Shown here: in pieces, positions 1-64,000 of the stretch
Position numbering within the stretch: position 1 is the first letter of the stretch
Layout of the letters: each line of letters begins with the position of its first letter
IMG/VR virus record: IMGVR_UViG_3300044878_000087
Location: 66,432-130,431 of that record
DNA length: 64,000 bases
Reading direction: 5' to 3' (one strand)
Origin: a virus
Taxonomy: Duplodnaviria > Heunggongvirae > Uroviricota > Caudoviricetes
Made by a program: the position numbers and the translations under genes
Notes under the pieces: generated by a model
Databases searched by the model: none
What the model was told of the DNA's origin: nothing
Seen by the model: the letters and a program-made list of their open reading frames with translations, nothing else

Positions 1-576
1 TACTTCGTTCAGAGGCCAGTTTGCAACTTCACAATCATGCAGCAGACCTAACACTTCCGTTTCTTTGTTATGGTCGTACTCGGAACTGCTTTCGAGATAC
101 TCCCCAAAGATCGGGATCATCGGACGGATAGCCAACGAGACAGTAGCCAGGTTGATATATTCGTGTTCGAGATATGTTTGGTCTTTCTTGTTGTAACGGG
201 ATTCCGCTGTGATGACTCGTTCGATTTCCACTGGGATAAACAAGTTACCCATGGTCGACAGCCAACGGCGCATTCCATTCATCGGCATGTGCTCATACAT
301 CTCACGAATGAAATGACGTAGCGACATTGCCACCCGAACAGTGTCCAGAGACATGTTCAAGATCTCATGGATTCGTTGATACGATTCCCAGATCTTCTGC
401 TGCTTTTCAACGCCAATGAATTCCCAGTAGCTATTGATCTCCTTGAATACACGTTGTTGATCCGCAAGTTTTACCTTGCAATAGATCTTTGTGGTGAAGG
501 ATAACTTCTGCCCGTTATGTTCAGCAGTTACCTCTGTGAACCCAGAGCCCTGAATTCCTGTTACAAGAAGCTGCAT
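1..576 (-). CDS. non-virion RNA polymerase promoter-specificity subunit (phiKZ gp68-like), 3'-truncated by window edge
   Basis: Hand-translated open frame from ATG 576 (upstream AAGGAAA) off the left edge: MQLLVTGIQGSG...TYLEHEYINLATVSLAIRPMIPIFGEY. Absent from the ORF track because its stop is outside the window. Position next to the gp67/66/65-like genes fits phiKZ synteny. Confidence 0.75.
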   Translation of the reverse strand, partial: MQLLVTGIQGSGFTEVTAEHNGQKLSFTTKIYCKVKLADQQRVFKEINSYWEFIGVEKQQKIWESYQRIHEILNMSLDTVRVAMSLRHFIREMYEHMPMNGMRRWLSTMGNLFIPVEIERVITAESRYNKKDQTYLEHEYINLATVSLAIRPMIPIFGEYLESSSEYDHNKETEVLGLLHDCEVANWPLNEV

Positions 577-607
577 GCATTTTCCTTTTTACTTACGACG
601 CCCAACA

Positions 608-630
608 GTAATATAGATCTGAGATTTTTT
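608..630 (-). promoter_or_regulatory. early-type promoter motif AAAAAATCTCAGATCTATATTAC
   Basis: Contains the phiKZ early consensus TATATTAC about 30 nt upstream of the gp68-like start; the extended motif recurs six more times. Confidence 0.7.
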
Positions 631-687
631 GCAGTCTCACGATCGGGGCATAGAGCATCCTCGTATGAGGACGCGCTTTGCTTGTTA

Positions 688-1446
688 TCAGAATGCCATT
701 ACGTCGCCGAATCCACCATCATCGCCGAAACCTGCTGCTGCTTGACCGCCGCTATTGCCACCGCGGTTGCCGCCGTAATTACCACCACCGCCATTACCGC
801 CACGGTTACCACCGAAGTTGTTACCGCCACCACCATTGCCACCACCGAAGTTGGCAGGGTTAGCAACGTTCTTCGCGTTTGGATCGAACTGAGAAACCAT
901 CAGGTTGTAGACGATCGCTTCAGCTGGGATCAAGAAGCCCATTGCGTATGCTTCAGACATTTCTTTCGGAGTGATTTCAGAACCATCACCGTTTTGGATG
1001 CTGTGATACTTGGACGGACCGAAGTAGAACGGAATGCGTGGACGGCTGGACTTGGTGCTCAGGACAGCCATGTAAACACGACCATCAGAACCACGACCAA
1101 TTTCCCACTTGGACAGAGCGATCACTTTATCCATTTTCTTACCTGCCAAGAAATCGTCTTGGTAGATAAATACACGCTTCTGAGGAATGTCAGGAACGTT
1201 GTTAACCAGTTGTTTCGTGTAATGCATTGCAGCTGCGAAAGTAGCGAGGTCCATGCGGAAGTCAATCTTGCCATGGTTTTCGTCGCCGTCAACACCGGTC
1301 TTAACTACGATGGTCGGCACGTTGCCGCGTACGTTAAAACGAATCGATGGACGCTTGGTAGAGCCTTGTACTGGAGCTGCGTAGATCCAGGTAGACATTA
1401 CCGAGAATGCGTTCAGGATTGGTGCTGGAATGTTGCCTTGAGACAT
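688..1446 (-). CDS. chmC: ChmC-like nucleus-associated nucleic-acid-binding protein (phiKZ gp67-like)
   Basis: 252 aa; beta-rich core followed by a Gly/Asn/Arg low-complexity tail (GGGNGGGGNNFGGNRGG) and an acidic-aromatic end; sits immediately before the gp68-like gene in the chimallin block. Confidence 0.7.
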   Translation of the reverse strand: MSQGNIPAPILNAFSVMSTWIYAAPVQGSTKRPSIRFNVRGNVPTIVVKTGVDGDENHGKIDFRMDLATFAAAMHYTKQLVNNVPDIPQKRVFIYQDDFLAGKKMDKVIALSKWEIGRGSDGRVYMAVLSTKSSRPRIPFYFGPSKYHSIQNGDGSEITPKEMSEAYAMGFLIPAEAIVYNLMVSQFDPNAKNVANPANFGGGNGGGGNNFGGNRGGNGGGGNYGGNRGGNSGGQAAAGFGDDGGFGDVMAF

Positions 1447-1527
1447 GTTGATACTCCGATCGGATATTCTTTTTTAGTGTTCGCATGCGCATGCGGATTC
1501 AGTCACGTAACATTGAGCTGCCCAGTA

Positions 1528-2361
1528 TTATTTCCTGAGCAGCTTATACAGGTCTTTCAACTCTTTCGATCCAGTCATGATGTCATGATAGAATTTATCT
1601 GGAGTTGTGATACCTGTCCACTTCTTATCCTTGGAGAGCTGCTTCAGTTCTTCCCTGATCTTACGTGGCTGTTGCGGATCTATGAGTTGCCCATCCCCAA
1701 ACACCTGGAGTGTGAACTCAGTGAATGGCATTGGGTATTCGTTTTCTTTTATGCCGTTAAGCTTCGTATACCAGGTGTTGTATGTTTTCAATTTCCCAGT
1801 ATGCGACTCCAATAAGAGCAGTCTACTGAACTGAGGTTTCCACAACAGTTCATGAGGGTAATGTGTAAGGATCGCTACTATGCCTTCACCCGACTTGGGT
1901 TTCTGGTCGATCTCCATTACATCCATGTTTGCAGCTTTCATCTGCTGGTACAGTTCAATTGCAACAAACCGTTCAAACATTTCGTAAGCGAGTTGCTTAG
2001 GAGTTTCAGCCTTCTTGAAGTTCGCCTTAGGGAACATCCATTTGACTGCTTCCTTAGAAGCCAGGTAATAGCGAATCTTACCGGTAAAACCTTGTTGTGC
2101 TAATGCCACGGGTAACGTTTGAGTTTCCGTTAGCAACACAGCCACAGAGTTGGTGTAATCCATCTCCATGGCTTTATCAGTGGGTACAGCTTGGAACAGA
2201 TTACGGGCCATTGTTCGGAGGTTAATCCAAACGGTTTGAATCGTCTTGACGTTGGTCGGTTGTTTGGGTGGATTTGGGTGAATCCCCAGTAAACCTTCGA
2301 ATGCAAGAGACGTACCGATACTGACCGGTATCTGTCCTACGTCACGTTCGATGATGTCCAT
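1528..2361 (-). CDS. conserved core protein (phiKZ gp66-like), possible 5'-nuclease/PIN-like fold
   Basis: 277-aa ORF between the SbcD-like and ChmC-like genes; fold guess rests only on VWINLRT and QVFGD segments. Confidence 0.6.
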   Translation of the reverse strand: MDIIERDVGQIPVSIGTSLAFEGLLGIHPNPPKQPTNVKTIQTVWINLRTMARNLFQAVPTDKAMEMDYTNSVAVLLTETQTLPVALAQQGFTGKIRYYLASKEAVKWMFPKANFKKAETPKQLAYEMFERFVAIELYQQMKAANMDVMEIDQKPKSGEGIVAILTHYPHELLWKPQFSRLLLLESHTGKLKTYNTWYTKLNGIKENEYPMPFTEFTLQVFGDGQLIDPQQPRKIREELKQLSKDKKWTGITTPDKFYHDIMTGSKELKDLYKLLRK

Positions 2362-2369
2362 TTAATGCC

Positions 2370-3509
2370 TCAGGCCAGACCGTCCAACCGCTGGAGGCAT
2401 CGCATGATAGCTGCCTCATCAGGGGCGAACTTAGCCAACGCCGGTACCAGGAGTTCTCTGATTGAATCACGGGTGATCGCTTTGAACTGAGACATATCAA
2501 ATGCCTGAAAGGTTTCAGCGACCGTATTCTTTTTTGATTCGACTTTATCAACCGTTACGGTCCAGTCTAGTTTTGGATACTCTTTCTTGTAGACATCAAT
2601 GTCTCCATTCGCAACGTCATTTGGATTACAGCGCAAACGCACTGCGGAACCTCTCGGGAGTTCCCGAATGAATTCCTTAATCGCATAGTTCAGTTGCTTA
2701 GTATCCATGCCATGACATTCCAAGGTAACGTATTTCTTCGCTCCCTTGTTTTCAATGAACACACGTTCCCAGCTACCGTCTTGTTTAACGGTTACTTTGA
2801 ACATGCCTTTAGCACCTTCGTCGTTATGACAAATACGGTCAAAGCTACCTGCTGCTAGGATTCGCTCATTCACGGTCATCAAGTGAACGTGTCCGATAAG
2901 AATCTGATGCTTAACGAGTTTGAGGTACTCGTCTTCTTTGTGGGTAGGCTCTGGCACAATAGCGGGTAACTGATAAGAGAAAGCACCGTGCATAATCGCA
3001 AAGTCAACTTGCTCAATACCGAGTTCAGCCATCTGCTGCTTAACTTCGTTCAACGTTACATCTGTCGACGGGTTATGCTTGTCAGGAACATACAGGAAAT
3101 ATGAATCTAACCGCTCGATGTACTCGATGGACAGATTCTTGGTGTAATGGAGATCAACATCAATGTTAGCGTTGATACGTTGTTCAGTGAAGAAACGAGA
3201 TTGCTCTCGGTCGTGGCTCGGTGTACCTTCAACAATACGGATCATTACTTTGAATGCTGCACAACGCAACATCAGCAATGTCATCCAGCGGTTGATCTGG
3301 TGCACCACTTCATCACCATTGTTCAGCTGCCGATCAAACAGGTCACCTGTAATGATCAACATGTCTACTTCCTTTAATAGCTCGTCAGTTATCGTCAACT
3401 CTAGGTTTTTGATAATCAGACTAGCGGGAGTAGAGCGATGCCCGAGATGGACATCGCCTAAACTTAAGTAACGAAAGACGCCTGGCTTTTTGGTTAGATC
3501 AGTCTTCAT
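2370..3509 (-). CDS. sbcD: SbcD/Mre11-family metallophosphoesterase nuclease (phiKZ gp65-like)
   Basis: Motifs GDVHLG, ITGDLFD, GTPSHD, MHGAF, GHVH, AGSFDR; start moved to MKTDLTKK at 3509. Confidence 0.9.
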   Translation of the reverse strand: MKTDLTKKPGVFRYLSLGDVHLGHRSTPASLIIKNLELTITDELLKEVDMLIITGDLFDRQLNNGDEVVHQINRWMTLLMLRCAAFKVMIRIVEGTPSHDREQSRFFTEQRINANIDVDLHYTKNLSIEYIERLDSYFLYVPDKHNPSTDVTLNEVKQQMAELGIEQVDFAIMHGAFSYQLPAIVPEPTHKEDEYLKLVKHQILIGHVHLMTVNERILAAGSFDRICHNDEGAKGMFKVTVKQDGSWERVFIENKGAKKYVTLECHGMDTKQLNYAIKEFIRELPRGSAVRLRCNPNDVANGDIDVYKKEYPKLDWTVTVDKVESKKNTVAETFQAFDMSQFKAITRDSIRELLVPALAKFAPDEAAIMRCLQRLDGLA

Positions 3510-4143
3510 CTTCTTCGTCAGTAAAACAGCTGGATGGCGGAGACAAGGTTTGACCCACCTCCTTTTGTTTATCCGCTGACGGAGGAAGTGAATCTTTACC
3601 CAGTGGGTTCTTGGCATCGGCAGTCACATCGAGTTCTTTGCCATACGCCTGTAAGATACGGTGTATGGGTAAAAGAATATCTTCGATCTGGTCTGGTAAG
3701 ATTGTGATCCGTTGCAGGAAACCCCGCATGGTGTCATCAATCAAATCGATACGGTGGAGATCCCGATAGCGGTTCATGTTGTGGATGACATCACCCACTG
3801 ATAAACCACCATCCGCTTGAGGGACTGTAGTACGGGGTGTTCGGCTAATCGGAGGTACGATGTGCAGTACCTTGTCACGATCATAGTCATCCACTACTTT
3901 GAGTGGCATCATCAGGTCTACCACAAAGCGTTGGTACGCTCTGCGGTTAGCCGGAACCAGGATTCGTTCAAGCAATGGAACAACTTGCTTTACGAATGCT
4001 GATTCGTTAATAGAAGGTGTGCGTTCATCTACAGCCGCAAGAATCGCAGAAGCGTACTTCTTAGGACGCTCTCCCATTTCCCGCGCAAGGCGTTCTTCAC
4101 GCGCTGACTTGATCGCTACCGGCTTCGGTTCGGGATAGTTCAT
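3499..4143 (-). CDS. hypothetical protein of the conserved block
   Basis: 214-aa ORF whose end overlaps the sbcD start; acidic C-terminus. Confidence 0.75.
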   Translation of the reverse strand: MNYPEPKPVAIKSAREERLAREMGERPKKYASAILAAVDERTPSINESAFVKQVVPLLERILVPANRRAYQRFVVDLMMPLKVVDDYDRDKVLHIVPPISRTPRTTVPQADGGLSVGDVIHNMNRYRDLHRIDLIDDTMRGFLQRITILPDQIEDILLPIHRILQAYGKELDVTADAKNPLGKDSLPPSADKQKEVGQTLSPPSSCFTDEEDED

Positions 4144-4597
4144 CTGCAGGACCTTTCTTGTTATCCAGGAACAGAGTGAACCAGCCGGTTTCTCCGTCGG
4201 TCAGATATTCTTTACGGGAGAACACTTGTACCAAGATCTCAGTGCCTTGGTTGATCAGTGTGCTCGGATCTTCGGCATTGGCGAAAGTGAATTCATCACC
4301 ACGACGGGTAACGACTACAGTGCCAGGAGTGCCTTCATCTACACGTTGCACGCCGTACTGATCTGCAGTAGGGGTGCTTGCGATAGCCGACATCTGATCA
4401 GATACACCATGGAACACTTCGGACAGGATGTTCATCAGGCTGCGAGTACGGTTTGCTTCCGATACACGAACCAGTTGCAACAGCTTCTCTACAGAAGCAT
4501 TGGTGTTACGGATTTCGTTTTCCAGTTCAGCTACACGCTTTTCCAGATTGCGGATGCGGATTGCTTCATCAACTTCTGGGGATACTGCTTCGGTCAT
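4097..4597 (-). CDS. hypothetical protein with N-terminal coiled coil
   Basis: 166 aa; heptad-like IRNLEKRVAELENEIRNTN. Confidence 0.7.
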   Translation of the reverse strand: MTEAVSPEVDEAIRIRNLEKRVAELENEIRNTNASVEKLLQLVRVSEANRTRSLMNILSEVFHGVSDQMSAIASTPTADQYGVQRVDEGTPGTVVVTRRGDEFTFANAEDPSTLINQGTEILVQVFSRKEYLTDGETGWFTLFLDNKKGPADELSRTEAGSDQVSA

Positions 4598-4599
4598 TG

Positions 4600-5007
4600 T
4601 TAAACTCCATTGTTCAGTTTGGCAATTTTGAGTACACGCGAGTCTTGGAATTGAACCATCCAGCCCACGGTAAAGGTTTTATCTTCAGTCACTACATAGC
4701 CTGTGAAGTTGATCGTGTATTGAGACGGTTTGTCTGCGTCTTCTAGCACGGTCACGTTAGCATGTGATTGATCGTTGAACGATGCTTTCAGTTTGGCATC
4801 GAGCTCATCTTGCAATCGTTTTTCCAGATCTAGCATCCGGTTTGCATATTCTTTCAACAGGTATTGCAGCGAGATGTTTTGGTCACGATGGGAAACAGTC
4901 ATCGACCGGTTTGATTCCATAAAGCAAGCGATGATGTAGTCCGCTTTGTCTTCAGGGTGGTCAATCCAGCCTTTGATGCCCATCGTTGGGATATATTTTT
5001 CAGCCAT
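4600..5007 (-). CDS. hypothetical protein, possibly late/structural
   Basis: 135 aa; preceded by the same TCTATGACTCA 11-mer as the terminase gene. Confidence 0.7.
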   Translation of the reverse strand: MAEKYIPTMGIKGWIDHPEDKADYIIACFMESNRSMTVSHRDQNISLQYLLKEYANRMLDLEKRLQDELDAKLKASFNDQSHANVTVLEDADKPSQYTINFTGYVVTEDKTFTVGWMVQFQDSRVLKIAKLNNGV

Positions 5008-5028
5008 GGTGCTACCCTATTCTCTTAT

Positions 5029-5039
5029 TGAGTCATAGA
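5029..5039 (-). promoter_or_regulatory. late-type promoter TCTATGACTCA
   Basis: Contains the phiKZ late core TATG; identical 11-mer at 45438-45448 upstream of terL. Confidence 0.55.
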
Positions 5040-5066
5040 GTAAGCCGAAAGAAAAAACAAACGCTC

Positions 5067-5082
5067 GGGGACCGAAGTCCCC
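5067..5082 (-). terminator. UUCG-loop terminator hairpin
   Basis: GGGGAC TTCG GTCCCC on the minus strand with a T-rich tract downstream. Confidence 0.7.
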
Positions 5083-5088
5083 AAGGTA

Positions 5089-5562
5089 TTACTTCAGACG
5101 CAGAGCCTTTTCTACTGGCAGCTCAGCGATAACACGAATCCAGTCTTTGATCGGGGAGTTGAATGTAACGTTGACAGAACCACTACGTTTAACGGTTTCG
5201 CCTTCTGCTGCATCGGAATCGTCATTGGTGATTTCAACCAGACGATCGCCTTCGAATTCCAGGGTGAAGCTATGGCGGCCAGACTTGTGCTTCATGCCTG
5301 CGGCCAGTGGATTGATCAGAGAAGCAAACGCTTCAGGTGCAACGAAACGGATCGGATGCTGCTTACCTTCGAAAGCCAGATCGTAATGACTGGTCTCTGG
5401 GTTGTAGATCAGGGTAAAGGCTTCGGTAGGTTTGAACACGCGAATACCGCGAGCTTTGCCTTTGCCGGCTTCAGTTGGGTTCAGAGTTGGTTCGGTCATT
5501 GCAGCTTTCCTAGTTCGAGGTATGTATGTTTCATTGCCGTATCCATCAATCATGATCGGCAT
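5089..5562 (-). CDS. hypothetical protein
   Basis: 157-aa ORF coupled to the upstream gene; true start may be internal. Confidence 0.65.
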   Translation of the reverse strand: MPIMIDGYGNETYIPRTRKAAMTEPTLNPTEAGKGKARGIRVFKPTEAFTLIYNPETSHYDLAFEGKQHPIRFVAPEAFASLINPLAAGMKHKSGRHSFTLEFEGDRLVEITNDDSDAAEGETVKRSGSVNVTFNSPIKDWIRVIAELPVEKALRLK

Positions 5563-5960
5563 TATTTAAACAGGTCTGTCACTGGTACATAAACAGTTGC
5601 CTTGAGCATCTGGACCAGTGGGTCATGGTGTTGCAATTGCAGCGTATTGAATACAGCACCATTCACCGCAGAGATCTTCTGCATGGTGTAACAACGGGAT
5701 TGCACTCTCTTACATTCAATAACGTAATCGAGTATTTTAATAGTCGTTACTTCGCCATCCTTTACGTAAGGCTCTGGGGTTTCTTTGTCAAACCACAGAT
5801 AAGCGATTGTTCGGCCATCAACAACCCACTGATTAGTTGCTTCATTATGCTGAAGTTGAACCAATCTTTTCGGTGGAGGTGGTGGTGCGCGATAAACATG
5901 ACAGCCTCCACCATAATCTTCCGCACCAATTTGTAAAACATGTTTGTTCGGATTGAACAT
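5562..5960 (-). CDS. hypothetical protein
   Basis: 132-aa ORF with a poly-Pro stretch; stop/start overlap at 5562. Confidence 0.65.
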   Translation of the reverse strand: MFNPNKHVLQIGAEDYGGGCHVYRAPPPPPKRLVQLQHNEATNQWVVDGRTIAYLWFDKETPEPYVKDGEVTTIKILDYVIECKRVQSRCYTMQKISAVNGAVFNTLQLQHHDPLVQMLKATVYVPVTDLFK

Positions 5961-5976
5961 GTCTCTGCCTCAAAAA

Positions 5977-5996
5977 GCCTCTCCCGAAGGAGAGGC
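5977..5996 (-). terminator. UUCG-loop terminator hairpin
   Basis: GCCTCTCC TTCG GGAGAGGC followed by TTTTTG on the minus strand. Confidence 0.8.
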
Positions 5997-6005
5997 ATTT
6001 ATTCC

Positions 6006-6614
6006 TTAACCCAGCATCAGCCCTTCAGGCGAAGTTGGATCTTGTTCACCTGCACTCAACTCAGCTTTCAGCACGTTCCAGGTACGGAGGATATCTACTT
6101 TCTCGAATACCGTCAGTTCAGTGTCATCACGAGTGTCTTCGACATACTGAGTAAACTGAATCGACTCATCATTGATAGTAGCAATACCATCCATAACTCG
6201 ACGCCAATCATAATGCTGTGCACCAACGCCATTGCCGTGTAGGTTCTCATAGCTTTCTCCATAACCGGATACTTCGCCATTGAGATACATCTTCCGTACA
6301 TCGGTCTGTGCCATGAGATATCGTTGCATCACAATCGGAGCACACTGGATCTGCTCGATGTTAGTCAGATACGAGATCGTATTCGACTGCCATGCATTCT
6401 CTGCTTTAACGGTGAGGTTCCTGAGAGCTTGTACAGCATCGCTCGTGGAGATCATCGTGTACAGAGTAGCTGCTTGGTTGAAGAAGCCTTGTGCAGCTGT
6501 TGAGATTGTTGCACGTAGTGCATCAGATCGATCACCCAGCCAAGACTGAGTACCCATATCCAAATGTCCACCTGCACAGATGTCCAGAAGGTCGACACCA
6601 TGTGCTTGCATCAT
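6006..6614 (-). CDS. conserved core protein (position of phiKZ gp59-like gene)
   Basis: Start moved to MMQAHG at 6614: SD-like AAGGGG lies upstream and the early promoter motif falls inside the longer ORF-track extension. Confidence 0.7.
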   Translation of the reverse strand: MMQAHGVDLLDICAGGHLDMGTQSWLGDRSDALRATISTAAQGFFNQAATLYTMISTSDAVQALRNLTVKAENAWQSNTISYLTNIEQIQCAPIVMQRYLMAQTDVRKMYLNGEVSGYGESYENLHGNGVGAQHYDWRRVMDGIATINDESIQFTQYVEDTRDDTELTVFEKVDILRTWNVLKAELSAGEQDPTSPEGLMLG

Positions 6615-6647
6615 ACGAATTCCCCTTGTTTTATCTGTTGCCAATAA

Positions 6648-6670
6648 GTGATATAGATCTGAGATCCATT
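6648..6670 (-). promoter_or_regulatory. early-type promoter motif (GATCTCAGATCTATATCAC variant)
   Basis: Matches the TCTCAGATCTATAT family seen at 608, 10831, 12384 and 33740. Confidence 0.6.
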
Positions 6671-6715
6671 GGATCACTCTAGCTGTATACAGTTAGGGAC
6701 GTGAGTCATTAAACC

Positions 6716-7189
6716 CTAGTAGAGTGTAGCTGGTCTTTCGGCCAAATACTTCTGCTGGGCAGTGAGGTCGTTATTGCCGTTCCCGTACAACTGACGATCC
6801 CAACGTTTATCGATGCAAACTTCATCAACCTGATCATCCAACATGCGTCGTTTCATAAAGAACTTCACATGTGGTCCACCCAGGGAGAAATGGAATTCAT
6901 CTACAACTTTGTTATTGGGATCTAAGATGCAGCCAAGCCGATTATTCCGCACATGGAATGTGAACGGTTTGAAGTTATCCTCCAGAACCATTTCGAAATC
7001 GGTATTCAATACAACCCAAGTACATCCGCCTACGACGACAAAAACGGGGTACTCGACCCCGTCTTCATTTATTACCCAAGATCCACTGGGATAGCTCTTA
7101 TAGATCTTGACAGTTTGCCGTGAGACGAACATATCTGGATTGTGGTCCAGATTGCTCGATGTCATTATTCGTCCAACAAGTGTTTCCAT
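6716..7189 (-). CDS. hypothetical protein
   Basis: 157-aa ORF overlapping the end of the RNAP subunit gene. Confidence 0.65.
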   Translation of the reverse strand: METLVGRIMTSSNLDHNPDMFVSRQTVKIYKSYPSGSWVINEDGVEYPVFVVVGGCTWVVLNTDFEMVLEDNFKPFTFHVRNNRLGCILDPNNKVVDEFHFSLGGPHVKFFMKRRMLDDQVDEVCIDKRWDRQLYGNGNNDLTAQQKYLAERPATLY

Positions 7190-8634
7190 TCATCGGGAGG
7201 TGGTGGCAGGTAATCTTCGTGAGCATAGTTCACGATGGTTTCTACTACCGGACCTTGGAGTTCCAAGTTACCAGAGATCTCATGCGGATCGTCGATCGAC
7301 AATACCCACGTGTGTGGTGCAATTCGCTCAGTCGCTTCAGTCAGATAGTTATCTGGCATCAGAGTCAGGTTGAGCTGATCGCCATCGAAGTCGGCGTTTG
7401 GTGCTTTCAGACACAGCACGGACATACTGATCGAGTTATCGGTCAGATCTGTTTTGATCTTCGTGATGAAGAACTGCTGAGTCGAGCCACGCTGCAGAGT
7501 TGGATTTCGGTGGAACGTACAGGCTGGGCCGATATCCGGAGCTTCGGCAATCAGTTCCAGGAAGATCGCATTCAGTCTTTCGTTGTACTGCAGGACATTC
7601 GAATACAGAAAGCTCATCGCTTCCATAGTCGTCAGGCCTTGACGCTTCAGCTTGTTGATGATGTGATACTTGAACAACTGGCAAGCAACGCCCCACGGGA
7701 TGTGGAGTTCATCATATCGGTGCGGCGCAGAGATCGAGGTGATTACTGCACGAGCGGTGAAGTTGAGTCGGCCACCAAGAACATGACGACGAACCAGACC
7801 AGGCTTCTGGGCGATCCGTTGTTTGTTATAGTCCTCGTGGAACTTTGCCATCAACAGCAAAGCTTTGGCTGTTCGGTTTTGTACTGTGATCGGTTTCAGT
7901 GGAATCGGACTATGTGTAATGCCACCCATAGTCAATGCAGCATCGATTGCTGGACCGATTGGTTTGTCGATATAAGAACCCGATGTGGTGGATTCTACGA
8001 CGAAGCAGAGTTTCGTGGGGATTGGGATTGCCTGTGGGAACAACGCATGTTTGTTCTGTACCAGGAACTCATAGAACTCATGCTTACCAGTTCCAATGAT
8101 CCCGCAGTCCATACAGAACTTGATGATCGCATCGAAGTTGTCGATGAAATGGTTCAAGCCACGAGGGATGTTTTGCTGCAGCAGCCGCTTTACCTTGCGG
8201 TCTGTTTCACGTGAAGAGATTGTGTTCGCATCAAACTGATACGTCGTATCCATGAAGTACGCTAAGAAGTTAAACTCCTTACCCTGCATGTGACCCAACA
8301 GCATGATCAACAACTCCGGAGAGATCATCGATCTGACGCCTTGAGGTGCTCGCATCCACATGGATGGCACAATAGGCTGGCTAGCTGTGGACACTACTGG
8401 GGTGCTACATACCTCACAAACTACGCCGAGGTCATAAGCCTCGTCAAGATGACCACATTCACAACTCGCTGACACTTCAATAGCATCAACGTTGTCGAAG
8501 TGAGAATACAGCGCACGCTGGAATTCTTCTTTCGATTCAGTATTAGATGCATTGTAGTCGTTCGCAAACTTAATCAGTCCGCGTTGGGTTGCCAGCATTT
8601 CGTCGTGGTCTACAATTTCCGCGTGTAGTCCCAA
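7165..8634 (-). CDS. non-virion RNA polymerase beta-prime-like catalytic subunit (phiKZ gp55/56.1-like), uninterrupted
   Basis: Catalytic NADFDGD motif, N-terminal Zn ribbon (CECG...CEVC), GGRLNFTARAVIT and HRNPTL segments; directly downstream of chimallin. Confidence 0.93.
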   Translation of the reverse strand: MGLHAEIVDHDEMLATQRGLIKFANDYNASNTESKEEFQRALYSHFDNVDAIEVSASCECGHLDEAYDLGVVCEVCSTPVVSTASQPIVPSMWMRAPQGVRSMISPELLIMLLGHMQGKEFNFLAYFMDTTYQFDANTISSRETDRKVKRLLQQNIPRGLNHFIDNFDAIIKFCMDCGIIGTGKHEFYEFLVQNKHALFPQAIPIPTKLCFVVESTTSGSYIDKPIGPAIDAALTMGGITHSPIPLKPITVQNRTAKALLLMAKFHEDYNKQRIAQKPGLVRRHVLGGRLNFTARAVITSISAPHRYDELHIPWGVACQLFKYHIINKLKRQGLTTMEAMSFLYSNVLQYNERLNAIFLELIAEAPDIGPACTFHRNPTLQRGSTQQFFITKIKTDLTDNSISMSVLCLKAPNADFDGDQLNLTLMPDNYLTEATERIAPHTWVLSIDDPHEISGNLELQGPVVETIVNYAHEDYLPPPPDEWKHLLDE

Positions 8635-8669
8635 TTAATACCTCGACACAATAAACAAAAAAGAAATAA

Positions 8670-8695
8670 GAGCAGCTCCCCGAAGGGAGCCGTTC
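8670..8695 (-). terminator. terminator after chmA
   Basis: GCTCCC TTCG GGGAGC hairpin followed by TCTTATTTCTTTTTTG on the minus strand. Confidence 0.8.
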
Positions 8696-8699
8696 CTAT

Positions 8700-8837
8700 C
8701 TAACTTGACTCCATGGGGAGATTAGTAAGCCTAATCAACCGAAGCATTACTTGGGTTGATAACTAACTACCTAATCTCCTTTAGACAGCTAGAGTTGCAG
8801 CGATGATCTAGTCACCGCCACTATCTACTGGAGTTAG
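8700..8837 (-). ncRNA. candidate structured RNA in the chmA 3' UTR
   Basis: Nested inverted repeats: GGAGATTAG 8717-8725 / CTAATCTCC 8771-8779, ATCAACC 8734-8740 / GGTTGAT 8754-8760, CTAGA/TCTAG, and outer CTAA..CTCCA / TGGAGTTAG. Confidence 0.5.
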
Positions 8838-8839
8838 TC

Positions 8840-10756
8840 TTAGTACATCAGACCAGTTGCACCGCCTACCGATGGAGCGTAGACGTTTTGGTTCGTCATG
8901 TAGGAAGTTACGTTCGCTACACCTTGAACGTTCATGCCAGCCAGAGCCATGTTGCCTTGGAAGCGCTGACCACCGAATACGGAGCCAACGTTGTCCATGG
9001 TGACTGCGATACCAGCTTTCAGCTGAGCAGCATCCATAGCAGCAACCAGTTTCGGGTTGATGATGGCACGAGTTACACGACCAGCGCTGGTAACGTTACC
9101 CAGGTATTGCTTGTCGTACTGCTCGGACTTCTTCAGACGAACTTCTGGGTGGACGTTCGGGTTGCACTTGGCAGCGTACCAGTCCATGAACTCAGCAACA
9201 ACACCATCGCACGCGTTCAGAGCGTACAGGGTGTCGAGATCACGACGGTCACGACGTTCACCGTTTTCATCTGGGTAGTAACCCAGCTGGAAGTCGGTAC
9301 CGTATGGACGGAACAGCCACTCGTTGGCAACGTCGAACACGGAGGTGAAGTTATCACGACCGTACAGGTTGCACAGGATGCGGATCAGGCCAGCTTTAGC
9401 AGCTTGCTCGTTTGCACCACCCATCGAGTCGATGATCATGGTTTCGATGAACGAGTTATCGCCCATGCGGTCCAGGTCGATCATGATCACTGGGTTCTGC
9501 TGTACTTGGGAGTACATCAGACCAGCGAAGTCTTGCTCGGTGAAGGTATCGGACTTGGTTTCGACTTTGATGCCAGCTGCAGTCAGGTAACCAACAGCAC
9601 CGATGTCACGTGGGTCTTTGATGCGACCGATGGTTGGCAGGAACTGTTTAGCCCAGCCTTGACCGTTGGTTGCACGGAAAGCGTTACCCAGCGAGAAGAA
9701 GTACATCTCAGGAGTGTTCGCCATGATCCAGCCAGCTTGCTTGACCGCGGTTACGACCAGAGCAGGCATGAATGGAGCAGGTACTGGACCTTGTGGCACG
9801 CCGTAGACTTGTGGTACTTGCTGAGGCGAGTATTCCAGGTCGGTGAACATTGCTACCGAGTTCAGCTGAGAGTCAGCATCGTAGTACTCGTTCTCTTGAA
9901 CGTTCTGACCGTTGTTCTTCTTGCGGCGCTGCAGGGTGACGACGATGTCGGCACGCTGAGGGATACCAGTGTTCGATTCCATCGGAGTACCGGTGTAATC
10001 GATAGTGGCAGCCAGGATCTCGTCGGAAGACTGCAGGTCGGTAGCCAGGGAGAACGGACGCTCATCGCTCAGACGAGCCATGGTATCTTCAACCGAGTTG
10101 ACTGCTTTGATCAGCAGGTTGCGCACAACCAGCTTATCTTCGAAATCGAATTCAGCGTGGATCGCTTGTGGACCAGCGTTGTATACGTCGGCACCTGGGT
10201 GACCAGTTACTTGACGAACGTGAGCAACGATACGGGACCAGTACAGCGGGGTGAAGATGTCGCTAGCGTCTGGCTTGGTTTCGAACTTGTCGAAGGTGCT
10301 GAAGCCGTTAGCGATCTGGAAGGTCTTCGGCTTGACGTTGACCGAGTTGTCGACGATCGGCAGAGCTTTAACCAGGATGGCTGGCTTGCCACGGTTGTCA
10401 ACCAGTTTCAGAACCAGGATCGATGCCATCGCTACTTGGTGAGCGGTACGGTCGAAGCGGAACAGGTGGAAACCATCGGACAGATCTTGCTGTTCGATTG
10501 CTTCTTTCTGAGCATCCTGGAATGCAACGAAAGCTTTGGTAGTACGAGCGTCGTTACCATCGGCACGACCGGAACGGGAGAAGCGGGTGTTCAGAGTGCT
10601 GATACCGCCGGAAACTGGGAGAGCTGCTTGTGCTGTCATTTGCTGTGGTGCCTGAGGTTGTTGGGTTGCAGGTGCTACGAATGGGGTTTGGTTTACCGCT
10701 GGTGCAACTTGAATTTGTTGTGCTGCGGATGCTTGTTCTTGCTTGTTAACTGCCAT
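8840..10756 (-). CDS. chmA: chimallin, major phage nuclear shell protein
   Basis: 638 aa from MAVNK (upstream AAAGGA). Q/A-rich N-terminus and segments FRFDRTAHQV, RADIVVTLQR, NTPEMYFFSLGNAFR, RDRRDLD, GQRFQGN match the 201phi2-1 gp105 sequence as I recall it. Confidence 0.95.
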   Translation of the reverse strand: MAVNKQEQASAAQQIQVAPAVNQTPFVAPATQQPQAPQQMTAQAALPVSGGISTLNTRFSRSGRADGNDARTTKAFVAFQDAQKEAIEQQDLSDGFHLFRFDRTAHQVAMASILVLKLVDNRGKPAILVKALPIVDNSVNVKPKTFQIANGFSTFDKFETKPDASDIFTPLYWSRIVAHVRQVTGHPGADVYNAGPQAIHAEFDFEDKLVVRNLLIKAVNSVEDTMARLSDERPFSLATDLQSSDEILAATIDYTGTPMESNTGIPQRADIVVTLQRRKKNNGQNVQENEYYDADSQLNSVAMFTDLEYSPQQVPQVYGVPQGPVPAPFMPALVVTAVKQAGWIMANTPEMYFFSLGNAFRATNGQGWAKQFLPTIGRIKDPRDIGAVGYLTAAGIKVETKSDTFTEQDFAGLMYSQVQQNPVIMIDLDRMGDNSFIETMIIDSMGGANEQAAKAGLIRILCNLYGRDNFTSVFDVANEWLFRPYGTDFQLGYYPDENGERRDRRDLDTLYALNACDGVVAEFMDWYAAKCNPNVHPEVRLKKSEQYDKQYLGNVTSAGRVTRAIINPKLVAAMDAAQLKAGIAVTMDNVGSVFGGQRFQGNMALAGMNVQGVANVTSYMTNQNVYAPSVGGATGLMY

Positions 10757-10830
10757 GCTGCTGTTCCTTTTACGAATTCGCTTTTCTTGATCAAGAAAGG
10801 ACATTCCATATGCTGGAGAGTGTCCTAGTA

Positions 10831-10852
10831 GTTATATAGATCTGAGATTTTT
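10831..10852 (-). promoter_or_regulatory. early-type promoter motif upstream of chmA
   Basis: AAAAATCTCAGATCTATATAAC on the minus strand. Confidence 0.7.
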
Positions 10853-11040
10853 TCGATTCAGGCAATATAACTACCGCGCAATAAGCGCTAATGTTTCAGA
10901 CGGGTTTGTCTGCTATATGATTACATACAAACACCATTTAGTTTCAAACCCATCTGGAGTGTGGGCCATACACTTAACCATTCAACTACCTTTCGGCAAT
11001 CTCCTGTATTAAATGATAGCACTCAGTATTTTATTCCGCG

Positions 11041-12348
11041 TTAGCGAATTGGTGAGGCCTTCAATGGGTTGATGTACATACCCATGTCACCATTCAGGTG
11101 TGCATGTTGTGGAGCATTACCGCGACCCAGATGTGGTTGGAACGTGGTGTGGTTGTGCGTTTGAGCAGCTACCGATAGAGCACGCTGTTTGTTGAGTACC
11201 AGGGTACCCAGGCGATCTGCCAGCACGCCAGTACGTTCCAGGACTTGTGCTTCCGAAGCATCAGCTGGCAAGGAGCGACGAGCGAGACCTTTCAGATAGT
11301 TGATGCCTTCACCGACATTGGTAGTAGGTGCATCATTGGCCAGACACTCAAGAGCATCGTCAACGATCTTGTCAACGTTAGCCTGACGTACAGCTTCGGC
11401 TTGACGTTTGGTGTTTTCTTGTTGCGATACAGTGCGCTCGTTCATTGCAGCGATAGCACTGTTGACGCGGGCGAGACCATCGTGTTGTGCGATGTTGCGA
11501 GCAACGATCTGTTTGGCTACAGCATTCTTGTAGATGGACAGTTCGTATTCGTCGTGGATGGCAGTAGGAACGATGCTATCCGGTTTGGCTTGATACTGCA
11601 TCAGTTTAGCCAGGCGGGAAACCAGGCGACGCTGTTGACGCAGGAGATCTTGACCTTCGTACTTGCCAACCAGCTCGGCCAGTTGACGTGTGAATTCAGG
11701 GATCAGTTTGTTGGTGATGTAACCTTGGATAGCTTCCACACTTGCCGCTTTCTGAACTTCTTCAGAGATCGGGAACACTTTTGGTTCTGGTGCGAACCGT
11801 TGATCTGGTACTACATGAATACCACGCTCACCAGTCAGTTGCAGGAGATCGCGCAGGTATTTCGGAATGTCGGCAGGGAGTTGAGCCTGCGTAGGTTTGT
11901 GGTTACGCAGTTGTTCCAGCGTAGGCATTGCGCCGCCGAACTCTTCTTTCAAATCGCTGCTCATTGCAGCAGCCATATCTGAGCCAAAGAAGTTGGCCAG
12001 GAATTCCATAAAGCCTTCTTCGGAAGGATGTTGTTGCTTGGTGTTTTGCATTGCTTCACGACCCTTTTGCATAAGTGCTTCTTGAGTTACTGGTTGCAGC
12101 GGCGAAGTTGTTTGTGAGAGCAGCTTCAACAATGGGTGGTCCATGTTAAGCTCACCAGAACTTTTGTCATTCCCACATACGCCACAGCCGCAGCAAGATT
12201 GACCGGAGAGCTCAGTTTGACCGTAATCCATTTTGTTATCCTTAAGTAGAGAAAAGATGTCTTGGTTCCGCGATGCTGCATTTACGAAGTCTTCTTCATT
12301 ACCACTGAAGCCGATGCTACGTGCAATTTCATATGCACTTGGAGGCAT
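11041..12348 (-). CDS. hypothetical helical protein upstream of chmA
   Basis: 435 aa; N-terminal SAYEIARSIGFSGNEEDF motif, CCGCGVC cluster, coiled-coil-like C-terminal half. Confidence 0.8.
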   Translation of the reverse strand: MPPSAYEIARSIGFSGNEEDFVNAASRNQDIFSLLKDNKMDYGQTELSGQSCCGCGVCGNDKSSGELNMDHPLLKLLSQTTSPLQPVTQEALMQKGREAMQNTKQQHPSEEGFMEFLANFFGSDMAAAMSSDLKEEFGGAMPTLEQLRNHKPTQAQLPADIPKYLRDLLQLTGERGIHVVPDQRFAPEPKVFPISEEVQKAASVEAIQGYITNKLIPEFTRQLAELVGKYEGQDLLRQQRRLVSRLAKLMQYQAKPDSIVPTAIHDEYELSIYKNAVAKQIVARNIAQHDGLARVNSAIAAMNERTVSQQENTKRQAEAVRQANVDKIVDDALECLANDAPTTNVGEGINYLKGLARRSLPADASEAQVLERTGVLADRLGTLVLNKQRALSVAAQTHNHTTFQPHLGRGNAPQHAHLNGDMGMYINPLKASPIR

Positions 12349-12383
12349 TACATTTCCTTAGGGCTGGTATATCCAAATCAATG

Positions 12384-12403
12384 ATATATATCTGAGATTT
12401 TTT
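12384..12403 (-). promoter_or_regulatory. early-type promoter motif variant
   Basis: AAAAAATCTCAGATATATATC upstream of the 435-aa gene. Confidence 0.55.
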
Positions 12404-12419
12404 GCAATGGAATTAAAAC

Positions 12420-13499
12420 ATGTACGCACTCTTCCGAGATGACCCAATTGGTAGCAAGGGGGTCACGTATGATCCCAAACGTCCGTATATCCAACGCCAA
12501 GTGCGTCAGCAGATTCTGGACGTAACAAACTACTATCGGCGCTTCCCGAAGATAGTGGACAGCACTAATTTAATTGCAATGATTATTAACCACTTCGTAA
12601 TCGAATACCGAAGTGATGATGCCCAGTGGGCAAAGAAAGTGGAAGACCAAGCACGTGGTCTGATTCGCACGCTTGGTTTGTGCGATGCTATTAATAGAGG
12701 AAAGATCTTCGAAACCGGGGCAACCCTAGGGCCACAGTGTGAGGAAGTTGTCATTTCTTCTATTGAGCGATTTGACACCACCAACCTAAAGGCTAAATGG
12801 CGCGACCTAAAACCGCTACGTTATTTGTATCACTCGCGCAGTGACATCAACTTGCCTATCATGAATAACAAAACTCCAGGTAAAGGCTATGGGGTGCTGT
12901 CAATCAATATCCCATTGCTGATGGTTCAATACCGACACTGGGCGTTCCATAACTTCGGGACTACTGAACCCGATGCTATTAACCTGTACAAGTTCATTGG
13001 TTCTTACGCTTTGGTGAATTGCCTAGAATCCTATTTGGAGATTGCGTATTTCAATCGGCTATCACGTATGGCTTACAAAATGCCAACCACGCGGTATCCA
13101 TTACCACATCCTTTCTATATACCTGACCTTACACCTGTAACAGACCAGATGGCTAAGAACACTCTAAGCCAACGAGCGATGCGTACAGGCATGGTAGTTG
13201 AACTAGCACAGATGACACCGATGTTGCTGGCGGACTCACTGTACGACGTTCTCAAGCTGCCTAAGGGACCAGTTACACTGCAGAACGAATGGGCACTAGC
13301 ATTAGCACGAGTTCCTTTTATTAAGTACTTGATCGACAGCCTAAAACAAGCTCCGAGTTATGACCGGACTCAAACTAACGAGATCCTACATGAACTAAGA
13401 GAATCGGTACATTCCCAGTCATTGCGTATGAATGGTGGTTCACCGATGATGCAACGCTTGTTGAAAGATGTAGAAGAACTTATTCGTGAATTGACATAA
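12420..13499 (+). CDS. conserved jumbo-phage protein (position of phiKZ gp52)
   Basis: 359-aa ORF divergent from the chimallin operon, ending at a hairpin. Confidence 0.8.
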   Translation: MYALFRDDPIGSKGVTYDPKRPYIQRQVRQQILDVTNYYRRFPKIVDSTNLIAMIINHFVIEYRSDDAQWAKKVEDQARGLIRTLGLCDAINRGKIFETGATLGPQCEEVVISSIERFDTTNLKAKWRDLKPLRYLYHSRSDINLPIMNNKTPGKGYGVLSINIPLLMVQYRHWAFHNFGTTEPDAINLYKFIGSYALVNCLESYLEIAYFNRLSRMAYKMPTTRYPLPHPFYIPDLTPVTDQMAKNTLSQRAMRTGMVVELAQMTPMLLADSLYDVLKLPKGPVTLQNEWALALARVPFIKYLIDSLKQAPSYDRTQTNEILHELRESVHSQSLRMNGGSPMMQRLLKDVEELIRELT

Positions 13500-13501
13500 G
13501 C

Positions 13502-13528
13502 GCCTTCCCCTAGGGGAAGGCTTTATGC
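13502..13528. terminator. bidirectional terminator
   Basis: GCCTTCCCC TA GGGGAAGGC between convergent genes; TTTATGC 3' on plus, TTATGTC 3' on minus. Confidence 0.8.
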
Positions 13529-13530
13529 TG

Positions 13531-13869
13531 TTAATCGTTTTTACATGCCATCACTTCGGCGGGAGTGTAGTATGGCGTACCGAACGATGTCCGTGCACAA
13601 CGATCCCATATTTCACTGGTAGTACGTTCACGATGATTAGGTTGAGCGCGTTTAATAGCAGTCCATACCTTATCCGCTAAAAGACTACCACTACCAGGTC
13701 CGATGCGATGGTCTTGCCATCCAACAACCTTAGCGCGTTTCTTCTTTTGCTTACGCGGCTTTGGAGAGTTCTTCTTCAACGACATCACCTTGGGCGAGTT
13801 GATCGAATTTGGCTTCGGTTTCTTCAGGCTTGGATTCATCCGCGCCTTCGTATGCAACGTAGTCGGCAA
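13531..13869 (-). CDS. possible small basic protein, start uncertain
   Basis: Fills the gap before the terminator but overlaps the upstream ORF by 119 nt. Confidence 0.35.
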   Translation of the reverse strand: MPTTLHTKARMNPSLKKPKPNSINSPKVMSLKKNSPKPRKQKKKRAKVVGWQDHRIGPGSGSLLADKVWTAIKRAQPNHRERTTSEIWDRCARTSFGTPYYTPAEVMACKND

Positions 13870-14608
13870 CTTGGGTGTTTTCCCAATCTACCGAGGTGTT
13901 CAGATCCAGGTCTTGCTTCTCACCAGCAGCATCGGTGAGGATCATGTAGTGCTTGTAGATGAAGTACTCGTACACTTGTTCCAGAGTACGGGACTGGCCT
14001 TGCACGTCGGTCATCAGCGTTGGGTTAGCTTCGATGGTGGCCTTCGGGAAGAAGTCATGGCACTTGGTGTTTTCTTTTGCAGCGAAGAATGCTTCTGCTT
14101 GACGAACACCCAGCAGTTCGGTCAGTTCTTTCTTGGCCAGTTGAGCAGCCTGGATCTGACGAGCTTGTTGTGGGGTACGGATCGAGCAGGCGTACAGTTT
14201 GTTCAGGATGTGTTGGGTCTGTGCTTGACGTTGTGCACCTTGCAGATATTTCTTCATCTGCTTGCCCATGATCTTCTGTTGTTTCAGTTGCTTCTTGGTC
14301 AGAGGCTTGATCGGGGTTTGGGTAGAAGCTACAACTTCTTCCAGGGATTCTTTAACGACTTCGTCGCCACCCAGTGCAACTTTGGCTTCGTCGAATGCAC
14401 GACGTTGTTCGGTGGTGATAGCGCGTACTTCAGATGCGGCCAGGATATCCAGTTGTTTGGTTACGTCTTGCATGATTCCGTTTTCCTTGAGAGATTGGGT
14501 TATTGCGAACGAGCTGGTTAAGATTGCAACTTCGTTCTGATAAACTTTTTCGAGATGTGCTTCAGCAGCTAGCCATTCTTCGGCTTCGGTAGGTTCATCT
14601 AGATGCAT
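13751..14608 (-). CDS. hypothetical helical protein
   Basis: 285-aa ORF, K/Q-rich middle. Confidence 0.75.
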   Translation of the reverse strand: MHLDEPTEAEEWLAAEAHLEKVYQNEVAILTSSFAITQSLKENGIMQDVTKQLDILAASEVRAITTEQRRAFDEAKVALGGDEVVKESLEEVVASTQTPIKPLTKKQLKQQKIMGKQMKKYLQGAQRQAQTQHILNKLYACSIRTPQQARQIQAAQLAKKELTELLGVRQAEAFFAAKENTKCHDFFPKATIEANPTLMTDVQGQSRTLEQVYEYFIYKHYMILTDAAGEKQDLDLNTSVDWENTQVADYVAYEGADESKPEETEAKFDQLAQGDVVEEELSKAA

Positions 14609-14644
14609 GATAAGCCTTACATTAAATGGGGGTCGTGGGTATTA

Positions 14645-14989
14645 TTAATCACTGTAGCTGGATGATAACACAATACCGAATGGTACAGTTGGTTCCGCTC
14701 CGCCAAGCACCGTGGCTTTCCAATGTGCCCGTGAGATAACGTGATCAGTTTCATCAAAGCCTTGCGAGCTATACTCGAAGTACTCTTCCACGGTAGTCGG
14801 TAGCCCTTTATAAAGAAGGCCCCTTACTTTTTCGATCAGTGGTTCTGATGGATCATCAGACCAGTTACCGATCCTGGCTGCCTTGAATAGTGCATCTTCT
14901 TCTGTTTCTGCACAAACAACAAATCCATAGAACTCGCCATATGTGCCAAAGCCTTTTCGTTCAATGTGCCACAGGTTCATTGCTGTCAT
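14645..14989 (-). CDS. hypothetical protein
   Basis: 114-aa ORF in a tightly packed run. Confidence 0.7.
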   Translation of the reverse strand: MTAMNLWHIERKGFGTYGEFYGFVVCAETEEDALFKAARIGNWSDDPSEPLIEKVRGLLYKGLPTTVEEYFEYSSQGFDETDHVISRAHWKATVLGGAEPTVPFGIVLSSSYSD

Positions 14990-15359
14990 CTACGAATCCT
15001 TTAATGTCAATTGCACGCATTTCATTTTGAAGTTCATTCATTCGCCGATGATGGTCGGCTTTCTGATCGCCGATCTTCTTCTGGACATGAGCACGCATCC
15101 TTTCCATGGCTAATTCAGGATCAAGGATACCTACCTCAGAAGCACCGCCCCAATGACCAGCAGTGTAATGTGGAACAACAACTAATTCGCCACGATCGTT
15201 AATAATGGACAATGCCATCGCTGTACTGAAAGTTTGGTGTATGTTCGCATCGTACCACTTTGCCGAAGTGATAGCGCTTTCAGCAGGCAAACCAGTTTCA
15301 TCGAGCATGCAGCGCCACTTGCACGTCTCACCAATTTTAAAGATTACGTCGTAGTTCAT
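14961..15359 (-). CDS. hypothetical protein
   Basis: 132-aa ORF, ATGA-coupled to the upstream gene. Confidence 0.7.
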   Translation of the reverse strand: MNYDVIFKIGETCKWRCMLDETGLPAESAITSAKWYDANIHQTFSTAMALSIINDRGELVVVPHYTAGHWGGASEVGILDPELAMERMRAHVQKKIGDQKADHHRRMNELQNEMRAIDIKGFVDDSNEPVAH

Positions 15360-15760
15360 ATTTCGCCTTTGTTGATCTTGTCGCGTTGTTCTTGTAGTGA
15401 CACCAGGATACGTTGGTATTCGATAGTAGCGTCTGTTACAAGTCGGCCAATCCAGGCAAGCTTGCGTTCTTTAATTACAGCATCTGGCATTTGCGACGTT
15501 ACGGTTTTAATGCCAGCACTATGAATACCATACCCTACCCAGTGGGTTGCCTTTTCCCCCAGGTCATTTACTAGTTCGACTTCTGTGTTGTGGTAGTTCG
15601 ATACAACCACTACCGCGGGATATGCTTTTCCGATTGTGAGATGATCATGATGATCACGTTCTTCCGGGGGCAGCGAAAGATTAGGTTTGATTTCCTGGTT
15701 GACAATGAAGTTTACTTTATCACCAACGCGTAGAATTGCATCGGGTGGAAAATGTCGCAT
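15356..15760 (-). CDS. hypothetical protein
   Basis: 134-aa ORF with upstream AAGGA. Confidence 0.7.
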   Translation of the reverse strand: MRHFPPDAILRVGDKVNFIVNQEIKPNLSLPPEERDHHDHLTIGKAYPAVVVVSNYHNTEVELVNDLGEKATHWVGYGIHSAGIKTVTSQMPDAVIKERKLAWIGRLVTDATIEYQRILVSLQEQRDKINKGEI

Positions 15761-15783
15761 GCTGAGTCCTTGTGGACATAAGC

Positions 15784-15799
15784 CCTTCCCGAAGGAAGG
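15784..15799 (-). terminator. UUCG-loop terminator hairpin
   Basis: CCTTCC TTCG GGAAGG followed by GCTTATGTCC. Confidence 0.65.
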
Positions 15800-15807
15800 A
15801 CCATGTG

Positions 15808-16608
15808 TTAATCGTATTTGCGAACAGTCTGACGGAAGAACTCTTTCAAGTATCTGTCATCAGGCTTTTCTTTAGCTTCGACAGTGATCTTGCGATAATC
15901 TTCCAACTTATTCCAGATGAAGTTATCCAGTTCAGGAATGCGTGGACCTACACGAGTTTCTTCGCCAGCCATCTTCAGTGCCATCAATTCGTCCAGTGCA
16001 GCTTGGAGTGATGGTGACGGAGAATAGTCAGCTACGAGTCGCTCGTATTCGGTTGGGGGCATCGTTCCATACCTCAATACCCACTCGTTAGCAAACAGTG
16101 GGCGTAATGCATAGAAGTACTTCTTGTAGATAACCTCATCGTGATCCCAGATGAATCGTTTCCAGGTACCGCTAGCCAGGTTCAGATAGTGGTTGAATGC
16201 AGCATCCGGATTGAACTGACGTAGTGCCATTTGCGCTAGGTCATAGCGCTCCAGTTCGTACATGTACACTAGCGGTGAGTTCAGCCATTCCAACAATGCT
16301 GGGTTGGACTTGCGCAACAGGCCCAAGGTTTTACCCAAGGACCAGCCACTCATATCCAGATCCAGTTCAGGGATTTGCCAATCGATCACGTTACGTTGTC
16401 TGTCGATATCCAAGTGCCAGTCAATCTTCGGCACGTAGATAAAGCGTACATCGAAATCACTATTGGTTGAAGCGAAGCCCCATGCACGGCTTCCTGATTC
16501 ACATGCGTACAAGACTGTCACATTGTGTTCAGTCTCGATACGACGAAGTTCTTTGACAACACGTGCACGGATATCAGCCGGCAAAGGATGCTGCGTTTCA
16601 AAATCCAT
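15808..16608 (-). CDS. RlaP-type Pol-beta-superfamily nucleotidyltransferase (PF10127-like)
   Basis: VLYACESGSRAWGFASTNSDFDVRFIY, LLRKSNP.LLEWLNSP and KKYFYALRP are characteristic of the family. Confidence 0.85.
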   Translation of the reverse strand: MDFETQHPLPADIRARVVKELRRIETEHNVTVLYACESGSRAWGFASTNSDFDVRFIYVPKIDWHLDIDRQRNVIDWQIPELDLDMSGWSLGKTLGLLRKSNPALLEWLNSPLVYMYELERYDLAQMALRQFNPDAAFNHYLNLASGTWKRFIWDHDEVIYKKYFYALRPLFANEWVLRYGTMPPTEYERLVADYSPSPSLQAALDELMALKMAGEETRVGPRIPELDNFIWNKLEDYRKITVEAKEKPDDRYLKEFFRQTVRKYD

Positions 16609-18755
16609 TAATAGAAATCCGAGATCAGTCGGGAGTTGTTTGCATCGATCAAGAAGATCCCCAAGGATTCCATGATCAAATAGAACACGCCCATGGTGTT
16701 AGAGATGATTGTACGAACGTCAGCAACACGAGTGATTGCTTCCGGCACACCCATGTTTTCAACTACGGAAGCTGGAACGTTGATCGAGGTCAGTCCAGTC
16801 TTCTTGTTAGCCAGTGCCCATTCTTTCAGGCGCATACCCAAACGCTTGTCTTCGATGCTATCGAACCACTCATTCATCTTCGTGCGGTTAGACGCAGTCA
16901 GAGAGATTTTGTAGAACGAGTATGGAGGTGCAGGGATATCACCATAGGAAGGACCGAAGATGTCTTTCCAGAACAGATACTTCTTATACGTGTCGTTATC
17001 TTCTTCAGACTTGTACGCGTTGGATTGCTTGCACTGACCAGTAGTCAGATACTCAGCTTTACCGGTACGAACCGATACGTAGATAGACCGTTCCATGTCT
17101 GCGATGTCTTTCAGGATTACAGGCAAGTCCAGTGGTGTTTCAGACTTAACACTGTCGATGATGTGCGACATCAGTTTCTTCGCAGCCTTGTTAACAAACG
17201 GCTGAACCTTAGAGTCTCGTAGACCTACCCCTTTAACTTCCATACGGGCTTGTTCGAACATGATACCTTCTACCGCATCTTGCGATGCAAAGTAGTGCTT
17301 CGATCGAGTCGTCAAAGACAACACGGCGAAGTAGTATTCGTTCTTCATAGCCAGCAGTCGAAGCTTGTCTTCTGCTACACCCATGTTGGCCGATTGGATC
17401 GCCAGGATGTGCATTACAACTTCAGATACCAAGAACACCAGACCGAACACCAGACGCTTAGCTTCAGGTGTAAAGCACACGCGGCCATGGAACTCTTCAA
17501 CCCAGAACTGCATTGTAAACATCGTGGAGTCTGTGTCGGAGATAACTGCGGCACGACGATACGAGTCTTTGAATGCATGAATCGAGTGTGGGATGTTCTT
17601 TGTCAGGTACAACGCGTCAATCAGTTCACGATGGTAGTCCAAACCGTCTACAACCGACTTACAGGTCGAATGCAGCAGATCGAATACCTCAGGGTTCTCA
17701 TTGGCAATACGTTCATCAGAGCGACCACGTACTTGTTCGAAGCACAGGAACTTGACCAGCAGCTTCAAGTCACCATCTTTCAAACTATCGTATTCAGCTT
17801 TGGTCATTGTGTTCTGATTATCACCCACCTGGGAAATCGATTCCAGAAAACGGCGAGTCGGAACAGGGTTATGTTTATTCAGGTGATACAGATCCCCGAC
17901 GTACATAACAGCAGCACGTTGCAATGGAGTCATGCCCATAGCCATCTGACGAATGTGCTGGGTATAAACTCGGTTCTGCCAATAGTTCTTCGTCGAGTAC
18001 AGGACCATATCAACTACGTCTTCTGCGCTCGGGTACACCAACCCGTACTTATCAATAGCGGCCTGGAGTTTATCCATATCCGTCAAGTTGATAATTGAAA
18101 CCAAGTTTGCCTTGGTAACTTCTGGGTTGTAATAATGACGGTTGCCCATCAGGAACTTCTCGTTGTTTGCGTTTGCATACGACGTTGCCACACGGCAGGT
18201 CGAAGTCAACGAAGAGTGTGTAGACTTGTAATACAGAATGGTGGCGGCACTAACCGTAGCTCCTGAATAGGAGTTATTGTTAATTTTGAAGTTCTCTTGC
18301 TCGCCCTTACGGACGGAAGCAAGTTCAAAGTCACCATCTTGTTCAGCAGCCATTTGCTGACCTTTAACCCGCTTACGGTTAGCAACACCTTCCTTAATGT
18401 AGATGGCGTGTGTCGATTGACGAACCGATTCTGGCAGGTATGCTGTCAGCGATGGGGACAACAGCAAGTTTTGTTTCTCGACTCGTTTAAGGAATCCCAT
18501 AAACGTAGTCACTTTCTTCGATCGGTCACCATTCATGTTCTTATCGAGCACGTAGGTCTTCGGATCGAGCAATGGGAACTTACCGGATGTACGGAATTGT
18601 TCCCGCACCCATGTCGCGCACTGTTCGTACGGAGCCAGGGTCATGAGTTGCAAGTACCTTGCGTTATCAGCAATAGCGCCTTCAATGATGTCCAAGTCGC
18701 GAGCATACGCAGACGTTGGCAGCATAAAAGGGTTTGGTAATTCGGGGAGTGCCAT
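16608..18755 (-). CDS. family-B DNA polymerase subunit (phiKZ gp50-like)
   Basis: Motif B-like FKINNNSYSG, motif C ISDTDS, KHYFA, VKGVGL; SD GAGGTG. No recognisable DxxSLYPS or exonuclease motifs, consistent with the split phiKZ polymerase. Confidence 0.88.
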   Translation of the reverse strand: MALPELPNPFMLPTSAYARDLDIIEGAIADNARYLQLMTLAPYEQCATWVREQFRTSGKFPLLDPKTYVLDKNMNGDRSKKVTTFMGFLKRVEKQNLLLSPSLTAYLPESVRQSTHAIYIKEGVANRKRVKGQQMAAEQDGDFELASVRKGEQENFKINNNSYSGATVSAATILYYKSTHSSLTSTCRVATSYANANNEKFLMGNRHYYNPEVTKANLVSIINLTDMDKLQAAIDKYGLVYPSAEDVVDMVLYSTKNYWQNRVYTQHIRQMAMGMTPLQRAAVMYVGDLYHLNKHNPVPTRRFLESISQVGDNQNTMTKAEYDSLKDGDLKLLVKFLCFEQVRGRSDERIANENPEVFDLLHSTCKSVVDGLDYHRELIDALYLTKNIPHSIHAFKDSYRRAAVISDTDSTMFTMQFWVEEFHGRVCFTPEAKRLVFGLVFLVSEVVMHILAIQSANMGVAEDKLRLLAMKNEYYFAVLSLTTRSKHYFASQDAVEGIMFEQARMEVKGVGLRDSKVQPFVNKAAKKLMSHIIDSVKSETPLDLPVILKDIADMERSIYVSVRTGKAEYLTTGQCKQSNAYKSEEDNDTYKKYLFWKDIFGPSYGDIPAPPYSFYKISLTASNRTKMNEWFDSIEDKRLGMRLKEWALANKKTGLTSINVPASVVENMGVPEAITRVADVRTIISNTMGVFYLIMESLGIFLIDANNSRLISDFY

Positions 18756-18797
18756 CAATACACCTCTGTAGGCGTTGACGGAACCTCAGGAAAAAAT

Positions 18798-18817
18798 AGT
18801 GCTACCGAAGCAGCACT
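18798..18817 (-). terminator. UUCG-loop terminator hairpin
   Basis: AGTGCTGC TTCG GTAGCACT followed by ATTTTTT. Confidence 0.75.
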
Positions 18818-18867
18818 TCAAGAGTATCACATCAACAAACATTCACAGAGTGTTGGGTTGATGAGTA

Positions 18868-19221
18868 TTAGTTTACCTTACCCCACAATGCAGCAATCTT
18901 TTTCTTGTACATCGCAGTCAAGCCCAACGCGATAACCCGGTGGGTGTCTTGCTCTGCTAACAAGTACGGATTATCGATCCACAACTGGCAGAGCTCTTTA
19001 GGGTCTTCTTTGTAGTGTGGTGATGCTGGTAACCCCAGGTGTAGATTCTCACCCACTTTGAAGTGTATCGTACGGTTACCCTCTTCATCAAGGTTCCAGG
19101 TAATCCGAAAGCCTTCGAAACGGGTAGGCAAGCGACCGGTATGGTGATAGATAAACTCACCAATTTCGTTCACTGTAAATTTTGTGTCTTCCAGTGGTAC
19201 ATTAATGCCCATGCCTTCCAT
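18868..19221 (-). CDS. hypothetical protein
   Basis: 117-aa ORF. Confidence 0.65.
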   Translation of the reverse strand: MEGMGINVPLEDTKFTVNEIGEFIYHHTGRLPTRFEGFRITWNLDEEGNRTIHFKVGENLHLGLPASPHYKEDPKELCQLWIDNPYLLAEQDTHRVIALGLTAMYKKKIAALWGKVN

Positions 19222-19343
19222 TACTTACGTCCCTTACGTTTCTTTGGCTGATGTGATTCTAAAGCACGCATGATAGTTGCGGCCATATCTTGTTTCTTTT
19301 CTAAAGCGATCTGGGCTTTAGACTTCCGCCGGTGTGGTAGCAT
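19221..19343 (-). CDS. 40-aa highly basic peptide
   Basis: Hand-translated MLPHRRKSKAQIALEKKQDMAATIMRALESHQPKKRKGRK; its TAA overlaps the next ATG. Confidence 0.5.
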   Translation of the reverse strand: MLPHRRKSKAQIALEKKQDMAATIMRALESHQPKKRKGRK

Positions 19344-19692
19344 GCATGGTGGAATCATTATCAAGTTGCATTTCCTCGTATAGATGTTTCAGGCCCATCT
19401 TGACATCGGACTTAGCCAGGTGGTGGAGATCATCTGGACCAAAGCGTTGGTCGATCCAGTCCCAGTCTTGGCGGATGGATTGTCTTGCCACTTCGGAGTA
19501 GAGTGCGAATTGTTCTTCCCCGATTCTGAATATCGCACAACGAGTTGCAATGTCGTTAATGCACCAGATCAACTTAGGTGCAGCATCAACAATTGTCTTT
19601 TGCAGTTTATGTTCCAAGACTTGTTTGAGCTGGGCGTAAGTGAATTTGGCATCGAACAGTTCTACTTCAATTACATGTTCACGCAGCAGCAT
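19318..19692 (-). CDS. hypothetical protein
   Basis: 124-aa ORF. Confidence 0.65.
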   Translation of the reverse strand: MLLREHVIEVELFDAKFTYAQLKQVLEHKLQKTIVDAAPKLIWCINDIATRCAIFRIGEEQFALYSEVARQSIRQDWDWIDQRFGPDDLHHLAKSDVKMGLKHLYEEMQLDNDSTMHATTPAEV

Positions 19693-19711
19693 TTGATAAC
19701 TCCGGCATAAA

Positions 19712-19729
19712 GCCTACCCGAAGGTAGGC
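19712..19729 (-). terminator. UUCG terminator with TTTATGCCG tail
   Basis: GCCTACC TTCG GGTAGGC TTTATGCCGG; same hairpin at 31138. Confidence 0.8.
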
Positions 19730-19734
19730 CAATG

Positions 19735-20151
19735 TTATTCCCATGTCTGGGCTGAGGGCGTCTCATTAACAGCAGAGATCGCTTCCAGGATACGTCTACG
19801 GCGACGATCATCCAGGTCTTGGAATACCAGACCCAGTGTCTTGCCTTCAGATGAAACAACTGTTCCAGGACGAATCCATGGCACGCCGATAAACGTAGAC
19901 TCACCACCTGCGAAGGTAACGTAAGCGTAGTTGTATTGACGTGGATCATTCGGTACTGATACACCAGCGGCGGTCAATACCGGGTAAACGTTTTGGTGTG
20001 CAGAATCCAGATCGAATCCCAGCTTACGTGCTACGGCTGGTGTCACGACCCCTTCTAAAGTTACGTCTTTGAATTCATTGGCGAGATAAGCAGTAGGGTA
20101 AACTTCGAAGCTTACCCGAGTGCCTTCTGCAATGTCAGTAATTTGTGCCAT
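19735..20151 (-). CDS. conserved small beta-rich protein
   Basis: 138-aa ORF in the block upstream of the DNA polymerase. Confidence 0.75.
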   Translation of the reverse strand: MAQITDIAEGTRVSFEVYPTAYLANEFKDVTLEGVVTPAVARKLGFDLDSAHQNVYPVLTAAGVSVPNDPRQYNYAYVTFAGGESTFIGVPWIRPGTVVSSEGKTLGLVFQDLDDRRRRRILEAISAVNETPSAQTWE

Positions 20152-20161
20152 TGGTAAAGCC

Positions 20162-20539
20162 CTATGATTGTTTTCTCATAGGTTTGTTCTGTATTACGAA
20201 ACCAACTGTTCCGGCCAGGTTCATCGGGATGATCGCAATGACATCGTACTGAGGGAACATCGCATTGAACTCTTGATAGATCGCGAACGTATCTAACATA
20301 TCCTGATCGAGTTCTTCCTCAGGGGACTCTAGAATAGTCTCCATGAACAGTTCATCACAGAAGAGATCCATTACCAGCTTTTGGAACTTATTCACCAGTG
20401 CCCTGCGGAGAGGCACGTCACCTTCAACCCAGGAATCTTTCTCTGGGTCGAGCATCGACTCCTCTAGGAATCGCGAAGCAAATTTCATGCCCGCCTTAGA
20501 TTCTAGCACGGAGTAAGTCAGTTGTGGTTCTTGTTTCAT
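20162..20539 (-). CDS. hypothetical acidic protein
   Basis: 125-aa ORF, coupled. Confidence 0.7.
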   Translation of the reverse strand: MKQEPQLTYSVLESKAGMKFASRFLEESMLDPEKDSWVEGDVPLRRALVNKFQKLVMDLFCDELFMETILESPEEELDQDMLDTFAIYQEFNAMFPQYDVIAIIPMNLAGTVGFVIQNKPMRKQS

Positions 20540-20889
20540 TGTGGGTCCTTGAAGACGAATGCCACCTCCTTTCTATGCTCGGGAGTGTGGATCAATTCTG
20601 TCGGCTTGTAATATTGGAAGTGATTGGAGACATTGACGTAGTAGCAAAAGCATTGTTCGGTGATATACCGAATTAGCTCATTAGACATATTGTAGAGATG
20701 CCACTTCAGGTAATGCTCCATCGCATAATCAATCTCATCAAAGATCGATCTATACTTATCATCACCATTCACCAGATTTTCTATCGCGATTGCGATGATC
20801 CAATGGCTTATTCCAATTGCCTCACGCGGATGGCCAGGAATGCAGATGCTTCCAAACATACCGACGTCGTATGTGTGGAGGCTATACAT
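20536..20889 (-). CDS. hypothetical protein
   Basis: 117-aa ORF, coupled at both ends. Confidence 0.7.
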   Translation of the reverse strand: MYSLHTYDVGMFGSICIPGHPREAIGISHWIIAIAIENLVNGDDKYRSIFDEIDYAMEHYLKWHLYNMSNELIRYITEQCFCYYVNVSNHFQYYKPTELIHTPEHRKEVAFVFKDPQ

Positions 20890-21413
20890 TACAGCCCCTC
20901 GCTAGATTCCGCATCAACTTCGTCGTACGTAATACCCGATAGTACATACATCCCCGTTTTGTTGTCGTCCACTCGGAACATCTGGATTTGTTCAACGTCT
21001 TGGTGATGTGCATTGAGATCACGAATGCCTGGCAACAATTGACGTCCTAGTTCAGCACAGGCAATTGCCCATTGGGTGTTCAGGAACATCATCAACCGCT
21101 TATCGGGATACGGGTTCTCTTCGGTGACTGGTGGGTTCAGGATGTGTGCCACCGCTTTGAATCGATCATCCAGATAGAACTCGAATGACAGGTTCGCTGG
21201 CGTGAGCGGCTTGGGTAACATGAATGCCAGATATTCATTCAGGCATTCGTAGATGATCGTACGGACGGAATCTTCTTCTTGCGGATACGGTGTATTGAGT
21301 GAAGTGCCCTCAATCACATTGACCATCTTGTCAATCGGTACACGGACAGTGGCGAACGAAACCATTACAGCTACGTTATCCCCCACTGGATTTTGCATTG
21401 GGTAGTTCATCAT
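20889..21413 (-). CDS. hypothetical protein
   Basis: 174-aa ORF, coupled. Confidence 0.7.
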   Translation of the reverse strand: MMNYPMQNPVGDNVAVMVSFATVRVPIDKMVNVIEGTSLNTPYPQEEDSVRTIIYECLNEYLAFMLPKPLTPANLSFEFYLDDRFKAVAHILNPPVTEENPYPDKRLMMFLNTQWAIACAELGRQLLPGIRDLNAHHQDVEQIQMFRVDDNKTGMYVLSGITYDEVDAESSEGL

Positions 21414-21898
21414 GCGGCACCTGTTGGATTTTTCATACTCTGTTTAGCACTGAGTACTTTCTTGCTGGGGCGGATGAACTGGTCGATAGTCAATGACGTC
21501 ACAGCTTCCGGCATCCCTAGATCCTTTTCTACTGGGTTGAATGTGATCAGCATGTACATGTATTGGCCATGCATATTAACAGGGAAGATCTCAGTAACAG
21601 TTCTAGGGAGTTTGCCCCACAGGGCTATTGCTAACGTCAGGAACTCCCGTTCGTACTTTAAAGCCTGCTGGTTATACTTCATCAGGCTCGGTACGTAATG
21701 CATCTCCAGCACATCACCCGTGGTTTGGAAATGGGTATTAGCTTCTAACACCCACGTGATCACGGAGTCCATGAAACCACCTGGACCTATTTCGTTGTGA
21801 TCTGATTTACCGAATACACGGGCGTGTAGCTTCCTGAGCTTTTCATAGCCGGGGAACCAGGACTGTTTATCGAATCGGTAGATAGTTGTATATTGCAC
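21410..21898 (-). CDS. hypothetical protein
   Basis: 162-aa ORF with GTG start. Confidence 0.65.
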   Translation of the reverse strand: MQYTTIYRFDKQSWFPGYEKLRKLHARVFGKSDHNEIGPGGFMDSVITWVLEANTHFQTTGDVLEMHYVPSLMKYNQQALKYEREFLTLAIALWGKLPRTVTEIFPVNMHGQYMYMLITFNPVEKDLGMPEAVTSLTIDQFIRPSKKVLSAKQSMKNPTGAA

Positions 21899-22290
21899 AA
21901 GAGTGGCTCCGAGGTTTCACGGTAGATCACATTCACCCAATCTGCATCTTCAAATGCATCAACGAGTCTTAGATCTGTACCGATGATGAGTGGCGAACAC
22001 TTTAGGCAGATCTCTCTGATGTATTGTGTCACCGTTTCATAGAACGCAGTTTCATCTGGATCTATTCCCATGTAGCCTAAGCTCATGTGGATCATCTCTC
22101 GGAACTCAACTATGTTGTGCACATTGCGTTGGACGATTGCATTACCGATCAGATCCGTTAGCCTATCCCGATTGTCATTAAGCTCCATCATTACATCTAG
22201 ATATTGCGGTGTGTTGTAACCATAAAACTCCCCGAATGGGAACATGGCGACAGCATTGGTAAATGGTACTACATACTGCTGCATAGCCAC
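21787..22290 (-). CDS. hypothetical protein
   Basis: 167-aa ORF; SD GAGGTG; 3' end overlaps the next gene. Confidence 0.65.
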   Translation of the reverse strand: MAMQQYVVPFTNAVAMFPFGEFYGYNTPQYLDVMMELNDNRDRLTDLIGNAIVQRNVHNIVEFREMIHMSLGYMGIDPDETAFYETVTQYIREICLKCSPLIIGTDLRLVDAFEDADWVNVIYRETSEPLLCNIQLSTDSINSPGSPAMKSSGSYTPVYSVNQITTK

Positions 22291-22303
22291 CTCACGGCAT
22301 AAA

Positions 22304-22318
22304 GCCCCGAAGTGGGGC
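22304..22318 (-). terminator. UUCG terminator with TTTATGCCG tail
   Basis: GCCCCAC TTCG GGGC TTTATGCCG (bulged stem). Confidence 0.6.
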
Positions 22319-22319
22319 C

Positions 22320-23246
22320 TTATAGGTTTTCGAGCATGTACTTCTCAGCACGGACACGATCTGGTTCTGGCAGGTAATCGCCACGCATCAATTGCTTAGC
22401 GAGTTCTGCATCGGAATCGACTTCAACCTTTTCTTCTTTATCACGGCACACCACTACGGACATGCTGGACTCGATGAAATTACATTCCTGCTTAGCACCA
22501 TCACAGATGTATTGGCCGAATGCCGCGATGTTAAAGGTCTCGAACACTTTACGCAGATAGTCATCCAACCACTTGGTCAGATCTGGAATGCCGTAAGCGG
22601 CAGCCATGTCGTAATCGATGTTCTCTTGACGCTTGTCCATACGTACGAGTTGTGGATACATGTCCATTACAGCTTTGACAATCATTGCCCACAACTGAGA
22701 ATTAGGATAAGGCCCAAAGTTCTTCTCGAACTCTTTAGCGAACTCTTCGAATACGCGAGACAGGTCTAGCGTGATGTATTGATCTTCTTGTGCGTCTTCC
22801 AACATTTCCCAATGGAGGATTCGGCGATCACCGATTTCTACCAAGCAGATCATCGTACCCGTGTTGATAACTTCCCACGCTGTGTAGGACGTGTATTTCT
22901 CATGGGCACAGATCTGATGGTTCAGGTCAGCGTGTACTGTTTCGAGTAGTTCGTGTTTGAAGATCCGTTCAATGAACTTCACTTGTCGATGCAGGATCTG
23001 GCCCGGAGTTGTACCGAACAGGATAGATGCACGCACCACATCCCAATCCGTACCGTTAACCCGAATGCCTTTGTCTTTCTGTTCCATTATCTCAGCGACA
23101 ATGGATTGCACCATGTTCAAAGCCATCGCTTTGGTCGGTTGGACAATGCCAACCAAAGGTTGTTGTTGATGAATATGTGACAGGTAATCCAGGATAGTGT
23201 TGACTTGATGTCTCACATCCAACATTACTAACTTCTTGTCCGACAT
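22320..23246 (-). CDS. conserved hypothetical protein
   Basis: Start moved to MSDKKLV at 23246 (SD GGAG). Confidence 0.75.
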   Translation of the reverse strand: MSDKKLVMLDVRHQVNTILDYLSHIHQQQPLVGIVQPTKAMALNMVQSIVAEIMEQKDKGIRVNGTDWDVVRASILFGTTPGQILHRQVKFIERIFKHELLETVHADLNHQICAHEKYTSYTAWEVINTGTMICLVEIGDRRILHWEMLEDAQEDQYITLDLSRVFEEFAKEFEKNFGPYPNSQLWAMIVKAVMDMYPQLVRMDKRQENIDYDMAAAYGIPDLTKWLDDYLRKVFETFNIAAFGQYICDGAKQECNFIESSMSVVVCRDKEEKVEVDSDAELAKQLMRGDYLPEPDRVRAEKYMLENL

Positions 23247-23257
23247 GGTGTCTCCGA

Positions 23258-23644
23258 TTAATTGGTTTGTGCGTACAGATAGATCACTCCGCCTACTCGT
23301 GCGTAATTGACCATCGACCCAGCGTAATGATAAGCCAGCGGCCTCAACATTTGCCACAGTTCTTTCCGGGCATTTTGATTCAGATTGAACCAGGTGTGTT
23401 CCTGAGGGGAAACCCGCATCGGGTTGAACTCAGCCACCATTACTTCTTCGAACGAATTGATTGTGTGACAAATGAAGTCATCAACCAACGTGTCCCAATA
23501 CGGATTTGATTCCGTAATCGATACATTGCAATGGTGGTAGCGTATAGCTCGGGAGATCACTAATTGAGAACTTGGGTGTTCTCTGAGCAATCCCATGATG
23601 TGGGTAATGTCCCAACAATGAACATTGCCTTCCTTACCGTACAT
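23258..23644 (-). CDS. hypothetical protein
   Basis: 128-aa ORF downstream of an early-type promoter. Confidence 0.7.
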   Translation of the reverse strand: MYGKEGNVHCWDITHIMGLLREHPSSQLVISRAIRYHHCNVSITESNPYWDTLVDDFICHTINSFEEVMVAEFNPMRVSPQEHTWFNLNQNARKELWQMLRPLAYHYAGSMVNYARVGGVIYLYAQTN

Positions 23645-23676
23645 TACTGTACCCCTTCTATATTACACTAAATCGA

Positions 23677-23697
23677 TAATATAGATTTGAAATTTCA
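23677..23697 (-). promoter_or_regulatory. early-type promoter motif
   Basis: GAAATTTCAAATCTATATTAT on the minus strand; near-identical to 31101-31120. Confidence 0.6.
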
Positions 23698-23793
23698 TGT
23701 AATCGTTTGTAAGCCCCTCTCGTATATTATACCGACCTCAGGTATTCCTTTACAGAGAAAACTTCTTAAAACAGCTTTATAGGACGTCTGAGA

Positions 23794-24606
23794 ATGAATG
23801 CCATTACTAAGGCTTTGTCAGATTTAAAATTCAAGATCCCACACCAGATTCTCAATGATGCGTTTAGAAATGCCGACATGTATCAGGCTGAGTCTACATG
23901 TGGTGCGGCTATCTCTTTAGAGACCCGTATTCGAGAAGCCGTGATTGAAGGGCGAATCATGCCCGACATCGATTTGATCGGTGGCACCAAAACTTACATT
24001 CCACTGGACTTCCCAGTGAAGCAGGAATACGTCGATCCGTACACGATCGTTTATTACATTCCTGATGAGTACACCCAGCAGCGTCCTATTGTTCAGGTAT
24101 TCGATATTCACTTCGGTATCCTGGGTTATCAGAATGCTGGCTATGCAATGAACTATAACCAATCGGTTATGAGTGCTGAAACAATGAAGGTGTTGGATGC
24201 AGCTCGCCGTATTCCGGTAGCACAGACTTCCTACATCAACTTGATCAACCACAACACGGTAATGGTGCGCTATATTTACGTCCCATCCCCTTCTGCTTAT
24301 CTCTCTTGCCGTTTGGGTAATGACGACGAGCTTCTTAACATTCGACCGCAGTCTATCCCGGCGTTTAGTAAGCTGGTGGAGTTCGCGGTCAAGTCATATA
24401 TCTACAACACCACGTTCGTAGAGATGGGTGATGCACAACTGCGCTATGGTCAAGAGCTCGGTGTCTATAAAGACAAGATCTATGAATGGTCAGATGCAGA
24501 ACAGATGTATGAAGAGCAACTAAAGAAATGGCGGAAGATCTCTCGGAACTTCAACGACCCTGAGGGCAACCGTCACCATATCCGTACAATCATGGCGGCT
24601 CCATAA
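23794..24606 (+). CDS. conserved jumbo-phage protein, probably virion structural
   Basis: 270-aa plus-strand island among minus-strand genes, like the other late structural genes here. Confidence 0.7.
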
Positions 24607-24643
24607 TGTCAGTAGAAACGATCTAAAAAAAAACATGGCATAA

Positions 24644-24663
24644 GGCTACCCCGAAGGGTAGCC
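24644..24663. terminator. bidirectional UUCG terminator
   Basis: GGCTACCC CGAA GGGTAGCC between convergent genes; same 20-mer at 35063 and 47709. Confidence 0.85.
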
Positions 24664-24672
24664 ATTATGTTG

Positions 24673-24930
24673 TTACAAGCTGTTGAACAACTGAGCTGCT
24701 ACGACATGATCCCAACCGTCTTTGTAATAGTCGACGTTACTGTTCGGATAGAATAAGTTGAGTCGCATGATGGGTTGGCGGTTGTCTGCCCAGACGATGA
24801 TCTGGTTATCGAAGATGGCGATTTGCATGCCATCCTTTTCCATGATCAGTCGATTGCGTTCATCTAACAAACGGCGAGCTGAACGAATCAGTTCAACCCA
24901 TGGATTGGGTGCTGGTTTATCAGGGTGCAT
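24673..24930 (-). CDS. hypothetical protein
   Basis: 85-aa ORF. Confidence 0.6.
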   Translation of the reverse strand: MHPDKPAPNPWVELIRSARRLLDERNRLIMEKDGMQIAIFDNQIIVWADNRQPIMRLNLFYPNSNVDYYKDGWDHVVAAQLFNSL

Positions 24931-25225
24931 ATTCTACCTTTTTCAAGTCTTTGTATTTTGCGTTGATCTGGCCAACGCACTTATTGATCTGGTCAGCAGA
25001 TGCTACGTTCACTACACCAACAGCTGCACGAATGCATGCACGGAGGTCATCGTCACGTTGTTGCACGATTGGATCTTTTACAACTACGTGGTGCTTAGTT
25101 TGATACTTGTGATAACTGATTGCCGCAAGGGTTACAACCATTACCAACAGGCACACTGTAGTTACCCACGACGTGAGCATGCGCAACCACAGTGGTCGTT
25201 GTTTGTCAGACATTCTGTAAAGCAC
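24920..25225 (-). CDS. single-pass membrane protein
   Basis: Hydrophobic WVTTVCLLVMVVTLAAISY near the N-terminus. Confidence 0.7.
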   Translation of the reverse strand: MLYRMSDKQRPLWLRMLTSWVTTVCLLVMVVTLAAISYHKYQTKHHVVVKDPIVQQRDDDLRACIRAAVGVVNVASADQINKCVGQINAKYKDLKKVEYAP

Positions 25226-25469
25226 CCTCGAAGAGTTGTTCTAAGTCACATGGATCGCAAGTCATGCAAACGTAACTGTTGGGGTCGTTAAATGCATACC
25301 CCTGGAGTTCTCCATCTCGACCCCACAATGCAACTGTACCACGGACAATGGTGATCATTGTACCGCAGTCGTACTTGAACATGGCTCCATCAGGATTTTG
25401 TTCAACCAGTTGCTTTACGAGGTTAGAGATATTGACTGCTTGTGTATCTTGATCCAGGCTAGCTGGCAT
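25206..25469 (-). CDS. hypothetical protein
   Basis: 87-aa ORF. Confidence 0.6.
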   Translation of the reverse strand: MPASLDQDTQAVNISNLVKQLVEQNPDGAMFKYDCGTMITIVRGTVALWGRDGELQGYAFNDPNSYVCMTCDPCDLEQLFEGALQNV

Positions 25470-25950
25470 ACTGCTTTTCCTTTGTCAAAATTGGATTACC
25501 CCAACCAGGTTTTGGTGGGCGGTGGAATAGTAATGGCTTCTTACGTAGAAACTGACACTCTTCCGTCAAGATGGTAGTGGTACGATAGGTGGGGTCACTA
25601 TCAGTTAAGAAATAGAATTGTTCTTTCAGGTCATCCACTTTGGCTGTCTGTACTGGAAAGAGTCTTCCATTCCCCATGACATACCAACGTTTGTATTGCC
25701 GCTGTCTAAGCCGTTCCTCGATCACTGGATGCGATCTGAATCGAGGAACTCGTACTCGCATCCCATTTACCGAACGCCATACCTCAACCACGTCGTAGTA
25801 AATCAATCCGTTCTGTTCTAAGACGAACACGAATCCATCTACTGCATCGGGGAATCGGGTAGCGTGTTTTAATATCATGGTAATTGGTGCTGGCACCAAA
25901 CCCAGATCAGCAGCTACCAATGTATCCAGTCGCTGCATCTGTTTTGACAT
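25459..25950 (-). CDS. hypothetical protein
   Basis: 163-aa ORF. Confidence 0.65.
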   Translation of the reverse strand: MSKQMQRLDTLVAADLGLVPAPITMILKHATRFPDAVDGFVFVLEQNGLIYYDVVEVWRSVNGMRVRVPRFRSHPVIEERLRQRQYKRWYVMGNGRLFPVQTAKVDDLKEQFYFLTDSDPTYRTTTILTEECQFLRKKPLLFHRPPKPGWGNPILTKEKQYAS

Positions 25951-25952
25951 GA

Positions 25953-26483
25953 TTACCCTCGTGGGCCTTGTACTCCAAACATCAGCAACTTGGAGTAGTC
26001 GAGTGTTGGGAACAGTTCTTCCATCTTAGTTAGTAACGCTGAGTCTTTCAGGTTACGGTCCAACAACGCTGTCCACTCCTTTTGTTCAGGAACCCATTTG
26101 AGTTCGATGTACTTGGCCAGAATTTCTCGCCCTTCAGGTGTGTTGTGCTGATCTTCCAATATCTGGCGATCACTACCACTGAGAGCTGCCAGAATATCCA
26201 AAGGTGGATACTGAACAGTTCTTGATACCGGGTATTGTTCAACTTGCAGATCGGTTGGATAAGAACAGAAGATGATTTGCGAACAGAACAGTTCCAGTTG
26301 TTCATCTCGATAATCAGACTTCAAAGCATTCGCCAATAATGCAACAATGTAGTCCGAGGTAAGACTGGTGAATTGCGATATGTCGGCGATGTGTGATCGT
26401 CTGTTAAGGATAACTGCTTTACGCAAAAAGCCTGTCACCGAAGTGAGGTTCACTAACAACTTACGTCCTGCAGAAGTATTCAT
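25953..26483 (-). CDS. hypothetical protein
   Basis: 176-aa ORF, ATGA-coupled to the phosphatase gene. Confidence 0.65.
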   Translation of the reverse strand: MNTSAGRKLLVNLTSVTGFLRKAVILNRRSHIADISQFTSLTSDYIVALLANALKSDYRDEQLELFCSQIIFCSYPTDLQVEQYPVSRTVQYPPLDILAALSGSDRQILEDQHNTPEGREILAKYIELKWVPEQKEWTALLDRNLKDSALLTKMEELFPTLDYSKLLMFGVQGPRG

Positions 26484-26938
26484 TGCTTATCCATCCGTGT
26501 TACTTGACCACCACTCATCTGGAGGTCAATGTGAGTGATTTGCAGTTGACGATAAACTTGCTTGTTTGCGCTTACAAGTTTTCCGGAGCAAGGAAAGCTA
26601 AGGTCAATAAGTCGATTACAGAATGTACCAAGGTAGGTAGCCACAGCACAAGACCGGCTAATGCCAGCATGACAATGGACGATAATATCATGGTCTGCAT
26701 AACGATGCTCGAACTGCAAGATCTTTCGAGCGTGGGTCCAGTCGAATTGTCGATAACTGGAATCGAGGTCTTCAATGGCAACTCCGTCAGGGATATCATG
26801 GCATTCAATCCTTAATACGTCAATGGGTTCAACGGCAAAAGCGGGTATGTCTTCACCGGGGTCTCCGATTGAGATCACAGCTGCTTTGCGTGTTTCACGA
26901 GTCATCCAGTCTTTGGATAACCAAGTAACTGTTTTCAT
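26480..26938 (-). CDS. cysteine-dependent (CX5R) PTP/DSP-like phosphatase
   Basis: IIVHCHAGISRS P-loop, upstream VISI..P and ECHDI acid loop; start moved to MKTVTW. Confidence 0.85.
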   Translation of the reverse strand: MKTVTWLSKDWMTRETRKAAVISIGDPGEDIPAFAVEPIDVLRIECHDIPDGVAIEDLDSSYRQFDWTHARKILQFEHRYADHDIIVHCHAGISRSCAVATYLGTFCNRLIDLSFPCSGKLVSANKQVYRQLQITHIDLQMSGGQVTRMDKQ

Positions 26939-26963
26939 CCTTACCCCAAAAGAAAAAATAAAG

Positions 26964-26981
26964 GGAGGGCCGAAGCCCTCC
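26964..26981 (-). terminator. terminator after phuZ
   Basis: GGAGGGC TTCG GCCCTCC followed by CTTTATTTTTTC. Confidence 0.8.
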
Positions 26982-26987
26982 ACATTA

Positions 26988-27935
26988 TCAGTCAGCGATG
27001 AAACCGTCTTCGGTCAGGTTATCGTCAGCAACGTTAACGATTGCTTTACGTTGGCGAAAGCCCGATTGGATTGTGTTGATCTTGACCTTCTCTTCTTCCA
27101 GGTCTTCGTAGATGGTAGCGATACCTACGGAGTTCAGGACGAAGTGCAGTTGATCAGAAGGCATCTTGGCTTCGTTGTTGGTGATACCAACAGTGCGAAC
27201 AAACGCAGCACCGAAAGGAATGTTCTTCTCGGCATCCGTGTACAGCGATGCGATCGAGATTGGTTCCAGTACAGCCGCAGCTTCGGCGCGGTTTTGCGAT
27301 ACGTGCAGTTGAACCAGTTGTGGTTGAACAGCACACACGTTTTGGTATTGCAACCAGTTGATGATGTCCTGGGTATCCAGACGACCGTTAGTTTGGTCAG
27401 TCAGTGCAACCAGAGCATCCAGCAAGAAGATAACTTCGTTGTCTGCTTCGCCTTCACCATTACTGTTCGATACCCAAGCTACGGGTACCGGTTGTTTGGT
27501 TTTCTGCGAGATCAGTTCCATGTTCTTGATGAAGTTAGTGCTGTTACGAATACGACGAGTAGTGTCGGTACCCGATACAGCAATAACAATTGTTGGCAGT
27601 TTAGCAGCCAGCAATTTAGTAACCAGTTGTACAGCGATTGCAACACCACTACCGCCGCCAGCACCCACCACGATGATGTTCACATCACCAGAAGGGAAAC
27701 GCTCCAGCATTTCGTTTACGTGCTTACGAGCGAAAGGCATCATGTAAGCCTGATCACCACCGGCACCATCAGTACCAGGAATCAGGAAGATGCGTTCCGA
27801 CGGAATTTGTTTGTCTTTCAGGTTTGCATCAGAGGAGTCCAAGAAACATACGTGCTCGCCTGTTGCCCCGTAGAGGTTACCGATGTTGAAGCCAGTACCA
27901 CCGAGGTTGTAGATGCGAGTCTTGATATTGGTCAT
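26988..27935 (-). CDS. phuZ: PhuZ phage tubulin
   Basis: LGGTGFNIG, FLDSS, GTDGAGG, tubulin signature GAGGGSG, DTQD T7-like loop, acidic tail DDNLTEDGFIAD. Confidence 0.95.
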   Translation of the reverse strand: MTNIKTRIYNLGGTGFNIGNLYGATGEHVCFLDSSDANLKDKQIPSERIFLIPGTDGAGGDQAYMMPFARKHVNEMLERFPSGDVNIIVVGAGGGSGVAIAVQLVTKLLAAKLPTIVIAVSGTDTTRRIRNSTNFIKNMELISQKTKQPVPVAWVSNSNGEGEADNEVIFLLDALVALTDQTNGRLDTQDIINWLQYQNVCAVQPQLVQLHVSQNRAEAAAVLEPISIASLYTDAEKNIPFGAAFVRTVGITNNEAKMPSDQLHFVLNSVGIATIYEDLEEEKVKINTIQSGFRQRKAIVNVADDNLTEDGFIAD

Positions 27936-27999
27936 GCTTACTACCCTTCAGAAAAATGATTTTGCGTCAGTGTTACATACTACCTAAGCAGGCAGTATT

Positions 28000-28770
28000 T
28001 TAATTCGAGTAATGGAAGTTTTGAACAACCACTTGTACAGCATGGCCACCTAGTGATTTCACCAGATGTCCTGTGTATTCTCGTTTCCAACCTTCTTGCG
28101 ATTCGGACTGAGTCATGGAAGTGACTCGCGCTAATCCGAAACCATCAACATGTTTCAGCCATGGGGTTTCCATTGGTTCGCCCCACCATACCTTACCTTC
28201 AATTGCAGATACGGTAACGGTACGAGCTGGACGACCATCGAACTCAGCGGCACTCACATAGGTCAACATACCTTCTTCGTAACCTGGGGTATAGTAGATA
28301 CCTTCCAGATGACGACTATGTTGTTTGTTCCAGATTACAGCTGCACCATCGGGCATGTAATCAGTTGGGGAATATACCACCAACAAACTACTACCGGTCC
28401 ATCCATTACCAGAAGCTTTGTAGTATTCACAACGAACCATATCGCCTTGTGAATGCGCATGCCACATAACGGATGATTTCACATAACCTGCACCACGTAG
28501 CAGTTTATCGATTTCGATGCAAGCTGCTTTACGTTCAACGTAACGATCACCTTTCAGATCATCACGATTCTGGAAACCATCAAAGATCAATGCTGGAGCT
28601 ACGGTATCAATATGTCCACGAGACGACATCTCGATATTGTATTCCAACGCAAAGAAGGAAACGTTTTCACGGGCATCACACATACCGAACATTTGGTTAC
28701 GGTAGATGGAAGTAATCTCGTTGGTGTCAGGTATGGTTCTCAATAGAGAACGTAGGTCACTCAGTTGCAT
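28000..28770 (-). CDS. hypothetical protein
   Basis: Start moved to MQLSDLR at 28770. Confidence 0.7.
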   Translation of the reverse strand: MQLSDLRSLLRTIPDTNEITSIYRNQMFGMCDARENVSFFALEYNIEMSSRGHIDTVAPALIFDGFQNRDDLKGDRYVERKAACIEIDKLLRGAGYVKSSVMWHAHSQGDMVRCEYYKASGNGWTGSSLLVVYSPTDYMPDGAAVIWNKQHSRHLEGIYYTPGYEEGMLTYVSAAEFDGRPARTVTVSAIEGKVWWGEPMETPWLKHVDGFGLARVTSMTQSESQEGWKREYTGHLVKSLGGHAVQVVVQNFHYSN

Positions 28771-28906
28771 CTTGTACTTCCTGTTTTGGTTCGGTGATGA
28801 CGAATGCGGAACGGTCACCAGAGTGTGACACGAGTAGCACCAAGTTGTAGTTGTTATCGATAGCCCACTGCATCGAATCGTTGCTGTAACCGATTTGCTT
28901 TGCCAC
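28757..28906 (-). CDS. 49-aa hypothetical peptide
   Basis: Hand-translated, GTG start with SD AAGAGG: MAKQIGYSNDSMQWAIDNNYNLVLLVSHSGDRSAFVITEPKQEVQDATE; overlaps the next start. Confidence 0.55.
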   Translation of the reverse strand: MAKQIGYSNDSMQWAIDNNYNLVLLVSHSGDRSAFVITEPKQEVQDATE

Positions 28907-28924
28907 TTGAATTACCTCTTAATT

Positions 28925-29002
28925 GATTTAGGGGGGGGGGTACTAAATAATAATGAAATAGTATATGGGACCCCCCCAAAGGGTCCCCCCCACATACTAT
29001 TA
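28925..29002. repeat. G10/C7/C7 homopolymer and inverted-repeat element
   Basis: ATTTAG-G9-TACTAAAT, GGGACCC..GGGTCCC and ATAGTATATGGG / CCCACATACTAT in an AT-rich intergenic stretch. Confidence 0.8.
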
Positions 29003-29045
29003 CTATTTATATACATTTTCTTTTAAGAAAAAGCTTTTAAATAGT

Positions 29046-29249
29046 TTATCTACTTCTGTCGAAGGACTTCTTCTTTTCAACAGGACTACTGAGGCGGCGG
29101 CGGCCGACTTCTTCGAGTGCTATTGAACGCATGGCACCTAGGATGGCACCACGCACTTGTTCTGTTTTGATAGGGCATGCTGCAATCTCTGCAACCTTTG
29201 CTTCCAGGTCAATGATGATATCACCGCCCCGTAGTAATCCTAAACTCAT
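29046..29249 (-). CDS. small hypothetical protein
   Basis: 67-aa ORF, ATGA-coupled. Confidence 0.55.
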   Translation of the reverse strand: MSLGLLRGGDIIIDLEAKVAEIAACPIKTEQVRGAILGAMRSIALEEVGRRRLSSPVEKKKSFDRSR

Positions 29250-29449
29250 TTACCCCAACCCCAATTTCTTACTGCGGCGCGATGCGCCTTTTGTGCCGCT
29301 ACATGCCGACGCGCTTTCTGAATCCAGATCTTCGGATTAGCTGTGCGCATGCATGCTACCACGTATTCATCTACTTTTGCTTCTTTAGCCAGGATCTTCA
29401 TCGCATTGATTAGATACATGCGCCTGGCTTTGGTGATCTTGTTTGGCAA
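29246..29449 (-). CDS. small basic hypothetical protein
   Basis: 67-aa ORF; start may be the internal ATG at 29419. Confidence 0.55.
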   Translation of the reverse strand: MPNKITKARRMYLINAMKILAKEAKVDEYVVACMRTANPKIWIQKARRHVAAQKAHRAAVRNWGWGK

Positions 29450-29871
29450 TGCAATGCTTCCTGTGTAGCCATTACGAATCGAGTAGCTTCTACTAAAGCT
29501 GCTTTATCTGCAGGGGTGTATTCATTAGGTCGTTTGATTCGGATGGGTGTGATCTCAGCCTCATCCCATCTCAATGCACCCAACCGATCCATGTACTCAG
29601 AGAACTTTTTATTGTTCTCTCGTTCTTCTTCAGTGAGTGGTCGAGGAATATCCGATAACAAACCTCCAGGTAATAACGCAGCCTGTAGGATAGGATGATC
29701 AGCATGGTTGGCCATCCATTGTTCATAGAACGCTAACGGTTGAACCGGTGTACCGAAGAGTGAATCTGCTTCCCATTGCCATGTCAGATTAGCAATGAGT
29801 TGTCTACCCAGCATGATGCCACGGTAAAGGTTTCTGAGATAGCGAACCTTCCCTTTAGAAACCCTTGCCAT
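29410..29871 (-). CDS. hypothetical protein
   Basis: Start moved to MARVSK. Confidence 0.65.
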   Translation of the reverse strand: MARVSKGKVRYLRNLYRGIMLGRQLIANLTWQWEADSLFGTPVQPLAFYEQWMANHADHPILQAALLPGGLLSDIPRPLTEEERENNKKFSEYMDRLGALRWDEAEITPIRIKRPNEYTPADKAALVEATRFVMATQEALHCQTRSPKPGACI

Positions 29872-30334
29872 AACGACCCCGTTCTGCACGTATTTGTGCC
29901 CGAGTTTCTTCACGGCTCATCTCACCCAGTATCTCAGGTGTAGCGAAAGCGATCTTCTGTGCCAGAGCTAGTCCTGCCGAACGCATAACTGAACGACCAA
30001 CCGCAGTTTGCCCTGCCCCGATTACCACGATTTCATTTTCACGCTTGGGACGCTGTGTACGACCGACTTGTTGGACTTCTTTGATGGCATCTGACTGAGG
30101 AGCCGGAGTAATCGATATTGAATCAATGGCCCGTAATGCATCTTTGGTATCTGGATGAATGCTGTCGATGGTCTCGTAAAGTTCCGGACAAGCACCATCC
30201 AGTGACTTATCGCGGAAGACATGCTTCGGAACGTTAGCCCATTCAGGCAATCCGTTTTGTTCGCGCCACCGCTTAGCGATGTACATCTCGTTGTGGTGCT
30301 TGGCTTCTTCCCGCTTGAATGCACTGTTACTCAT
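29855..30334 (-). CDS. hypothetical protein
   Basis: 159-aa ORF, coupled. Confidence 0.65.
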   Translation of the reverse strand: MSNSAFKREEAKHHNEMYIAKRWREQNGLPEWANVPKHVFRDKSLDGACPELYETIDSIHPDTKDALRAIDSISITPAPQSDAIKEVQQVGRTQRPKRENEIVVIGAGQTAVGRSVMRSAGLALAQKIAFATPEILGEMSREETRAQIRAERGRYGKGF

Positions 30335-31065
30335 TTGAAGTCCTTGTAAATGGAGAGAACGTATTCGGATGCTTTCAACGTATCCCGATCGATTTCTTTG
30401 CAGAGGTTGAACTGGAGCTGCACGGCGTTATCGGCATCACCAATAACCACGAACAACTTAGAACCGGCCTCTACCTTTTTAGCGAAGGCAGACAACTGTG
30501 GCTCAACACCATAGATCTCTTTCCAGGTGTCCAGATACGTTGCAATCTGTTTTTCCACATGAGGCATGATGATGGTTGGAACGTAAGGTTCCAAAGCGAG
30601 CTTGATATACTCCAAGCTGTAAGGCTTACCAGTGTCTTCATTACCAGCACGCCATTTCGGTTCGCTGTACACCATCACCGATTGAGCATTGAAGATAACC
30701 ACGTGTGCTTCATCAAACCGACGATTGCAACCTAGTACTTGATAAGCATTCATTACCATCAAGTTAGCTTCATTAATTGTAGAATGCATGTTATGGGCAT
30801 CCTTACGCAAAGACTTGGCTAGCTTATCGTGCACCAAGGCTCTGTTGAATTCTTCACCTTTACGAAGGTAGATACTGGCGATGCTTTTGTGTGAGACTTC
30901 GATATCGATAATCTCACCACCGCCCAATAATGCTGGACGAGGATTGTGGTAAATCCATGGCTGTACTTCTTCGCCCTTAGACATGCTAAGAAGTTCGATC
31001 ATCCGATCTGTAACCCCACGGGATTTCAAATCGGTAAAATTGATTAGCTGCGCTGCGTCCGTCAT
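30331..31065 (-). CDS. hypothetical early protein
   Basis: 244-aa ORF directly downstream of a TATATTAC promoter. Confidence 0.75.
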   Translation of the reverse strand: MTDAAQLINFTDLKSRGVTDRMIELLSMSKGEEVQPWIYHNPRPALLGGGEIIDIEVSHKSIASIYLRKGEEFNRALVHDKLAKSLRKDAHNMHSTINEANLMVMNAYQVLGCNRRFDEAHVVIFNAQSVMVYSEPKWRAGNEDTGKPYSLEYIKLALEPYVPTIIMPHVEKQIATYLDTWKEIYGVEPQLSAFAKKVEAGSKLFVVIGDADNAVQLQFNLCKEIDRDTLKASEYVLSIYKDFK

Positions 31066-31100
31066 GGCTGTTCCTTTTTTACGGGTGTAAGTTCAGGATA

Positions 31101-31120
31101 GTAATATAGATTTGAAATTT
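31101..31120 (-). promoter_or_regulatory. early-type promoter
   Basis: AAATTTCAAATCTATATTAC. Confidence 0.7.
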
Positions 31121-31137
31121 CTTGGAAACGGCATAAA

Positions 31138-31155
31138 GCCTACCCGAAGGTAGGC
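31138..31155 (-). terminator. UUCG terminator with TTTATGCCG tail
   Basis: GCCTACC TTCG GGTAGGC TTTATGCCG. Confidence 0.8.
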
Positions 31156-31160
31156 TCATG

Positions 31161-31589
31161 TTATTCTGGTAAAGCGATCGATGGTGGGTAGACCGCGTAT
31201 TTACCTTGCGGTGGATATACTGGCACCCATTTTGGATCAGGATCTACCCCAGTTGGAGCAGGAGCTGCCGGACCAGTGTAGGCTTGCATCTTGGAAAGGT
31301 CTATGAGGGCCTTAGCAGACGTTTCGATGTAAGTTAGCAGCGTTGGTATGTTAGTAACCTTGTTGCCACCCCAGCCACGCTTCTGGACAGTCAGGAACAA
31401 TTTAGAACAACTAATCTGTCCGGAGTATTCTTGCTCTGTTTGAGCGATGTTTACTCGCAGACCTTCAGGTGGTGTTACCAGGTCAGAAGTCAGGAACAAA
31501 CGACGTACTACTTCTTGAGCGTAAGTCTTTGGGCACTTCAGTTTGGTAGCAATAGCGGTCAGGGTTGTTTCAATAGTGATCATAGTCAC
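31161..31589 (-). CDS. hypothetical protein with Pro-rich C-terminus
   Basis: 142-aa ORF. Confidence 0.65.
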   Translation of the reverse strand: MTMITIETTLTAIATKLKCPKTYAQEVVRRLFLTSDLVTPPEGLRVNIAQTEQEYSGQISCSKLFLTVQKRGWGGNKVTNIPTLLTYIETSAKALIDLSKMQAYTGPAAPAPTGVDPDPKWVPVYPPQGKYAVYPPSIALPE

Positions 31590-32353
31590 CTCGTAAAGAT
31601 TTCGTGGTATTGATCAAGCTCTGCATCCAACAGTGCAACTTCTTGCAGAGTCAAACGGATCTTGGTTTGAGTGTCGCTATTCCGATAAGCATAACCTTCC
31701 AGAACAATGTTGCGGTAATCCTTAACGATGGTCCGGTCTACTTTATCGAACACTACACCGAGTTTGATCAAACGCTTTACCAATCGAGCAATAGCACGAC
31801 CAGCTTCACCAGGAATGTTCCCGATGTAATCCCAGATGTCAGTACGTGGTTCACCTGGCAACACAGCTTCACCTGATACACCGAGGAAGTCCAGTTGGAA
31901 AGGAACTACCCCAACTTCACCAACAATAGGGCGCCAAACACGATAACCGAGATCAGTTTCTTCCAGTCGGTAATGGGACTGTGGATAATCTTCTTGCAAG
32001 GCTTCTAGGTGATCGTCTAGTGCACGTCGTACACCGTCGTTGTACCGTAGGGCTGATTCATTGTAGTCACGCTCAAACGCGTGCTCAGGGCTTTCTTTGG
32101 TAAACTCTTTTCGAACAGACCATTCGTAACGTTCGCCATTAGCTTTATCGAAAATGGTGAAGTAATAAGTCATTGCATCGGAAAGTTGGAATTGCACATC
32201 GAAGCGACTAATGTCACAGCGTGGCCACTGACTCCGCAACCGACGCAATGCGTCAATACGGTTCAGCATATTTTGATAGATGTCACATGGATCACCGTAC
32301 ACACTCAAATCGATAGTCGTATTGGGTGCAGGCTTTTCACAACGCTTGTACAT
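31586..32353 (-). CDS. hypothetical protein
   Basis: 255-aa ORF with upstream GGAG. Confidence 0.7.
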   Translation of the reverse strand: MYKRCEKPAPNTTIDLSVYGDPCDIYQNMLNRIDALRRLRSQWPRCDISRFDVQFQLSDAMTYYFTIFDKANGERYEWSVRKEFTKESPEHAFERDYNESALRYNDGVRRALDDHLEALQEDYPQSHYRLEETDLGYRVWRPIVGEVGVVPFQLDFLGVSGEAVLPGEPRTDIWDYIGNIPGEAGRAIARLVKRLIKLGVVFDKVDRTIVKDYRNIVLEGYAYRNSDTQTKIRLTLQEVALLDAELDQYHEIFTR

Positions 32354-32407
32354 TGCGTCAGCTCCGTATTGGTTAACTACAGAGGATAAAAGAAAAACGG
32401 CATAGAC

Positions 32408-32425
32408 GGGGACCCGAAGGTCCCC
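32408..32425 (-). terminator. UUCG terminator
   Basis: GGGGACC TTCG GGTCCCC GTCTATGCCG. Confidence 0.75.
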
Positions 32426-32431
32426 GAATAT

Positions 32432-33328
32432 TTAGACTGCGAAGTCCAACGAGTAGAACTTGCGAGTCTTCGAGTTGGCCATATAGACCTGAACCGAAGG
32501 CTGGCTACGATATTCGCTGTGCGATGCAGTAACTTGGTAGATGTGTACTTCACCATCCAGAGTCGACAACTGTTTCAGGATCTCTGTCAGAACAGCACCT
32601 GTCAGTTCACGACGTGCTTCCGATACGAAGCCAGTAACCTGAGCAACGTCCAGACGATCAACCGTGATGGTTTCGTTCTCATCGAAGTTGCGAGCCATGA
32701 TACCGGTGAAGCGTTCCCACTTGCCATCACGCAGAACAGTCAGACCAGTGTTGGAGTAACCACGATCAGATTCGCCCAACAGAACGTTAGCGAAGTTGCG
32801 ACCCAGCATGTACTTGACTGGGAGTTCCAGTTTCAGTTTTGCATTGGCGTCATCGATCGGCTTGGAATCCAGACGAACTGTTACCATGCCATTAGTCATG
32901 GAGACGGTGATGTGTGGATCTTCTGCAGCTTCGATAGCGAGATCGAAGGACAGTGGGTGGAAGCAATTACCAGCCAGCTTCTCAACGATAGCACCGAAGG
33001 CACCAGCAAGCTTACGGCTTTCTTCAGTTTGCGATACAGCCAGAGCAGTAACCAGAATACCACGAAGGCGATCGATGGTCAGTTCTTCTTGCTTGTCACG
33101 ATTATCGCGACCCAGAAGACCGAAGCCCATAGCACTACGATTACCACCTTGGTAGATTTCGATAGCACCACGGACGATACCGTATTGGGTGGTGATCTTG
33201 TTGGTGAGGCGACCATCACGGTCATAGCCTTCAGACTCGTTCCAACCGGTGAGGGTCAGCCCGGTTTCGCCGTCCAGTACCAGGCCAGCGTCGATTAGTT
33301 GTTTCAGAGCATCGGTGTTATTGCACAT
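32432..33328 (-). CDS. hypothetical protein
   Basis: 298-aa ORF with highly-expressed-type codon usage; upstream GAGGAA and TAGTATG. Confidence 0.8.
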   Translation of the reverse strand: MCNNTDALKQLIDAGLVLDGETGLTLTGWNESEGYDRDGRLTNKITTQYGIVRGAIEIYQGGNRSAMGFGLLGRDNRDKQEELTIDRLRGILVTALAVSQTEESRKLAGAFGAIVEKLAGNCFHPLSFDLAIEAAEDPHITVSMTNGMVTVRLDSKPIDDANAKLKLELPVKYMLGRNFANVLLGESDRGYSNTGLTVLRDGKWERFTGIMARNFDENETITVDRLDVAQVTGFVSEARRELTGAVLTEILKQLSTLDGEVHIYQVTASHSEYRSQPSVQVYMANSKTRKFYSLDFAV

Positions 33329-33388
33329 CGGAAAACGTTCCTCGTTATAGGGGTGTAATGCATTACATACTAGATGCGGCCTAGTACT

Positions 33389-33712
33389 TTATCCTTGTTG
33401 CGGTTCGGTGGGGTCAACCATTATTTTTTTAACTGGTACATTACCACGTGCCAGCAGTGCTATCATTTTATCAGAAATGCAAGAGTGATCAGGTTCAGCA
33501 ACTTTCATTGCCGGAACATGTAGTGGACCAATCCGGTGATTGTAGATATTCAAAACATCCATATCACTTGGATTAGAGGCATATGGGCGTTCGTAGTGAT
33601 GTGGTACTGCACCTACCACAATAATCTTGCTTGGATCTAAATCATGCAGCCTTGCTTTAACTTTTAAAGCGTGTTCATCATCACCAACAATTGCAACGGT
33701 AATTGGGTTCAT
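33389..33712 (-). CDS. hypothetical early protein
   Basis: Start moved to MNPITV (upstream AGGA); follows an early-type promoter. Confidence 0.6.
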   Translation of the reverse strand: MNPITVAIVGDDEHALKVKARLHDLDPSKIIVVGAVPHHYERPYASNPSDMDVLNIYNHRIGPLHVPAMKVAEPDHSCISDKMIALLARGNVPVKKIMVDPTEPQQG

Positions 33713-33739
33713 GCCAAATTCCTGAATAAGTGCAAACAA

Positions 33740-33760
33740 GTAATATAGATCTGAGATTCA
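33740..33760 (-). promoter_or_regulatory. early-type promoter
   Basis: TGAATCTCAGATCTATATTAC. Confidence 0.7.
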
Positions 33761-33797
33761 TTGCAGTCCAATCATTTGAATTTAGGAGACCGCATTC

Positions 33798-35045
33798 ATG
33801 CATGAAACAACCACTATCGTCGATTTGCTAGAAAAGCATTTTGCTGACGTAAAACTCGACCGCGCTTTTTGTATGCGGGTCATCAACTTCGTTACACGCT
33901 TCATGAACAAAAACGCAGACCACTCAGCTTTCTTTGGTGGTGCGTTGTTAGGGGTTAACCCAATCCGTTGGCATCCATCTGACCGTGAGCAATGGTACGA
34001 TGAAGTCCTGACAGTAAACGATGACTTACTGCAGTATGATTTCCTCAAGCTAGACGTAATCGATCCTTCACACAACGTGAACTCGGATTCGTTTAACCAC
34101 ATCCCAGCTTTCCTTTGCCGTAAGTTAATGGAGAACACACAGCTCCCAGGTAACTTGCGTGATGAAACAATGATTGCATTGTTTACCTTACTGCACATCA
34201 AATACCTGACCTCGCTGTTATCCCGTCGTTTTCAATACCCAGCTAAGCGTGAAGTGGCGGAAGCTACTTTCATGTCTCTCAACTACAAGTGGGACATTCG
34301 TCGACTGGGGTCATGGCACGCACTGATTCGAGATCGCTGCTTATCGATCATCGGTCCTGAAACCAACTACACGGATCACATCTTTGGTCCTAAGAATTCT
34401 CTGACGGATTATTGGTCTACTCGGATTGTAACGGATACACAGTCCCGTATTCGAGAAGTGATCAACAAGATCTACGCTGTGTATATCCAAGTGTTGAAAG
34501 AAGGTGGGCGAGTAATCACTACATCTGAGATGGGACTGTCTACTGATGGTGATGCATTCCTCAAAGACAAGACTACAGGCTTTGCTACTTACCTCCGCTA
34601 CGGCAAGGAAGTAGTAATCAACGAAGCTAACTTCATTCGTCCTGAACTGTTGGGTATTATCGAACGAGCAATGGTTGACTCCATGCCAGCTGATCCATTC
34701 GAGAACACCCTCAAGTACATCTGCCGAAACGTAGCCCAACCTCGTATGGGTCACATCGACAAGATGTTTGAAGAATGCTTGCTGTACGTATTTGATCAAA
34801 TGCAATCTGAGCGTACCCAGATCCAAAGATCGAACGACCTAGAAGGATTGATTCTGAAGATCCGTTCTAAGTTGATGGCTTCTCGTTCGAGTGACCCTCG
34901 CGTGTTGTACCTGCGTGAAGTCGGCGAGAAGATTGTAGCAGATGCTACAGGTGTCCGTAACAAAGCAGTATTGGCTGCAACTCGTACAGGTGTAATGCTT
35001 TACATTACTCTGCGTGTGCTAACCAAGAACCACTACGCTCGATAA
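33798..35045 (+). CDS. conserved jumbo-phage protein, probably virion structural (position of phiKZ gp32)
   Basis: 415 aa, SD AGGAG, helical; near the tail genes. Confidence 0.75.
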   Translation: MHETTTIVDLLEKHFADVKLDRAFCMRVINFVTRFMNKNADHSAFFGGALLGVNPIRWHPSDREQWYDEVLTVNDDLLQYDFLKLDVIDPSHNVNSDSFNHIPAFLCRKLMENTQLPGNLRDETMIALFTLLHIKYLTSLLSRRFQYPAKREVAEATFMSLNYKWDIRRLGSWHALIRDRCLSIIGPETNYTDHIFGPKNSLTDYWSTRIVTDTQSRIREVINKIYAVYIQVLKEGGRVITTSEMGLSTDGDAFLKDKTTGFATYLRYGKEVVINEANFIRPELLGIIERAMVDSMPADPFENTLKYICRNVAQPRMGHIDKMFEECLLYVFDQMQSERTQIQRSNDLEGLILKIRSKLMASRSSDPRVLYLREVGEKIVADATGVRNKAVLAATRTGVMLYITLRVLTKNHYAR

Positions 35046-35062
35046 AAAAAGAATGTCATAGC

Positions 35063-35082
35063 GGCTACCCCGAAGGGTAGCC
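35063..35082. terminator. bidirectional UUCG terminator
   Basis: GGCTACCCCGAAGGGTAGCC between convergent genes. Confidence 0.85.
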
Positions 35083-35091
35083 ATTATGTCG

Positions 35092-35433
35092 TTAGAGATC
35101 TTGTACCACAGGAGCACCCAGATCGGCAGCAACACCGGCCATGAGGCTTTGGACGTATGGCTTGTATTCGTTGAACTGTTTAACCGTCAACTGCAACTTA
35201 GCCAATGCAGCGTCATCATAGACGACTGCGTAACCAGCACCATCCATGATCACAGCATGGTCTGCTTTAGTTACCGCATCCCAACATGCGCCAGCATCAC
35301 ACTGAATCAGTGTAGCCGTCATGAAGAGTTCTTTCAAGACATCTGGATTGATGTCTGGATGTTTAACTTCTTCAGCTTGTGCAACGGAACCAAAAGCGAG
35401 TACAGCTGTCAGTGCGAGGCTAGCGAATTTCAT
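35092..35433 (-). CDS. secreted/periplasmic protein
   Basis: Signal peptide MKFASLALTAVLAFGSVAQA with an A-Q-A cleavage site. Confidence 0.75.
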   Translation of the reverse strand: MKFASLALTAVLAFGSVAQAEEVKHPDINPDVLKELFMTATLIQCDAGACWDAVTKADHAVIMDGAGYAVVYDDAALAKLQLTVKQFNEYKPYVQSLMAGVAADLGAPVVQDL

Positions 35434-35437
35434 GGGA

Positions 35438-36640
35438 TTAGTCCTTTAGTGGTTTAGTGATTGCAACGAATTCTTCAAAGTCTCCGCGGAACCCGCGATC
35501 TTTGATTGATTGGAATGAAGCGAGGTAAGCACCTACATGTTCACGAGGAATGCCCATTTTCATGACGGCAGCTTCTTCGAAGAACTCTACAACTTGATCA
35601 TGCAGGTATTTGCCGTATGTCCCCATTGCATTAGTGATATCCGATTGGATAGCTTTCATCCATTCGAAATTCTCACGTAGTGCATCCAGCATTGGTGCGG
35701 CCATGTCAGGGTAACGTTGACCAGGGAACAATTCGATTGTGCCGATAGTACGTCCACCGCGAGCAGCTTCTAATACCAGACGGTCATCGTACACGAAGAC
35801 CTTGGTACCTGACGCAGCAACGTGTACATATTCCTTACGGAAACGGTTAACATCAAAACGTGCAGCTTGGGTCAGAGTACCAGCAGCCAACTTCAGAAGT
35901 TGATCGCGTGTCTTGAGTGCATCGGTCATCAGCTTAGCCAGATCGCTCCGGACTTGCTTGAATGCTTCACGAATGCCGAGGACATGTGGACGAAGCTTCT
36001 CGACTACAGACTTGACGTTCTCGTTGATATTGGTGCCGGTAATATAACCCACACCAAAGTGTACGAATTTTGGCGTTGCATGGATAACCATAAATCCATG
36101 GTCATCATAGACTGCTATGCCATCACTACGACGCACTAGCGAGAATTTGACATGGTTGTACATCCGCTTGGTACTGAGGCCAGCAGTCGCTTCCAGGAGA
36201 CCATAGAAGTCACGAGCGATCTTGCGTGTATCGGTAGTAATCATCGTTTCGAAGACGTACTGTGCGGAACCAGCTTGTTCTTGATAGATCTGATCGAGGA
36301 TTGCCCCGATAGACCAACCGAGTGTTTGACCATTGCGTTTACTGGAACTATAGATCTCGTCGAACTTCTCCCAATCGATTCGAATGATCTTGCTCTTCGG
36401 ATCAAAGCTGAATACGGATTCGCCTTTGTAACGCAGATGCATCTGGAAGTCACGATCTGCTTCGAACTCGCAAACCAGATCAGCAATCGTAGTTTCAACT
36501 GCTCCCTGTGAGTAGATACGTGCGCGGTAAAGTTGCCAGATCATCGTACGCAGAATGTAGAGTTCATCTTGACTGAGTTGCTGGGTGAACATAACGCTTT
36601 TGTTGATTTGCATACAGCTACCATGTTGTGGGTTTATCAC
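35438..36640 (-). CDS. hypothetical protein
   Basis: 400-aa ORF; exact start uncertain. Confidence 0.75.
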   Translation of the reverse strand: MINPQHGSCMQINKSVMFTQQLSQDELYILRTMIWQLYRARIYSQGAVETTIADLVCEFEADRDFQMHLRYKGESVFSFDPKSKIIRIDWEKFDEIYSSSKRNGQTLGWSIGAILDQIYQEQAGSAQYVFETMITTDTRKIARDFYGLLEATAGLSTKRMYNHVKFSLVRRSDGIAVYDDHGFMVIHATPKFVHFGVGYITGTNINENVKSVVEKLRPHVLGIREAFKQVRSDLAKLMTDALKTRDQLLKLAAGTLTQAARFDVNRFRKEYVHVAASGTKVFVYDDRLVLEAARGGRTIGTIELFPGQRYPDMAAPMLDALRENFEWMKAIQSDITNAMGTYGKYLHDQVVEFFEEAAVMKMGIPREHVGAYLASFQSIKDRGFRGDFEEFVAITKPLKD

Positions 36641-36716
36641 AGTTGTAATGTAGACCCGTAATTCTTTTCAATGTAAGACGGCATAAAGCCGACCCCGAAG
36701 GATCGACCCATACCTG

Positions 36717-36908
36717 CTACGCCTTGGGAGCGGTTGTAGCTGTTTGACCTTTAGCTTCGCGACGCATCGCAGCGGCGGCTGCTAGATCATCCGCAAAGCC
36801 AAAGCCAGCATTCGCTTCGTCTACACCGATGAACGATGAGAACGGTTTCTTTTCAGCTTGTGCTTTCTGTCCCGTAGGAGTAGAAAGCGGTACGGAGCTA
36901 GTAGCCAT
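36717..36908 (-). CDS. small Ala-rich protein co-transcribed with the tail tube gene
   Basis: 63 aa, upstream AAGGA, starts 10 nt after the tube stop. Confidence 0.6.
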   Translation of the reverse strand: MATSSVPLSTPTGQKAQAEKKPFSSFIGVDEANAGFGFADDLAAAAAMRREAKGQTATTAPKA

Positions 36909-36918
36909 CGCTTATTCC

Positions 36919-37788
36919 TTAGGCAATACCGATACGGTTATTAGCACCTTCAGCAAGCTGATCAGTGATACCGTTACGTTGACCTTGGACGTCTGCACTG
37001 ATGCGATCAGTCCAGTTCTGCATGTCGTTAGGGTTCAGACCACTGAGGTCCATCGACTGCAGAATCTCACGAGCGTACATCTTAACGCCAGCGGAGGTAT
37101 CAGTCAGTGCGGTGAATTCGATAGTCAGTTCCAGGTTCTGACCGATCTGCGAAACGTCTTTGCGGTTCGACCAATCACCAGTAGTGGTTGGCTGCATGTT
37201 GGTGCACAGGTAGGCAGATACAACATCTTGCATCGTTGGGTCTGGCTCGATGAACAGTACAGTGCAACCTGCGAAGGTTTGGTTGTAATGCTCAGGACGA
37301 ACCATGCCATCAGAAACGATCAGAGGAACTTTGGTGTTCGGATCACCCAGGCCATACAGAATCCACCATTCCAGGAAGTGCTGGATGGTACGACCTTGCA
37401 GTTCCCACGCGCCCAACGAAGGACGGGAGGTAGCACGGGTAACGTTCGAAACCGCAGAGATTACTTCACCAGCACCACCGACAGGAGCATCGGCGAATTC
37501 AGCAGTAACAGTACGGTTCAGACCGTCGATGGTCCGACAGTGTTTCTCGATCAAAGCTTTCAGAGAAGCGATCAATTGGTTTTGGTTGGCCGCATACCGG
37601 AAGAAGCGTGGAGCCTCCAACAGAATTGCGATCAGGTTACGAGACACGTACGGGGTGTTCGAAGCCAGGTTAGCCAAGTCCGGGGCCAGGACGAAAGTAC
37701 CGGCTTGCGCCAGGTTCATCATGTTCTCAGAAGCGTTGGCACCATAGCCCGAGCGCGGAGCGTACGGGTTGGAATAGCGCTTTGTCAT
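36919..37788 (-). CDS. tail tube protein (phiKZ gp30-like)
   Basis: 289 aa directly downstream of the sheath; beta-rich; SD GAGG; size matches phiKZ-type tube proteins. Confidence 0.8.
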
Positions 37789-37825
37789 TTCGTGGACCTC
37801 TTGCTAATGTGAGACAACCTGAGGC

Positions 37826-39922
37826 TTACGCCTCAGTGTTGGCTTCCCGACGGATTGTAGTCAGGTTGAAGTTCAGAGTGGTGTGCGGGTTGTTGGCCGC
37901 AACAGTCACTTCACAGCTCCAGCTGGTACCGTTGTTTTCGTCCATGGCAGAGATGTACGAACGTGGGATAACGTCAACGCGATCGCCGTAGCGCTCACGA
38001 GTCAGTTCCAGGATTCGTTCATCAGTACGCTCGATCAACTGTTCTTTCGACAGGAAAGCGTTACCAGAGAAGTCCGCATGAACCTTGTGGATCAGACGGA
38101 TCAGGTCGCAGCAGATGTTAACTGTGATCGGCGAAAGCAATACCGAAGTATCGTCTTTGTATACCGAACGCAGGCATGGGTAGTACTGCGAACGTTGGTC
38201 GTACGATTGCGACCAAGTTGCACCGTTGGCCCAAAGCTGTGCACGTGTACGCTCACTGAAGAACTTGACGTTCTGATCTTTGACCAGAGTTACGCGGTTG
38301 TTCGGGGAGACGTCCATCTCGAAGCCTTCACGCAGGATACCAGTACCCATACCAGCGTACCGAGCCCACTTGACACCGATGTCCAGCAACTGAGGAACAT
38401 ACTTAGGCAGACCATTACCGCCACCGATCAGCTTACCAGTTTGCAGGGCGATCATTGCACGGCAGACAGGAGTACCGAACAGAGTCGATTCAGGGTAAGC
38501 TTGCAGACGAGTGATCAGAGCCTGGCAACGGGAAGCTTCTTCAGAAGCAGACAGCAATCGGGTTTCACCATCAACGAAGGTAGTGAAGAAGTACTGTACG
38601 TCTTTACGAGCAGACAGAACTTGGATTGCACGGAACTTCGATTCCATCGGCAGACCGGTGTCGTACAGAACGCCGAACTGGTAGTGCGCGATGTTTTCGT
38701 ACTGGTCATTACCCAGCTTACCGAAGTTAGTGTTCTCGATGTCTACAAGCTTGTTGTATTCGTCGAGAGTGGTAGAACCGTCATCACCGCCAGAAGCGTA
38801 GATGGTAGCATTCTTACCGAGGGTCACACCGCCACCCATTGCACCTTCCAATTGAATGGACTGGTAAGCATCGCCGTCTTCGCCCAACATAGTCAGGAAG
38901 TCGATCTGCGAAGCTGCGGTTACAGAACCGGCAATAGCAGGGTTGATGGCTTGTTCAGCCGACAGGATCAGTTCCTGTACCAGCTTAACGTTGTCACGAT
39001 ACACGTAGCACTGCGAGAACGGAGAATACAGAACCGACAGGCCCGATTCAAAACCGTCATCAGAATACTTATCGATCAGTACGTCGTCGATGGTGTAGTC
39101 CATGTTCAGGCTATCGGAATAAACACCCTGATCGAAAGACACGTTAACGAAGTCTTCGTCAGCAGCAGTTTTCACGATAACCGGAGTGTTGCCTACAACT
39201 GGCAGTTCCACGAATTGAACGCGGTACATACGAGTTTTGAAGCGCTCTGCAGTCACTTCATCGAAGCCATCTGGATCTTCAGTATGAGTACACCAGATTC
39301 GCATACCCAGGTTGTTACCTTGAGCACCGAAGAAAGCAGCAGGCAATTCGAACAGCGGATAAACAACGGACTGCGAGTTGTCAATGGACGAAACCATAGT
39401 ACCAGGCAGGATACGTTGAGTACCAACTTCGGAATCGTTGTCACGAATCAGAACGATACGTGCACGGTAACCTTCCACTTGTCCTTCGCCTAGGGCGACA
39501 GGGTTTGCCGACAGGTCATTCACAGCGTCTGGGTAGTTAAAGCCGCCCAGCTGAGTAATGGTCTGTGAGACATAATCGTGCACCAGCTCGAGTGCGACGA
39601 TAATACGAGCAGAGTTACCTGCGTCTTCTGGAGTCAAACGCTTCACATAGAAGCCGTTACCTTCGCTGAGGAACTGCAACGCCAGGAGAGACTGCTGGTT
39701 GAAATACTTGCTGCGTGGAGCGAGCGAGCTTTCGCCGTAGATAGTTGCGAAACCACCTTCATCGTTGCCGACATAAGTAGTATCAGTTGGGCCGGTCTCA
39801 GTGAAGAGACGCAGCAATGGAGTGTGCTGAGCAAACGTCACTGGTGGACGCTGGAATGCCCGACGACTCAGGTCCCGGATACCGTTGAAGGTTACCTTAG
39901 GGACAGCGTTGGTGTATGACAT
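37826..39922 (-). CDS. contractile tail sheath protein (phiKZ gp29-like)
   Basis: 698 aa; [55 protein letters not shown] segments; sheath-tube synteny. Confidence 0.88.
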
Positions 39923-39983
39923 CTTTTATTTCTCCCAAGTATGGAGCATTTTGAACTCGATGTTATGAGTGTAAACTAACGGT

Positions 39984-39993
39984 CAATCATAGA
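39984..39993 (-). promoter_or_regulatory. late-type promoter TCTATGATTG
   Basis: Shares TCTATGA with the terL and 5029 sites; upstream of the sheath gene. Confidence 0.5.
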
Positions 39994-40049
39994 TATTAAT
40001 TAAGATTGACCCATGAAGTTATTTTTTACCCCCTAAAAGGAGATACGGA

Positions 40050-40985
40050 ATGGTCATCTTGCCATACCAAACGACCCTCGGTCGTCTGAACAAACCCGAC
40101 GAATATGTACGTGCAGTTCGCAAAGCAGAGATCGCTTTATCATTACCACCAATGTCCACAGTTAATAATGAGCAACTCCGCGATACTGGTTACGTGACTC
40201 CTCGTGAAGAACACGAAGACATTCCGAACTTTGCTCACATCATCAATCTCGGTGACGAACGCAACCCAATGCTAGTCGTTGATGGTCGCCAATACATGCG
40301 TTACGATGAACGCACTGGCGTAACACGCGTGATTGCTGCAAACGATTGGCAACTACAATGCGTGCGTGTTGCCCTGACTCATAAGTTGATTGAGCAAGGC
40401 ACTAGTGCATTTGCCCGACTGACAGATTTCCCAGCCAAAGTTTTCATGGACTGGATCTCGGGTACACTGGTGCAGCGTTACACACTGCGTCCTGAATCTG
40501 AAATGGCACTGCGTGTTATCTCCGCTCTTTATTACCAAGCCATGTTGTCACCAGAACTTCGTGAGCCTGGTCATGACCGCATTCGTTTCGCTACGATCCT
40601 GAACCGTATTACTTCGGTTCCACTGGAATTCATTCTGAACCTGGTAGATCCTGAAATGCAGGACACGATCGGTTCACTGAATAACGCTGACGATCTGGCA
40701 AAAGAGCTGAGCACTAAAGCACGTACCTTGAGCATGGGCCAGCTGAAATTCGCTGACTTGCATGTACTGCTGAAAGCTTCGTGGTTCGGTACCAATGCTT
40801 CCGACAACGTCGGTATGTCACTGGAACATCTACCTACCTGGATTGCCATTCTTTATACGGCAGTGTCCGATCGCTCATACCGTAAGTCCAAAATCACAGA
40901 GCGAGCCGAACGCATCGGTCGCGCTAATGACATTCGTAACTACATTGACCTCGTCGGTCGCGCGGTTACAGAACAATTCGCTTAA
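40050..40985 (+). CDS. virion structural protein (position of phiKZ gp28)
   Basis: 311 aa, SD AGGAG; divergent from the sheath gene. Confidence 0.75.
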   Translation: MVILPYQTTLGRLNKPDEYVRAVRKAEIALSLPPMSTVNNEQLRDTGYVTPREEHEDIPNFAHIINLGDERNPMLVVDGRQYMRYDERTGVTRVIAANDWQLQCVRVALTHKLIEQGTSAFARLTDFPAKVFMDWISGTLVQRYTLRPESEMALRVISALYYQAMLSPELREPGHDRIRFATILNRITSVPLEFILNLVDPEMQDTIGSLNNADDLAKELSTKARTLSMGQLKFADLHVLLKASWFGTNASDNVGMSLEHLPTWIAILYTAVSDRSYRKSKITERAERIGRANDIRNYIDLVGRAVTEQFA

Positions 40986-40997
40986 CAGGGGACAACA

Positions 40998-43712
40998 ATG
41001 AACGACTATCTGTTGCGCTACGCGATTGATAACGTTTGGTGTAACCTTGGGCAAGATCGGCAGTTTGTATATCAGCTGCGTCAACTGACTCCACGGTACG
41101 GCACTCGTCGCTACTACACAGTTGATGCACAGAAATACGTTCTGCCTTACGAGTCTGAACGGGATTGGTTCCACGTGTATCAAATCGGTCAGGTGGTTCC
41201 ATCCCATCTGGCTATCCCAAAGGTTTACAACCAATGGATGTCATTGGAGAAACTCGCCATTCATAACCTGATGCTTGGTGAAGTTTACGTTGACAGTGGT
41301 ATTCAGTTCTCTCGGGCTCAAACCTGGGTATTGCTGACCTCCAACCAAAACTTACTGGTTGCTGTAAAGATCCTTCCTTTATTTCCGGATTTGGATGAAC
41401 AACAGCCTTACCTTCACTTTTACCAAAACGCTTACTTCCAGAGTAAACGTTCAGACTTGGCATCTCGCCGTTATATCGAAGCCCATTCGATCCGCCCTAA
41501 TACCGTAGCAGAACTCCGTCAGTTCCAAGTGAGCATGCAGGATCTGTTGGCGGCTAAAGGTGGCTACCCGATGTGCTGGGTTAACGGTCGGTTAGTTCAA
41601 GAAATCTCTTTGGTGACAGCTGGCGTAGGTGACTACTGTGAATGGGTATTGGACAGCTCTGTTTATCGAGTAACCAATTTCCCGTTGAAGCAACTCCCTA
41701 CGTTCACGTCAGCATTGGACACAGCTAACAAATACATCCTGCACATGCCTAAGGCTTTGACAGTCTCGACTATCGAGTTCCATGATGACCTCGGTGTGTA
41801 TCTGTGTAAAGACAACACAGCGCTTGGTCGTTACTCAGGTGTTAGTTATCATCACAACGATGGGACGTGGATGCGTCAACTCACACACCGTGATTGGTCT
41901 GTTCCAGTAGGTCGTGTGCAATCCATGATTGCTAGCCACCCAGAAGATCCACGAGTAGGAACTGATCCACGTTGGGTATCTGATAAGTGGACAACTTCAG
42001 ATCCAATGACCCTGCGTATTTTCCATCGTCGTTCTGGTTATGACCGTCCTGTTATCGCTGACTCGTCACGTATCCAAGAACTCTACCGTCTTAAAGATGC
42101 GGATATTATCCGTGCTATGACTGGTGCAGATTCTATTCCACTATGGCATGCGGCTAACCTAGAGAAAGCTGCTTACGTTCGATTTATGTCGGCGAGTCAA
42201 GACGTGGTGTATCCGGTTGCTTTCCAAGATCCTGATAAGACTAACCAAAGTAAGCAAGCGGCTATTAACTTTGCTGGTGACGTTTTCGGTTATCATGAGT
42301 CTGCGCATCTGTTGGCTAACAACCCAGCTAAGGTCTACCTAGACCAAGGTACTCGGGTTGCTGACCTCGCTTACGTCTACTGGGAAAACGCCACCGTCTT
42401 CGAGTATGATGCACAAGGTATTCTGTTAGAATGGCATCACCACACCGGTGGTTCTCGTTACTACGTCAGTAATGCCGCCTGTACACTCGTAGAAGCCATC
42501 ACAGGCGTTGGTAGCACAGATTTGGAAGGTGTGTATGGGGTAACCGATACGCCACTCCCAGACGGCTATGATTTCCGCATTTATGTGAACAGTGTTTTCG
42601 GTGGAGTTCCTACCGGTGAGTGGCAAGACATCACTGATCTGGAGAACCGGCATGATTGGGGCTTCCTAGATGAGACCGGTGCAGTTCCGGTATGGCGTTG
42701 GTTAGTACAACCTACCCAATGGCAAGGTTTGATCCGTCGTTCGAATCGCTTCTACTTAGAAGCACTGCGCTTTAATAAGAGCGCTGGCATGATTCGGTTT
42801 AGCTTCCGTCATACGTCGCTGGCCTCAGGTCAAGAAACTGATGAACTGATGGATGTTCCATTCGGTCAACTGGATGTATTCCTAGCCGATGAGAATGGTG
42901 AGAACGGTCGTCCGTTGGTGGAGGATCTCGACTACGTTGTAATCCCTGGTACGAAGTTCCAAGATACTCAGGTCGTACTGAACAATCTGGAATACCTCAA
43001 TGACATCAACACTGTTATTGTTCGAGGCCATGGGTTCTGTTCTCCGCAGCTCACGTTGCGTAAGCCAACAGAATTTGGTTTCGTTGAATACGGTGTGCTG
43101 TCCGGCAACAATCGTTACGATGTCCACACGCACAAGATGCAACGGATTATCGTAGATGGTCACTACCGTGCTTTTGAAGACGTCAAGTTCGATGAAGACT
43201 ACGCTGACCTGATCATTGCCGATGAACGTAATGGTGCACCTTATCAGATCCAAACACCACAGACAACGTTCCGTGATGTGTACGATGCTGATGGCGTTGC
43301 ACGTGCGCTGGATGATTCCCGTGACCAACAGGTCAGTGATTACATGACGGAATACTTCCCAGCTCGACCTCGTTCTAATTCGGACAAGATCGAACGGCAT
43401 TATTACATCTACAGTGCTTATGCTAACAAGATCCTAAACGATCTGATTGCGGGTACGTTGAAGCCACCGATTGTTAACGGCTTCTACACGGAGATGGACA
43501 TTGCTACAGCTGTTGCTAAATACGACTGGCTGAAACCATTCGACATGTGCAACCGGGAATACAACAAGAACCACGTCATCATCTATCCACACTGGCATGC
43601 GACTGCCCAGGGATTGGACATCCAACAGTATGACTTCTTTGTGAGAGTACTGAAATTGGGTCTCCGTGAAGTACCTGATCTTTCACATTCCATTTACATC
43701 ACGAGGACTTAA
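40998..43712 (+). CDS. large virion structural protein (position of phiKZ gp27)
   Basis: 904 aa starting MNDYLLRYAIDNVWC; synteny. Confidence 0.8.
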   Translation: MNDYLLRYAIDNVWCNLGQDRQFVYQLRQLTPRYGTRRYYTVDAQKYVLPYESERDWFHVYQIGQVVPSHLAIPKVYNQWMSLEKLAIHNLMLGEVYVDSGIQFSRAQTWVLLTSNQNLLVAVKILPLFPDLDEQQPYLHFYQNAYFQSKRSDLASRRYIEAHSIRPNTVAELRQFQVSMQDLLAAKGGYPMCWVNGRLVQEISLVTAGVGDYCEWVLDSSVYRVTNFPLKQLPTFTSALDTANKYILHMPKALTVSTIEFHDDLGVYLCKDNTALGRYSGVSYHHNDGTWMRQLTHRDWSVPVGRVQSMIASHPEDPRVGTDPRWVSDKWTTSDPMTLRIFHRRSGYDRPVIADSSRIQELYRLKDADIIRAMTGADSIPLWHAANLEKAAYVRFMSASQDVVYPVAFQDPDKTNQSKQAAINFAGDVFGYHESAHLLANNPAKVYLDQGTRVADLAYVYWENATVFEYDAQGILLEWHHHTGGSRYYVSNAACTLVEAITGVGSTDLEGVYGVTDTPLPDGYDFRIYVNSVFGGVPTGEWQDITDLENRHDWGFLDETGAVPVWRWLVQPTQWQGLIRRSNRFYLEALRFNKSAGMIRFSFRHTSLASGQETDELMDVPFGQLDVFLADENGENGRPLVEDLDYVVIPGTKFQDTQVVLNNLEYLNDINTVIVRGHGFCSPQLTLRKPTEFGFVEYGVLSGNNRYDVHTHKMQRIIVDGHYRAFEDVKFDEDYADLIIADERNGAPYQIQTPQTTFRDVYDADGVARALDDSRDQQVSDYMTEYFPARPRSNSDKIERHYYIYSAYANKILNDLIAGTLKPPIVNGFYTEMDIATAVAKYDWLKPFDMCNREYNKNHVIIYPHWHATAQGLDIQQYDFFVRVLKLGLREVPDLSHSIYITRT

Positions 43713-45394
43713 TGATGGCTTTTACCCCATTCACTCGTTCTGCCTACCTAGACCCGGAACGCGGGTTCTGGGTATGGAACCGAACTGAGATTGTTAGTTT
43801 CCCAGGTGAGACTAATAAGTTCATCCCTAACGTGAACGACGAAGTTCGCGACTGGGACCAAGGTACCTTTCGGGTTATCGAAGTAGATCAGACCACAGGT
43901 ATGTCGGTACTGGAGCGCTGGGTAGAACCAGAGTCTCCAGATCCAGATGGTCCTGAGAACATTCTGATTGCAACTGGCCCTGGTTATACTTCGGAATCCT
44001 TCCGGTGTTTCCTGGATCAAACTGTTACACCTCACACTTTATCTCCTGACCTGCGTTGCCATTTCTATGGTACTGATGTTCAGGGTTACAAGGTCTTCCA
44101 AGGTAGCGACATCTCCGAAACTTATGGTAAGGTGATCTCTGAGTATTACGATGCTTCGGGTAATTACCTCGGTCCAATGATTCCTGTAGAAGTTGCTTTG
44201 CTGCCGGGTCTGCTACCAGGTACTTCCTACAAGAATGGTATCACTGTACCAATGGCTGGTTATACTTCGGTTGACCTACCGGATGGTGAACGTGTTACAC
44301 TCGTAGCCTATTCGGCTAACGGCAAGCAATTGTCCGTAGCTCAGTTGGTTGTAGTGAACTCTCAAGCTATTCGTCAGCCGGATACTTCGAAGCGTTACGT
44401 TAAAGGTATTTCGATTGACACTCCATGGCTCAGTTCTGCTGATCCTAAGGTCATCGAGTTCCCACTGAACGTTGCAGTAGAATCTCTGCCGATGGTTGGC
44501 CGTGTACATTACCGTGATGGTAAGAAAGAACCTAAGTCCATCAATGGTGGACAAATGGAACTGCTAGGTCTCCGTAACTACGTGGCTACTGAAGTTGGTC
44601 AAGAGTTCGGTATGACTCTGACTTATCAACTGGCTGCTGATGAGATCTCTTACGGGTTGAATCCGACTACTGATCGTAAGGTCACCATGTCGTACATCGC
44701 TCGTACCACGCCGGCTGAAGGTGCTTACGAATGCCGTCTGTTCGTGTACCCTATCTGGGTCAACGCTGCTGTTGGTTACCGTCTGGAGTTCTGGCTGTAC
44801 AACCAAGATCGTGAACGCTTCTGGAACGTTACTCCTCAGGTACAACTGGGTATGACTTCTAAAGCCTTCGATCCGAAAGGTTACGGCTATGTTCAAGATC
44901 TGACCTATGCATTGAACCTGAACGAAGTAGATGGTATCTTCAAACCTGTTCGCTTCGTAACCAATGTACAGATCTCTCTGTTGACCGATGGTAACAACAA
45001 CTCGAACTGGGAAATCAAAGCTCGCCCAGATCAAGAATTTGCCTATGGTCGTGATCTGAAAGCAGATGTTGAATACATCGCTACCAACCAATGGAACCTG
45101 CGACTGGCTAACGGCGCACAGACCAAAGAGACTTGGCTGCAGAAGATGTACTTCGCTGCAGAACCTCTGATCAACCCAGAAGCAGAAGTTACTGCACCTC
45201 TGCCTACTCACTTCCGAGTGCATTTCCTGCACAACGTTTACGAGTATGCATTGTCTCAGTGGGCTGATGTTCTGAAGGTAAACAATGATCTGTCTAACGA
45301 TGGTGAACTGGTTTACATTCAGTGGATTCGCCGTACTGTGGGCACTGACCTGCAGCTTGCAATGACCGCATTGCCTCTGAAACAACTCGTGTAA
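43712..45394 (+). CDS. virion structural protein (position of phiKZ gp26)
   Basis: 560 aa, beta-rich, TAATG-coupled; precedes the terminase. Confidence 0.8.
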   Translation: MMAFTPFTRSAYLDPERGFWVWNRTEIVSFPGETNKFIPNVNDEVRDWDQGTFRVIEVDQTTGMSVLERWVEPESPDPDGPENILIATGPGYTSESFRCFLDQTVTPHTLSPDLRCHFYGTDVQGYKVFQGSDISETYGKVISEYYDASGNYLGPMIPVEVALLPGLLPGTSYKNGITVPMAGYTSVDLPDGERVTLVAYSANGKQLSVAQLVVVNSQAIRQPDTSKRYVKGISIDTPWLSSADPKVIEFPLNVAVESLPMVGRVHYRDGKKEPKSINGGQMELLGLRNYVATEVGQEFGMTLTYQLAADEISYGLNPTTDRKVTMSYIARTTPAEGAYECRLFVYPIWVNAAVGYRLEFWLYNQDRERFWNVTPQVQLGMTSKAFDPKGYGYVQDLTYALNLNEVDGIFKPVRFVTNVQISLLTDGNNNSNWEIKARPDQEFAYGRDLKADVEYIATNQWNLRLANGAQTKETWLQKMYFAAEPLINPEAEVTAPLPTHFRVHFLHNVYEYALSQWADVLKVNNDLSNDGELVYIQWIRRTVGTDLQLAMTALPLKQLV

Positions 45395-45404
45395 TAAACA
45401 TACT

Positions 45405-45434
45405 CGGTTGCCTTATGGTAGCCGTTTATGCCGT
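45405..45434 (+). terminator. terminator with TTTATGCCG tail
   Basis: CGGTTGCC TTAT GGTAGCCG TTTATGCCGT. Confidence 0.65.
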
Positions 45435-45437
45435 AAT

Positions 45438-45448
45438 TCTATGACTCA
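45438..45448 (+). promoter_or_regulatory. late-type promoter TCTATGACTCA
   Basis: Upstream of terL; identical to 5029-5039. Confidence 0.55.
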
Positions 45449-45525
45449 TATACGTTTCCGGGCTGGGGCGGGGTCAAAATCTTTTATACCGCTACCGCCC
45501 TACATACCTACAAAGGACTAAAAAC

Positions 45526-47682
45526 ATGAACGTAATTCTCTTTATTGAAGACTGGCAAAAGTTCCCGTCTGCAATAGCCGATACCAAAACCAAAAATGAA
45601 TCGTTCCTGAAGTTGGTTGCCCTGTACAAGAAAATGGGCATTAAGAACTCGGACTTCTGTCTGGCTCTTTTCCAACCAGAACTACAAGGCGTAGACCCTT
45701 ACGATCCAGATCTAGATGATGCCACCAAGATGAAGATCATGTTGGAGGCGAAGTATAACCCTTGGTATTACTTCCGTGAGATTGCCCGGATTCCTCCGAC
45801 TTCTGGTAACAACCCAATTCCATTCCGAGCTAACCGTGGTAACATTGCACTGTTCTGGTCTTTCTTTAACCACGTAGACTTTGGTCTACTCCAGCCTCGT
45901 CAGACTGGTAAGTCTGTATCGACGGACGTACTCATGACTGGCATGATGTACATCTGGGGTGAGAACACCGTAATCAACCTGATTACTAAAGATACAAAAC
46001 TGAAGAACGCTAACATCGAGCGTCTGAAGATCATGATGGATCTGCTACCTAAGTACATCCACGACAAAGACTTCGCTGACGTTGACAACCAAGACATGAT
46101 GACCTGTATCCGTTTGGGTAACAAGTACAAGTCTTCGGTGGGTCGTAACGATAAGATCGCAGCAGACAAACTCGGTCGGGGTTTGACCGTACCTATCATG
46201 CACTTCGACGAATTGGCGTACATCAACCTAATCGAATACTCGCTACCAGTAGCACTGGCTTCTGGATCGGCGGCCCGTGAAGAAGCAGCGGCACAAGGCC
46301 AACCATACGGCAACGTGTTTACAACGACGGCTGGTAACATTACCACAAGAGATGGCGAGTTTGCTCATTCCTTCTTAACAGGTGGTGCACCATGGACAGA
46401 GACTTGGTTTGATATCGCTGACCAACGTACGCTACACAAAGTCGTAGAGAAAACCTCTAGCGGACAGAAGCCTATTATCTACGGTGCATTCAACCACCGT
46501 CAACTAGGTCGTACTGACGAATGGCTTTTCAAAACTCTGCGGGACTCTGCTCAGTATGGCGAGATCGCTGACCGAGATTACTTCAATATCTGGACTGTTG
46601 GTGGTGAGGGTTCTCCTATCACACAAGAACAGAAGAAGCGAATCAAAGAGTCTGAGAAAGAACCGCTGTGGAACGAGATCACTCAAGAAGGTTATACCAT
46701 CCGTTGGTTCATTCCTAAAGAGCAAGTTGAAATGCGAATGGCGGCAAGCCGTTTCGTAATGGGTCTCGACCCTTCTGAATTGCTAGGCGAGAAGTCTGAC
46801 TCCACTGGTATGGTTATCATCGATGTTGAATCCCACGATATCGTAGCTACTGGTCGTTATAACGAAACGAACGTTCCACAGCTATCCGCATTCTTGGCTT
46901 CTATCCTGTTACGCTATTCGACTATCACATTCGTTCCAGAACGTAAGTCGATGGGTATGGCTATTATTGACTACGTCGTGATTGCTCTACACCGTGCTGG
47001 GGTTGACCCATTCAAACGGATCTTCAACCGTATCGTCGACGATGCTACTATTATGGAATCTGAGTTCCGTGATATCCAAGCTCCGATGTCTGCTCGATCC
47101 CCAACGTTCTACGATCGATTCAAACGTCACTTCGGTTTCAACACAGCTGGTAGTGGTCGGTATTCACGAGATGCATTGTACGTCGTGTCTCTGCCTTCGT
47201 CAATGGATTACGGTTCCCGTCGCATGCACTGTAACCTATTGATCACAGAGATCCTGGCACTGACTATCCGCAATGGTCGTATTGACCACAACCGCGGTAA
47301 CCACGATGACTTGGTAATCTCGATGCTGTTGGCACACTGGCTGTGTATCCAAGGACAGAACCTATCTTACTATGGTATCAATTCAAATGCAATCTTCTCT
47401 AAGGCACAGGTCTCTGACCGTGAGCTGACCAAGATTGAAGTGTACCGTGAAGAAGTTGGTTCTCGTGCTAAGCAGGAATTCGATGCATTGATTGAAGAGA
47501 TGAAAGGTGAGAAGAACCCGATGATCTCTGCTAAGATCGAATTGAAGCTTCGTGCTCTGTCGCGTCACATTAACTTGGACGAGGCATCAGGTGCTGGTAT
47601 CGATGCAATGATCCGTCAGGTTAAGGAAGAGCGTACCCGTAAGGTTCGTTCTAACCGTTATACTCCGACTGTGATGATGTAA
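45526..47682 (+). CDS. terL: terminase large subunit (phiKZ gp25-like)
   Basis: Walker A QPRQTGKS, GRG motif, Walker B MHFDE, coupling motif TTTAG, nuclease MGLDPS...DSTG and HDDLVIS. Confidence 0.95.
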   Translation: MNVILFIEDWQKFPSAIADTKTKNESFLKLVALYKKMGIKNSDFCLALFQPELQGVDPYDPDLDDATKMKIMLEAKYNPWYYFREIARIPPTSGNNPIPFRANRGNIALFWSFFNHVDFGLLQPRQTGKSVSTDVLMTGMMYIWGENTVINLITKDTKLKNANIERLKIMMDLLPKYIHDKDFADVDNQDMMTCIRLGNKYKSSVGRNDKIAADKLGRGLTVPIMHFDELAYINLIEYSLPVALASGSAAREEAAAQGQPYGNVFTTTAGNITTRDGEFAHSFLTGGAPWTETWFDIADQRTLHKVVEKTSSGQKPIIYGAFNHRQLGRTDEWLFKTLRDSAQYGEIADRDYFNIWTVGGEGSPITQEQKKRIKESEKEPLWNEITQEGYTIRWFIPKEQVEMRMAASRFVMGLDPSELLGEKSDSTGMVIIDVESHDIVATGRYNETNVPQLSAFLASILLRYSTITFVPERKSMGMAIIDYVVIALHRAGVDPFKRIFNRIVDDATIMESEFRDIQAPMSARSPTFYDRFKRHFGFNTAGSGRYSRDALYVVSLPSSMDYGSRRMHCNLLITEILALTIRNGRIDHNRGNHDDLVISMLLAHWLCIQGQNLSYYGINSNAIFSKAQVSDRELTKIEVYREEVGSRAKQEFDALIEEMKGEKNPMISAKIELKLRALSRHINLDEASGAGIDAMIRQVKEERTRKVRSNRYTPTVMM

Positions 47683-47708
47683 CGAAACAAAAAAAAATAA
47701 GGCATAAA

Positions 47709-47728
47709 GGCTACCCCGAAGGGTAGCC
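47709..47728. terminator. bidirectional UUCG terminator
   Basis: GGCTACCCCGAAGGGTAGCC between convergent genes. Confidence 0.85.
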
Positions 47729-47744
47729 AATATGTCGTCACAGA

Positions 47745-48434
47745 TTAACTGTGTTGTACTTTCAATTCGAATTGCATGTCAGTTGGTGTATTTTCTTCGA
47801 GCATTGCAGGCATGTTACGGCGATTCAGATACTTGAAGCGTTTGAAGTGGAAGATGTCAGCTTCAGAAGAGCTAACATACCACACACGATCGGTAGCGTC
47901 AACTACGACTGTACCGAACATGTTACCGTTCTGGGTCTTCTGTACTTCGGTGACATTCACGCCCAGTACATGAGCGACGAATGCCAGTTGTTCATCTCGC
48001 GTTTCACGAGTGGTATCAGCAAGCATGATGCGTATGCGTGCCATCACTCGCTGATCACGATCTTTCTTCGCGGGGCAACGATCAGGATGAGCATTGATGT
48101 ACTCATACTGGCGCAGTAGTGTAGGCAACGATACCACAGCAACATCGTACATCATCACGATGTCTTCAGGTGCGGTATCACGCGGATGCAGATCGAAGTG
48201 TTCGTCAACGGTGTACATATCACCGCACAGACCTTTCTTCAAAGTGAAAGGACCGTTGGTTTCGATGAACTCGACATTGGCCTGCAGAGAGATGTCAATA
48301 TCGATATCGCCAGTTTCATCCCGGAGACCATACAGGACAGCAGCAGCCCCATAACCGATGACGCAATCTTTACGTGCGACATCGTATTTGTCCAGGAAGT
48401 TGTTCATCTGACCGATGATCATTTGCTGATTCAT
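47745..48434 (-). CDS. putative Pol-beta-superfamily nucleotidyltransferase-fold protein
   Basis: VIGYGAAAVLYGLRDETGDIDI resembles the G-G-x-A...T-x-D-x-D NTase signature; start moved to MNQQ. Confidence 0.6.
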   Translation of the reverse strand: MNQQMIIGQMNNFLDKYDVARKDCVIGYGAAAVLYGLRDETGDIDIDISLQANVEFIETNGPFTLKKGLCGDMYTVDEHFDLHPRDTAPEDIVMMYDVAVVSLPTLLRQYEYINAHPDRCPAKKDRDQRVMARIRIMLADTTRETRDEQLAFVAHVLGVNVTEVQKTQNGNMFGTVVVDATDRVWYVSSSEADIFHFKRFKYLNRRNMPAMLEENTPTDMQFELKVQHS

Positions 48435-48492
48435 TTTGTTTCCCTTGTGCAAAAGTTACCTCCCCGAAGGGAGGCATCTGGTTGTTATTTTT

Positions 48493-48831
48493 TTATTCGC
48501 CGCGCAGCTGGCGAAGTGTGCGGCCGATGTGGTAGAACTCAGAAGCGAAGGTTTCTACCGAGTCATAAACTTCTGGGCGCAATTCCTTCATCATCCAGAC
48601 CATGCAATCGATCAGGCATTCGAAGTCATCGGTTTCGATGTCGTGAGTGATCTGGTTTTTGGCCGGATCGTAAACAACCAGTGTTACGTTGTCTTTGATT
48701 ACCGTCAGGACATCATCCTCCACTACAAAAGTGAAGTCGGCGCCTGCCGGAGAGAATTCGGTGTAGAAACGTTCTTTGGTTTCCAAGAACAGGTTCATCA
48801 GAATTTGCAGCTTCTTCATTTGCTTCTTCAT
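48493..48831 (-). CDS. hypothetical protein
   Basis: 112-aa ORF. Confidence 0.65.
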   Translation of the reverse strand: MKKQMKKLQILMNLFLETKERFYTEFSPAGADFTFVVEDDVLTVIKDNVTLVVYDPAKNQITHDIETDDFECLIDCMVWMMKELRPEVYDSVETFASEFYHIGRTLRQLRGE

Positions 48832-48951
48832 GGGTGCAGCTCCTTGGTTTGTGCAGCTATCATAATGCTTAATTTAGGTTTGTGCAAGCTTTTTATTCAG
48901 GTACATCCAAGAAAGTGATATAGGCTTTTAAATAGTTTAAATGCAACATAA

Positions 48952-48971
48952 GGCTTCCCCGAAGGGAAGCC
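48952..48971 (-). terminator. UUCG terminator after DHFR
   Basis: GGCTTCCC TTCG GGGAAGCC TTATG. Confidence 0.8.
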
Positions 48972-48973
48972 TA

Positions 48974-49456
48974 TTAGCGACGGACCCAACGATTGATTGT
49001 GCAGTCTGGATGCAGGTCAGCTGAGATCAATCGCCACTTCTGTGGTTTGATATCAGGACGGAACCAGGTATCGCATTGACGAACCATGCCATGGATACGA
49101 GTGATATGGAGTTCATCACAACGACCGTAATAGTCATTGAACAACGAACTCCCACCAATGATGAACAATTTGGTTAGCTTCAAAGCCTCAGCAGCTTTAC
49201 GTGCCTCCTCGAAAGAACTCACGGTAACACAACGTTCATCATCGATTGGGATAGATGACAACACGATACATTGACGACCTGGAAGTTTCTTAGGTGGTAA
49301 CGATTCCCATGTCTTACGTCCCATCACACAACCATGAGTTTCCCCGGTAGTGGTCTTGCGGAAATAATCCATATCCGCTTTACACTTCCAAGGTAACTTG
49401 TTATTGTAACCGATCTCACCGTCGGGGCCAGTAGCTGCGATTAGGATTGTTTTCAT
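48974..49456 (-). CDS. folA: dihydrofolate reductase
   Basis: IGYNNKLPW, ADMDYF, VMGRKTWESLP, LPGR, FIIGG; start moved to MKTILIAA. Confidence 0.95.
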   Translation of the reverse strand: MKTILIAATGPDGEIGYNNKLPWKCKADMDYFRKTTTGETHGCVMGRKTWESLPPKKLPGRQCIVLSSIPIDDERCVTVSSFEEARKAAEALKLTKLFIIGGSSLFNDYYGRCDELHITRIHGMVRQCDTWFRPDIKPQKWRLISADLHPDCTINRWVRR

Positions 49457-49466
49457 CTTAAGTCCT

Positions 49467-50270
49467 TTAATGAATTGATCCGATGATACCCGAGAAGGAA
49501 AGTGGTGAACTGTTCTCGTAAGAATTAGCAATACCCATCATGCTTTCTACACTCGAACCTTTATTCAGTTGTAGATCGATACGTTCAGCAGTAGGTTCGG
49601 ATTGATCACGAGTGCCATTGAACACAGTGCGAGGCACAGCATTGAAGTTCTGTGGTACCAGTTTCTTAACGGCATCACCGATAGCTTCTTGGATCTCTTC
49701 CTGCGGGATCACTTGTTCCAGTTCAGTAGGCTCATACTTACGGATGGACTGTTGGCCATCTTTCAGTTCATAAACAAACGAACCACCGAAGCTACCTTTG
49801 ATCGGAGCAAACTTCTCGTTCTGTGCTGCGATGCAATTCACCAATGCGAGACCACCATACAGACCGACGTTGTCGATGGTAGTTTGGAATGTTTCGATCG
49901 GTACAGAAGAACCAGGAACGTAATCAGGATGTCCTTCTACAGTCATTGGGTGACGCAGGATACCTGATACGAAAATAGAGTCGTCTTCAGCATCGTAGAT
50001 AATCTGGTACTGAGTAGCCAGATACTTCATTTTGATCTTGTCTTGGAACTGATAAGAGAAGATCATGAATTCGAGTGGGTTATACGAACTCAGGAAAGGA
50101 TGGCTACCATCCAGGATACCTAAGAACAGTTGTGCTTGGTTGATCGACAGTTCGTGATCTGTACCTGAGGCACCTTTGAGTTTTACGGTGTTAGAGATGT
50201 ACTCGGTTCCGTCTTCTGTCATACGCATGCGTGCAGCAATATCGTTGAACATGCCATATACTGGATTCAT
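49467..50270 (-). CDS. hypothetical protein
   Basis: 267-aa ORF. Confidence 0.7.
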   Translation of the reverse strand: MNPVYGMFNDIAARMRMTEDGTEYISNTVKLKGASGTDHELSINQAQLFLGILDGSHPFLSSYNPLEFMIFSYQFQDKIKMKYLATQYQIIYDAEDDSIFVSGILRHPMTVEGHPDYVPGSSVPIETFQTTIDNVGLYGGLALVNCIAAQNEKFAPIKGSFGGSFVYELKDGQQSIRKYEPTELEQVIPQEEIQEAIGDAVKKLVPQNFNAVPRTVFNGTRDQSEPTAERIDLQLNKGSSVESMMGIANSYENSSPLSFSGIIGSIH

Positions 50271-50641
50271 TGCTTGGTTCCTTTTGTTGGGACAATGATA
50301 ATGTCCTTGGGTAGAGGGATGTAATATTGTTCGAGTTCTTTGTTGGTCATGCGAACATAACCCGTGATGCGCTTCTTATCATCACGAATGATCTGCAACC
50401 AGTCACCTGGACACATGTTCGTGAATGAGCCATGGGTGGGATACATAAGTTTCCCATGATCGCCCATAGCCTTGCCACAATGTGAACATAGCATGCAACC
50501 AGCATGACCACCCCTAGAAGGATGACGTCCTACGATTGCCCCACTATTAATGCCATTGATTACTCCATCGCCTGGAGCATCACCATTCTTGAACCACCGG
50601 TATACTTCGAGTACTACCGGCTTAGGGATGAAGTAAGCCAT
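50267..50641 (-). CDS. widespread phage protein of unknown function (KPVV..W.NGD / CxxC..HG / CPGDW type)
   Basis: Motifs KPVVLEVYRWFKNGD, CSHCGKAMGDHG, CPGDW. Confidence 0.7.
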   Translation of the reverse strand: MAYFIPKPVVLEVYRWFKNGDAPGDGVINGINSGAIVGRHPSRGGHAGCMLCSHCGKAMGDHGKLMYPTHGSFTNMCPGDWLQIIRDDKKRITGYVRMTNKELEQYYIPLPKDIIIVPTKGTKQ

Positions 50642-50653
50642 TGTTAGGCCCTA

Positions 50654-51076
50654 TTAGAAAGTTGAACATACTTTGTGTTCTGGAGTCATTTGTTCAGTAA
50701 TTAACTTCAGTCCCTTAGGGCAGACATCCAGTGTCATGTTGAACAATAACAGATCTCGATCGAATGGCATATCAACTGCCCGCATCATAGCGAGCTGTAG
50801 TGATTCTAGTTGGCTGAGTGTTTCACCTGGTTTGATTTGGTTTGATATGTAAGCACGAGATGGCAAACCGAGCTTATGATTCGTACCAACATTGATCCAG
50901 GATATTGGGGCAAGCTTGTTATTGGCGTCACGATAGACAACTCCTATTTGTAAATGTGAGTAAGAGTCTAACCATTTGTCATCCAATGCGAGGTATGGAT
51001 GAATGCACATGGCATAGTCAATGAATAGATTATGGAGTGTTTCATTGGTCACTTCTTTATATACTTGTATTTCCAT
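50654..51076 (-). CDS. hypothetical protein
   Basis: 140-aa ORF with upstream GGAG. Confidence 0.6.
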   Translation of the reverse strand: MEIQVYKEVTNETLHNLFIDYAMCIHPYLALDDKWLDSYSHLQIGVVYRDANNKLAPISWINVGTNHKLGLPSRAYISNQIKPGETLSQLESLQLAMMRAVDMPFDRDLLLFNMTLDVCPKGLKLITEQMTPEHKVCSTF

Positions 51077-51338
51077 GATTGAGCTCCTGTGGTGTGTTAC
51101 AAGAGGAATAAGGAAGAGAGCGAAGGGTATACCAGGGTTTGTTTATAGAAGCCTCTAATGATGTTATAAAGCAAAATAAAAGCCTCCCTCCTTTGCTCTT
51201 AGCAGTCCTCTAACATACTATGCGACGGGGAGGTAAAATCTTCCCAAAAGAAGTAAAATTGAGAAATACTAGGGAGCTTAAGAATATGTTTAATCACCCT
51301 TTATCTCAATACCTCAAACAGACTGACAAGGCACTGCA

Positions 51339-53624
51339 ATGATCAAGACTTTTATCAAGATGGATGGAACCGAAGAGCCGTTCATGCCACACAAAGCAAA
51401 CGGCTGGGGTGAGTGGTTCTCCAAGAACCTAATCGACATCGACTGGGCTGGCGTCGTAATGGACGTAGTCGCAGAGATGCCTGAGAAAGTTCACTCTCAA
51501 GACTTCCAACAATCGCTCATCAACAAGCTGTTGGATATCGGTACCTGGTCTGCCTATGTTGCAGCTGGTCGACTGTATGCTGTATTGATCCGTAAGAAGA
51601 TCTACGGTACTGAAGGTGTTCCTACACTGAAGACCCTGCACACCCGCATGCGTAAAGACAAAGTCATGGTGAAGTTGGATTACTCCACTCGTGAATATGC
51701 ACAGATCGAAAAGATGCTCAAACACGATCTGGACATGGATTCACCACACTTTGCACTGCACCACATTCGTCAGAAGTACTCTCTGATGAACCGCGTTACC
51801 AAGAAAGAATACGAAACACCACAGTTCACATACATGCGTATGGCTATGGCTCTCTCCGAGAAAGAGCCGGTCGAAACACGTATGACTCACGTCCGTAACT
51901 TCTACGAGATGTTCTCTCAACGTGAGCTGTCTGCTCCAACCCCGAATTATGTAAACCTGGGTACCGTACTCCGTGGCTTCGCTTCGTGCTGCTTGTTCGC
52001 ATCTGGCGACAACGGTGTATCGTTGGCCGTAGGTGACTTCATCGCAAACGTGATGACACAGAAAGCTGCAGGTATCGGCGTTAACCTGATCACTCGTTCT
52101 ATCAACGATCCAGTACGTGGTGGTTTGATCAAGCACCAAGGTAAACTACCTTACATCGCTGCCCAAGGTAAAGCTGTTCGTGCTAACACACAGAACGGTC
52201 GTGGTGGTGCAATCTCGTTGTACTACAACGTGTACGATCCAGAAGTAGAAACCATCGCTCGTCTACGTAACCCTAAGTCGACTGATGACAAGAAGAACCG
52301 TGACCTGCACTATGCATTGATGACTAACACCTTTACTGCGTGGTTGGTTGCCAATGACAAAGAGATGATGACCTGGAACGTATTCACTGCTCCAGATCTG
52401 CACGCAGCATTCTACGATGGTGACGTTGGTAAGTTCATCGACCTGTACCTGAAGTACGAGAAAGATCCAGCCTTCAAGAAAGTCTACGTCAATGCACGTA
52501 AGATCGTTCTGACTGCACTTAACGAAGGTATCGAGACCGGTACGGCGTATTGGGCAAACATGACGGAGATCAACCGTCATACTCCGTTCCTCGATCCGAT
52601 CCTGTCCTCGAACCTGTGCCTGGAAATCTGCCAACCGACTGCACCGTACTACTCGATGCAGGACCTGCATTCTTCGGAAGACCATGGTCGTGGTGAGATC
52701 GCTACTTGTTCGTTGGCTGCCATCGTGGTTAACAACATCTACACGCAAGAACGTTACCAAGAAGTAGCGTACTATGCATTGAAGATGATCGACTACTGCA
52801 TCGACAACTCTGAGTATGCATTCCCTCACCTGGAGATGACAGCTAAGGCTCGTCGTTCTGCTGGTGTTGGTATCATGGGCCTGGCTACCCACATGGCTCG
52901 TAACAAGCTGAAGTACTCGTCGGAAGAAGGTTTGCATGAGATGCACCGCATTGCAGAAATGCATATGTACTGCCTCATCAATGCTTCTCTGCGAATTGCT
53001 GATGAGCGTGGCGTAGCTCCGTGGATTCACAAGACCAAGTGGCCACAAGGCTGGCTGCCGCTGGATACCTACAACCGTAACGTTGATACGATCGTTGAAG
53101 GTGGCTTCAAGAACCTGCAAGACTGGGAACCACTGCGTGCACGCGTCATTGCAAAAGGTGGTATCGCTCACTCGGTACTGGCTGCGTTCATGCCTGGCGA
53201 AGCATCGTCTAAAGCTCTGGGTGGTGCAAACTCGTTGTACGCTGTACGTGCTCTGACCATCATCAAAACCGACAACGCTATTTCGATTCAGTGGGCTGCT
53301 CCTTATGGCGACAACCCAGAGTACGAATACGAGATCGCATGGGAAATCCCAACTCGTCGTCAGATCGATGGTTACTGTGTATTCCAGAAGTGGACTGACG
53401 GCGGTTTGTCTGCAGACCTGTTCCGTCGTATCCTCCCAGGCCAAGAACACATCTACTCGAACGAACTGATCGATGATTGGTTGTACATGAACTACCGTGG
53501 TCAAAAGACACGCTACTACCACAACGTAGAAATTGTGGCTGGTGCCGACCTTAATGGTGGCGTATCTGCATTCTCCAACACGACCGAAGATGCTGGTTGT
53601 GCTAGTGGCGCTTGCTCCCTCTAA
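51339..53624 (+). CDS. nrdA: class Ia ribonucleotide reductase alpha subunit
   Basis: SAPTP, FASCCL, SSNLCLEI (thiyl Cys/Glu), TCSL, FMPGEASS, KTRYY, C-terminal CASGACSL. Confidence 0.96.
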   Translation: MIKTFIKMDGTEEPFMPHKANGWGEWFSKNLIDIDWAGVVMDVVAEMPEKVHSQDFQQSLINKLLDIGTWSAYVAAGRLYAVLIRKKIYGTEGVPTLKTLHTRMRKDKVMVKLDYSTREYAQIEKMLKHDLDMDSPHFALHHIRQKYSLMNRVTKKEYETPQFTYMRMAMALSEKEPVETRMTHVRNFYEMFSQRELSAPTPNYVNLGTVLRGFASCCLFASGDNGVSLAVGDFIANVMTQKAAGIGVNLITRSINDPVRGGLIKHQGKLPYIAAQGKAVRANTQNGRGGAISLYYNVYDPEVETIARLRNPKSTDDKKNRDLHYALMTNTFTAWLVANDKEMMTWNVFTAPDLHAAFYDGDVGKFIDLYLKYEKDPAFKKVYVNARKIVLTALNEGIETGTAYWANMTEINRHTPFLDPILSSNLCLEICQPTAPYYSMQDLHSSEDHGRGEIATCSLAAIVVNNIYTQERYQEVAYYALKMIDYCIDNSEYAFPHLEMTAKARRSAGVGIMGLATHMARNKLKYSSEEGLHEMHRIAEMHMYCLINASLRIADERGVAPWIHKTKWPQGWLPLDTYNRNVDTIVEGGFKNLQDWEPLRARVIAKGGIAHSVLAAFMPGEASSKALGGANSLYAVRALTIIKTDNAISIQWAAPYGDNPEYEYEIAWEIPTRRQIDGYCVFQKWTDGGLSADLFRRILPGQEHIYSNELIDDWLYMNYRGQKTRYYHNVEIVAGADLNGGVSAFSNTTEDAGCASGACSL

Positions 53625-53631
53625 ATAGAAC

Positions 53632-53649
53632 GGGTGACTTCGGTCACCC
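53632..53649 (+). other. UUCG hairpin between nrdA and nrdB
   Basis: GGGTGAC TTCG GTCACCC without a T-tail; may stabilise or attenuate rather than terminate. Confidence 0.6.
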
Positions 53650-53673
53650 TCAATCCACAATTGGAAGAAACAA

Positions 53674-54894
53674 ATGACTGGCACTGTAGCTGATATCGCA
53701 CCAAAGATTTTTAACCTGAACAAAGGAGACTACGGCTCCTACAACATCATCTTGGGCGAAGATCCAGGTCTACTGGATTCGATCACACATAACCACCCTG
53801 AAGCATGGGCACTGTACAAACGTCTGCGTAACCTGGACTGGGACGAACTAGAGTTCGACTTCTTCACGTGTAACGCTGAGTTCAAGAACGCCGAGAAGTC
53901 TGTCTACGACATGATGATCAAAACTCTGGCGTGGCAATGGGAAGCTGACTCGGTTGCATCGCGTTCCATTGTAACGATCCTGGGTAACGTCATTACCGAT
54001 GGACGGATCTGGACTGGCTACAACCGTATCTCTGAAAACGAATGTGTTCATGCACTGACGTATTCCGAGATCGTTCGTGGTTCGTTCGATGACCCTGATG
54101 AAATCCGTGAGGAAATCCTCAAGGTAGAAGAAGCACACAGTCGTATGAAGATTGTGGGCGAAGTAATGGCTAAGGCTCACGAGACCTCGTTGAAATACGG
54201 TTTGGGTCAAGTAGAGAACTGCCAAGAAACTTACAACGACATTTTCATGTTCCTGATCGCACTCTATTTCTTGGAGCGTATTCAGTTCATGGCATCGTTC
54301 GCTGTGACTTTCGCAATCGGTCGCACTGGTATGTTCCAGCAGATCACCAAAGCCGTCCAGAAGATCGCTGTAGACGAATTCGAGATCCACGCACAGTTCG
54401 GTCAGCATGTACTGCGATCGGAGCTTGCAACGGAACGTGGGCGTACTGCTTACGAACAATGCAAAGATAAGATCGTTCGTCTGCTGTGGGAAATCATCCG
54501 TACCGAAGTTGAATGGGCAATGTACCTGTTCTCTGAAGGTCGTGAACTGACTGGCGTTACTGCTAAGTCTCTGATCCAATGGGTTCTGTTCAACGCTAAA
54601 GCGGCTGCAGAATTCCTGAACGTGAAAGACGACATCTTCTTCCGGTTCGACTATGACTTCGAACAGATCGCAGGCTTCCCTTTCGAGTGGCCTGAGAAGA
54701 ACCCTCTGCCATACATGACTAAGTACATTCAGTTGTCTGCTACTCAGTCGTCGGCACAGGAAGAGAAGAAAGGTGACTACATGACTAACCTGCTGACTCG
54801 TCGTAATGAGCAGGCTCTGTTTGAATTCACCATCCCTGGTTTCGATATGAGTAAGTTGGAGAATTACCAACCGAAAGTACAGATCCCGGTATAA
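53674..54894 (+). CDS. nrdB: class Ia ribonucleotide reductase beta subunit
   Basis: Ferritin-like metal ligands EADS, ENECVH with radical Tyr (HALTYS), ERIQFMASF, DEFEIH; Q(S)SAQE near the C-terminus. Confidence 0.95.
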   Translation: MTGTVADIAPKIFNLNKGDYGSYNIILGEDPGLLDSITHNHPEAWALYKRLRNLDWDELEFDFFTCNAEFKNAEKSVYDMMIKTLAWQWEADSVASRSIVTILGNVITDGRIWTGYNRISENECVHALTYSEIVRGSFDDPDEIREEILKVEEAHSRMKIVGEVMAKAHETSLKYGLGQVENCQETYNDIFMFLIALYFLERIQFMASFAVTFAIGRTGMFQQITKAVQKIAVDEFEIHAQFGQHVLRSELATERGRTAYEQCKDKIVRLLWEIIRTEVEWAMYLFSEGRELTGVTAKSLIQWVLFNAKAAAEFLNVKDDIFFRFDYDFEQIAGFPFEWPEKNPLPYMTKYIQLSATQSSAQEEKKGDYMTNLLTRRNEQALFEFTIPGFDMSKLENYQPKVQIPV

Positions 54895-54912
54895 GGCTGT
54901 AACGGTATAAAT

Positions 54913-54941
54913 GGCTTCCTTTCGAGGAAGCCTTTATGTCG
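54913..54941 (+). terminator. terminator after nrdB
   Basis: GGCTTCCT TTCG AGGAAGCC TTTATGTCG. Confidence 0.8.
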
Positions 54942-54985
54942 TCATAATCCTATACATCAAACAAACACTACACAAGGAACAACGC

Positions 54986-57601
54986 ATGAACGTTTATGAG
55001 TGGATGAGTACACAAGATGTACAGGGTCCTCCGATGCAAGACGAAGACCCACGAGAGAACCCCGCTAATCGTCCACATCTTCCAGAAGAGAGTGACGATA
55101 ATGAGATGCACTGCACTGAACGCAGCATCCAAGATCCGCAGATGATGGAAGACATGACATGTTCAAATGAATCGATCATTGAAGACGTCCGTAAGTTCTT
55201 CAAGATGCATAATCGGGGTAGTGACTTTATTGAAGTCGATGGCAACAATAAAGCCAACGGCGTACAGTTGATGCAGACACTGGATAAAACATTCGGTGAC
55301 AAAGCATGGCTAGATAAACAAACCCATGTAGAAGGCAAGATCAAAGTCGGTGATTTGGCTGATCGAATCAATCTCGATAAGATCGAACAGACCATTGCTG
55401 AAACTGGCGCAATCAATGCCCAGTTCCAAAATGCTCAGGTGCAGGCAATCCTCACTAACATTAAATTGTTAAAACCGATTCTGGATAAGATTAATCCGAC
55501 TAAGCTTACAGATGACGGCTATGATACATTAAAAGCTTTGCTCCCAGATATTAAGCCAATCACAGAAATCATCAAAACGCCAGTACGTAGTAAAACGAAT
55601 CTGCTGTCGGGCAAGACTACTGATGAAGCACGTGAAACCCTGAAGGTAGATGAAGTCGAAGGCATTGCCCAAGCGATCAACAAGGCACTCAAAGAGGCAC
55701 AGGCGATCTGGGAAGATAGTGGAACTACTATTGACCAATTGATTCCTACGTATATTGAAATTCGCCAGAACATCAATGACGGTGCACAGAGCCAAGGCTA
55801 CAACAATGATGCCTGGAACGAATTGTTTGCCATGGTACATCGTAAGATCTTTGGTGCTGGTTCTCCAGATGTGATCGCAGCTTATCGCCAATTTGAAGGT
55901 GCATGTATCGCTGCTGTGATTTATATGGAGCGTTCGTTCAAAGGTGGTAAGGGTGTATCAATGGAAGAGTTCAAAGTTTCCATTGAAGGGATCTTCGACA
56001 AAATCATCGGTATGTTCAAGAAGAAGAAAGAGGGGGATAAAGAACCCATCAAACCTCCGATGAATATCGACCATGTGCAGGAACTGAAACGATTCGTTGA
56101 ATCTGGTGCTACCACACTACCAGCAACTACCACCACCGGCATGGAAAGTTCATTCTTGGTTGGTTTGGATAAATCCGCTAACCAGTGGGCTGCAGCTGTC
56201 CGTGCAGATCTGAAGAACTATCGCCAACTCATTCAGCAAGCTATTACCTACGACAAGAAAATTGATGCGTGGGAAAAGAAGTATGCCGATGAACTAGATT
56301 CGTACTGTGGTAATGATGATCGCCCAGAAGAGTTTGCTGCTCTTCTAAAACGGGTTGCCGATTCCCAACCGAAGCCTTGGTCAGAAGTAATGAACAAGTC
56401 GCAGTCATTCATTGCGTTTGGCCCCGATGATTGGATGGACGATGAAGGTAGCTTTGAATCAATGCCGCATCCAGACATGGTTAAAGGTCAACTGGATATC
56501 CCAGAGATGAATGAGCCAGCAGTTAAGCTCATCAAAGAAGTGCTGAAGGAAATTGTACAGTTCGTTGATTTTGCAGAAGACCTGTACTATGACCTGCCGT
56601 ATCATGGCGCTGACTTTACTGATGCTCCATATCGCGGTTATACTCGTGATGATGACTGTAACGAACAAATGAGTCGTTTCCGGATTCATGCTTACGTTAG
56701 CAACAATCCAGCTGATATGGCTCACCACATCAGTAAGCGCGTGTTCCATCTGTTGATGAACATTACTTCGTTTGTTGTGCGTGCTGAGGGCGGGTCTGTT
56801 TCTAACGAAGGTTTCATTGATGCCTTGAAAGGTCTGTTCAAGTCTAAGCCTAAAGATGTCGAGATTAAAGGCGACATTGATAACTCAGTGCTCAAGCAAT
56901 TGCAAGAAACTGTACTGAATGATAACTGGCTAAAACAACAAACGCTCAAGGAAGGCAATGTATCCGTACGCTTCCCTGATGCTGTACAGAATGGTAACTA
57001 CAAGCCTGTGCTGCAACGTGTCAAACAGGAACTGGAAACTACCGCTAAGTACAACGCTGGTAAAGCCAACGCCTGGTTGAACCCTATCAAGCAAGCAATG
57101 GATGTAATCATTGAAGGTCGTGTAAGTGGCATCAGTCTGGAACAAGCTGAAGCACTACGTGAACTTGCTGACTACGATAGCCTAGACTTCGACGTCGATT
57201 ATAAAGAACCTAATAACTTCTTGAGTGACGATGCTGAAGTAGAAGTTCCTGCACTGGATGAAGCGGGCATCAAAGGCGCAGTCAATGCTATCATCGAACT
57301 GGTTAAGGCTCGTGAGCTGTACACCAATGTTTCGACGGGTGATATCCCTGGTGGTATCCCACACACCAGCATGCACAAGATCCGTGAAGTAAGTGATGAA
57401 GCAACTCGTGATGTCCTGTTGGATCTCCATGAGGAAATCAGCAGCATTACTGATTACGCTATCGAGAGCTTCTATCAGAATCAGTCTGCTTACTTTGACC
57501 TGTTCGAAGCCTTGGCTAAACCGCTGATGGATTGGATTCAGAAATCTATCTCTGGCATCAAGTACAGCAATGAGGCTTTTGCTGATGTGGGAAAGCTCTG
57601 A
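54986..57601 (+). CDS. multi-domain internal head-type protein with repeated S-x-E processing sites (short form, 871 aa)
   Basis: Start MNVYEW (upstream AAGGA); acidic propeptide; SNE/SME/SIE/SNE/SNE sites, most followed by an xFxDxxKxxF helix. S/A/G-x-E is the known phiKZ prohead protease specificity. Confidence 0.8.
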   Translation: MNVYEWMSTQDVQGPPMQDEDPRENPANRPHLPEESDDNEMHCTERSIQDPQMMEDMTCSNESIIEDVRKFFKMHNRGSDFIEVDGNNKANGVQLMQTLDKTFGDKAWLDKQTHVEGKIKVGDLADRINLDKIEQTIAETGAINAQFQNAQVQAILTNIKLLKPILDKINPTKLTDDGYDTLKALLPDIKPITEIIKTPVRSKTNLLSGKTTDEARETLKVDEVEGIAQAINKALKEAQAIWEDSGTTIDQLIPTYIEIRQNINDGAQSQGYNNDAWNELFAMVHRKIFGAGSPDVIAAYRQFEGACIAAVIYMERSFKGGKGVSMEEFKVSIEGIFDKIIGMFKKKKEGDKEPIKPPMNIDHVQELKRFVESGATTLPATTTTGMESSFLVGLDKSANQWAAAVRADLKNYRQLIQQAITYDKKIDAWEKKYADELDSYCGNDDRPEEFAALLKRVADSQPKPWSEVMNKSQSFIAFGPDDWMDDEGSFESMPHPDMVKGQLDIPEMNEPAVKLIKEVLKEIVQFVDFAEDLYYDLPYHGADFTDAPYRGYTRDDDCNEQMSRFRIHAYVSNNPADMAHHISKRVFHLLMNITSFVVRAEGGSVSNEGFIDALKGLFKSKPKDVEIKGDIDNSVLKQLQETVLNDNWLKQQTLKEGNVSVRFPDAVQNGNYKPVLQRVKQELETTAKYNAGKANAWLNPIKQAMDVIIEGRVSGISLEQAEALRELADYDSLDFDVDYKEPNNFLSDDAEVEVPALDEAGIKGAVNAIIELVKARELYTNVSTGDIPGGIPHTSMHKIREVSDEATRDVLLDLHEEISSITDYAIESFYQNQSAYFDLFEALAKPLMDWIQKSISGIKYSNEAFADVGKL
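57589..57595 (+). promoter_or_regulatory. -1 ribosomal frameshift slippery site G_GGA_AAG
   Basis: X_XXY_YYZ heptamer in the correct phase, one codon before the TGA; the -1 frame opens one codon earlier and runs to 58338. Confidence 0.75.
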
Positions 57602-58338
57602 GTGGTCTCTTTCGCGCAAAGGAAACTGATCCTACTGTCGTAGGTGATCACAACTATCAGAATGCTAAAAGGCTTGTGCAACAAACGTTCTTCAATGATA
57701 GCTGGTTAGCCGAACACACGTTCACTGGCAAACCTGTTACGGTATCCTTTCCAGGCAACCTAACGAAGTTCGATAGTACAATCATTGACACGATCCGTCA
57801 AGACGCTCAACCCCATTCACATAAAGCAGGGGAATACTTGAAAGAAGGCTTTAAGCCAGTCAATGAAGTAATCCATTACCTGTACCAACGTGGATGGACC
57901 AGTGATCCTAAGCGAGCTGAAACGTATTTGAAGACCGTGGACTTTAAGTTCAACTTAACTGCGGAACATATTCAAATCGCTAAGCCTTCTGAAGAACACG
58001 AACTCCCAGCTCTAGATGCTAGGTCTATTAAAGAGGTCGCTAAGATCTTCTTGGACTTGGTAGAACTGAAACGGGAACTGTGGGACGTGCATCTGCTCCG
58101 TATCTGGAAGACCTTTGGAGTTGAAGGACGTAACTACAGTCAGGGTGGCAAGCGGTATCGTGAGGCAGATGCTACCAATGCTCCGCACGCAGTATATCGC
58201 TTATTCGAAGAGCTGCATGACTACGGCAATAAGTTCGAAGAGTTCTTATACGAATTCAACTCGTCCTATACCGAGATCACCGTACCGACAGCCGACGGGT
58301 TACTGAAGTGGATGAATCGATCGATCATCAAGAAATAA
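57589..58338 (+). CDS. fourth homologous domain of the head-type protein, reached in the -1 frame
   Basis: GKALSGLFRAKETDPTVVGDHNYQNAKRLVQQTFFNDSWLAEH...LLKWMNRSI aligns by eye with domains 1 and 3; the ORF track starts it only at GTG 57676. Confidence 0.75.
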   Translation, partial: GKALSGLFRAKETDPTVVGDHNYQNAKRLVQQTFFNDSWLAEHTFTGKPVTVSFPGNLTKFDSTIIDTIRQDAQPHSHKAGEYLKEGFKPVNEVIHYLYQRGWTSDPKRAETYLKTVDFKFNLTAEHIQIAKPSEEHELPALDARSIKEVAKIFLDLVELKRELWDVHLLRIWKTFGVEGRNYSQGGKRYREADATNAPHAVYRLFEELHDYGNKFEEFLYEFNSSYTEITVPTADGLLKWMNRSIIKK

Positions 58339-58360
58339 AATACTTGGCGTGAGATAGTAT

Positions 58361-58482
58361 AGTTGAGGACGTACGTGCCTTAACACCACCCAGTCACTAG
58401 CCGGAGCATCCTACGGAGCGCTTCTAGAAGAGATCCTTCTGTGATTGTCAAATCTTAAGGGCTGTCCTTCGGGATGGCCCTT
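58361..58482 (+). ncRNA. candidate stand-alone small RNA
   Basis: TAGTATA motif, then 5' hairpin GTTGAGG/CCTTAAC, multibranch CAGTCAC/GTGATTG domain, and its own UUCG terminator (58457-58482). Confidence 0.5.
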
Positions 58483-58517
58483 ATGCCGCAATCGTATGTT
58501 AACAAAGGAGAACTACC

Positions 58518-59042
58518 ATGAGTACGTTTACTCGCTTTACAGCAAAAGAACAACTGACATTCGATGCGGAAGCTAGCCGAATCCTAGGCAAGAAGTATTA
58601 TCGCGTTGTTCCAGGATTCCGTTATTACATCGGAAAAGAGGATTCCGACAAGTACATTGACATCCCTACTGGGTTCCTGACCGACGGTGCCTCAGTACCA
58701 CTCTTGTTCCAATGGCTGATCCCTACACTGGGTGAATACTCCCAAGCCACTACATTGCATGACTACCTCTGTGATCATTATGAAATTACCCAGGTAATCA
58801 ATGGTGTACCTACACAGGTAAAGATCGACCGAGCAGAAGTGGACCGCATCTTCTATGAAGCTATGCGGGTATTGGAAGTCGCTGCTTGGAGACGTAATGT
58901 TATCCAAGTCGGAGTCGATGCTTACCGTTTCTATAAACGACCAACTAAACCGGTCGGCAATCCCCGGAAAACGGAGCTAGAGAATGAACCCAATCGTCAA
59001 AGCGATCGGCCTACCAGTCGTACAACTGCTACAACAGTTTAA
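58518..59042 (+). CDS. DUF1353-like protein
   Basis: IPTGFLTDGASVP...ATTLHDYLC...DRIFYEAM; SD AAGGAG. Confidence 0.8.
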   Translation: MSTFTRFTAKEQLTFDAEASRILGKKYYRVVPGFRYYIGKEDSDKYIDIPTGFLTDGASVPLLFQWLIPTLGEYSQATTLHDYLCDHYEITQVINGVPTQVKIDRAEVDRIFYEAMRVLEVAAWRRNVIQVGVDAYRFYKRPTKPVGNPRKTELENEPNRQSDRPTSRTTATTV

Positions 59043-59166
59043 AGTAACCCCACTCACTAATGCCCCAGGTAACGAGATGATTCGTTTTGGCGTAGGTCGT
59101 AATGGCTATCGCGCATTCGCTCGTGTAGATGTGTGGAACAAAGGCTTTCGAGTGACAAAGCGATGA
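58984..59166 (+). CDS. small hypothetical protein
   Basis: 60 aa, upstream GGAG, ATGA-coupled to the next gene. Confidence 0.5.
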   Translation: MNPIVKAIGLPVVQLLQQFKVTPLTNAPGNEMIRFGVGRNGYRAFARVDVWNKGFRVTKR

Positions 59167-59630
59167 GTGAAGTATTCTTAGGTGGCACTTGTGCAGGACC
59201 AGATTATCGGGCGTTACTAATCCCATTGTTAAAGGTCCCTTACTTCAACCCAGTTGTTGCAGATTGGAAACCAGAAGATGCAGCTCGTGAAGATCGAGCT
59301 AAAGAAGAAGCATCAGCTAATGTCTTCGTTATTACACCAGCAGCTATCGGGATGTATTCGGTAGCGGAACTCACAGAACTGGCCATCGAATCAGAGAAGC
59401 CTTTATTTGTGATGTTCCTGGAAGTAGAAGGCTTTACATGGAACGAACATCAGATCAAATCGAACACACAGATCAAGAAGCTCTTGGGTAAATACAATGC
59501 CCTGGTATTCGAAGACCTGAACCACATGGCTAACACCATTAACTACGTGGTCAGCAAAGAAGTTGGTATCCGTACCAATGGCGTCGATGGTCAAGACGGC
59601 CAGGATGGTACCAATGAGGTAGTCATCTAA
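59163..59630 (+). CDS. nucleoside 2-deoxyribosyltransferase-like (Rossmannoid) protein
   Basis: VFLGGTC...YR, YFNPVV.DW, FVITP..IGMYSVAE typical of NDT-like families; start moved to MSEVFLGG. Confidence 0.75.
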   Translation: MSEVFLGGTCAGPDYRALLIPLLKVPYFNPVVADWKPEDAAREDRAKEEASANVFVITPAAIGMYSVAELTELAIESEKPLFVMFLEVEGFTWNEHQIKSNTQIKKLLGKYNALVFEDLNHMANTINYVVSKEVGIRTNGVDGQDGQDGTNEVVI

Positions 59631-59734
59631 CTAAGTAGTTGATTTGTATACAACTATATGTGGTTGGGTCAGCGCAATAGTGCAGCCCAATCACAGCTGT
59701 CTTTGCCCTTTTTTATTTTGTCTAAAGGTGATGT

Positions 59735-60403
59735 ATGTTCTTATACCACTACTCGGCAGATCCACGTGCGCAGATCATGAGTAAGGCTGCTTCGGGTGTT
59801 ATGACACCAGCACAGTTGGCCGATGAACGAGCCAGAGCAAAAGAGAAGCCTTGGTTTTCACGAGTGTATTCTGAACACATTTCTTTTTTCTTTGAGCCAA
59901 TCCCAGCAACACTGCTTCCTACCATATTCCCTAAAGATCATCCAGCCTGGGCTAAAGGGAATACGCTATATGAGCACATAGTCGATCTATCTACATTGCC
60001 AGTAGTGTTTGACTATGATGTAGTGGAGTCAACAAAGTTTCTTGCCCTCTTCGATAGATTTTCTATTGAGAATAATTGGGTAGATGACAATCCAGACCTG
60101 CTGAAGAAATGGATGATTCTAGAGGATCAGATGTTACGTAAGTGGGGCGAACGCGGCAATCAGTTATCTGTGCTGAAAACCAAAGTAGCTGAGAACCAAG
60201 GAATAATTGCGGCTAAGTATATAGCTCTTTCAAAGAGAGACGATTTCGAATATAATCGTTACAAATACGCTGCATGTGTTCCACACCTAATGTCATACCC
60301 ACCGAAGGGAATAGTTATTCCTCAAGCAATCAATCGAATAATTATGGGCAGTGATGTAAGAACGCCGGTAAAGTTCCCTGCACTAAAACCAGTGTGGATG
60401 TAA
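59735..60403 (+). CDS. conserved jumbo-phage hypothetical protein
   Basis: 222 aa; LYHYS, YSEHISFFFEPIP, YAACVPHLMSYP. Confidence 0.75.
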   Translation: MFLYHYSADPRAQIMSKAASGVMTPAQLADERARAKEKPWFSRVYSEHISFFFEPIPATLLPTIFPKDHPAWAKGNTLYEHIVDLSTLPVVFDYDVVESTKFLALFDRFSIENNWVDDNPDLLKKWMILEDQMLRKWGERGNQLSVLKTKVAENQGIIAAKYIALSKRDDFEYNRYKYAACVPHLMSYPPKGIVIPQAINRIIMGSDVRTPVKFPALKPVWM

Positions 60404-60505
60404 AATAATACTTTGTATGTAATAGTATACGAGAGCAGTTGTCGCAAGTACCAAGCCTCCTAACCGAGCGCATGGAAAACCGATGATCGTTCTCAATGCT
60501 TGATG

Positions 60506-60582
60506 GTGAATGTAGTTCAGTTGGTTAGAATATCCGGATGTGACCCGGATGGTCAGGGGTTCGAGCCCCCTCATTCACACCA
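60506..60582 (+). tRNA. tRNA-His(GTG)
   Basis: Acceptor GTGAATG/CATTCAC, anticodon stem TCCGG/CCGGA with GTG, GGTTCGAG T-arm, encoded CCA; G at -1 (60505). Confidence 0.92.
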
Positions 60583-60602
60583 TTTCTTTTCTTGGAGTGT
60601 CT

Positions 60603-60761
60603 ATGAAAGTCAAGATCAAACAACGTCCATTGGATAACTTTGGTCCAGCAGATTGTCGCTGTTGCAGCAGACTCAGTTGGAAGAACTTGAAGCTTGATAA
60701 GCAAGTACTCAAAGAAGCCGTAAACGATGCGAACTACGCAATCGAACGTCAAGTAGCATAA
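60603..60761 (+). CDS. 52-aa Cys-containing peptide inside the tRNA cluster
   Basis: SD GGAG; MKVKIKQRPLDNFGPADCRCCSRLSW... Confidence 0.55.
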   Translation: MKVKIKQRPLDNFGPADCRCCSRLSWKNLKLDKQVLKEAVNDANYAIERQVA

Positions 60762-60794
60762 CGCAGCCATAGTTCAGTTGGTTAGAATGCTGCG
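60762..60794 (+). pseudogene. tRNA 5'-half remnant
   Basis: GCAGCCATAGTTCAGTTGGTTAGAAT shares its D-arm with tRNA-His; no anticodon or T-arm follows. Confidence 0.55.
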
Positions 60795-60803
60795 TGATTT
60801 ACT

Positions 60804-60887
60804 GGGTTGTTAGGGGAGTGGCCAAACCCATCGGACTGTAACTCCGCGTCTACGACTACCGTGGTTCGAATCCACGCCAACCCACCA
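60804..60887 (+). tRNA. tRNA-Tyr(GTA)
   Basis: GGGTTG/CAACCC acceptor, CT-GTA-AC loop, variable arm GTC-TAC-GAC, GGTTCGAATCC, CCA; T-C mismatches at 7:66 and 27:43. Confidence 0.88.
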
Positions 60888-60892
60888 TTTAC

Positions 60893-60975
60893 GCCCAGGC
60901 TTAGCTTAAAAGGCAAAGCGCTTGAGATCCGGTGCGATCACAAGAGACATGCTGGTTCGACTCCGAGCCCTGGGC
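60893..60975 (+). ncRNA. tRNA-like RNA with expanded anticodon arm and no encoded CCA
   Basis: Acceptor GCCCAGG/CCTGGGC, D-arm, GGTTCGACTCC T-loop, but a 16-nt anticodon-position loop. Confidence 0.65.
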
Positions 60976-60977
60976 TG

Positions 60978-61087
60978 CTCAACAGAAGGCACTTAGGTGC
61001 AGAACTAAAACGAGGCGCCGGTACGCGCCTACCTAGATGACGAACGACCTGACGCGCAGGGTAATCAGCTACTAGGGAACTGTTGAG
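60978..61087 (+). ncRNA. candidate 110-nt multibranch RNA
   Basis: Closing stem CTCAACAG/CTGTTGAG enclosing GCAC/GTGC, GGCGC/GCGCC, CCTAG/CTAGG and CCTG/CAGG stems. Confidence 0.55.
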
Positions 61088-61097
61088 GTAAAGATCA

Positions 61098-61173
61098 CAG
61101 AGTGTAGTTCAGTTGGTAGAATGCATGGTTTGGGACCATGTGGTCGGAGGTTCGAAGCCTCCCACTCTGACCA
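61098..61173 (+). tRNA. tRNA-Pro(TGG)
   Basis: CAGAGTG/CACTCTG, CATGG-TT-TGG-GA-CCATG, GGAGG-TTCGAAG-CCTCC, A73, CCA. Confidence 0.95.
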
Positions 61174-61255
61174 TTTCAAAGTGAATTGTGTACAATAGTA
61201 TACGAATACTAGTTTCAATTGGTAAGTACCCGAGTTGGTAGCTTACAAGATACAT

Positions 61256-61340
61256 TCCGGGATGCGCCGAATTGGTAAGGCACACGGCTGTTAACCGTGC
61301 GACATCGTCACTACTGGTTCGAACCCAGTTCCCGGAGCCA
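61256..61340 (+). tRNA. tRNA-Asn(GTT) with long variable arm
   Basis: TCCGGGA/TCCCGGA, CACGG-CT-GTT-AA-CCGTG, 13-nt variable region CGACATCGTCACT, G73, CCA. Confidence 0.9.
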
Positions 61341-61350
61341 ACTTAATAAA

Positions 61351-61377
61351 GGAGGTCGAAAGATCTCCTTTATGCCG
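61351..61377 (+). terminator. terminator after the tRNA cluster
   Basis: GGAGGTC GAAA GATCTCC TTTATGCCG. Confidence 0.8.
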
Positions 61378-61392
61378 TAATAGGAATTTACA

Positions 61393-61809
61393 ATGCAGAA
61401 AGAATGTAAAGTCCACGGAACGGTAACATATAGATCTTTCCGTGCAGGTAATCAAATTAAATGGCGGTGCATGAAGTGCATGTCCATGGCCATAAGTGAT
61501 AGACGAAGGAAATTAAAAGTCTTATCGATTGACTATAAAGGTGGAGCATGTAACGATTGTGGCTATAGTTCCAACCCAAGCGCACTTGAATTCCATCATG
61601 CTGATCCCAATGAAAAAGAATTTGGTATTAGTACATCGGGTGGGACAAAGTCATTCGATCGAATCAAAGTAGAATTAGACAAATGTCTATTACTCTGTGC
61701 GAACTGCCACAGAGAAGAACACGATCGTATTGAAGCCGGGCTATACGTCATTAGTCCAATGAACCAAGAACGATTTGATATGTTCTACATCAACGCAATT
61801 AATTCATAA
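61393..61809 (+). CDS. HNH endonuclease
   Basis: CKVHG..CMKC N-terminal Zn site; CNDCG..ALEFHHADP..ELDKCLLLCANCHREEH. Confidence 0.9.
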   Translation: MQKECKVHGTVTYRSFRAGNQIKWRCMKCMSMAISDRRRKLKVLSIDYKGGACNDCGYSSNPSALEFHHADPNEKEFGISTSGGTKSFDRIKVELDKCLLLCANCHREEHDRIEAGLYVISPMNQERFDMFYINAINS

Positions 61810-61822
61810 AGAGGAATATTCA

Positions 61823-62077
61823 ATGGTACCTTGTTGCGAAAGAACTGAACGGCAATACCTAGATAAAGAAGGCAATGTAAAGCCAGAATGGATCGAAGCT
61901 AACTACACGAAAGACGCAGTGGTTAGTATAGAAGAAGAACGAGACACAGACTGGGGCAAATACGTCTTTGAGAAAAGAGGATTCTATCCAGTAAATACAA
62001 TCGTAACTGTACTAGGTACGCCACTTAAGTTGTGTACTTGCGCGTGTCATAACGAAGGTTCAATGGTGATGCACTAA
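61823..62077 (+). CDS. small Cys-rich protein
   Basis: SD GAGGA; MVPCC...LCTCACH; TAATG-coupled to the peptide array. Confidence 0.6.
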   Translation: MVPCCERTERQYLDKEGNVKPEWIEANYTKDAVVSIEEERDTDWGKYVFEKRGFYPVNTIVTVLGTPLKLCTCACHNEGSMVMH

Positions 62078-62259
62078 TGATGTCACCTGATTTGATTGAG
62101 CGTATGGCTGATCGGATAGCATCAGCGATGGGCATGACACCAGATGAGTTCCAACAATATCAGAAACAACACATGACTGATTTGAATGACCGTTTGGAAA
62201 AACAGCTGGAAGCACAGAGAATGACTCCAGAGATCCTAGAGAAGAGGTGCACGCTATGA
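62077..62259 (+). CDS. array peptide 1 (60 aa)
   Basis: Ends LEAQRMTPEILEKRCTL. Confidence 0.75.
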   Translation: MMSPDLIERMADRIASAMGMTPDEFQQYQKQHMTDLNDRLEKQLEAQRMTPEILEKRCTL

Positions 62260-62426
62260 CAAAAGACAGAGAACCGACTTGCTGGAAAATCATGGGTTAC
62301 AGTTCTCATGAAGAATTCCTTCGTAAAGCAAGGGCACGTACATTTGTAATGACCCGTATCCTGAGGGCACAGATGAAAGCCCAGGAAGTTACTCCTGAAC
62401 TATTAGCTAGACGGTGTACGATATGA
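62256..62426 (+). CDS. array peptide 2 (56 aa)
   Basis: Hand-translated MTKDREPTCWKIMGYSSHEEFLRKARARTFVMTRILRAQMKAQEVTPELLARRCTI; ATGA overlap. Confidence 0.75.
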   Translation: MTKDREPTCWKIMGYSSHEEFLRKARARTFVMTRILRAQMKAQEVTPELLARRCTI

Positions 62427-62503
62427 GAAACTCAGCTTACGAAGAAGCAAAGCTTTATGGCTTTAAAGGAACCTTTGAAGATTGGTTAAGGGCATTGTTA
62501 TGA
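62423..62503 (+). CDS. 26-aa SAYE-motif peptide
   Basis: MRNSAYEEAKLYGFKGTFEDWLRALL; ATGA overlaps at both ends. Confidence 0.65.
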   Translation: MRNSAYEEAKLYGFKGTFEDWLRALL

Positions 62504-62670
62504 CAATAGAGCGACTATGTAAAGCCGCACTAGCTAAGATGGGTCCTAATAAGAAAGCCCGTCTTGCCGCTCACCACAAACGTTCCATTGAATTCAATAA
62601 GCGTGCAGCAGAAGACTTTGAAAGCCAGAAGCTTACTGACGAACTATTAGCCCGCAGGTGCACGTTATGA
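62500..62670 (+). CDS. array peptide 3 (56 aa)
   Basis: Start moved to MTIERL; ends FESQKLTDELLARRCTL. Confidence 0.75.
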   Translation: MTIERLCKAALAKMGPNKKARLAAHHKRSIEFNKRAAEDFESQKLTDELLARRCTL

Positions 62671-62834
62671 CACTGGAACAATTGATCGAAGATGCACGTA
62701 ACCGTCATGGTACCCATGAACAAAGCCTTGCGGTAGCCAGGGAACGGATGCGTCAGACTAATGAACGACTATCGCGAGAGTGGCGTGCACAAGAGGTTAC
62801 AGAAGAACTTCTGAATAAAGTAATATCATTGTAA
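62667..62834 (+). CDS. array peptide 4 (55 aa)
   Basis: Hand-translated MTLEQLIEDARNRHGTHEQSLAVARERMRQTNERLSREWRAQEVTEELLNKVISL. Confidence 0.75.
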   Translation: MTLEQLIEDARNRHGTHEQSLAVARERMRQTNERLSREWRAQEVTEELLNKVISL

Positions 62835-62913
62835 GCAGACAGATCAGCCAAAACATGTTACCCAATACTATAGTTTCTTAAAAGAAAATAATATTAATTT
62901 TTGGGTAACGACC

Positions 62914-63786
62914 ATGTTTGAAATGCTATTACCAACTAGTGCAGGGATGCAAACATTTCCAGATTCTGGGCCAGGACCACAAACACTTACCCTAGGAAAT
63001 TCAACACTCGGTTATTTTGGATCGATTCCGAGTAGTGCACTGTTCACACGTACGCAACTTCAAGACGCTATTGGATTAGCGGGTATCACAGCTGTAAATG
63101 AAAGCCCACAATGGGTTAAATGGGTAATGAACGATAAAGTCTTTTTTACCCCGCTTGGTGTTTTAGCTACTGATGTTAGTTGGCAAGAACTTTATAATGC
63201 CGGTGCTGTATATGGAGATAGTACTTTAGGTAAATACCCAAATGGTCCAGGGGTAAACCAAAGTGCTGGCGTAAGTAAAAACGGTACCATGTTTAGAGTT
63301 CGTTTATTTCAAGGCAGTCTTAGCGATCCAGTTGATCCGACCGGTGCCAACGCATTGGCTGGAGCTGAGTGGCAGCAGTATTTTGGTGCGTTTAGTCTGA
63401 CCCCACCTAGTGGGTACACTGGACCACAATTTAAATTGTTTTCCAACGCAGCCCTTGCGGGTACTTCCTATTGCTGGACAAAAAATACCTGGTCTGGTGG
63501 AGACGCTAGTTCATCGGCGGTTATTCTAGCCGCTGCCGGCGTAAACAACTCACCAAAAACATCAAAAGGTACCCAGGCATGGTTACCTATACTCGAAGTA
63601 GATACGTCTGGCACCTTACTGCTCCCTACAGTAAATATCTACTCGTTTAATAAACCAAACGTGCAACGAGGCGTATTAACTAGCCTCAGTACAACTGGCC
63701 TTTACTTAACTGCAATTAAGAGTAGCTCTATTACTGCAACCAAAGTAAAAGCGTTGACTAGCATTTCTGCCGCGGTAATACCGTAA
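62914..63786 (+). CDS. tail/baseplate-associated virion protein of a jumbo-phage paralog family
   Basis: PDSGPGPQTLTLGNSTLGYFG, WVKW...KVFF, SWQELYNAGAVYG, WLPILE segments typical of phiKZ-like tail paralogs. Confidence 0.65.
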   Translation: MFEMLLPTSAGMQTFPDSGPGPQTLTLGNSTLGYFGSIPSSALFTRTQLQDAIGLAGITAVNESPQWVKWVMNDKVFFTPLGVLATDVSWQELYNAGAVYGDSTLGKYPNGPGVNQSAGVSKNGTMFRVRLFQGSLSDPVDPTGANALAGAEWQQYFGAFSLTPPSGYTGPQFKLFSNAALAGTSYCWTKNTWSGGDASSSAVILAAAGVNNSPKTSKGTQAWLPILEVDTSGTLLLPTVNIYSFNKPNVQRGVLTSLSTTGLYLTAIKSSSITATKVKALTSISAAVIP

Positions 63787-63798
63787 GGAATCACCTAG

Positions 63799-64000
63799 AT
63801 GAAATTAACATTAAAATGGACGGATTACAATATCGTCCCACATACCACATCGATTTATCGTAGCAACACGCTTCCTACGGGTAACCCTACCGATGAACCT
63901 ATAGTGGTATTATCCAACGGTGAGACCACTTGGGACGACACTACTGTTACTTTTGGGAACGTGTATTACTACACCTTTAAAATTAGTAACGGTAACGATA
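63799..64000 (+). CDS. virion protein with Ig/Fn3-like N-terminal domain, truncated by window edge
   Basis: Upstream AAGGA; MKLTLKWTDYN...IYRS...WDDTTVTFGNVYYY. Confidence 0.65.
   Translation, partial: MKLTLKWTDYNIVPHTTSIYRSNTLPTGNPTDEPIVVLSNGETTWDDTTVTFGNVYYYTFKISNGND

Follow-up and report, generated by a model that had tools for sequence, protein, structure and literature searches.

Does the polyprotein gene of this phage end at its stop codon, or is it extended into a further module by a programmed -1 ribosomal frameshift? The question arises in a window of 64,000 nucleotides (the whole stretch of viral DNA that was analysed), in which an 871-amino acid open reading frame ends shortly after a GGGAAAG heptamer and a second long frame lies open at -1. 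The phage belongs to the chimalliviruses, the jumbo phages that form a nucleus and resemble phiKZ, and within them to the D6/Psa21 group; a chimallin homologue is encoded in the window. A sequence-only reading had interpreted the locus as a frameshift that yields 871- and 1117-amino acid precursors. At the level of sequence comparison, this interpretation is supported by conservation of the heptamer and its phase, by selection on the -1 frame, and by colinearity with relatives that carry the module in frame.

The polyprotein gene and its modules

The polyprotein 0-frame coding sequence (54986-57601) encodes an acidic propeptide followed by modules A, B and C, and closes with a tail of 8 residues and a TGA; like all features described below for the window, it lies on the forward strand. 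The ribonucleotide reductase (RNR) alpha and beta genes are found upstream and a DUF1353/phrog_1158 gene downstream. Between the RNR beta and polyprotein genes, a terminator scan and the sequence itself point to a terminator-like hairpin (54913-54932), which is overlapped by the ATG at 54911 that was listed as the start of the open reading frame. Judged from the sequence, that ATG is spurious and translation really starts at the ATG at 54986, a codon that D6 shares and that is preceded by an AAGGA Shine-Dalgarno sequence. Counted from there, the 0-frame product comprises 871 amino acids and the trans-frame product 1117, the sizes first proposed.

In the 0 frame, the gene ends GTG (57587-57589), GGA (57590-57592), AAG (57593-57595), CTC and TGA (57599-57601). 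This codon readout places the slippery heptamer G_GGA_AAG, the candidate shift site (57589-57595), in exact X_XXY_YYZ phase, as had been claimed, with the TGA as the second codon past it. The -1 frame has a TGA at 57583-57585, one codon 5′ of the heptamer, then reads TGT GGG AAA GCT CTG AGT and meets no stop until 58336-58338. The coding region of module D (57595-58338; 247 amino acids and a stop) would be read only after a shift. Translation across the junction gives ...YSNE-AFADVGK-ALSGLFRAK..., in which SNE, encoded by AGC AAT GAG at 57566-57574, is the last putative head-protease site, marks the C/D junction and lies 7 residues ahead of the shift point; the 0-frame product has its C-terminus 8 residues past SNE. 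The extent of the -1 frame, from one codon before the heptamer to 58338, the trans-frame sequence and the 8-residue end of the short product were all as previously read.

Module classes were assigned by all-against-all blastp. Module D shares 25% identity with module C over ~250 amino acids (E < 1e-3), which bears out a parallel drawn earlier between the third and fourth domains. This paralogy is visible only when the modules are separated, and only for the C-D pair; self-blastp of the full product detected no internal repeats. The AlphaFold model of module D has a mean pLDDT of 80.8, and its predicted fold is matched by Noxifer and Psa21 entries that bear the name ‘virion structural protein’ (E 4e-7). 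The predicted folds of the modules, which are helical, correspond to those of virion structural proteins from Noxifer, Psa21, PhiPA3 and PA7. None of the modules has a Pfam match at E up to 1, PF12699 included, and neither sequence search nor Foldseek found a meaningful relative in the PDB.

Conservation of the probable shift site

Megablast of the locus against phages returned a single 95-nt match only, so that protein-level and pattern searches were required. Aligning related phages, the check that the sequence-only reading had itself named, showed the heptamer, its phase and both frames to be conserved in seven lineages. The heptamer, in phase and with a 0-frame stop two codons on, is common to the window, D6, L003, L006, L007, L011 and L013. 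These relatives are independent isolates or assemblies, comprising the cultured phage D6 and five metagenomic lineages (L003/4/5, L006/L012, L007, L011 and L013); P0009 is probably another lineage, with the architecture A-C-fs-D (fs, frameshift cassette). The 0-frame stop is TGA or TAA, and its position is invariant in six lineages and in L013. In 5/7 lineages, the -1 frame has a stop 1-2 codons 5′ of the heptamer. In L007 it is absent near the heptamer and the frame is open for 23 codons upstream, and in L013 the frame is open for at least 22 codons upstream, with no nearby stop. Because the D modules of L007 and L013 are 98% identical, the two represent one lineage where module D is concerned. 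Past the shift, the -1 frame runs for 247-252 codons across lineages.

Module D identity among lineages goes down to 62%, with dS at least 1.8 or saturated. One codon is kept across six lineages in just 12 of the 117 invariant, degenerate module D columns (1/11 for glycine and 1/9 for lysine), and since so few invariant residues keep one codon, identical GGA AAG is unexpected from descent alone. The heptamer is also depleted: the window holds a single GGGAAAG on its two strands against 6.0 ± 2.3 expected, and the 310.7-kb genome holds 6, compared with 32 copies of GGGAAAC, 35 of GGGAAAT and 21 of GGGAAAA. In-phase X_XXA_AAG heptamers number 7 genome-wide against about 34 expected, and none elsewhere in the genome is associated with a long start-less -1 open reading frame. 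Codon use, dS and genome-wide depletion together indicate that the heptamer has been kept beyond protein-coding need. Two other in-phase X_XXA_AAG sites with a long -1 open reading frame were rejected, one as an ordinary ATGA-overlapping gene pair and the other as a spurious open reading frame opposite a real gene.

The frameshift cassette with module D occurs in the architectures A-fs-D, A-C-fs-D and A-B-C-fs-D. In L008, L010 and P0010, module D is found in one continuous frame and the heptamer is absent. These in-frame relatives are colinear with the -1 product, gapless and residue for residue (SNE-DFSDLGEKLGGFFRHR vs SNE-DFGSLGK/ALSGLFRGK). In the tree, the in-frame forms are nested within the frameshifted forms, so that the frameshifted arrangement looks ancestral on this sequence evidence and the in-frame clade derived. 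Being in frame, heptamer-less and derived, L008 and L010 support the frameshift reading and do not refute it. The cassette may move with module D in module shuffling, and on one occasion or more may have given way to an in-frame fusion. As frameshifted and in-frame versions of one junction coexist in the clade, it provides a ready system for the gain and loss of a frameshift signal.

Selection, candidate stimulatory signals and competing explanations

At the heptamer, substitutions between the window and its relatives turn from frame-0 synonymous to frame -1 synonymous. Over the first 28 codons after it, dN is 0.03 and dS 1.65 between the window and D6; among lineage pairs, dN ranges from 0.03 to 0.23 and dS from 0.36 to 1.9, with saturation in one pair. 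Omega (dN/dS) for the whole of module D is 0.04-0.15. By these substitution measures, purifying selection acts strongly on the -1 frame in the codons just 3′ of the heptamer; taken together with the colinear in-frame homologues, this indicates translation of the -1 frame from the shift site on. No start codon or Shine-Dalgarno sequence in the -1 frame is conserved across lineages, the first candidate starts lying at codon offsets 29, 39, 28, 49, 34 and 11 in six lineages, and a scan found no promoter or terminator between the two frames. The window and six other lineages share what characterizes programmed -1 frameshifting: a slippery heptamer in the phase of the upstream open reading frame, a 0-frame stop close 3′, and a long -1 open reading frame with no conserved start of its own.

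Module D could alternatively be a separate gene that initiates by itself in the -1 frame, at the GTG at 57676-57678 in the window and at other codons elsewhere, with the heptamer being incidental. ORF finders and the D6 annotation do call a distinct coding sequence (a 220-amino acid gene from this GTG in the window), and a weak AAGG lies 5 nt ahead of the GTG. We consider this explanation improbable, as the first possible start differs from lineage to lineage, the GTG annotated in D6 being 49 codons in. The approximately 27-28 codons 5′ of GTG 57676 are conserved as protein, with dN far below dS, and can be aligned to the junction that L008 and L010 have in frame. A start at this GTG would also remove some 30 conserved residues, among them the first helix predicted in the AlphaFold model (residues 22-31), and would leave unexplained why the heptamer and the position of the stop are invariant and why GGGAAAG is depleted. 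Because the GTG is unconserved and purifying selection acts on the codons that precede it, expression of module D from that GTG alone, a scenario that the sequence-only reading had set against its own, is excluded, and the GTG is probably unused.

Candidate stimulatory elements are found on both sides of the heptamer. A 50-nt stem-loop with the closing stem GUGGUC/GAUCAC is predicted at 57602-57651, beginning 6 nt past the heptamer (dG -14.9 kcal/mol and z -2.2 in the window). In five folded lineages, its dG ranges from -14.9 to -24.2 kcal/mol, lying at -16 to -24 in the four relatives, and its z from -2.2 to -5.5; the in-frame L008 and L010 fold more weakly (-12.8 and -9.0), with part of the hairpin still forming in L008. 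Invariant codons are over-represented in codons 2-24 (5/14 vs 7/103, Fisher P = 0.006) and are located on both stem arms. Covariation is absent from the hairpin among the relatives compared because the closing stem is invariant, and protein constraint could account for part of the conservation, the stem arms lying in conserved residues. On the 5′ side, the Shine-Dalgarno-like GAGG at 57572-57575, 13 nt from the heptamer, may act as a further stimulator. The slipperiness of A_AAG is governed by the tRNA-Lys repertoire of the host.

The same downstream frame would be reached if RNA polymerase, of the phage or of the host, stuttered on GGGAAA and added one nucleotide to some transcripts, and the comparative data fit both routes. 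These phages have RNA polymerases of their own, whose slippage behaviour is uncharacterised here. Transcriptional slippage is known from longer homopolymer runs. We regard such stuttering as very unlikely at this locus, where only G3 and A3 are available and described sites are longer homopolymers (PMC5009743); moreover, the X_XXY_YYZ phase, the 6-nt spacer with its hairpin and the adjacent stop are ribosomal hallmarks that would be superfluous for slippage. That one continuous open reading frame was split, or a pseudogene left, by an indel from assembly or sequencing or by a recently acquired disabling mutation is scarcely credible: the continuous frames of L008, L010 and P0010 would fit it, but these relatives differ locally, lack the heptamer and form a derived clade, G3A3 is no error-prone homopolymer, purifying selection on module D is strong and dS saturated, and seven independent assemblies (cultured phage and metagenomes) share the frame structure to the nucleotide, so that the simple indel foreseen as a pitfall by the earlier reading is excluded by the six assemblies beyond the window and their saturated synonymous sites.

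A programmed -1 ribosomal frameshift in a modular virion polyprotein gene of a chimallivirus is thus, in our judgement, the very probable explanation of the locus. The sequence signals, conservation, -1 frame selection and in-frame colinearity are observed, and the shift itself and its efficiency are inferred.

Proposed processing of the polyprotein and comparison with known systems

The genome encodes a gp175-family head protease, as expected where head proteins are processed in the phiKZ manner (G000:C1:237392-238201; 62% identity to phiKZ gp175, L016, E 3e-103). It was located with phiKZ gp175 as the query, since PF03420, the T4 gp21 protease family, had no match in the genome or in control genomes and was therefore uninformative. 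phiKZ gp175 cleaves at S-x-E sites (PMC5694885). The motif [S/A/G]-N-E is present at nearly all module junctions in the relatives, and at the C/D junction in all of them; the exceptions are S-M-E/S-I-E at the A/B junction of the window and S-Q-E at the propeptide/A junction of L008. The module junctions are putatively cleaved at S-x-E and the products putatively located in the head. The previous label ‘phiKZ-like head protein’ stands in a loose sense, as far as the chimallivirus identity, the gp175 homologue and the virion-structural fold matches are concerned; the Pfam search gave no membership of the inner-body paralogue family (PF12699), and a profile of modules C and D found no sequence homologue in phiKZ.

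The majority of ribosomes would read GTG GGA AAG CTC TGA and stop, yielding the 871-amino acid precursor with the propeptide and modules A, B and C. Some would slip back one base, the tRNA-Gly and tRNA-Lys on GGA AAG re-pairing on GGG AAA, probably aided by the hairpin 6 nt downstream, and would read 247 further codons in the -1 frame to yield the 1117-amino acid precursor, which carries module D too. As the junctions are of the [S/A/G]-x-E type and a gp175 homologue is encoded in the genome, both precursors would be cut, releasing identical A, B and C proteins and, from the shifted precursor alone, D as well. The frequency of frameshifting would set the ratio D:(A,B,C), with delivery of D tied to the shared N-terminal targeting region. 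Module D may then be sub-stoichiometric in the capsid, as had been suggested; the 1117-amino acid form could also be the major product.

The papers on D6 and Psa21 make no mention of frameshifting or proteomics of this gene. In the literature searched, with subscription journals outside coverage, nothing relevant was found on frameshifting in jumbo or phiKZ-like phages, nor any description of it for the inner-head proteins of phiKZ, 201phi2-1 and SPN3US, which agrees with the earlier remark that no example was known among phiKZ-like head proteins. Annotation pipelines divide the gene, in D6 for example, between a ‘hypothetical protein’ and a downstream open reading frame that is truncated, which conceals the product as well as the logic of the polyprotein. 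Should the frameshift dose a packaged module, it would offer a genetic handle on the roles and stoichiometry of head and ejected proteins in nucleus-forming jumbo phages. A known recoding device in a new setting is a well-supported description of the locus.

The bacteriophage lambda G/GT tail-assembly-chaperone frameshift, reportedly described by Levin et al. in 1993, is conserved across tailed phages. It uses the same G_GGA_AAG, with an efficiency of about 4% (PMC3296357); in E. coli, ribosomes are highly prone to shift on this heptamer (PMC5009743). The lambda and chimallivirus loci share the identical heptamer, Gly-Lys in both frames and a 0-frame stop close 3′, and in each, one morphogenesis gene gives a short major and a C-terminally extended minor product (PMC3296357, PMC5009743), the latter by our proposal here. 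Unlike in lambda, the present gene is located between ribonucleotide reductase and DUF1353 genes instead of major tail and tape-measure genes, its extension consists of a paralogous module that a protease probably releases, not of a chaperone binding domain, and a sizeable downstream hairpin is predicted. Searches found no similarity to gpG/gpT and no match to a chaperone-family Pfam entry.

Gene 10A/10B of T7/T3 and dnaX (tau/gamma) of E. coli also resemble the proposed arrangement in using bacterial-type -1 frameshifting to make two products that differ at the C-terminus. In dnaX, a slippery heptamer is accompanied by a downstream hairpin and an upstream Shine-Dalgarno-like stimulator. That heptamer is of the X_XXA_AAG class and the hairpin lies about 6 nt 3′, with the stimulator 5′ (PMC5009743); the candidate counterparts in the window are the predicted stem-loop and the GAGG 13 nt upstream. 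The shifted product of dnaX is the shorter one, whereas here it would be the longer, and the short extension of T7 10B stays on the capsid protein, whereas here a whole 247-amino acid module would be added, and a putative cleavage site precedes the 0-frame stop by 8 residues. The gp175-processed inner-head (ejection) proteins of phiKZ, 201phi2-1 and SPN3US likewise have an acidic N-terminal propeptide and S-x-E type motifs (PMC5694885), but are encoded by separate paralogous genes, unlike the several modules fused in one gene here.

Given [S/A/G]-N-E at nearly all junctions, the logic of the locus resembles that of retroviral Gag/Gag-Pol. We suggest tentatively, and with the case falling a little short of even, that this clade has a Gag/Gag-Pol-like strategy in which an ancient -1 frameshift meters the loading of a protease-released cargo module, D, against its sister modules. 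In both systems, as proposed for the phage, a -1 shift late in the frame of a structural polyprotein appends one or more modules; the N-terminal part would bring both forms into the particle, a viral protease would cut the junctions, and stoichiometry would be set by the frequency of shifting. The two have unrelated lineages, hosts and heptamers, the module appended here is a helical paralogue and not an enzyme, and packaging and cleavage are for the phage polyprotein presumed steps. The frameshift would extend programmed frameshifting in tailed phages beyond tail chaperones and extended capsid proteins to a polyprotein processed by a protease, a combination otherwise typical of retroviruses and RNA viruses.

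The slippery site and its two reading frames

The long polyprotein ORF, which ends at 57601 (region 57480-57780), reads ...AGC AAT GAG GCT TTT GCT GAT GTG GGA AAG CTC TGA at its 3′-end, and this places the heptamer GGGAAAG (57589-57595, +) in exact X_XXY_YYZ phase. In the -1 frame, a TGA stop is located upstream of the heptamer at 57583-85 (+), after which the frame continues as TGT GGG AAA GCT CTG AGT GGT... and stays open up to the stop at 58336-38 (+) that ends module D. A -1 slip on GGA AAG translates into ...YSNE-AFADVGK-ALSGLFRAK..., while the unshifted product has its C-terminus 8 residues past S-N-E. The start chosen by the ORF finder (ATG 54911) falls within a terminator-like hairpin (54913-54932) that follows the ribonucleotide reductase beta gene. 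The true start is ATG 54986, with an AAGGA Shine-Dalgarno and conservation in cultured phage D6, which has the same layout of a terminator-like hairpin followed by a start with a Shine-Dalgarno. Products from ATG 54986 are therefore 871 aa and 1117 aa, the precursor lengths that a sequence-only reading had proposed; its heptamer position and phase, its -1 frame (stop at 57583-85, open to 58338), its trans-frame sequence and the short product's end 8 residues after the S-x-E site are likewise borne out.

The heptamer, its phase and both frames, whose conservation that reading had suggested checking, are kept in relatives. GGGAAAG is found in the same phase, with the 0-frame stop exactly two codons on, in seven independent assemblies (the window, D6, three IMG/VR lineages and two Logan assemblies), five of which also have a -1 frame stop one or two codons 5′ of it. 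Module D of the frameshifting lineages is 62-82% identical to that of the window, with a pairwise dS of at least 1.8 or saturated. Across six lineages, the same codon was kept at 12 of 117 invariant degenerate residues (Gly 1/11, Lys 1/9). With dS this high and codons so seldom kept, shared descent would not account for an invariant GGA AAG with its preceding G.

Selection across the heptamer and alternatives to recoding

Synonymous changes follow frame 0 before the heptamer and frame -1 from the heptamer on, the window-to-D6 changes past it being GCT>GCG, CTG>TTA, TTT>TTC and CGC>CGT. In the first 28 codons past the heptamer, dN between the window and D6 is 0.03 and dS is 1.65, and omega for the whole of module D is 0.04-0.15. 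The junction of relatives that carry module D in frame aligns without gaps to the -1 shift product, as exemplified by SNE-DFSDLGEKLGGFFRHR in the in-frame relative L010 and the trans-frame SNE-DFGSLGK|ALSGLFRGK in the frameshifted relative L007. A maximum-likelihood tree of D modules, rooted on C modules, places the in-frame ones together in a single clade (98/95), which is sister to frameshifted L007/L013 and nested among the frameshifted forms. Most simply, the frameshift would be ancestral and the in-frame fusion a derived resolution, an order that we infer with reserve since support at the joining node is 86/86.

A recoding event is well supported. Independent initiation of module D in the -1 frame is very unlikely, as it conflicts with -1 frame selection that begins at the heptamer, with the colinearity of the in-frame relatives and with the lack of a conserved start: the earliest ATG, GTG or TTG that the -1 frame offers is at codon offset 29, 39, 28, 49, 34 or 11, depending on the lineage. 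Across the lineages compared, candidate -1 frame starts have no conserved Shine-Dalgarno, and no promoter or terminator was found between the two frames. Transcriptional slippage could produce the same frame change, and comparison alone cannot separate it from a ribosomal shift; G3 and A3 are short runs, however, and the heptamer's phase, its spacing from the hairpin and the nearby stop point to the ribosome, so that this origin is extremely improbable. Assembly error or a pseudogene is excluded, with a negligible chance of being correct, because the seven assemblies agree and purifying selection is strong; their agreement also disposes of the simple indel that the sequence-only reading had named as the case against itself.

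Putative stimulators and avoidance of the heptamer

A 50-nt stem-loop with the closing stem GUGGUC/GAYCAC is predicted to start 6 nt past the heptamer, with an energy of -14.9 kcal/mol for the window sequence and from -16.3 to -24.2 kcal/mol among four relatives that frameshift (z -2.2 to -5.5 over the five). In the in-frame relatives L008 and L010, this segment has values of -12.8 and -9.0 (z -0.1), respectively; L010 has GGA and CAT at the stem-arm codons, and the stem is gone. Codons 2-24 past the heptamer are enriched in invariant codons (5/14 vs 7/103 elsewhere; Fisher P=0.006), among them AGT GGT and CAC AAC in both arms of the closing stem. Against a stimulatory role, this stem is invariant and so shows no covariation. 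The hairpin is a probable frameshift stimulator. An SD-like GAGG is found 13 nt 5′ of the heptamer in most lineages, but its conservation is inseparable from protein constraint because it coincides with the Glu codon of S-N-E. Relative L006 carries a second GGGAAAG (4035-4041), 31 nt after the first, which is out of phase for the -1 frame of module D and lies within the predicted hairpin.

The window contains a single GGGAAAG where 6.0 +/- 2.3 are expected, and both strands of the genome together have 6 vs 32 GGGAAAC, 35 GGGAAAT and 21 GGGAAAA. A crude gene set has 7 in-phase X_XXA_AAG sites, whereas its codon frequencies predict ~34; in phase within the ORFs of the genome, A_AAA_AAG was observed once against 14 expected and C_CCA_AAG 3 times against 11. 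A_AAG-type heptamers are slippery in E. coli (PMC5009743), and this depletion is the pattern expected if they are truly slippery on host ribosomes, suggesting that A_AAG slippery sites are generally selected against in the phage's host. The genome has no second X_XXA_AAG site that combines a long-ORF end with a long -1 ORF lacking its own start. Two T_TTA_AAG sites with a long -1 ORF downstream, both outside the window (G000:C1:66432-130431), were rejected as frameshift sites: one (G000:C1:199269, -) belongs to a normal pair of genes whose stop and start overlap in ATGA, and the other (G000:C1:284186, -) lies in a spurious ORF opposite a genuine long gene.

The modular polyprotein and proposed role of the frameshift

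The virus record that contains the window is 310,743 bp long with direct terminal repeats. The window encodes a homologue of chimallin, the phage-nucleus shell (window 8840-10804, -; phrog_4795, E 3e-145), a tail sheath and a large terminase; outside it, the genome has a homologue of gp175, the head maturation protease of phiKZ (G000:C1:237392-238201, +; 62% identity, E 3e-103). Ribonucleotide reductase alpha and beta genes lie immediately 5′ of the polyprotein gene. Among cultured phages, the nearest are D6 and Psa21, two jumbo phages of Pseudomonas syringae. This kinship and the chimallin and gp175 homologues identify the phage as a chimallivirus (phiKZ-like, taken broadly), and the chimallin homologue puts it with the jumbo phages that form a nucleus. 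The gene that follows the polyprotein gene (window 58518-59042, +) has a phrog_1158 match (E 1e-40) that carries the label 'tail assembly chaperone'. Its homologues in related contigs match Pfam DUF1353. The label looks doubtful because the gene has no G/GT-type frameshift.

When the products were split at their conserved [S/A/G]-x-E motifs, nearly all of which are [S/A/G]-N-E, comparison of the segments with one another gave four module classes of ~255-275 aa, of which D is the -1 frame part and is a paralogue of C (about 25% identity). Following a propeptide, the order is A-B-C-frameshift-D in the window, D6 and L013, A-C-frameshift-D in L003, L006 and L007, and A-frameshift-D in L011. The order is A-D in a single frame without the heptamer in L008, L010 and P0010, and A-C without D in Psa21, P0012, P0015 and P0017. 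In remoter relatives, a single frame can contain as many as four modules (1182-aa P0019), and other orders occur, such as C-A-B in P0016. All four modules have been gained, lost and reordered among close relatives (L003-L014, P0010-P0022), and their mosaic identities (module A of L008 is 72% identical to that of the window, its D 85% identical to that of L007) point to frequent recombination at module boundaries.

A C/D profile weakly matched module A of Psa21 gp426 (L002; MK552327 300739-301197; E 0.003), which hints at a very remote paralogy of A with C and D. The modules matched no Pfam family, including the phiKZ inner-body family PF12699, and no PDB entry by sequence or by fold, and no phiKZ sequence homologue of C/D was found. 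Module C matches phrog_24656 'virion structural protein' in PHROGs. An AlphaFold model of D from 11 sequences (mean pLDDT 80.8) consists mainly of long helices, and its Foldseek search against viral predicted structures returned 'virion structural protein' entries of Noxifer and Psa21 (E 4e-7), with weaker matches in PhiPA3, PA7, PS119XW and the Erwinia jumbo phages Desertfox and Deimos-Minion. S-x-E type motifs in head proteins are cut sites of phiKZ gp175 and its homologues (PMC5694885, PMC10052503). Processing into separate modules is the most likely fate of the polyprotein, since the genome has a gp175 homologue, the product has an acidic propeptide and nearly all junctions carry [S/A/G]-N-E. 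The Psa21 protein also has a C-terminus of exactly S-N-E.

We propose that a ribosome, probably paused by the hairpin, would undergo tandem -1 slippage of tRNA-Gly and tRNA-Lys, with pairing changing from GGA AAG to GGG AAA, pass the stop two codons on and append module D. After processing, A, B and C would be identical from both precursors because only 8 residues follow the last S-N-E in the 0-frame product, and the sole difference would be the release of D. The frameshift would thus set the ratio of D to A, B and C and tie D to the N-terminal region of the precursor, a biological purpose that is only moderately supported.

Neither in the D6 and Psa21 papers nor in the other literature searched was a frameshift found described for a modular virion polyprotein, presumably processed by a protease, in a jumbo phage that forms a nucleus. 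What appears new is this setting and a frameshift cassette that moves with one module through domain shuffling. The mechanism itself is canonical: lambda uses the identical heptamer, which gives ~4% shifting in the absence of a strong structure (PMC3296357). With its hairpin, the site described here could exceed the efficiency of lambda. The likeness to Gag/Gag-Pol lies in the working logic, in which a shift would dose one part of a precursor that is presumably processed.

Follow-up and report, generated by a model that had tools for sequence, protein, structure and literature searches.

Diverged small-protein paralogues in a phage genome are homologous to the small partner of a bacterial papain/C39-like protein and may act as orphan antidote mimics

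The window analysed here is a stretch of 64,000 nt (bases 66432-130431) from a phage genome of 310,743 bp with terminal repeats, whose nearest relatives by protein similarity are the Pseudomonas jumbo phages D6, RVTF4, Viktualia, Psa21 and 201phi2-1. On the plus strand of the window, between 62077 and 62834, five open reading frames succeed one another and every junction is an ATGA stop/start overlap, as an earlier note on this DNA had described. The same note held that three of the five were missing from the ORF track, which is borne out by their lengths from the ATG start (59/60, 56, 26, 56 and 55 aa) set against a cut-off of 60 aa, and that four of them end in a common C-terminal motif, which is correct for all four of the tails that it quoted. 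A cysteine-rich frame belongs to the same gene string, and the features are as follows.

61823-62077, plus strand: cysteine-rich ORF of 84 aa, joined to ORF1 by a TAATG overlap; outside the family
62077/62080-62259, plus strand: ORF1, 59/60 aa, subtype A, tail EKRCTL; phrog_20797 at E 1.5e-5
62256-62426, plus strand: ORF2, 56 aa, subtype B, tail ARRCTI; phrog_20797 at E 3.5e-5
62423-62503, plus strand: ORF3, 26 aa, with the motif SAYE..GF.GT.E.WL; outside the family
62500-62670, plus strand: ORF4, 56 aa, subtype C, tail ARRCTL; phrog_20797 at E 0.0055, family HMM at E 2e-27
62667-62834, plus strand: ORF5, 55 aa, subtype D, tail NKVISL; phrog_20797 at E 3.3e-6 over the full length; last gene of the array

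The array is flanked on the same strand by a tRNA cluster on one side and by virion structural paralogues on the other, and a further, E-type copy of the small-protein gene in the source phage lies about 1.7 kb past the end of the window. Megablast of the array region against phage records gave no match, and a scan for sigma-70 promoters and terminators near the array returned nothing better than shuffled sequence; such phages use their own polymerases. The two members of the string outside the family have counterparts elsewhere. The 84-aa cysteine-rich ORF has an orthologue at the equivalent place in L013 (49% identity, dN/dS about 0.5) and no match in Pfam and PADLOC scans. ORF3 is kept in D6 as a 25-aa ORF (71% identity, dN/dS about 0.15 over 24 codons) and has weak matches to phrog_22483 (E 0.002) and to the tail-fibre phrog_14726 (E 0.02).

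ORF1, ORF2, ORF4 and ORF5 all match PHROG 20797, a 54-position profile annotated as of unknown function, which also matches 45 of the 51 aligned family members. Given that four ORFs match one PHROG profile, the shared motif is not a product of chance. A profile made from the four paralogues and their close homologues, and used in an exhaustive search of 1.84 billion representatives, retrieved 59 clusters at 50% identity, nearly all of 55-62 aa, and in nearly all of them the match reaches the last residue of the protein. There is a systematic difference in the tails: bacterial members nearly always end in TCSL, phage members in RCTL, VISL, VIDL and others, and this could reflect a different activity of the phage copies. 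The preceding ~40 residues, which the earlier note called unrelated, are strongly diverged between subtypes. However, ORF4 and ORF5 are clearly homologous in this part (z 5.9; hhalign 94%), with weak or undetectable homology in the remaining paralogue pairs, and each N-terminal part is well conserved inside its own orthogroup, so that the word overstates the divergence.

The AlphaFold model of the small protein consists of three helices (residues 3-14, 17-42 and 46-54; pLDDT 80). The monomer model has no Foldseek match at E < 0.001 in PDB or BFVD, and gave generic long-helix matches with Z < 5 in VIA-align; the small protein had no usable match in the ESM Atlas, and its profile found nothing below E 0.09 among PDB sequences. 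Searched singly and as the 51 aligned members, the small proteins match no Pfam, NCBIfam or PADLOC entry, apart from scattered coiled-coil noise. They have no recognisable DNA-binding domain by Pfam or NCBIfam and the three-helix model matches no compact fold; in the former respect they are unlike many type II antitoxins, an observation that counts against reading the phage proteins as antitoxin mimics.

Comparison of the array ORFs, including the 26-aa ORF3, with their orthologues in L013 and D6 gave pN of 0.15-0.34 and pS of 0.60-0.95. Given that synonymous sites are near saturation and pN is low, the ORFs are real protein-coding genes and, judged by these rates, are under purifying selection. 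It might still be argued that the frames arose by chance, or that their conserved 3' ends are RNA or ribosome-binding signals: the codons AGG TGC ACG of the RRCTL tail contain AGGTG, which resembles a Shine-Dalgarno element and stands 6-7 nt ahead of the start codon that follows. The notion that this tail is merely the ribosome-binding site of the next gene fits some junctions and fails at terminal genes and in bacterial copies. The tail is present where no gene follows, as in ORF5 and in gp449 of 201phi2-1, and in bacteria where the next start is 25-62 nt away. With synonymous sites saturated and amino acids kept, with 59 diverse clusters of homologues and with copies in bacteria, an explanation by chance or by RNA signal is refuted, and the probability left to it is negligible.

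In a scan of species-representative genomes, a D-type small gene was found on the chromosome of Pseudomonas pharyngis, 58 nt upstream of a 722-aa ORF, and a metagenomic contig carries an equivalent pair whose large protein is 54% identical to that of P. pharyngis. With a family HMM built from the window paralogues and metagenomic relatives, the bacterial upstream genes of subtypes A, B and D score E 1e-17 to 1e-25 and those of E/F 1e-5 to 1e-8, and the homology of the array proteins to these bacterial small partners is, by sequence comparison, firm. The large gene occurs patchily, in 18 of 401 Pseudomonas species genomes (4.5%), and is full length in 14; at each of the 15 full-length loci in these 401 genomes a family member precedes the large gene on its own strand, at a distance of 25-60 nt, and four shorter relatives of the large protein (~520-540 aa) are without the small gene. 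The pair is also present in P. syringae pv. actinidiae, the P. syringae group, a P. aeruginosa plasmid and Paraburkholderia, and across all full-length loci inspected in Pseudomonas and Paraburkholderia the two genes are 25-62 nt apart. A 52-aa gene upstream of a distant Shewanella homologue of the large protein was considered as a further member and is not detectably homologous. The search in the other direction, from small gene to large, gave matches in 12 Pseudomonas genomes, and in 11 of them the large gene adjoins the small one; the twelfth has three orphan small genes, and the DNA around them carries genes for a conjugative coupling protein, a Rep3 initiator and Csy proteins. Another orphan shares a plasmid-like contig with genes of the KlcB and ParA types, and a tblastn search of PLSDB with the plasmid-like member P0047 found no match. 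Relatives of the large protein form at least 599 clusters, mostly from Pseudomonas, with Burkholderiales besides, and nearly all are annotated 'hypothetical'. The large gene was not found in the 310,743 bp of the source phage or in 50,697 phage records, and the small genes of the window are orphans, without an adjoining large gene.

The large protein is ~700-780 aa long and contains a papain/C39-like domain, in which C195, H306 and D326/D327 are invariant in 50 homologues. Its AlphaFold model (pLDDT 78.5) places this papain-like domain centrally, and the best Foldseek matches are staphopain, UfSP, phytochelatin synthase and a C39-like peptidase (E 3e-5 to 1e-3), with a Josephin-type clippase also among the best structural matches. 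Pfam PF13529 (Peptidase_C39_2) scores 22.1 bits, below its cut-off of 24 bits, and NCBIfam and PADLOC v2 gave no match. The C-terminal ~160 residues are highly conserved and were not identified in Pfam, PDB sequences or the Atlas; in AlphaFold DB this domain resembles modules at the C-terminus of two proteins, a Ralstonia type III effector and an eCIS-core protein (E ~1e-5 to 4e-7), a structural likeness that gives no more than a hint of an effector domain. A literature search for a C39-type defence system found nothing relevant, and the Juk system, considered as a possible identity of the module, is unrelated, JukA being YaaW/Cbp3-like (10.1101/2022.09.17.508391).

The bacterial pair was inspected in three types of island. 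The first has RES, HEPN and a UvrD-type helicase near the pair; the second an OLD/TOPRIM ATPase, a Multi_ubiq-ThiF-BubE operon, nSTAND3 and HEPN_Toprim_N; and the third a NACHT-like gene, by a weak match only. It is the subtype-D pairs that adjoin the ubiquitin-like conjugation operon, and the other subtypes are without such an operon. Defence and toxin families in all three island types, together with an occurrence of 4.5% that is patchy, are typical of defence or toxin-antitoxin cargo, and a defence role of the large protein is suggested by this neighbourhood and distribution, which fall short of proof.

In a tree of 59 small proteins, phage and bacterial members interleave, and on the well-supported branches no fewer than four switches between phage and bacteria are required. 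The ORF2 clade (phage type B) is joined by bacterial L043-L045 (support 100/97), the E/F types by six bacterial members (98/88) and ORF1 by L038 (90/76), while ORF5 is placed beside L033-L037 and ORF4 groups with a member on the plasmid-like contig L020. Identities to the bacterial small partners follow the same pattern: 62% between ORF5 and those of L033/L035/L037, 57% between ORF2 and those of L043/L044, and 41% between ORF1 and its closest, that of L038. Each paralogue of the window is closest to a different bacterial subtype. The tree of the large proteins from 15 cognate loci splits exactly by the subtype of the adjoining small gene, with 4 changes, which is the minimum and was reached in 0 of 200 shuffles. 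Given that linked genes are inherited together, the matching trees indicate a long-standing pairing and are not proof that the interface has co-evolved.

Among phages, the array is syntenic in the jumbo relatives named above, and across related phages its content varies from 2 to 7 members of the orthogroups A (ORF1-like), B (ORF2), C (ORF4), D (ORF5) and E/F; orthologues of ORF1 and of ORF4 occur in D6, RVTF4, L013 and L016. Single D-type copies, relatives of ORF5, are found in the non-jumbo phages pf16 and Cygsa01, the latter between the major head and neck genes, and the family also occurs inside tRNA clusters of several phage contigs, some of which have no evident relation to jumbo phages. 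These settings, like the position of the array itself between tRNA genes and virion structural paralogues on the same strand, raise the possibility that the proteins serve the phage itself or another host-directed purpose, as small regulators or assembly helpers, and that the bacterial pair is a domesticated or decoy version. However, such a role is unlikely for three reasons: first, copy number and content vary freely between close relatives, as is typical of accessory genes. Second, near-identical subtypes are common to phage and host genomes, and orphan copies lie on plasmid-like and conjugative DNA that is not phage. Third, gp449 and gp450 of 201phi2-1 carry no note of detection by virion mass spectrometry, unlike the adjacent gp452. 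The two proteins are mentioned in no paper found in a literature search, nor are they named in the part of the 201phi2-1 transcriptome paper that was accessible. The tRNA/HNH locus had been proposed as a counter-defence neighbourhood, but nothing about the HNH gene points to defence: it lies in the tRNA cluster, is absent in D6 and is different in Psa21.

Co-folding covered one phage paralogue, ORF5, and one host protein, the large protein of P. pharyngis. The ipSAE values of three runs were 0.80, 0.80 and 0.76, where the best control scored 0.00; at least 87% of contacts are common to the runs, and the partner pLDDT is 80 or more. In the calibration of the tool the mark was reached by 58 of 80 solved complexes and by 2 of 110 mismatched pairs, figures that hold only roughly here since our own unpaired alignments (A4, A5) were supplied. 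Given that ORF5 is so close in sequence to the cognate partner, a pass was to be expected and could largely reflect that identity; the result supports a likeness of predicted binding mode, not inhibition. On the large protein the predicted interface includes A194-C195-A196, G305-H306-A307, R328 and the face of helix 395-420. ORF5 contributes, among others, its first eight residues (1-8), a single face of helix 2 and the tail 48-55. Across homologues the part of the interface in the protease domain has a conservation of 0.66, with several residues invariant, and the part in helix 395-465 one of 0.27, against 0.58 for the protein overall. A conserved protease side and a hypervariable helix side fit an arrangement in which the constant tail lies on the catalytic surface and the variable helices on a variable surface.

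The earlier note had proposed a docking tail and a variable body directed at a host protease or defence protein, and in part this stands, in that the family is, by homology and gene adjacency, the small partner of a papain/C39-like protein found in defence islands. It had further proposed that the tail docks a common partner and the bodies bring different targets to it, as in an adaptor. A conserved tail and a variable body are what an adaptor would have; however, every body has its counterpart in a bacterial subtype, and the subtypes follow the clades of one partner family, so that the bodies appear to correspond to variants within that family and not to different targets. Furthermore, the variable helix is predicted to lie on the hypervariable helix of the partner, which would leave little free surface on 55 aa. 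An adaptor is accordingly very unlikely.

It is suggested that the array is, probably, a panel of orphan antidote (antitoxin-like) mimics of the small partner in the host, and a counter-defence role is what we infer for it. In the bacterium, the small protein would hold the large protein inactive or fill its active site, with the C-terminal tail resting on the catalytic part and the long variable helix on the hypervariable helix of the large protein, where it would set the specificity of the pair. The phage, which has no large gene, would express mimics of the small subunit, one for each host subtype. During infection these would bind the large protein of the host, replacing its own partner or adding to it, and activation would not follow, as in the logic of an orphan antitoxin.

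The main alternative within the mimic frame takes the large protein for a papain-like enzyme, peptidase or transpeptidase, that processes or transfers the small protein by way of its tail. The small protein would then be substrate or tag, and the tail-altered phage copies would be dead-end competitors. The structural matches of the large protein are compatible with this, since they include UfSP, which binds the C-terminal tail of a modifier, phytochelatin synthase, which forms an acyl-enzyme, and the Josephin-type clippase; so are the family match that runs to the last residue in nearly every member, the nearly invariant TCSL of bacterial tails from which the phage tails deviate, and the position of subtype-D pairs beside a ubiquitin-like conjugation operon. 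However, neither a ligase nor an activating enzyme belongs to the pair, the operon is missing beside the other subtypes, and the whole small protein is buried in the predicted interface, which is more like a stable complex. A substrate or tag is for these reasons improbable. A more specific form of the idea, that the host module is no plain toxin-antitoxin pair but an immune device for peptide tagging or processing, in which a cysteine enzyme akin to UfSP or phytochelatin synthase acts on a TCSL-tailed helical substrate of 55 aa, and that the array supplies tail-altered decoys for each subtype, is a speculation with a rather small chance of being right. Given that the family occurs inside tRNA clusters, it could also be that the translation apparatus is what the large protein attacks with its C-terminal domain, and tRNAs and mimics could then form one counter-defence cassette.

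If the mimic interpretation is true, the bacterial pair is a candidate anti-phage or toxin-antitoxin-like module that lies outside every catalogue searched and consists of a C39-like multi-domain protein and a 55-aa helical partner. The breadth of its large protein, with P. syringae and P. aeruginosa among the mostly Pseudomonas clusters, gives such a module some reach, and natural inhibitors encoded by phages would mark it as a system that phages are selected to evade. Counter-defence would here take the form of a tandem panel of specificity variants that mirrors the diversification of the host, and the panel would be a ready matrix in which to follow the evolution of binding specificity in so small a protein. 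A likely role would also be given to PHROG 20797 and to gp449 and gp450 of the model phage 201phi2-1.

Several known systems invite comparison. As in a type II toxin-antitoxin operon, the small gene of the bacterial pair immediately precedes a larger effector-like gene in the same orientation, and the pair is patchily distributed in islands and on mobile elements. The pair differs in that the candidate 'toxin' is very large (700-780 aa) and multi-domain and in that a DNA-binding domain is not recognisable in the small protein. Staphostatins are beta-barrels of ~105-110 aa encoded downstream of the protease; the partner described here is instead a 55-aa helical protein, encoded upstream and without sequence relation to them. 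Nevertheless, the staphopain-staphostatin pair of S. aureus (PDB 1pxv, 1y4h), a papain-like protease and a specific inhibitor from the same operon, is alike in that the gene of a papain-fold cysteine protease adjoins that of a small dedicated protein which binds the cleft, as is predicted here. Unlike staphopain, the large protein contains three domains besides that of the protease, and its location appears to be the cytoplasm. PHROG 20797 comes with neither a function nor a link to a bacterial partner, and this link is new in the present analysis. Orphan antitoxins or mimics carried by phages against toxin-antitoxin defence have been reported and include DarG-like proteins of T4-like phages and chimalliviruses and a vibriophage mimic directed against DarTG (PMC11825919, PMC13309987, 10.1101/2023.12.14.571748). 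As in those cases, the phage has only the small partner, here presumed to be neutralising, of a two-gene module of the host, and one published case is reported likewise from a nucleus-forming jumbo phage (a chimallivirus). The host module considered here is unrelated to DarTG, and the phage copies are not enzymes but predicted binders, helical and of 55 aa, which form a tandem panel of diverged paralogues that mirrors the subtypes of the host.

The small-gene array has the following features in and around it (window positions unless stated):

61393-61809, gene for an HNH endonuclease, with tRNA-Asn on one side and the string of small genes on the other
62423-62503, ORF3, 26 aa, with the motif SAYE..GF.GT.E.WL, kept in the related jumbo phage D6
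62857-62909, inverted repeat of 9 bp, GTTACCCAA ... TTGGGTAAC, its arms 35 nt apart with AT-rich DNA between them
62914-63786 and 63799-end, virion-structural genes, phrog_3589 and phrog_1062
G000:C1:132103-132297 in the genome of this phage (L008:1459-1653), sixth family member, E type, 64 aa

The HNH gene is missing at the equivalent place in D6, and a different HNH gene holds its position in Psa21, a further jumbo relative, a pattern that fits a mobile homing endonuclease and not a component of the array. ORF3 has weak hits to one stretch of tail-fibre PHROGs (phrog_22483, E 0.002; phrog_14726, E 0.02), and its slot in the jumbo relative RVTF4 and in the array-bearing phage relative L016 is taken by another, different small ORF. 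The inverted repeat takes up most of the space that separates ORF5 from the virion-structural gene starting at 62914; terminator, promoter region and regulatory hairpin are candidate roles for it. The genes that follow are members of a virion-structural paralogue family that jumbo phages carry in multiple copies; as many as 7 places match in one phage record. In this phage such paralogues intervene between the array and the E-type sixth member, which is positioned ~1.7 kb past the window end and has a short extension after the tail motif (..NKVCNWGTLYG); in D6, RVTF4 and L016, by contrast, the E-type gene lies directly after the D-type gene.

Members of the small-protein family are contained in, or adjoin, tRNA gene clusters in jumbo relatives and in other metagenomic phage contigs:

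L018:4989-6058, 13 tRNAs with two family members among them
L022:162-1072, one family member, then 4 tRNAs
L024:957-1529, tRNA-His 10 nt after a family member
window 60506-61340, with the array at 62077-62834

Exceptions to this location are the non-jumbo phages pf16 and Cygsa01, as well as L025 and the plasmid-like contig L020. The location could mark a hot spot for accessory genes, or the two kinds of gene could be functionally linked.

Two sets of bacterial loci concern the small gene with and without its large partner:

L027:1103-3439, L064:5848-8196 and L069:2854-5202, subtype-D small/large pairs
L072:3396-3563, L073:3168-3338 and L074:3110-3283, orphan small-partner genes of Pseudomonas genome G133

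In the subtype-D loci a Multi_ubiq - DUF6791/ThiF - DUF6527(BubE) operon stands ~560 nt upstream of the small/large pair, and an HTH plus ImmA/IrrE (M78) pair is also found upstream; the non-D subtypes of the bacterial pair are without the operon. In G133, a single genome, the large gene was not detected, and the three orphans adjoin a TrwB/TraG-type coupling protein, Csy2-Csy3-Csy4 genes and a Rep3 initiator, which suggests that copies of the proposed antidote alone are also carried by plasmids or ICEs.
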